Shown here: positions 1 to 11,327 of the stretch, piece by piece | Layout of the letters: each line of letters starts with the position of its first letter | Position numbering within the stretch: position 1 is the stretch's first letter | Origin: Candidatus Krumholzibacteriia bacterium | GTDB taxonomy: Bacteria; Krumholzibacteriota; Krumholzibacteriia; WVZY01 | DNA: 11,327 bases | Assembly (NCBI GenBank): GCA_036478295.1 | Contig: JAZGDW010000027.1 | Location: 1 to 11,327, forward strand | Reading direction: 5' to 3' | The notes under the pieces: generated by a model | Told to the model about the DNA's origin: nothing | The model's database searches: none | What the model saw: the letters and a program-made list of their open reading frames with translations, nothing else | Program-made: the position numbers and the translations under genes

Positions 1-1
1 G

Positions 2-3000
2 GTTCTCTCGGAGACGGAGGTGCGGGCGAGGTTGACGGACCTGTATGGGAACGTGGTGCCGGGCGAGCGGGTGGACATTTTGATCAAGGATGGTGTGGCG
101 GACGGTGTATTGAAGTTGAACCCGGCGGATCCGAACGCGACGACGGTGGTGAACGCGACGGCGCGATTTGGGACGACGGACGCAAGCGGGGAGATATCGG
201 TGTTGTACGAGGCGCCGGGTGTAGCGGGTGCGGAGGACACGCTGGACGCGTTCGGATCCGGGGCGGCTCAGGGAGACGTGACGGATGTGATCTACACGAG
301 CGTGGCGAGCGGCGCGACCGATCTGCGCATCGTGTTTGTGGGGGGGGCTATGGCGCCGGCGGGGCAATCGTTTTCGTTTGGTATCGAGGCGGTGGATGGC
401 AACGGCAATATCGACACGGCGGACACGAGTTCGGTGGCGATCGGGGCGGATGTGGGTGGTGCGATAACGTTCAGCGAGACGGATTTCGGGGTGCCGGTGA
501 GTCAGGTTTCGCTGGCGGCGGGGGTGAAGGTTCTCTACGGGCGGGGGCAGAATGCGGGTACGTGGAACATCACAGTCAGCGATGAGGACACGGTGCTTAC
601 GGGCGCGACGGAGACGGTCGACATCGTGGATACGGGAGCGGTGGATCGTTACGTGGTCACGGCGGTGGACAGTGTGGAGGCGGGAGTTGCGTTCAGCGTG
701 AGCGTGGTGGCGCGGGATACGTTCGGCAACGCGGTGTCGGGGGCGAACAATGGGGTGACGCTGGTGGCCGTCGACGCCGGCGATACGACCCTGGTGATGA
801 GCGATACGCTGCTGGTGAGGAGTGCGACACTGAGTTCGGGCACGGCGTCGGTGGGAGAGACCTATCTAAGAGTGGTGCCCATCCGGGTTCGGGTGCGTGA
901 CGGCTCCGGCAACGAAGGGTTCAGCGGCCTCGTCAAGGTAACGCCCGCTCCGGCGTACCGCCTGGCGGAAGTGAGTGGCGATTCGACGGGCGTGTTGTCG
1001 GGGGGGACGGTAGCTCTGGCGGCGCGGGTGCTGGATACCTATGACAACCCGGTGGCGGGAGAGGTGGTGTCGTTCAGCGTGACGCTGGGTTCGGGGAGTG
1101 TCGACGTTCCGGGGCCGATGAGTGACGGGAGCGGGCGGGTGGATGTGAACTTTACGACGGGCGTGGCGGCGGGCGAGAACCGTGCGCGGGCGACGATCGG
1201 AGACGGCAACCCGGCGGGTCTGGAGAGTGTGGAGTTTGTGGTGGAGACCGAGGCGGGCGGGATCGCGAGTTATCAGGTGGTGCCAGAGAAGACGGCGGTG
1301 GTGGCAGGAGAAGTGATCAACGTAGAGGTGCGGGGGTCTGACGCGAACGGCAACCTGGTGACGAACGACAGCACGACGATCGTGAGCCTGGGCAGCGATA
1401 CGGGCAATGGTATCTACGGTGCCCCGGTGGGCGTGCTCCTGGGCGGGATCTACACGACGGCGATGTTCGATACGGTGGCGGAGAGCGTAATACTGACAGT
1501 ACAGACGCAGGGTGGAGGCCCGAGCGGAGCGAGCCCGGCCGTGAGCGTCAATCCCGCGACACCGTACGAGGTGGTGAAGATCTCCGGCGACGCGAGCGGG
1601 CTCGTGGTCGGCTCGGTCGCCGGACTCGAAGTAGAAACCCGGGATGCATTCGGAAATGTGACCCCCGGTGTCGTCGTCATTTTCGATGTGATGACGGATC
1701 CAGGGGGTGCGTTCATCACGGACGCGGTGGGCGACCCGAACGATGGGATTACCGTTGCTGATGCAGTGGGACGTGCGACGGCCAGCCTCACGACGTCGCT
1801 GACGGTCGGTGACAATACCGCGATGGCCAGCATCCTGGACGGTGTCCCGCCAGGGCTGGAAACCAGAACCTTCACCGTCAGTACGGTTGCCGGTGTAATT
1901 GCTGCCTACACTGTCACGGCGGGCACAACCGACCAAACCGCCGGTACCGGGGTGGGCTTTACCGTCGCCGCCTTCGACAGCGCGGGAAACGTTGTGGATG
2001 ATAGCACAACCCTTGTAACGCTTACCTTGGATCCGGGCAGTGGCGGGGTCTTTGCCGCGACGCCCATGGTGCTACAGAACGGCGCCTTTTCCACCTCCGT
2101 TTCGGACACCATCGCCGAGGTTATCCGGATTCGCGCGACGACGCAGGCCGGCTCGGCCACAGGCCTCAGTGCACCGGTCACCATACACCCGGACATGCCG
2201 GCAGGCGTCATTACGGCATCTGTTGTCCCGGATACGATTACGGCGAACGGGGGCAGCGCGTCCACCGTTATTTCTGATCCGATCCAGGATCGGTATGGAA
2301 ATGTCGCGTCATCGGGCGGTTTGATACGCGTTTCCGTGGACCAAGGTTCCATCGGCTCGCCGGACCAGGATCCGTCGACACCGGCCACCAACGAGCAGCA
2401 GATCGATGGGTCAGGTATCGTTGCCTTCGACGTTATCTCGGACAACGTGGCAGGCACGGCTACCGTGTCGATGACCAGCGTCGGGGGCAGCGCGTCGGGC
2501 GTTGCCAGTATCGCGTACGCGCCGCCGCCGGCATTCGTTTGCCTGGATGCTCCCGTACCATCCATTATCGTTCCCGGCGATTCGATTGCGTTCGCCGTGC
2601 CTGTAGAGAACACTTCCGCGACGGGCCTGGTTCTTTCCACCAGCACCGTGTTCGAATTCAACGATGGCACCCGGTTTTTCTCCGCTCCGCTCGCTGCCCC
2701 GAAGTGGATCGCTCCGTCGGTCACCGACACGCTCGTCTTTGAAGTCGCGGCAGTCGACTCGCAAATGGTCCCGACGGCGTATCAGCCGGTTGTTCGTTTT
2801 GCCGGCACCGACCAGTTCGGTGCCACCTTTGCGCAAACCTGCCAGTTGCCCGCCGCCAGCGTGCGCATGTCACTAATCGAGATCAGCTCGATCACCGCCA
2901 CTCCGCTCGTCAGCCGTGGGAGAACCGAAAACGTCATTGTCGGCATCACAAATCGCAGCTCCGACACCGCCATCATTGCAGCGGCCACACTGGCCATTCC

Positions 3001-4738
3001 GCTGGGTGACTACATATTCAACCCCAGCCCCGACCTGCCGGACACGATTTCTCCCGGCATGACTTCGTTTGTGAACTTTGCCGTTACCATACAACCGTCG
3101 TCGCCGCTGGTGACGACGTCGATCGACGCCTCGGTCTCGGGGACGGTAAACGGTCTCGCCGTGTCTGATTTGTCCCTGGCTCCCAATGCGCTGCCGCAGT
3201 GGACGATCGAATCCGCCGCGAGCCTGGCTTACGTAGCTGGTTCCCTCGCCCCTGGAATCGTTTCTCAGGGGCAGGCGCAGAGTCTCTCCGTCACGGTGCA
3301 GAACCAGGGACAGGCCACAGTGACCCTGGACACGGTTGCTACCACCCTGTCGTTTACTGACGGCGGCAACATCTATAATGCCGGTTTGGCGCAGGCGACC
3401 GCGCTCGCCGGAAATTCCAGCCAGTTACTGCAATTCGACACGGTTACCGTGCCGGCCGGGTTCACGCCGGGCGTCTACGGTGTGGCCCTGCATCTCGAGG
3501 GTGCGGAAAACGGCGGGCCGTTGGTCGCGGACCTGAACACGGGAGTATCTGGAGACTCCATACGTGTGGTGACTCCGGCGAGCGTCGCCTATCAGGCGGG
3601 CAGTCTCGCGCCGGTGGTCGTGAACAAGACCACCACGACATTTTTCGAGATCACCCTGCTGAACTCGGGCGGCGCCACGGTCGATCTGGATCCGGATTCC
3701 AGCCGTTTCTCTTTTGCCGGTGGGATCTACGATGCCGCTCTCGACCGGACCTTCGGCGCCACGGTGGTGGGTGGTGGCCCGTCGACCCTGCGTTTCACGG
3801 CCGAGCTCGTCAGCCCGGCAATCTCCCCGGGAGCCCATGCGCCCACGGTGCGGCTCGTCGGCGACGAGAACGGACTACCGTTTGCGGTGACCATTGGCCC
3901 GGGCGACAGCGTACAAGTACAGAACGCGGCCGATATCACGATCGAGAACACCTCGGCCGCTCTGGGCATTACGACCCGCGTGGTACCGAAGGGCGCTCGC
4001 GACGTGCGAATGATGGCCATGCGAATCGAAAACCCGGCGAGCAACACCGATTCGGTGCGACTCCGGTGGATCGACGTCGCGCTTCGCGACCAGAATCGCA
4101 ACCTGGTCGCCAACCCCGCGGCCACGGTCACCGAGTTCTACGCGCTCAAGGACGGCGTGCGCATAGACGGCGCCGTGGGACAGAATCCCATGCGCATACA
4201 GGTGGACGCACTTGGGCCCGGAGCAGTCATCCCACCGCAGGGTACGAGCGACATCGTCCTCGTGGTCAGCGTCGCAAGCAGCGCGACCCTCGAATCGTTC
4301 ACCATCGAGGTGCCCGGCTCCAGCGATATGCTTATCGAGAACGTCTTCTCCGCCGAGAGAATTTTCGTCGTCGACAAGGTGACGGGGCGGGATTTTGCGG
4401 GCAAGTTGCGATCACTGAGCCTCGTCATTCTGAGCGGCGAGTTTTCCGAGTATACACACAACTATCCGAACCCGTTTCACGCCGGTCGGGAGTCCACACG
4501 GATCGCCTATTTGCTGAGCAGCCAGGCCGACGTGTCGATCCGCATTTTTACGCTCGGGGGCGAAATAGTCTACGAAAGACGGTTCTCCGCCGGAGAGCCG
4601 CAAACCACGGCGGGCCCTCAAGAAGTCCTGTGGGACGGGCGCAACATGTCTGGTGAAGTGGTTCGAAACGGGCTCTACGTGTGCCGGGTTGAAGCCGGAC
4701 CCAACTCTGCGACCTTCAAGATTGCGGTGGCAAAATGA
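2..4738 (+). CDS. Large secreted/surface protein with tandem Ig-like (Big_1/invasin-type) domains and a C-terminal FlgD_ig / T9SS type-A-like sorting domain; 5'-truncated by the window
   Basis: The frame is open from nt 2 (VLSETEVRARLTDLYGN...), so GTG at 20 is probably internal, and no signal peptide is visible. The sequence is G/V/T/S/A/D-rich beta-strand type with recurring DxxGN-like motifs (DLYGN, DGNGN, DTFGN, DTYDN, DANGN, DAFGN, DSAGN, DRYGN). The C-terminus reads HNYPNPF...IRIFTLGGEIV...WDGRNMSGEVVRNGLYVCRV...KIAVAK-stop. Confidence 0.88.
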   Translation, partial: VLSETEVRARLTDLYGNVVPGERVDILIKDGVADGVLKLNPADPNATTVVNATARFGTTDASGEISVLYEAPGVAGAEDTLDAFGSGAAQGDVTDVIYTSVASGATDLRIVFVGGAMAPAGQSFSFGIEAVDGNGNIDTADTSSVAIGADVGGAITFSETDFGVPVSQVSLAAGVKVLYGRGQNAGTWNITVSDEDTVLTGATETVDIVDTGAVDRYVVTAVDSVEAGVAFSVSVVARDTFGNAVSGANNGVTLVAVDAGDTTLVMSDTLLVRSATLSSGTASVGETYLRVVPIRVRVRDGSGNEGFSGLVKVTPAPAYRLAEVSGDSTGVLSGGTVALAARVLDTYDNPVAGEVVSFSVTLGSGSVDVPGPMSDGSGRVDVNFTTGVAAGENRARATIGDGNPAGLESVEFVVETEAGGIASYQVVPEKTAVVAGEVINVEVRGSDANGNLVTNDSTTIVSLGSDTGNGIYGAPVGVLLGGIYTTAMFDTVAESVILTVQTQGGGPSGASPAVSVNPATPYEVVKISGDASGLVVGSVAGLEVETRDAFGNVTPGVVVIFDVMTDPGGAFITDAVGDPNDGITVADAVGRATASLTTSLTVGDNTAMASILDGVPPGLETRTFTVSTVAGVIAAYTVTAGTTDQTAGTGVGFTVAAFDSAGNVVDDSTTLVTLTLDPGSGGVFAATPMVLQNGAFSTSVSDTIAEVIRIRATTQAGSATGLSAPVTIHPDMPAGVITASVVPDTITANGGSASTVISDPIQDRYGNVASSGGLIRVSVDQGSIGSPDQDPSTPATNEQQIDGSGIVAFDVISDNVAGTATVSMTSVGGSASGVASIAYAPPPAFVCLDAPVPSIIVPGDSIAFAVPVENTSATGLVLSTSTVFEFNDGTRFFSAPLAAPKWIAPSVTDTLVFEVAAVDSQMVPTAYQPVVRFAGTDQFGATFAQTCQLPAASVRMSLIEISSITATPLVSRGRTENVIVGITNRSSDTAIIAAATLAIPLGDYIFNPSPDLPDTISPGMTSFVNFAVTIQPSSPLVTTSIDASVSGTVNGLAVSDLSLAPNALPQWTIESAASLAYVAGSLAPGIVSQGQAQSLSVTVQNQGQATVTLDTVATTLSFTDGGNIYNAGLAQATALAGNSSQLLQFDTVTVPAGFTPGVYGVALHLEGAENGGPLVADLNTGVSGDSIRVVTPASVAYQAGSLAPVVVNKTTTTFFEITLLNSGGATVDLDPDSSRFSFAGGIYDAALDRTFGATVVGGGPSTLRFTAELVSPAISPGAHAPTVRLVGDENGLPFAVTIGPGDSVQVQNAADITIENTSAALGITTRVVPKGARDVRMMAMRIENPASNTDSVRLRWIDVALRDQNRNLVANPAATVTEFYALKDGVRIDGAVGQNPMRIQVDALGPGAVIPPQGTSDIVLVVSVASSATLESFTIEVPGSSDMLIENVFSAERIFVVDKVTGRDFAGKLRSLSLVILSGEFSEYTHNYPNPFHAGRESTRIAYLLSSQADVSIRIFTLGGEIVYERRFSAGEPQTTAGPQEVLWDGRNMSGEVVRNGLYVCRVEAGPNSATFKIAVAK
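947..2194 (+). repeat. Two tandem copies of a two-domain (A+B) Ig-like unit, ~947-1555 and ~1556-2194 (protein-level repeat)
   Basis: Copy 1: APAYRLAEVSGDSTG...DTYDNPVAG...ATIGDGNPAGLES...GIASYQV...DANGNLVTNDSTTIVSL...DTVAESV...SGASPAVSVNPA. Copy 2: TPYEVVKISGDASG...DAFGNVTPG...ASILDGVPPGLET...VIAAYTV...DSAGNVVDDSTTLVTL...DTIAEVI...TGLSAPVTIHPD. Confidence 0.75.
2522..3925 (+). repeat. Second family of ~120-aa beta-sandwich repeats: clear copies at ~2522, 3221 and 3581, plus one divergent domain between the first two
   Basis: SLAYVAGSLAPGIVSQG...VQNQGQATVTLD...LSFTDGGNIYNAGL...PGVYGVALHLEGAENGGPL aligns with SVAYQAGSLAPVVVNK...LLNSGGATVDLD...FSFAGGIYDAAL...PGAHAPTVRLVGDENGLPF, starting exactly 360 nt apart. 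Weaker copy: VENTSATGLVL...FEFNDGTRFFSAPL...PTAYQPVVRFAGTDQFG. Confidence 0.7.
4454..4735 (+). other. C-terminal sorting domain (FlgD_ig / T9SS type-A CTD-like) of the giant protein
   Basis: The NYPNPF start motif, the IxIFTLGGEIV strand, the WDGRNxxGxxVxNGLY motif and the terminal KxxVxK match the known CTD/FlgD_ig pattern. Confidence 0.85.
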
Positions 4739-6666
4739 GAAACCACACGAGATCGAATTCGCGCCCCCCATGGCGCGCAACGGTTATCGCGTCGCTTGTG
4801 CTCGCGCTGGCCTTCGGAGGCTTGTCGGCGCCCCGGGATGTGTGTGCCCAGGACGGTGACGCGGGTACGCAGAGTGTTTTCTCCACGCTCGGGGCGGGCT
4901 CACGGGGAATAGCTCTGGGTCGCTCGTTCGTCAGTCTCGCCGACGATGCGAGCGCCATATACTGGAACCCGGCAACCCTCGGGAACGTCCAGAGCAAGCA
5001 GTTCATGGCTATGTACATGCCGCTCTTTGGAGATTTTACCGATGCCACATACACCTTTCTGGGTGCCGTGTACCCGACGCTCACCGCGGGAACGTACGGA
5101 ATTGGTTTTATGCGGGTTGGTGCCGACTTCGAGGGGTTCGACAATGCGAGTGTGCCGACCGGTACGCAGGAATACGCCGAGACACAGGTGCTGATCGGTT
5201 ACGCCTTCGAGCGACGATATCCCCACACGCACGGGTCGCTCGCCCTGGGCCTCAATTTCAAGATTGCCAACCAGCGGGTCGGGTCTCGATCGAGCACGTC
5301 TCCGGGTATCGACCTGGGACTCCGTTTCGATCCTGATTTTGCGTCGCGTTTTTCGTTTGGACTCAATTTTCAGGACCTGGTCGGGCCGAAACACCGGCTC
5401 GATCGCGAGGTGGACAAGACCGACAGGACAATCCTGACCGGGCTCGGCTACACCCATCGGCTTCGCAACGGTTCGGTGGTTCGGTTGCTCATGCAGATCG
5501 ACTCGCCACAACGGGCGGCCAGCAAGTTTCACGCGGGAGCCGAATACGTCTTTTCGAAATACGCCGCCCTGAGGGTCGGGGTTGACGACGGCAGCGTGAC
5601 CTTTGGCCTGGGAATAACCGTTAGAGACTTCGGGCTCGATTTTGCGTTTCTCAGCCGGAATACTGCGGGCTCGGCGCAGCCCGTTTCCTTCACGGCACCG
5701 TACGGAGAGACCTTGCTCGAGCAGCGACAAAAGCTGGCGGAAGAGCAGGAGCGCCGGGATGTTGCACTTATCCGGCGTGTGTTTGGCCGGCGTGTGCAGG
5801 AACACCGCGACCGGGCTCTGCAGGAGGAGGAGGTGGGCGACGAGGCCGCGGCGCTCGACGAATGGAAAATCGTGCTCGAGTACATGCCGGGAGACGAGGA
5901 AGCGACAGAGCACATGCAGGGGCTGACGCGGAGCCTAATCGAAGCCCAGAACGTTGCCAACCGGGACATCGAGCACCGTGCCACGATCAACACGCACTTC
6001 TCCCAGGGACTGCAGCTCTACCAGGAACGTGACTACATCCGATCGCGCCGGGACTGGTTGGCGATTCTCGACATGGATTCCACTCACGCCGAAGCGAAAA
6101 CGTACCTCGAGCGGACGCAGGCCAAAATCGATGAGACCATTGCCGATCATATTGCGAGCGCCGAGCAATTGGAGAAAGAACAACGCCTGACGGAGGCCAT
6201 CGGTGAGTGGAACAACGTTCAGATGTTCGACCCGGACAACGAGAGTGCCCGGGCCGCAATCGACCGTATACGATCCACGATAGAAGCCCATAGCCACAGC
6301 CTCGCACAGGTGGCGAGACGCCTGAAGGTTGTCAATCTCTACAACGCCGCGCTGCAGGACTACAACCGGGGTGAATACAAAGCGGCCATCAAGCAACTCG
6401 AGCACCTGCTGCAACAGGATGCCACCCATCAGGAGGCCCGGCAGCTGCACGCGATGGCCCAAAGGAAGCTCATTCCCTTGTCCAAAGAGGATGAAGCCGC
6501 CATTCGGCGTTTATTCCTCAAAGGAATGGGGCATTTCGCCAAGGATCACTACTCCGCCGCCATTCTCGAGTGGGGGAAGATACTGAAGATCGATCCGACG
6601 AACGAGAGCGTCAAGCGGAATATCGAAGAAGCGAGGGAACGTCGAAAGCAACTGGAGCGTCGGTAA
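4735..6666 (+). CDS. PorV/PorQ-family outer-membrane beta-barrel protein fused to a C-terminal TPR region
   Basis: Signal peptide (basic N-region, hydrophobic VIASLVLALAFGGL, VCA|QD cleavage at ~4849). Family motif GAGSRGIALGRSFVSLADDASAIYWNPATL. Amphipathic strands (GIDLGLRF, FSFGLNFQDL, FHAGAEY, ALRVG, FGLDFAF) run to ~5706, then ~320 aa of helical TPR-like repeats (AALDEWKIVLEYMPGDEEA; EAIGEWNNVQMFDPDNESA; AAILEWGKILKIDPTNESV). ATGA overlap with the upstream stop. Confidence 0.85.
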   Translation: MRNHTRSNSRPPWRATVIASLVLALAFGGLSAPRDVCAQDGDAGTQSVFSTLGAGSRGIALGRSFVSLADDASAIYWNPATLGNVQSKQFMAMYMPLFGDFTDATYTFLGAVYPTLTAGTYGIGFMRVGADFEGFDNASVPTGTQEYAETQVLIGYAFERRYPHTHGSLALGLNFKIANQRVGSRSSTSPGIDLGLRFDPDFASRFSFGLNFQDLVGPKHRLDREVDKTDRTILTGLGYTHRLRNGSVVRLLMQIDSPQRAASKFHAGAEYVFSKYAALRVGVDDGSVTFGLGITVRDFGLDFAFLSRNTAGSAQPVSFTAPYGETLLEQRQKLAEEQERRDVALIRRVFGRRVQEHRDRALQEEEVGDEAAALDEWKIVLEYMPGDEEATEHMQGLTRSLIEAQNVANRDIEHRATINTHFSQGLQLYQERDYIRSRRDWLAILDMDSTHAEAKTYLERTQAKIDETIADHIASAEQLEKEQRLTEAIGEWNNVQMFDPDNESARAAIDRIRSTIEAHSHSLAQVARRLKVVNLYNAALQDYNRGEYKAAIKQLEHLLQQDATHQEARQLHAMAQRKLIPLSKEDEAAIRRLFLKGMGHFAKDHYSAAILEWGKILKIDPTNESVKRNIEEARERRKQLERR

Positions 6667-6675
6667 GGCGACACG

Positions 6676-9120
6676 ATGGGAACTGGATCGGGCATAGACC
6701 AGAAGAACGTCAGGATTCGTGAACTGACCATCCCGGCCGACGAGAGCCAGCTGAGTCGCGTGCGGGAATTTGTCGCAACGGTGTGCACCGAAGCCGGTTT
6801 CACCGCGGGCGAAGTAAACAACACGAAACTGGCCGTCGACGAGGCCTGCACCAACATCATCAAACACGCCTACGACGACTCCAACGGTCGTATCCGCGTC
6901 CGCGCGAGCGTCAGCCCGGGCGCCGTGGATTTCTCCTTGATCGATCGAGGCAAGCGTTTCGACTTCGCCGCCGTCGAAGACCCCGACCTGGAGCATTACG
7001 TCGAAACGGGAAGAAAAGGCGGGCTGGGCGTATTCCTTATCAATCGCCTCATGGACCGGGTGGAATACCGCACCGTTCACGGCAGCAACGAACTCCTGCT
7101 CTCGAAGACCAGCCTCGCAGTGGCGTCGGGGGCGATTGCCTCACGGATTAGCTGGCGGGGATCGCTGCGCTACCGGTTTACGCTGAGGGCCAGTCTGGGT
7201 CTCTTTGTGATCATCGCCAGCATATGGGGTTACATTTTCGTGGGCCAGACCGAGGGGATCAAGGAACAACGAACCACTCACTGGATGGAAAAGAGGCGTC
7301 TGGCCGAAGACGTCGCCAACAAGAGCAGAGCGCTGCTCCTCAATCCGCAAATGTACTCGATCGAGCAGACGACGTTGACCGCCTTCATTGCCCGAATGGT
7401 GGACGGCAACGAAGATCTCGCCTACCTGAGGGTGGTGGACCTGGACGACGGCATACTCTCCTCCGCCAACATCGACGAAATCTTTACCAAATTTTCAAAA
7501 AAGGACGGGCACGTGCTGCTCGAAGAAGGCAACGGGGTGCGATGGATGCAGATCGAGTTCAACGGTGAAGTAACGCGTGATATTCGCTTTCCCGTACAGG
7601 TGAGAAATCAGGACACCGGCCGCCTGATCGCTGTAGGCAACGTATACGTGGGCGTGTATGAACACGCCATGTATCGCGCAATCACGGACCCGAGGCCGCT
7701 GACCACCGTCATCATCCTCATTAGTTTTCTGGCCGGCATTCTCCTCATTGTGACCCTGGTGACGGTGTTCGTAAAACCCTTACAGGTGCTGACGGAAGGC
7801 GTGCGCGCCATCGGGCAGGGCTCGCTCGACAGCAAGATCGACGTCGGTGGTCCGGCCGAGATCGGGGCCATCGCGACTGTCTTCAACGACATTACCAAGA
7901 AGTTCAGAGAGGCTCAGGTCAACCTACTCGAGCAGGAAAAGCTCCAGAAAGAAATCGAGGTGGCGAAGCAGATCCAGCAATCGCTCCTGCCCCGCGACTA
8001 CCCCGCCGTCAGCGGTTACGATATCGCCCCCTATTACCAGGCGGCCAAGGACGTCGGGGGTGATTACTACGACTTCGTCCACGTGGACGAGGGCGCGCTC
8101 GGGGTCGTTGTCGCCGATGTTTCAGGAAAAGGCGTACCGGGGTCGCTGGTCATGACCATGATCCGCACTGCTCTCCGCATGGAGGCGAGGGGAAACAAGA
8201 ATGCATCCGACGTCATGGGCAGGGTGAATGCTTTTGTGACGGACGACATGAAGAAAGGAATGTTCGTCACGATGTTCTACGTCATTCTTGATTCCAAGAA
8301 CCGGACGATCAGTTACGCGAGTGCTGGACATAACCCCATGATCCTCTACCGTGGTGAGGGACGGGAGATCTACTTTCTCAATCCGAAGGGCTTCCCGGTC
8401 GGCATCAGCCTGCCCGACGCCTCTCTGTTCAACCGATCGATCGGTCTCGAAAAGATCAAGCTCAAGAAGGACGACATGCTCGTTATCTACACCGACGGTG
8501 TAACCGAGGCAATGAACGAAAAGCGTGAGCAGTATGGGGAAGAGCGACTTGTTCAGCTCATAGAGGAAAACGGCCATTTTCACCCCACAAAATTCATCGA
8601 GGAACTGGAGAAGAGTATCAAGGCGTTCACAGGTGGCTACGCGCAGAACGACGATATCACGGTCGTGGCGATAAAGGAAAAACTCGGTGCTGACGACGTG
8701 CTCGCCGGTATACGAAAAAAGCTCATCCAGCTCGTCGAGGTGGGAGGCATGAGCGTAAGGGCGGCCTGCAAGAAGATGAACGTGTCGCCGACAACGTACT
8801 ACCGTTACAAGAAACGCGTGGCCCTGCTGGGAGAAAGAGGACTGAAGAACAAGATTCTTCGGGAGGATACCGATCTGAAGATGATGACGGTGGAGGAGCG
8901 GAAAGCGATATTGAAAATCATCGTCGCGCACCCGGATTTCGGGGCCAAGCGAATTAGCGAGGCCTACCACCGGCGCACCAATGGGGGGAGGCAACTGACT
9001 GAGCGCATGGTCTACGACGAGTTGAAGCGGCTCGACCTGAATACGAAGGAACGTCGCCACGACTACGTACGGCGAATCCCCTTGTTCGACCAGGAAGAGG
9101 CACTTCTCAAGGATTCATAG
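6676..9120 (+). CDS. Membrane-bound partner-switching regulator: RsbW-like HATPase + 2 TM/periplasmic sensor + HAMP + SpoIIE (PP2C) phosphatase + C-terminal HTH region
   Basis: HATPase boxes KLAVDEACTNIIKHAY, IDRGKRFD, GGLGVFLINRLMD. TM1 ~7189-7245, TM2 ~7696-7773. HAMP KPLQVLTEGVRAIGQG...EIGAIATVFNDI. PP2C motifs AKQIQQSLLP, VGGDYYD, VADVSGKG, SAGHNP, YTDGVTEA, NDDITVV. HTH MSVRAACKKMNVSPTTYYRYKKR. Starts 9 nt after the previous stop. Confidence 0.92.
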   Translation: MGTGSGIDQKNVRIRELTIPADESQLSRVREFVATVCTEAGFTAGEVNNTKLAVDEACTNIIKHAYDDSNGRIRVRASVSPGAVDFSLIDRGKRFDFAAVEDPDLEHYVETGRKGGLGVFLINRLMDRVEYRTVHGSNELLLSKTSLAVASGAIASRISWRGSLRYRFTLRASLGLFVIIASIWGYIFVGQTEGIKEQRTTHWMEKRRLAEDVANKSRALLLNPQMYSIEQTTLTAFIARMVDGNEDLAYLRVVDLDDGILSSANIDEIFTKFSKKDGHVLLEEGNGVRWMQIEFNGEVTRDIRFPVQVRNQDTGRLIAVGNVYVGVYEHAMYRAITDPRPLTTVIILISFLAGILLIVTLVTVFVKPLQVLTEGVRAIGQGSLDSKIDVGGPAEIGAIATVFNDITKKFREAQVNLLEQEKLQKEIEVAKQIQQSLLPRDYPAVSGYDIAPYYQAAKDVGGDYYDFVHVDEGALGVVVADVSGKGVPGSLVMTMIRTALRMEARGNKNASDVMGRVNAFVTDDMKKGMFVTMFYVILDSKNRTISYASAGHNPMILYRGEGREIYFLNPKGFPVGISLPDASLFNRSIGLEKIKLKKDDMLVIYTDGVTEAMNEKREQYGEERLVQLIEENGHFHPTKFIEELEKSIKAFTGGYAQNDDITVVAIKEKLGADDVLAGIRKKLIQLVEVGGMSVRAACKKMNVSPTTYYRYKKRVALLGERGLKNKILREDTDLKMMTVEERKAILKIIVAHPDFGAKRISEAYHRRTNGGRQLTERMVYDELKRLDLNTKERRHDYVRRIPLFDQEEALLKDS

Positions 9121-9318
9121 ACAATGGGCCGGCAGACACCTGTCCGGTTGGCAAGCGGTGGTTGCAAAATGCGAACGCCTGCGGTGGGTCGGGCGAGACC
9201 CAGCCGGCTCCGCGCGCGAGGTGCGCGGGAGAACTGGCCGGAAAGCGGCTGGAGCGGGACAAGGTCTTCCTGCCGTCGAAACGGGTGGTTGGACTGACTT
9301 TTGCTTCACTCGGTGGTT

Positions 9319-9323
9319 GGAGA
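9319..9323 (+). promoter_or_regulatory. Shine-Dalgarno-like site for STAS gene 1
   Basis: GGAGA 8 nt upstream of ATG 9332. Confidence 0.6.
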
Positions 9324-9331
9324 ACCTAAAC

Positions 9332-9709
9332 ATGGAAAAACTCATAATTTCTGAAGAGACGATCTCAGGGACGAATCCCATTACGCTGTTGACTCTCAAG
9401 GGCACGATCGAGACGACAAACGCGACGACTCTGGAAGAGGTACTCGTACACATTCTCTCTAACGACCGCTACCGCATCGTGGTGGATCTCTCCGAGGTCA
9501 GCTACATAAGTTCCGCGGGCTGGGGCATCTTTATCAGTGAAATCAAGCGTGTACGGCGCAAGCGCGGTGACATCAAGCTCGCTGCGATGAGAGCCGGCGT
9601 CCGGGAAGTCTTCGACCTGCTCGAGTTCAACAACATTTTGCAACTCTACCCCGGCAAGGGCGAGGCGATCAGGGATTTCGAGGCTCCGGTCGGGGCCAAG
9701 GTGGACTGA
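9332..9709 (+). CDS. STAS-domain anti-sigma-factor antagonist (RsbV/SpoIIAA family), copy 1, 125 aa
   Basis: LTLKGTIETTNATTLEE...IVVDLSEVSYISSAGWGIF...GDIKLAAM...VREVFDLLEF. Start reassigned from GTG 9158 to ATG 9332 because of the SD site and the length match to the paralog. Confidence 0.9.
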   Translation: MEKLIISEETISGTNPITLLTLKGTIETTNATTLEEVLVHILSNDRYRIVVDLSEVSYISSAGWGIFISEIKRVRRKRGDIKLAAMRAGVREVFDLLEFNNILQLYPGKGEAIRDFEAPVGAKVD

Positions 9710-9753
9710 ACCTCCCGGCCCGACCATCTTTCGAGTGCACACTCAACAACACC

Positions 9754-9760
9754 GGTGAGG
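9754..9760 (+). promoter_or_regulatory. Shine-Dalgarno-like site for STAS gene 2
   Basis: GGTGAGG 7 nt upstream of ATG 9768. Confidence 0.65.
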
Positions 9761-9767
9761 TTTCAGC

Positions 9768-10148
9768 ATGGCCGTCCACGGCATTGTTGTCAGCGTTATT
9801 CTCGGCAAAACAGCCGAAGACGTATCCACGTTGAAGGTCAGCGGCTACCTGGACATCACTACGGCCGGCGAACTGGAAAACGCACTCGCTGGCCTCCTCG
9901 ATAACAACTACCACAAGATCGTCGTGGACCTCTCGGGCGCGACCTACATCAGCTCCGCGGGTTGGGGCATTTTCATCGGTGAAATCAAGGGCATTCGCGA
10001 CCGCGGCGGTGACCTGAAGCTGGCCGGAATGGTCGGCGACGTGTACGAGGTCTTCCAATTGCTCGAGTTCCAGTCGATTCTCGAGGCCTACTCGACGGCC
10101 ACGGAGGCCGTCGACGCCTTTGCCCGGTCGAGCGCCACCCCGGGTTAG
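9768..10148 (+). CDS. STAS-domain anti-sigma-factor antagonist (RsbV/SpoIIAA family), copy 2, 126 aa
   Basis: LKVSGYLDITTAGELE...IVVDLSGATYISSAGWGIF...GGDLKLAGM...VYEVFQLLEF...EAVDAF. Confidence 0.92.
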   Translation: MAVHGIVVSVILGKTAEDVSTLKVSGYLDITTAGELENALAGLLDNNYHKIVVDLSGATYISSAGWGIFIGEIKGIRDRGGDLKLAGMVGDVYEVFQLLEFQSILEAYSTATEAVDAFARSSATPG

Positions 10149-10183
10149 ACAAGCATTTTGCGGTCTCCACGCTCCATTTACCC

Positions 10184-10212
10184 TTAACCTTTTTCCACTG
10201 TACCGGTATATT
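10184..10212 (+). promoter_or_regulatory. Putative sigma70-type promoter for the vWA gene
   Basis: TTAACC (10184-10189, 4/6 to TTGACA), a 17-nt spacer, then TATATT (10207-10212, 5/6 to TATAAT), in a locally AT-rich intergenic stretch. Confidence 0.5.
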
Positions 10213-10321
10213 GGTGTGAAGAACGGCACCACAGCCGCAGGCGCGTGTATATGTGGGTGATGCGCGGCTACGCTACCGACGGTGCCGGCGGATCTTCATT
10301 TCTTCGACGAGCATTTCGACT

Positions 10322-11326
10322 ATGGGTCTGGATTTTCAAGCCGGTGTCCTCATCCTCGGGCTTCTGCTGCTCGGGGTGGCGTACGTCGCTTATCGGGGGA
10401 CCACGCCGTCCTTATCACCGGGGCTCCGGTGGTTTCTGTTCAGCCTGCGGGCGTGTGCCTTCGTCCTGCTGGCCTTCCTCCTCATGGATCCGCGCTACAT
10501 CCGCCACTCGAGCAAGAGCGAGTCCCCGCAGGTCCTGGTGCTCGTCGACCGGTCGACCAGTATGAGCCTGCCTGCGGTGGGGTGGGACAAAGGCCCGGAC
10601 CGTTTCAGTCGTGCCCGGGACATTGCCGCCAAGCTAAATGAAGTAATCCGGTCCCGGGGTGGACGATCGGCCGAGGCGTACTTCTCCGCCGGCCTGACTT
10701 CGGGGACGGGCGACACGCTGGCTGCTGACGGCCAGGGAACCGAGATCAGGCGCTCGTTGGTCAGTCTCCACAAGAAACACGAGGGGGAAAATATCGTTGC
10801 TTTCGTCGTGCTGTCCGACGGGGTTGAAACCGAAGAGCGCCTCGTGCGGGAGCCGCTGCCCGAGGTGCCGGTGTTTACCGTTGGCCTCGGTGACACCAGC
10901 GCGCCGGAAGACGTACGCATCAAGGATGTTGACTATAACAGCATCGTGCGAGCGCCCGCACGTTCCGTGATACGGGCTACCCTGCACTACTCCGGTGGAG
11001 ACGTCAAACGGGTTCACCTGCGACTGCGTGAATCGGGGAAGACGGTCTTTGAAAAAGATACCCTGATGACGCCTCAGGCACGGGAACTGGTGCAGCAGAT
11101 ACCGGTCGATTTCCCGGAGGCGGGGCGACGCCAGTTCCTTCTCGAGGTGGACGTGGACGGCTATGATGCCGAAGTGGAGAACAACCGCCGGGACATCGTC
11201 ATCGAAGCCGAAAAGGCAGGGGTACGGATCCTCATCGTCGACCTGCTGCCCGAGTGGGAGCTCCATTTCCTCACCGATTTCCTGAGGAATGATGAGACCT
11301 TCGATTTCGACCTGGTCGCTTCGGTA
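10322..11326 (+). CDS. Membrane-anchored von Willebrand factor A (vWA) domain protein; 3'-truncated and absent from the ORF track because it has no stop in the window
   Basis: Manual translation: MGLDFQAGVLILGLLLLGVAYVAYRGTTPSLSPGLRWFLFSLRACAFVLLAFLLMDP (two TM helices)...VLVLVDRSTSM (MIDAS DxSxS)...GTEIRRSL...FVVLSDG...PVFTVGLGD. An Ig-like domain follows, ending EVENNRR, then RILIVDLLPEWELHFL. The frame stays open for 335 codons to the window end. An alternative GTG start exists at 10253. Confidence 0.87.
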   Translation, partial: MGLDFQAGVLILGLLLLGVAYVAYRGTTPSLSPGLRWFLFSLRACAFVLLAFLLMDPRYIRHSSKSESPQVLVLVDRSTSMSLPAVGWDKGPDRFSRARDIAAKLNEVIRSRGGRSAEAYFSAGLTSGTGDTLAADGQGTEIRRSLVSLHKKHEGENIVAFVVLSDGVETEERLVREPLPEVPVFTVGLGDTSAPEDVRIKDVDYNSIVRAPARSVIRATLHYSGGDVKRVHLRLRESGKTVFEKDTLMTPQARELVQQIPVDFPEAGRRQFLLEVDVDGYDAEVENNRRDIVIEAEKAGVRILIVDLLPEWELHFLTDFLRNDETFDFDLVASV

Positions 11327-11327
11327 G

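Follow-up and report, generated by a model that had tools for sequence, protein, structure and literature searches.

Does a locus that joins a giant surface protein to a PorV-like barrel and a partner switch carry a signal across the cell envelope, or are its genes simply regulated together? The question was raised by a window of 11,327 nt (the whole stretch of DNA analysed) from a Krumholzibacteriota genome that is 91% complete, for which a sequence-only reading had proposed that a T9SS-like cargo, its dedicated barrel and a self-contained partner-switching module form one circuit. Re-reading of the sequence and profile searches gave the same five genes, spacing and domains as described there: all five ORFs lie on the + strand (2-4738, 4735-6666, 6676-9120, 9332-9709 and 9768-10148), ORF1 and ORF2 share a 4-nt ATGA overlap, 9 nt separate ORF2 from ORF3, and the later intergenic gaps measure 211 nt (ORF3-ORF4) and 58 nt (ORF4-ORF5). 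A promoter and terminator scan of the window gave about what shuffled sequence gives (1 vs. 1.5 and 7 vs. 5.3). The downstream neighbour, a 3'-truncated VWA-like membrane protein recognised by domain search (10322-11326, + strand), is conserved in Krumholzibacteriota only, has no match in the KSB1-type loci L049, L050 and L052, and is probably outside the core system. We lean slightly towards the view that the locus encodes a trans-envelope signal relay made of T9SS shuttle parts, which would run from the adhesin via the PorV-type barrel, its TPR rod and a Cache domain to STAS phosphorylation.

ORF1 (2-4738, + strand) encodes 1578 residues of a giant Ig-repeat protein, the predicted T9SS-type cargo or adhesin. 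Its reading frame is open at the 5' end of the contig, a truncation missed in the sequence-only reading; complete relatives measure about 2,000-3,000 aa and have a hydrophobic segment at the N-terminus, as in L100, L101 and L111, the start of ORF1 itself being cut off. Big_1 was matched below cut-off, and a C-terminal FlgD_ig/TIGR04183 domain just below it (22.2 vs. 23 bits) in the type A-like C-terminal domain (CTD) at 4418-4735 (+ strand); type A CTDs adopt an Ig-like fold with a Lys in the last strand (PMC11285876). In complete relatives the same CTD is preceded by Big_1/invasin, DUF11, LamG/cadherin or malectin/CBM9 domains, so that the N-termini of these predicted cargo proteins are variable while the CTD subtype is retained. 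The ORF1 CTD ends in FKIAVAK, and the generic CTDs of the same genome mostly end in KMVLLK. By sequence, it is of the fold family of the genome's roughly 88 CTD proteins but a separate subtype: in a quick tree, the CTDs linked to a barrel and receptor branch together (SH-aLRT 98) and are separated from the genome's generic CTDs, about 80 in number. This branch lends indirect support to the earlier claim of a dedicated barrel.

ORF2 (+ strand) comprises a signal peptide, a helical plug and a 14-strand PorV-family barrel (4735-5712), followed by a rod of TPRs and long helices of about 318 aa (5713-6666). Its match to PorV_fam NF033709 scored 89 bits against a cut-off of 90 and 90.8 bits in a second search, TPR was matched as well, and the PorV equivalog NF033710 was not reached (20.1 bits, cut-off 250); on these scores ORF2 is a predicted member of the PorV/PorQ family, not a PorV orthologue. 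An AlphaFold model (pLDDT 91) shows a plugged 14-strand barrel and then a helical rod that starts after the final barrel strand. In sequence, the rod is most conserved in its last TPR. Since the strand number is even, the C-terminus and the rod would lie on the periplasmic side, and the model topology predicts a periplasmic rod. The sequence features of ORF2 also bear on a rival reading, in which the genes form a co-regulated operon with no physical coupling: the Cache domain would sense a small molecule, the switch would control expression of the adhesin and its shuttle barrel, and the TPR tail would have another partner (translocon or cell wall), or the barrel would be a FadL-like transporter feeding the ligand. 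We consider this unlikely. It draws support from an NPA-type plug motif (WNPA) in the barrel and from Treponema pallidum, where the FadL-like proteins TP0548, TP0859 and TP0865 likewise have a plugged 14-strand barrel followed by a C-terminal extension, a three-helix bundle with TPRs that is predicted to lie in the periplasm, and are read as nutrient transporters; the accessible part of that report describes neither a cargo nor a sensor linkage such as found here (PMC8407342). UPF0164 clusters, to which these proteins compare, are also the Atlas look-alikes of our barrel-TPR protein. Against a FadL-like transporter, PorV scores above FadL in a fold search with the ORF2 model, the best PDB matches being the PorV chains 8gl6_F and 6h3i_F.

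The genomic context resembles the T9SS type A shuttle of Bacteroidota in the PorV fold, the predicted Ig-like CTD and the presence of SprA and PorU, both over cut-off in the same genome, which also holds ten PorV-like barrels. In searches whose controls were run without a known-positive genome, GldK and GldM had no match in this genome, and GldM and GldN had none in five genomes each, three or four of them single-contig; for the release of cargo from SprA in the proposed relay, this is a point against. In Flavobacterium johnsoniae, one PorV is described as serving all type A cargo (PMC12618676). The locus differs in that the barrel gene adjoins a single cargo gene and a sensor gene and that its product has a TPR rod of 318 aa, and in that motor genes were not found. 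The immediate succession of an adhesin gene and the gene of its barrel is instead reminiscent of type B CTD/PorP-SprF pairs, for which lasting anchorage is proposed, whereas the present locus pairs a type A-like CTD with a PorV-family barrel, and a signalling role is not described for type B in the accessible part of the same source (PMC12618676).

The putative receptor is ORF3 (814 aa, + strand), which starts with a cytoplasmic RsbW/SpoIIAB-type Ser kinase domain (6676-7110, residues 19-144, HATPase_c_2). It belongs to the GHKL kinases with intact N, G1 and G2 boxes, and E56, N60, H64, D90, G92 and G115/116/118 are invariant in all 64 aligned rows. Hydropathy, model and profile match delimit TM1 (residues 170-192), a periplasmic sCache domain (7246-7695), TM2 (from about residue 339) and HAMP, together spanning 7183-7929; a PP2C/SpoIIE (RsbU-type) phosphatase follows at 7948-8679 (PF07228), with the metal-binding Asp residues kept (D463, D466, D481, D607, D659 and D660 invariant, again 64/64) and fold matches to RssB, Rv1364c and SiaA. 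Profile searches place two HTH-like subdomains at the receptor's end (8698-9120, residues 680-800). They resemble the DNA-binding N-terminus of IS481/IS630 transposases, but an inserted IS remnant was ruled out, as the pair is in frame across phyla and a transposase core was not seen. Their pairwise match to the KSB1 STAS tail is weak, and the resemblance was found by profile only. The Cache family profile matches the DcuS sensor domain (5e-9), and its best solved relatives are the ligand-binding DcuS/CitA domains, as a co-regulated small-molecule sensor would have it. The positions of DcuS R107, H110 and R147, which we take to be the residues of the carboxylate-binding pocket, align to I, S and E/D in the Cache family profile; this replacement speaks against co-regulation and in favour of the relay, and excludes membership among DcuS/CitA carboxylate sensors.

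Comparison of receptor neighbourhoods came out strongly in favour of the proposed linkage and extended it to paralogous loci and other phyla. The receptor occurs in 55 of 121 Krumholzibacteriota genomes, with a PorV-TPR barrel directly upstream in 53 of the 55 (counted by hand from two tables) and a contig edge in the other two. When barrels were picked irrespective of the receptor, a TM-Cache-TM-HAMP protein followed in 36/36 paralogous loci, 59/60 KSB1 loci (one contig end) and 16/24 loci of the phylum represented by G121, and a CTD gene lay upstream in 35/36, 60/60 and 17/24, respectively, where, as in the first count, related genomes are not independent observations. The barrel itself was found in 76 of 81 KSB1 genomes. 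Some genomes hold several loci, G079 for example four. The linkage is far above chance, and it is confined to tailed barrels: none of nine tail-less barrels in the window's genome and none of six in fetched loci had a TM-Cache-TM-HAMP neighbour, which simple co-regulation would not predict. No PorV barrel was seen in 74 weaker, generic metagenomic SpoIIE loci (L221-L294), many of them short contigs.

Across loci the input triad of distinct CTD subtype, barrel-TPR protein and Cache-HAMP is constant and the output differs. The kinase accompanying PP2C is fused N-terminally or C-terminally, encoded separately or fused to STAS, and five loci have an HD-GYP domain instead of PP2C, and their barrels nest among PP2C-linked barrels at two places or more (FastTree, four HD-GYP rows). 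That the triad endures while cargo N-termini and outputs change argues for the relay, and its survival through duplications and output swaps argues against co-regulation. The five-gene layout of the sequence-only reading varies: no cargo gene lies upstream in 13 Bacteroidota-labelled loci, which do have barrel and receptor, or in four loci with a receptor from the G121 phylum or its kin (L059, L207, L208 and L210), and seven Spirochaetota loci hold receptor and STAS with no barrel upstream, one of these genomes having a barrel-TPR gene elsewhere, apart from any receptor. Retention of the receptor without the barrel in Spirochaetota is what co-regulation would allow. In the G121 phylum, a receptor gene is missing next to the barrel-TPR gene at eight of 24 loci, and L043, a closed and partly masked chromosome, has a receptor with no match to the barrel or the N-terminal kinase. 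These exceptions count against the relay. One of 149 records (P0291, 1,259 aa) fuses barrel-TPR to TM-Cache-HAMP-PP2C; it was discarded as evidence and is probably a read-through, because a true fusion would need another topology and its linker contains what resembles the start of the second gene.

Both STAS anti-anti-sigma proteins, ORF4 (9332-9709, TIGR00377 over cut-off) and ORF5 (9768-10148, by domain search), lie on the + strand and carry the motif YISSAGWG, with Ser61 and Ser63, respectively; a Ser occupies this site in 268 of 286 STAS domains. Going by the RsbV motif, Ser61 of ORF4 is presumably the phosphorylation site. The window lacks parts that most relatives possess, which the sequence-only reading had missed. 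In most relatives, the receptor measures about 1,400 aa and has three fused STAS domains after the HTH, and a ParA-type ATPase, an ORF of about 105 aa and a 372-aa TPR protein stand between it and the free STAS gene; here, a 211-nt spacer (9121-9331, no strand) takes their place, and no orthologues of the missing parts were found elsewhere in the 91% complete genome. By this comparison, the 814-aa receptor and its locus are a genus-level reduction of the ~1,400-aa form. To call the partner switch self-contained was an overstatement, as the receptor is a reduced form and the locus holds neither a sigma factor nor a proven target; no sigma factor was seen in the relatives' loci either, and 14 sigma-70 family genes score over cut-off elsewhere in the genome.

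A ParA gene separates the receptor from the free STAS gene in 51 of the 55 Krumholzibacteriota loci that extend so far, which would suit inside-out control as in LapA/LapD/LapG. In that reading, the cytoplasmic state of the switch would be passed outwards by HAMP and Cache, and the rod would then retain, free or place the adhesin, while the ParA-type ATPase would determine where the complex sits. LapA, LapD and LapG are a T1SS adhesin, a receptor with degenerate GGDEF-EAL domains and a periplasmic protease; both systems combine a giant adhesin with a barrel in the outer membrane and a HAMP protein that has a periplasmic domain. We nevertheless deem such control improbable, given that the enzymes behind HAMP keep all their catalytic residues, unlike degenerate LapD, that a protease gene was not seen in the loci, and that ParA is absent from the genus of the window and, in KSB1 loci, was not encountered in the interval from receptor to STAS. 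Membership in the Lap system itself is excluded, as the window contains no such domains and its enzymes are catalytically intact.

As we envisage the relay, the CTD would direct cargo export via the SprA translocon of the genome, and the cargo CTD subtype would bind the barrel of the adjoining gene and remain bound, as gene pairing, CTD clustering and the analogy to type B CTD/SprF pairs suggest. CTD occupancy or adhesin load might then move the barrel and the rod continuing from its last strand, whose conserved last TPR would dock on a putative Cache dimer, the signal passing through TM2 and HAMP. From what is known of these families, HAMP would set the PP2C activity that opposes the RsbW-type kinase of the same chain, the catalytic residues of both enzymes being intact, and would change the phosphorylation of the STAS serines. 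The weakest step is the output, which is probably transcriptional, via the two HTH subdomains or a sigma factor encoded elsewhere; in some paralogues, with HD-GYP behind the same input, it would be c-di-GMP. The conserved gene order also fits simple co-regulation. Mean-field coevolution with 189 paired sequences (Meff about 165) was underpowered: the top rod-Cache pairs reached z 5.3-5.9, three controls with swapped neighbours reached 6.0-6.05, and hardly any plausible pair within a domain was prominent. When identity matrices of the four domains are correlated, the values (0.84-0.94) mirror shared descent and are not taken as proof of binding.

Periplasmic sensing could also work without the rod, if unexported cargo CTD bound the Cache domain directly and the barrel lowered the signal by removing it. 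The precedent is Porphyromonas gingivalis, where a CTD cargo likewise feeds a membrane sensor: in the PorA-PorXY-SigP system, the accessible part of the report has the PorA CTD binding the histidine kinase PorY in the periplasm, with neither a tailed barrel nor a partner switch (PMC12152298). The distinct CTD subtype does track the Cache domain (identity-matrix r 0.84), a figure confounded by shared descent. Such secretion feedback seems to us quite unlikely, for it leaves unexplained both the rod and the tighter pairing of barrel and receptor, which the 13 Bacteroidota-labelled loci keep without a cargo gene.

With the membrane-sensor partner switches Chlamydia RsbU/RsbW/RsbV1-2, Pseudomonas SiaABC(D), Vibrio SypE/SypA and Bordetella BtrU/W/V, the proposed relay shares a sensor PP2C, a Ser/Thr kinase and a STAS substrate, as far as the available parts of these accounts go (PMC11619594, PMC7647112, PMC8256260). 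The Chlamydia system also has two STAS proteins. What sets the present receptor apart is that kinase and phosphatase lie on either side of the membrane sensor within a single polypeptide, which bears an HTH pair as well. SypE, too, has kinase and phosphatase in one chain, and we know of none of these switches that is tied to an outer-membrane barrel. In FecA-FecR-FecI (TonB-dependent), YfiBNR and LapADG, an outer-membrane component talks across the periplasm to an inner-membrane regulator, but the protein families differ at every layer, the present locus having no TonB-dependent receptor, anti-sigma factor, lipoprotein, protease or T1SS. TonB-dependent cell-surface signalling, which employs a 22-strand receptor, an anti-sigma factor and an ECF sigma factor, is excluded by the 14-strand barrel and the kinase-phosphatase. 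A literature search, with most subscription journals and supplements outside its reach, found no paper on this locus.

To our knowledge, few routes are available to diderm bacteria for carrying a surface signal across both membranes. We rate as evenly balanced the chance that the locus represents a new class of cell-surface signalling. T9SS shuttle barrels would here serve as receptors in the outer membrane for giant adhesins or lectins that can be exchanged for one another, and contact or force would travel through a TPR rod to an inner-membrane output that is likewise exchangeable, either a partner switch or a c-di-GMP phosphodiesterase. The class would be near-universal in KSB1, frequent in Krumholzibacteriota and present in other uncultured phyla, and would depend on a T9SS-like pathway for which searches did not find the known motor. 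Signalling across the envelope and partner switching are both established kinds, and the system would be categorically new if contact between rod and Cache were shown; were the coupling only genetic, it would still be an operon shared by several phyla, not described before, with PorV paralogues specific to their cargo. The fixed barrel-rod-Cache core between a variable adhesin and a variable output speaks for a modular system widespread in uncultured phyla, and hints that the unexplained TPR extensions on UPF0164/FadL-like barrels may likewise bind a partner. If true, the relay would add a surface-to-cytoplasm route made of T9SS parts and a signalling role for PorV-family barrels.

The arrangement described in the sequence-only reading, five co-oriented genes with a 4-nt overlap and a 9-nt gap between the first three, was borne out, all ORFs lying on the forward strand of contig C190 of the 3.5-Mb, 91% complete genome G000. 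ORF1 (2-4738), the giant Ig cargo, is cut at the contig end and carries a C-terminal FlgD/type A-like CTD scoring slightly below cut-off. Its GC skew falls from about +0.3 (1-1500) to negative values (2500-3500), which may indicate a stretch with another origin, and G-ending codons predominate in its 5' part. ORF2 (4735-6666) encodes a PorV/PorQ-family barrel scoring at the family cut-off; in its predicted structure (residues 39-643, pLDDT 91) a helical plug is followed by 14 strands, and a rod of TPR helices is modelled to begin directly after the last of them; PorV chains rank first among solved structures, FadL next. ORF3 (6676-9120), the receptor, reads kinase-TM-sCache-TM-HAMP-PP2C-HTH, and its kinase and phosphatase catalytic residues do not vary in any of the 64 relatives aligned. 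ORF4 (9332-9709) and ORF5 (9768-10148) are STAS proteins with intact serine loops. The nearest relatives are labelled Ca. Krumholzibacteriia/Latescibacterota, the 75% identical one coming from a genome of the same genus (G112).

The receptor is present in 55 of 121 Krumholzibacteriota genomes: all or almost all members of some families have it (8/8, 11/12, 25/25, 4/4), and no match came from others (0/9, 0/48). When this table was read against the barrel search of the same genomes, the barrel-TPR gene stood directly upstream of the receptor in 53 of the 55, the contigs of the other two (G032, G087) ending there; the synteny around receptor homologues that the sequence-only reading had proposed as a check was recovered, and the order CTD cargo, barrel-TPR, Cache-HAMP protein recurs in paralogous and KSB1 loci. 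Loci were also fetched via the barrel, so that their choice did not depend on the receptor: 36 of about 69 second-tier (paralogous) Krumholzibacteriota matches, 60 of 83 matches in KSB1, where 76 of 81 genomes have the barrel, and 24 loci in the phylum of G121 (20 of 50 matches plus 4 from G121). Following the same order of groups, the gene after the barrel is of the TM-Cache-TM-HAMP type at 36/36, 59/60 (the remaining one at a contig end) and 16/24 loci, the gene before it encodes a CTD protein at 35/36, 60/60 and 17/24, and STAS genes lie downstream in 26/36, 19/20 (KSB1 loci fetched long enough) and 12/24. No tail-less barrel had such a Cache neighbour (0/9 in G000; 0/6 fetched, one a frameshifted piece), nor did any PorV barrel occur in generic SpoIIE loci (0/74). 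Kin not being independent, these counts are descriptive and do not amount to a statistical test. Barrel-TPR and Cache-HAMP protein are the tightest pair, and tailed barrels only take part in it.

The layout has exceptions. Barrel and receptor are retained in thirteen Bacteroidota-labelled loci, where the upstream gene is unrelated, presumably HflX-like by its motif, and no STAS adjoins the receptor. In seven Spirochaetota loci, receptor and STAS are present and the barrel is missing upstream; one of these genomes has its barrel-TPR gene elsewhere. In the G121 phylum, eight loci with a barrel-TPR gene have no receptor, and the partly masked L043 has no barrel or kinase match upstream.

Around the triad, parts are exchanged. 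The kinase is N-fused as in the window, C-fused, separate or fused to STAS, and in five loci HD-GYP replaces PP2C as output; in a FastTree of 83 of 189 barrel rows, including 4 HD-GYP rows, HD-GYP-linked barrels are nested at two or more points of a PP2C-linked branch. One genome (G079) holds four loci. Cargo front parts are interchangeable (Big_1/invasin, DUF11, LamG/cadherin, malectin/CBM9), and in a quick tree taking in one third of the linked CTDs, these form one branch (SH-aLRT 98) separate from about 80 generic G000 CTDs, joined by two G000 rows, one on C203 with its own barrel and one long branch. The rod spans 297-385 aa in FCB-type groups; in the G121 phylum its length is 164-266 aa. 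Its last TPR is the best conserved block. Barrel plus tail occurs in 138 of 149 new representatives listed (50% identity), and Atlas look-alikes are most frequent in Zixibacteria, Calditrichota, Eisenbacteria, Elusimicrobiota and Spirochaetota.

By predicted topology, rod and Cache domain would both face the periplasm. The Cache domain has a DcuS-like fold and lacks the basic pocket residues of DcuS. A receptor that is co-regulated with the barrel and senses a small-molecule ligand is a reading that we find unlikely. From the tightness of the pair, its restriction to tailed barrels, the periplasmic facing and the missing pocket residues, an outside-in relay from surface cargo to STAS phosphorylation, as the sequence-only reading had proposed, is therefore favoured, and we hold it with moderate confidence. 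Built on the domains, catalytic residues, gene order and output swapping observed, the relay would involve putative secretion of the cargo, whose CTD would sit on its own barrel; the rod would touch the Cache dimer, HAMP would set phosphatase against kinase, and STAS phosphorylation would be the read-out, every contact, the direction and the output being conjectural. Inside-out control, as in Lap, would run the same barrel-receptor pair the other way and appears improbable. A CTD can itself serve as sensor ligand, as far as the available text of PMC12152298 goes; direct CTD sensing, as for PorA-PorY, is a rather doubtful alternative to the relay.

Compared with most relatives, the window is reduced. 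Fused STAS domains occur in 84 of 119 listed receptor relatives, 80 of the 84 having three. Of the 55 Krumholzibacteriota loci that extend to the free STAS genes, 51 have a ParA-type ATPase gene between these and the receptor, usually together with a TPR protein gene and a short ORF; in L021 (14416-16587) the TPR protein has 372 aa and the ORF, which matches no family, about 105 aa. All of these are absent from the window and from its congener L002, and no orthologues were found elsewhere in the 91% complete G000; most simply, they were lost in the window's genus. Receptors of KSB1 have C-terminal TPRs instead, with a single STAS bearing an HTH-like tail. The STAS after the receptor in L175-L194, L054-L061 and L197-L204 has a C-terminal HTH-like piece with a profile match to the receptor's second HTH; two DNA-binding halves may thus meet through kinase and STAS substrate. 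A GAF-HisKA-HATPase histidine kinase, a possible output of the switch, often ends paralogous loci after STAS (L081, L084, L086, L087, L089, L100, L109, L110; three scanned). Besides, a VWA-like protein (10322-11326) continues on G000 contig C128 (L336), and in Krumholzibacteriota the STAS genes are followed, in conserved order, by genes for this protein, for one with a lamin-tail domain and a CTD-like end, and for two that match no NCBIfam family.

In addition to SprA and PorU (both above cut-off), G000 encodes ten PorV-like barrels and some 88 proteins with a CTD. GldK and GldM gave no match in G000, nor did GldM and GldN in checks of five genomes (G079, G019, G065, G111, G122), controls in both cases being without a known-positive genome; G000 may have a T9SS-like pathway that lacks the known motor. 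The pairing of cargo and barrel genes recurs in G000: on contigs C288, C218, C139 and C265, further CTD genes are each directly followed by a tail-less PorV-family barrel. Another locus, L335 (C203:2151-13478), has another CTD belonging to the linked subtype, followed by a PorV barrel with FlgD-like tail, a 1,104-aa TPR protein (YbgF/SprE-like matches), and TolQ/ExbB-like and TonB-like genes; it would be, speculatively, a candidate energiser of the pathway. T9SS genes are described as restricted to FCB phyla in the available text of PMC11285876; weak SprA-like matches in long frames of L173 (G124:C19, Spirochaetota) and G121:C190 (G121 phylum) fall outside the FCB range usually given.

FecA/FecR, YfiBNR, Lap and the SypE architecture were among the comparison systems, and the module, likened to cell-surface signalling, belongs to none of the systems described so far. 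As far as the available texts go, PorV carries type A CTDs on extracellular loops (PMC10994853), type B cargo has cognate downstream shuttles (PMC12618676), models of T. pallidum FadL-like barrels show TPR extensions (PMC8407342, PMC13749626), and partner switches with a membrane PP2C have been described (PMC7647112; PMC8256260), also in Chlamydia. A search of main texts, mostly outside subscription journals, gave no account of the present arrangement. By every sequence test but a target, the cytoplasmic half is a partner switch; no sigma-70 family gene lies within the window, and 14 are found outside it in G000. We conclude that the locus represents a real and undescribed module spanning multiple phyla.

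Follow-up and report, generated by a model that had tools for sequence, protein, structure and literature searches.

Genomic locus and domain architecture

The window, the whole 11,327-nt stretch of DNA analysed here, opens within the gene of a giant Ig-repeat surface protein, whose 3′ part with a C-terminal FlgD_ig domain occupies positions 2..4738 of the + strand; in relatives this is the first operon gene. On the same strand follow genes for a PorV/PorQ-like barrel plus TPR protein (4735..6666; NF033709, E = 4e-25), a predicted 814-residue inner-membrane bifunctional kinase/phosphatase with a helix–turn–helix (HTH) tail (6676..9120) and, beyond a gap (9121..9331), two STAS proteins. STAS protein 1 (9332..9709, + strand), of the anti-sigma antagonist type, and STAS protein 2 (9768..10148, + strand) both score above the TIGR00377 cut-off. 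Their phosphorylation loops hold Ser61 and Ser63, respectively, the putative phospho-sites by alignment to SpoIIAA/RsbV. The gene order is conserved: giant Ig-repeat protein, PorV-like plus TPR protein, kinase/phosphatase, in most relatives a ParA, a small gene and a TPR gene, then two STAS genes, vWA and LTD. The PorV/PorQ-like plus TPR gene lies upstream in 68 of 80 loci, short contigs counted.

From the ORF translation and Pfam matches, the 814-residue protein comprises an RsbW-like kinase, a transmembrane (TM) segment, an sCache-like domain, a second TM segment, HAMP, a PP2C phosphatase and the HTH tail; the same 814-residue form occurs as P0002–P0004, besides the window protein P0001. The RsbW/SpoIIAB-like GHKL serine kinase spans residues 19–144 (6730..7107, + strand; HATPase_c_2, E = 8.5e-29), with N-box and G-box motifs at residues 55, 90 and 115. 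Pfam and hydropathy place TM1 (~170–192), an sCache_3-like periplasmic match under the Pfam cut-off (205–337), TM2 (~343–366) and HAMP (365–405) at 7183..7890 on the + strand. Two TM segments would leave the tail, which follows TM2 and HAMP, in the cytoplasm. The SpoIIE/RsbU-type PP2C domain covers residues 471–667 (8086..8676, + strand; SpoIIE, E = 2.3e-49), and its metal-binding aspartates D463, D481, D607, D659 and D660 are invariant in 108 homologs. Because the kinase, PP2C and STAS motifs are intact by sequence, the proteins likely form a working partner switch.

The PP2C motif NDDITVV starts at residue 658 and the RKKL of the tail at residue 680, with 15 residues between them. This very short linker is conserved in length, and its E668 is invariant. 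One public contig (run X1, which may be a related sample) spans the junction and the stop of 6676–9120 without gaps, from 8396 to 9532.

The tail is a transposase-type bipartite HTH

An earlier note had quoted tail residues in frame at the end of this ORF, which the translation bears out, and had placed a transposase-like double HTH at 8710..9075. The module does lie there, with a slightly earlier start at ~8692. Profile searches confirmed residues ~673–800 as a predicted bipartite HTH of the IS481-transposase type. Against NCBIfam, the tail matched the IS481 profile NF033577 over positions 2–113 of 284 (E = 1.6e-15; 57 bits against a cut-off of 224), with weaker matches to IS630 (1e-7) and IS3 (4.5e-7), the same families to which the note had likened it by eye. 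Three of the expected Pfam families matched the tail alone above their curated cut-offs (HTH_28, 4e-8; HTH_29, 5e-8; HTH_23, 5e-7), and the fourth, HTH_32, fell below its cut-off (0.009).

HTH1 (8692..8850, + strand) has its recognition helix at S704–R714 (nt 8785–8817), where the basic residues are kept. Across 108 homologs the pattern S-P-x-T-Y-Y-R-Y-K-K-R is conserved at 69–99% per position (S704, 92%; T707, 87%; Y708, 93%; R/K710, 98%; K/R712, 99%). HTH2 (8887..9033, + strand), with P-x-x-GAKRI and VYDELKRL, was delimited by the predicted structure and alignments. It carries acidic residues at D/E781 and E782, where aligned transposases have an arginine and a hydrophobic residue. Basic surface residues are retained in HTH1 and in the GAKR of HTH2, and the median net charge is +6. 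The closing helix, L-N-T-x-E-x-R (9037..9075, + strand), is common to GT2-fused copies and one IS481 subgroup.

Structure prediction of the tail gave two helical domains with a linker of low confidence between them (pLDDT 86.8, pTM 0.52). The best Foldseek rows were bipartite transposase-type DNA-binding domains, namely TnsB (probability 0.85–0.98), the Pax6 paired domain and MuA, all at E > 0.05 and none significant by E-value. When PP2C and HTH were modelled together, pTM rose to 0.80, which suggests, only indirectly, that the tail packs on the PP2C domain. Other searches were less specific: a PDB sequence search with the tail profile gave a best E of 0.001 and nothing informative, a wide fold search gave generic HTH matches only (Z ≤ 6.4), and the ESM Atlas gave generic HTH_28/29/32 clusters. 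Mean-field covariation for PP2C+HTH (271 rows) and kinase+HTH (198 rows), at an effective depth of ~100, yielded noise with no clear intra-domain contacts.

The absence of a DDE domain and of IS ends after the tail, also stated in the earlier note, held: the stop comes 14 codons past the module with no rve match in Pfam, and no flanking inverted repeats were found. No second copy was found in the host genome by tblastn or blastn, and the tail GC3 (0.73) equals that of the PP2C part.

The tail is conserved and under purifying selection

A search with the tail returned 131 clusters. Among the 120 matches listed, SpoIIE was present in 117, assigned by reading, and an integrase core in none; source names pointed to Krumholzibacteria/Latescibacterota. 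Within the phylum, 87 of 200 other genomes had a strong tail match and 9 more a weak one, and those weak matches that were retrieved are transposases. All 86 other genomes with a PP2C ortholog carry the tail; in the 87th tail-positive genome, which has no PP2C ortholog call, the match sits at a contig edge. Families f3 and f6 (99 genomes) have neither tail nor PP2C ortholog in those searched. PP2C lies N-terminal of the tail in all 80 GTDB loci. Single-copy tail matches were found in three further GTDB phyla (3 of 6, 6 of 151 and 20 of 101 genomes); two seed records bear the labels Zixiibacteriota and Gemmatimonadota.

Median dN/dS was 0.22 for the tail and 0.115 for PP2C (172 of 351 pairs); by half, it was 0.14 for HTH1 and 0.24 for HTH2 (105 of 210 pairs). 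For the comparison of tail and PP2C, three of 30 loci, partial or with a stop, were dropped and saturated pairs excluded, and the values are rough estimates in GC-rich DNA. By these estimates HTH1 is the more constrained half of the module. Three pairs of short forms that lack ParA, the window's genus included, gave 0.10–0.14. One member is degenerate (L044, in genome G063), having lost the linker and closing helix. An apparent split gene in genome G079 proved to be an N-gap artefact.

The tail is almost certainly an old, fixed, conserved and functional domain under purifying selection (dN/dS ~0.1–0.25). The retention of the fusion at dN/dS < 1, which the earlier note had proposed to check, is seen in the orthologs, and its proposed refutation, a decaying tail unique to this genome, is contradicted by the occurrence in four phyla.

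Relationship to IS481 transposases and GT2 glycosyltransferases

The tail profile matched 2,871 of 1.84 billion representatives. Among the best 150 of these, 71 follow a PP2C end motif, 59 carry two tandem copies and the other 20 comprise fragments and further cases; a DDE-like motif is absent from all 150. A GT2 glycosyltransferase domain was detected in 34 of 39 scanned non-PP2C matches. For 20 representatives checked (16 GT2-type), the label was Patescibacteria or Woesebacteria in three cases and something else in two. By profile comparison, the nearest relatives of the PP2C tail are these tandem copies on membrane GT2 glycosyltransferases, with a profile–profile probability of 99.9% to GT2 units and 99.2–99.5% to two IS481-type groups.

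In phylogenetic trees, the PP2C tails cluster by themselves (SH-aLRT 98–99) and pair with the GT2 units (support 90–94, not starred). A quick tree nested them among IS481 rows (support 87), and a topology that kept all IS481 rows in one group was not rejected, with a higher likelihood than the nested one (p-AU 0.59). Rows P0117 (frameshifted) and P0146 (partial) were dropped, as were P0194 in the second tree and L274 in the topology test. The note's suggestion of a co-opted IS domain fits a fixed ortholog under purifying selection and the homology to IS481, while the topology test does not favour the IS as donor. An IS is nonetheless the probable donor: a bipartite HTH layout is typical of DDE transposases, and this layout and the fold matches favour the IS-to-host direction. 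IS481-type transposases occur in 32 of 201 genomes of the phylum. A metagenome search with the GT2 fusion P0160 returned ordinary, lower-scoring IS481 transposases only, a plasmid search gave one weak IS481 match among 72,556 records, and a search for RNA carriers listed none.

Promoters, sigma factors and operator search

All 17 regions examined in relatives carry a sigma54 site, GGCAY-N5-TTGC, upstream of the giant gene; of the 18 regions retrieved, L179, whose neighbourhood differs, was excluded. The site occurs on the sense strand only, against a shuffled mean of 0.07 and a maximum of 2 in 500. Six stretches from one other phylum showed no such site; a proper upstream region is missing from two of these six. 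In the host genome (G000), the operon promoter, which likely precedes the giant surface-protein gene beyond the edge of the window, falls in an assembly gap between contigs C139 and C190. Transcription from a sigma54 promoter depends on an unlinked enhancer-binding protein, which means that the tail cannot by itself activate its own operon; G000 has 15 strong sigma54-activator matches.

A conserved operator was not found: the only motifs that the searches recovered were sigma54 and sigma70 promoters. With the sigma54 site masked, the search still gave a sigma70 promoter and a weak palindrome (score 156, compared with 138–145 in three shuffles). In 52 loci, the gap between the second STAS gene and vWA contained no sigma54 site and, by eye, terminator and sigma70-like signals only. 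For this reason, and because 9121–9331 holds a STAS/ParA/TPR block in relatives, the intergenic regions that the earlier note had proposed as DNA targets (9121–9331, 9710–9767 and 10149–10321) look poor.

Pfam and NCBIfam scans of the window ORFs agreed with the note that no sigma gene is present. This is weak evidence for a sigma-less output, because an RpoS/group-2-like sigma (contig C218) and 12 ECF-type sigmas are encoded elsewhere in the genome. A SigB/F/G-type sigma was not found in G000 (91% complete); region 3 occurs in only two of its sigmas, a 582-aa frame of RpoD size and a protein of 300 aa that resembles RpoD/RpoS.

Candidate outputs of the switch

We give an even chance to the reading that this is a membrane partner-switch protein whose DNA-binding output or anchor is gated by the switch. 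The periplasmic sCache-like domain would sense a cue from the envelope, plausibly one linked to two products of the same operon, the PorV-like/TPR protein and the giant surface protein. HAMP would set PP2C activity against the N-terminal kinase and, in turn, the phosphorylation state of the two STAS proteins. The HTH pair, packed against PP2C, would provide the complex with a DNA-binding output that replaces a SigB/F-type sigma, by acting at an operator or by anchoring the complex to the chromosome. We lean towards DNA binding by the tail and lean away from a sequence-specific transcriptional output, which is doubtful. Counting against a DNA output are the failure to find an operator, the acidic HTH2 recognition helix and the degenerate L044. 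For a pseudo-sigma arrangement, a complex prediction of a kinase dimer (two copies of residues 8–150) with the tail (670–802) scored 0.23 against a mark of 0.32 and counts neither way.

It is possible, though rather unlikely, that the HTH pair no longer binds DNA and has become a protein-interaction or allosteric domain, which would modulate the switch by packing on PP2C or by binding STAS or the kinase. The signal would then actually pass through STAS, as in SypE/SypA or SiaABC, or through a kinase holding an RpoS-like sigma. The short, length-conserved linker with invariant E668, the PP2C+HTH model and the acidic HTH2 helix all fit such a role, as does the host's RpoS/group-2-like sigma, which could be the target held by the kinase. 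In one other phylum, the STAS gene is followed by genes for a diguanylate cyclase and for polysaccharide export, an arrangement like that of SiaABCD. Precedent comes from nematode F-box proteins, in which a captured Tc1/mariner HTH appears to serve protein binding and not transcription (PMC12062965), and from several systems in which STAS proteins are outputs on unknown targets (PMC8256260). Against this stands HTH1, whose best-conserved exposed positions across four phyla are recognition-helix residues with basic or hydroxyl side chains, and which is under the tighter constraint.

The locus of most relatives bears on another alternative. Their proteins, ~1,400 residues long, continue beyond the HTH with three fused STAS domains and end in a W/F-x-x-Y-x-x-K/R-L helix, followed by ParA, the small gene and the TPR gene; we read the gap at 9121–9331 as a deletion of this block in the window's genus, with the HTH kept. 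The ParA, found in 60 of 80 loci, has Soj as its closest match (E = 7e-44) and retains the D-A-R-T arginine. Among 74 distinct complete C-termini from 117 loci, helix and adjacent ParA are both present in 60 and both absent in 13; the one remaining has ParA with a variant helix that escapes the regex. The joint absences fall in three separate groups, so the co-occurrence rests on about three losses, kin not being independent. One helix- and ParA-less C-terminus (L089) has a probable frameshift, with ParA further on.

These relatives raise the idea that the tail is a chromosome or nucleoid anchor and not a transcription factor, the ancestral chain resembling a membrane-bound ParB with its HTH on DNA and its C-terminal helix on an orphan Soj-like ParA, positioning a sensor or secretion complex. 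We consider this unlikely, even though the helix and ParA travel together, a related module sits on membrane GT2 enzymes, and ParA/MinD ATPases position protein cargo via partner proteins (PMC11407121). According to the same source, known ParA partners mostly use their N-terminal region. The window's form lacks the linked ParA and the ParA-engaging peptide, and no close ParA was found in G000 (best matches 33–35%). The window's genus, family f7 and Gemmatimonadota-labelled members keep the HTH under selection without ParA or helix, so a ParA-coupled anchor cannot be the whole story. That the tail is a recent or decaying, functionless IS scar, as the IS481-type transposases in the phylum and L044 might suggest, is refuted by its distribution and selection, runs counter to its single copy, lack of IS ends and host-like GC3, and has next to no probability.

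More broadly, a single domestication of an IS481-type DNA-binding module in bacteria may have been followed by its reuse on two envelope proteins of the inner membrane that are unrelated to each other: in at least four phyla on a partner-switch kinase/phosphatase and, as tandem copies, on patescibacterial GT2 glycosyltransferases. The phosphatase copy would provide the direct DNA output of a sigma-less switch, and the ancestral form, with an orphan ParA engaged through the C-terminal helix, would tie sensor and chromosomal site together at the membrane. As a whole this scenario is improbable.

Comparison with known systems

What is new is the combination of a fused partner-switch kinase/phosphatase with a probably domesticated DNA-binding module. 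Host–transposase fusions are well documented in eukaryotes; in listings of the open-access literature, we found no description of a bacterial signalling enzyme with a fixed HTH derived from an IS. Many non-canonical partner switches have no known output (PMC8256260). If a switch does carry a DNA-binding module of its own, this would represent a new type of output, one that a soluble fragment of 130 residues would suffice to test. The reappearance of the module on GT2 enzymes, together with the helix linked to ParA, suggests that it is used more widely at the inner membrane than has been described, and HTH_28/29 or 'transposase-like' labels on such proteins should not be taken for IS debris.

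The tail aligns with the N-terminal region of IS481 transposases (NF033577; subgroup L134/P0269–P0388) over 112–126 columns, which include both HTHs, the linker, the P-x-x-G-x-x-R turn and the closing helix. The tail-bearing protein is nevertheless not an IS481 element: the tail has no DDE domain, no terminal repeats, a single copy, fixed synteny, a position after PP2C and an acidic HTH2. ToxR/CadC-type regulators likewise combine a membrane sensor with a cytoplasmic DNA-binding domain, there an N-terminal OmpR-type winged helix without kinase or phosphatase, both of which the window protein adds.

Vibrio fischeri SypE, Pseudomonas aeruginosa PA3346 (HsbR) and Mycobacterium tuberculosis Rv1364c also join an RsbW-type kinase and a PP2C phosphatase in one chain acting on STAS, and the part of the source available to us mentions no DNA-binding domain in them (PMC8256260). 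In the protein described here, the enzymes flank a TM–sCache–TM–HAMP sensor and are followed by a double HTH. The top fold match is PDB 3ke6. P. aeruginosa SiaABCD is a further PP2C/kinase/STAS switch, which controls aggregation with a diguanylate cyclase in place of a sigma factor (10.1101/674879). The SiaA profile matches the window protein (NCBIfam, E = 1e-18), but SiaABCD consists of separate proteins, has no HTH and uses a threonine target.

Transposase DNA-binding modules fixed on a host enzyme or adaptor are known in SETMAR (PMC9062482) and in Caenorhabditis F-box A2 (PMC12062965). Those fusions are eukaryotic and derived from Tc1/mariner, and SETMAR keeps the whole transposase, whereas the fusion described here is bacterial, IS481-like and membrane-bound.

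Promoter, neighbours and upstream genes of the giant surface protein

A predicted sigma54 promoter is conserved upstream of the gene for the giant Ig-repeat surface protein in all 17 regions compared (L178 and L180-L195). A sigma70-like promoter lies upstream of it in this set, IHF-like sites were seen by eye in several of the regions, and the activator of the sigma54 promoter is unlinked. In genome G029, four to five copies of a ~68-bp tandem repeat, also seen by eye, occupy the intergenic DNA upstream of the giant gene (L184:11290-11600).

The giant protein ends in a C-terminal FlgD_ig domain (window 1-4738; L190:2-14107; L192:7905-20000) and exceeds 4,700 aa within L190 alone. Its gene adjoins one for a PorV/PorQ-like barrel with TPRs, and the pair looks like T9SS-type sorting in Krumholzibacteria. 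A conserved upstream cluster (L184:473-11208, its relatives, and contig C139 of the window's genome) includes genes for a ~900-aa enzyme, which we take to be PPDK-like, a CDP-alcohol phosphatidyltransferase, a small protein with a MshEN-type c-di-GMP motif, another PorV-like protein and small lipoprotein-like products.

Variation at the C terminus of the fusion protein and related double-HTH proteins

At 60 loci, an orphan Soj-like ParA gene lies directly 3' of the fusion gene (for example, L034:11420-12181 and L160:10739-11497). A W/F-x-x-Y-x-x-K/R-L helix at the C terminus of the fusion protein co-occurs with this gene and is a candidate for a new ParA-partner peptide. One divergent member, in genome G063 (L044:7687-11520), has a deleted HTH linker and has lost the closing helix, providing a natural test case for the role of the tail. 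A full Krumholzibacteria-type locus (L090) occurs in a 3.2-Mb genome whose record is labelled Patescibacteria, probably wrongly.

Tandem pairs of IS481-like double-HTH units also occur at the N terminus of membrane GT2 glycosyltransferases (P0158, P0160, P0163, P0169, P0179, P0182, P0184, P0192, P0195, P0200 and others), an undescribed-looking family. Some carry giant extracellular-type C-terminal regions, with lengths of up to 2,949 aa, and several have Patescibacteria/Woesebacteria as their source label.

Partner-switch genes elsewhere

The window's genome holds a second, separate RsbW-like and STAS pair on contig C8 (L177:3043-5197), adjoining an ECF sigma factor and a probable anti-sigma factor. 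In another phylum, genes for a diguanylate cyclase and for XrtA/PEP-CTERM polysaccharide export come after the module with the fusion gene (L160:12224-16625; L166:11864-18097), a gene arrangement that resembles SiaABCD.
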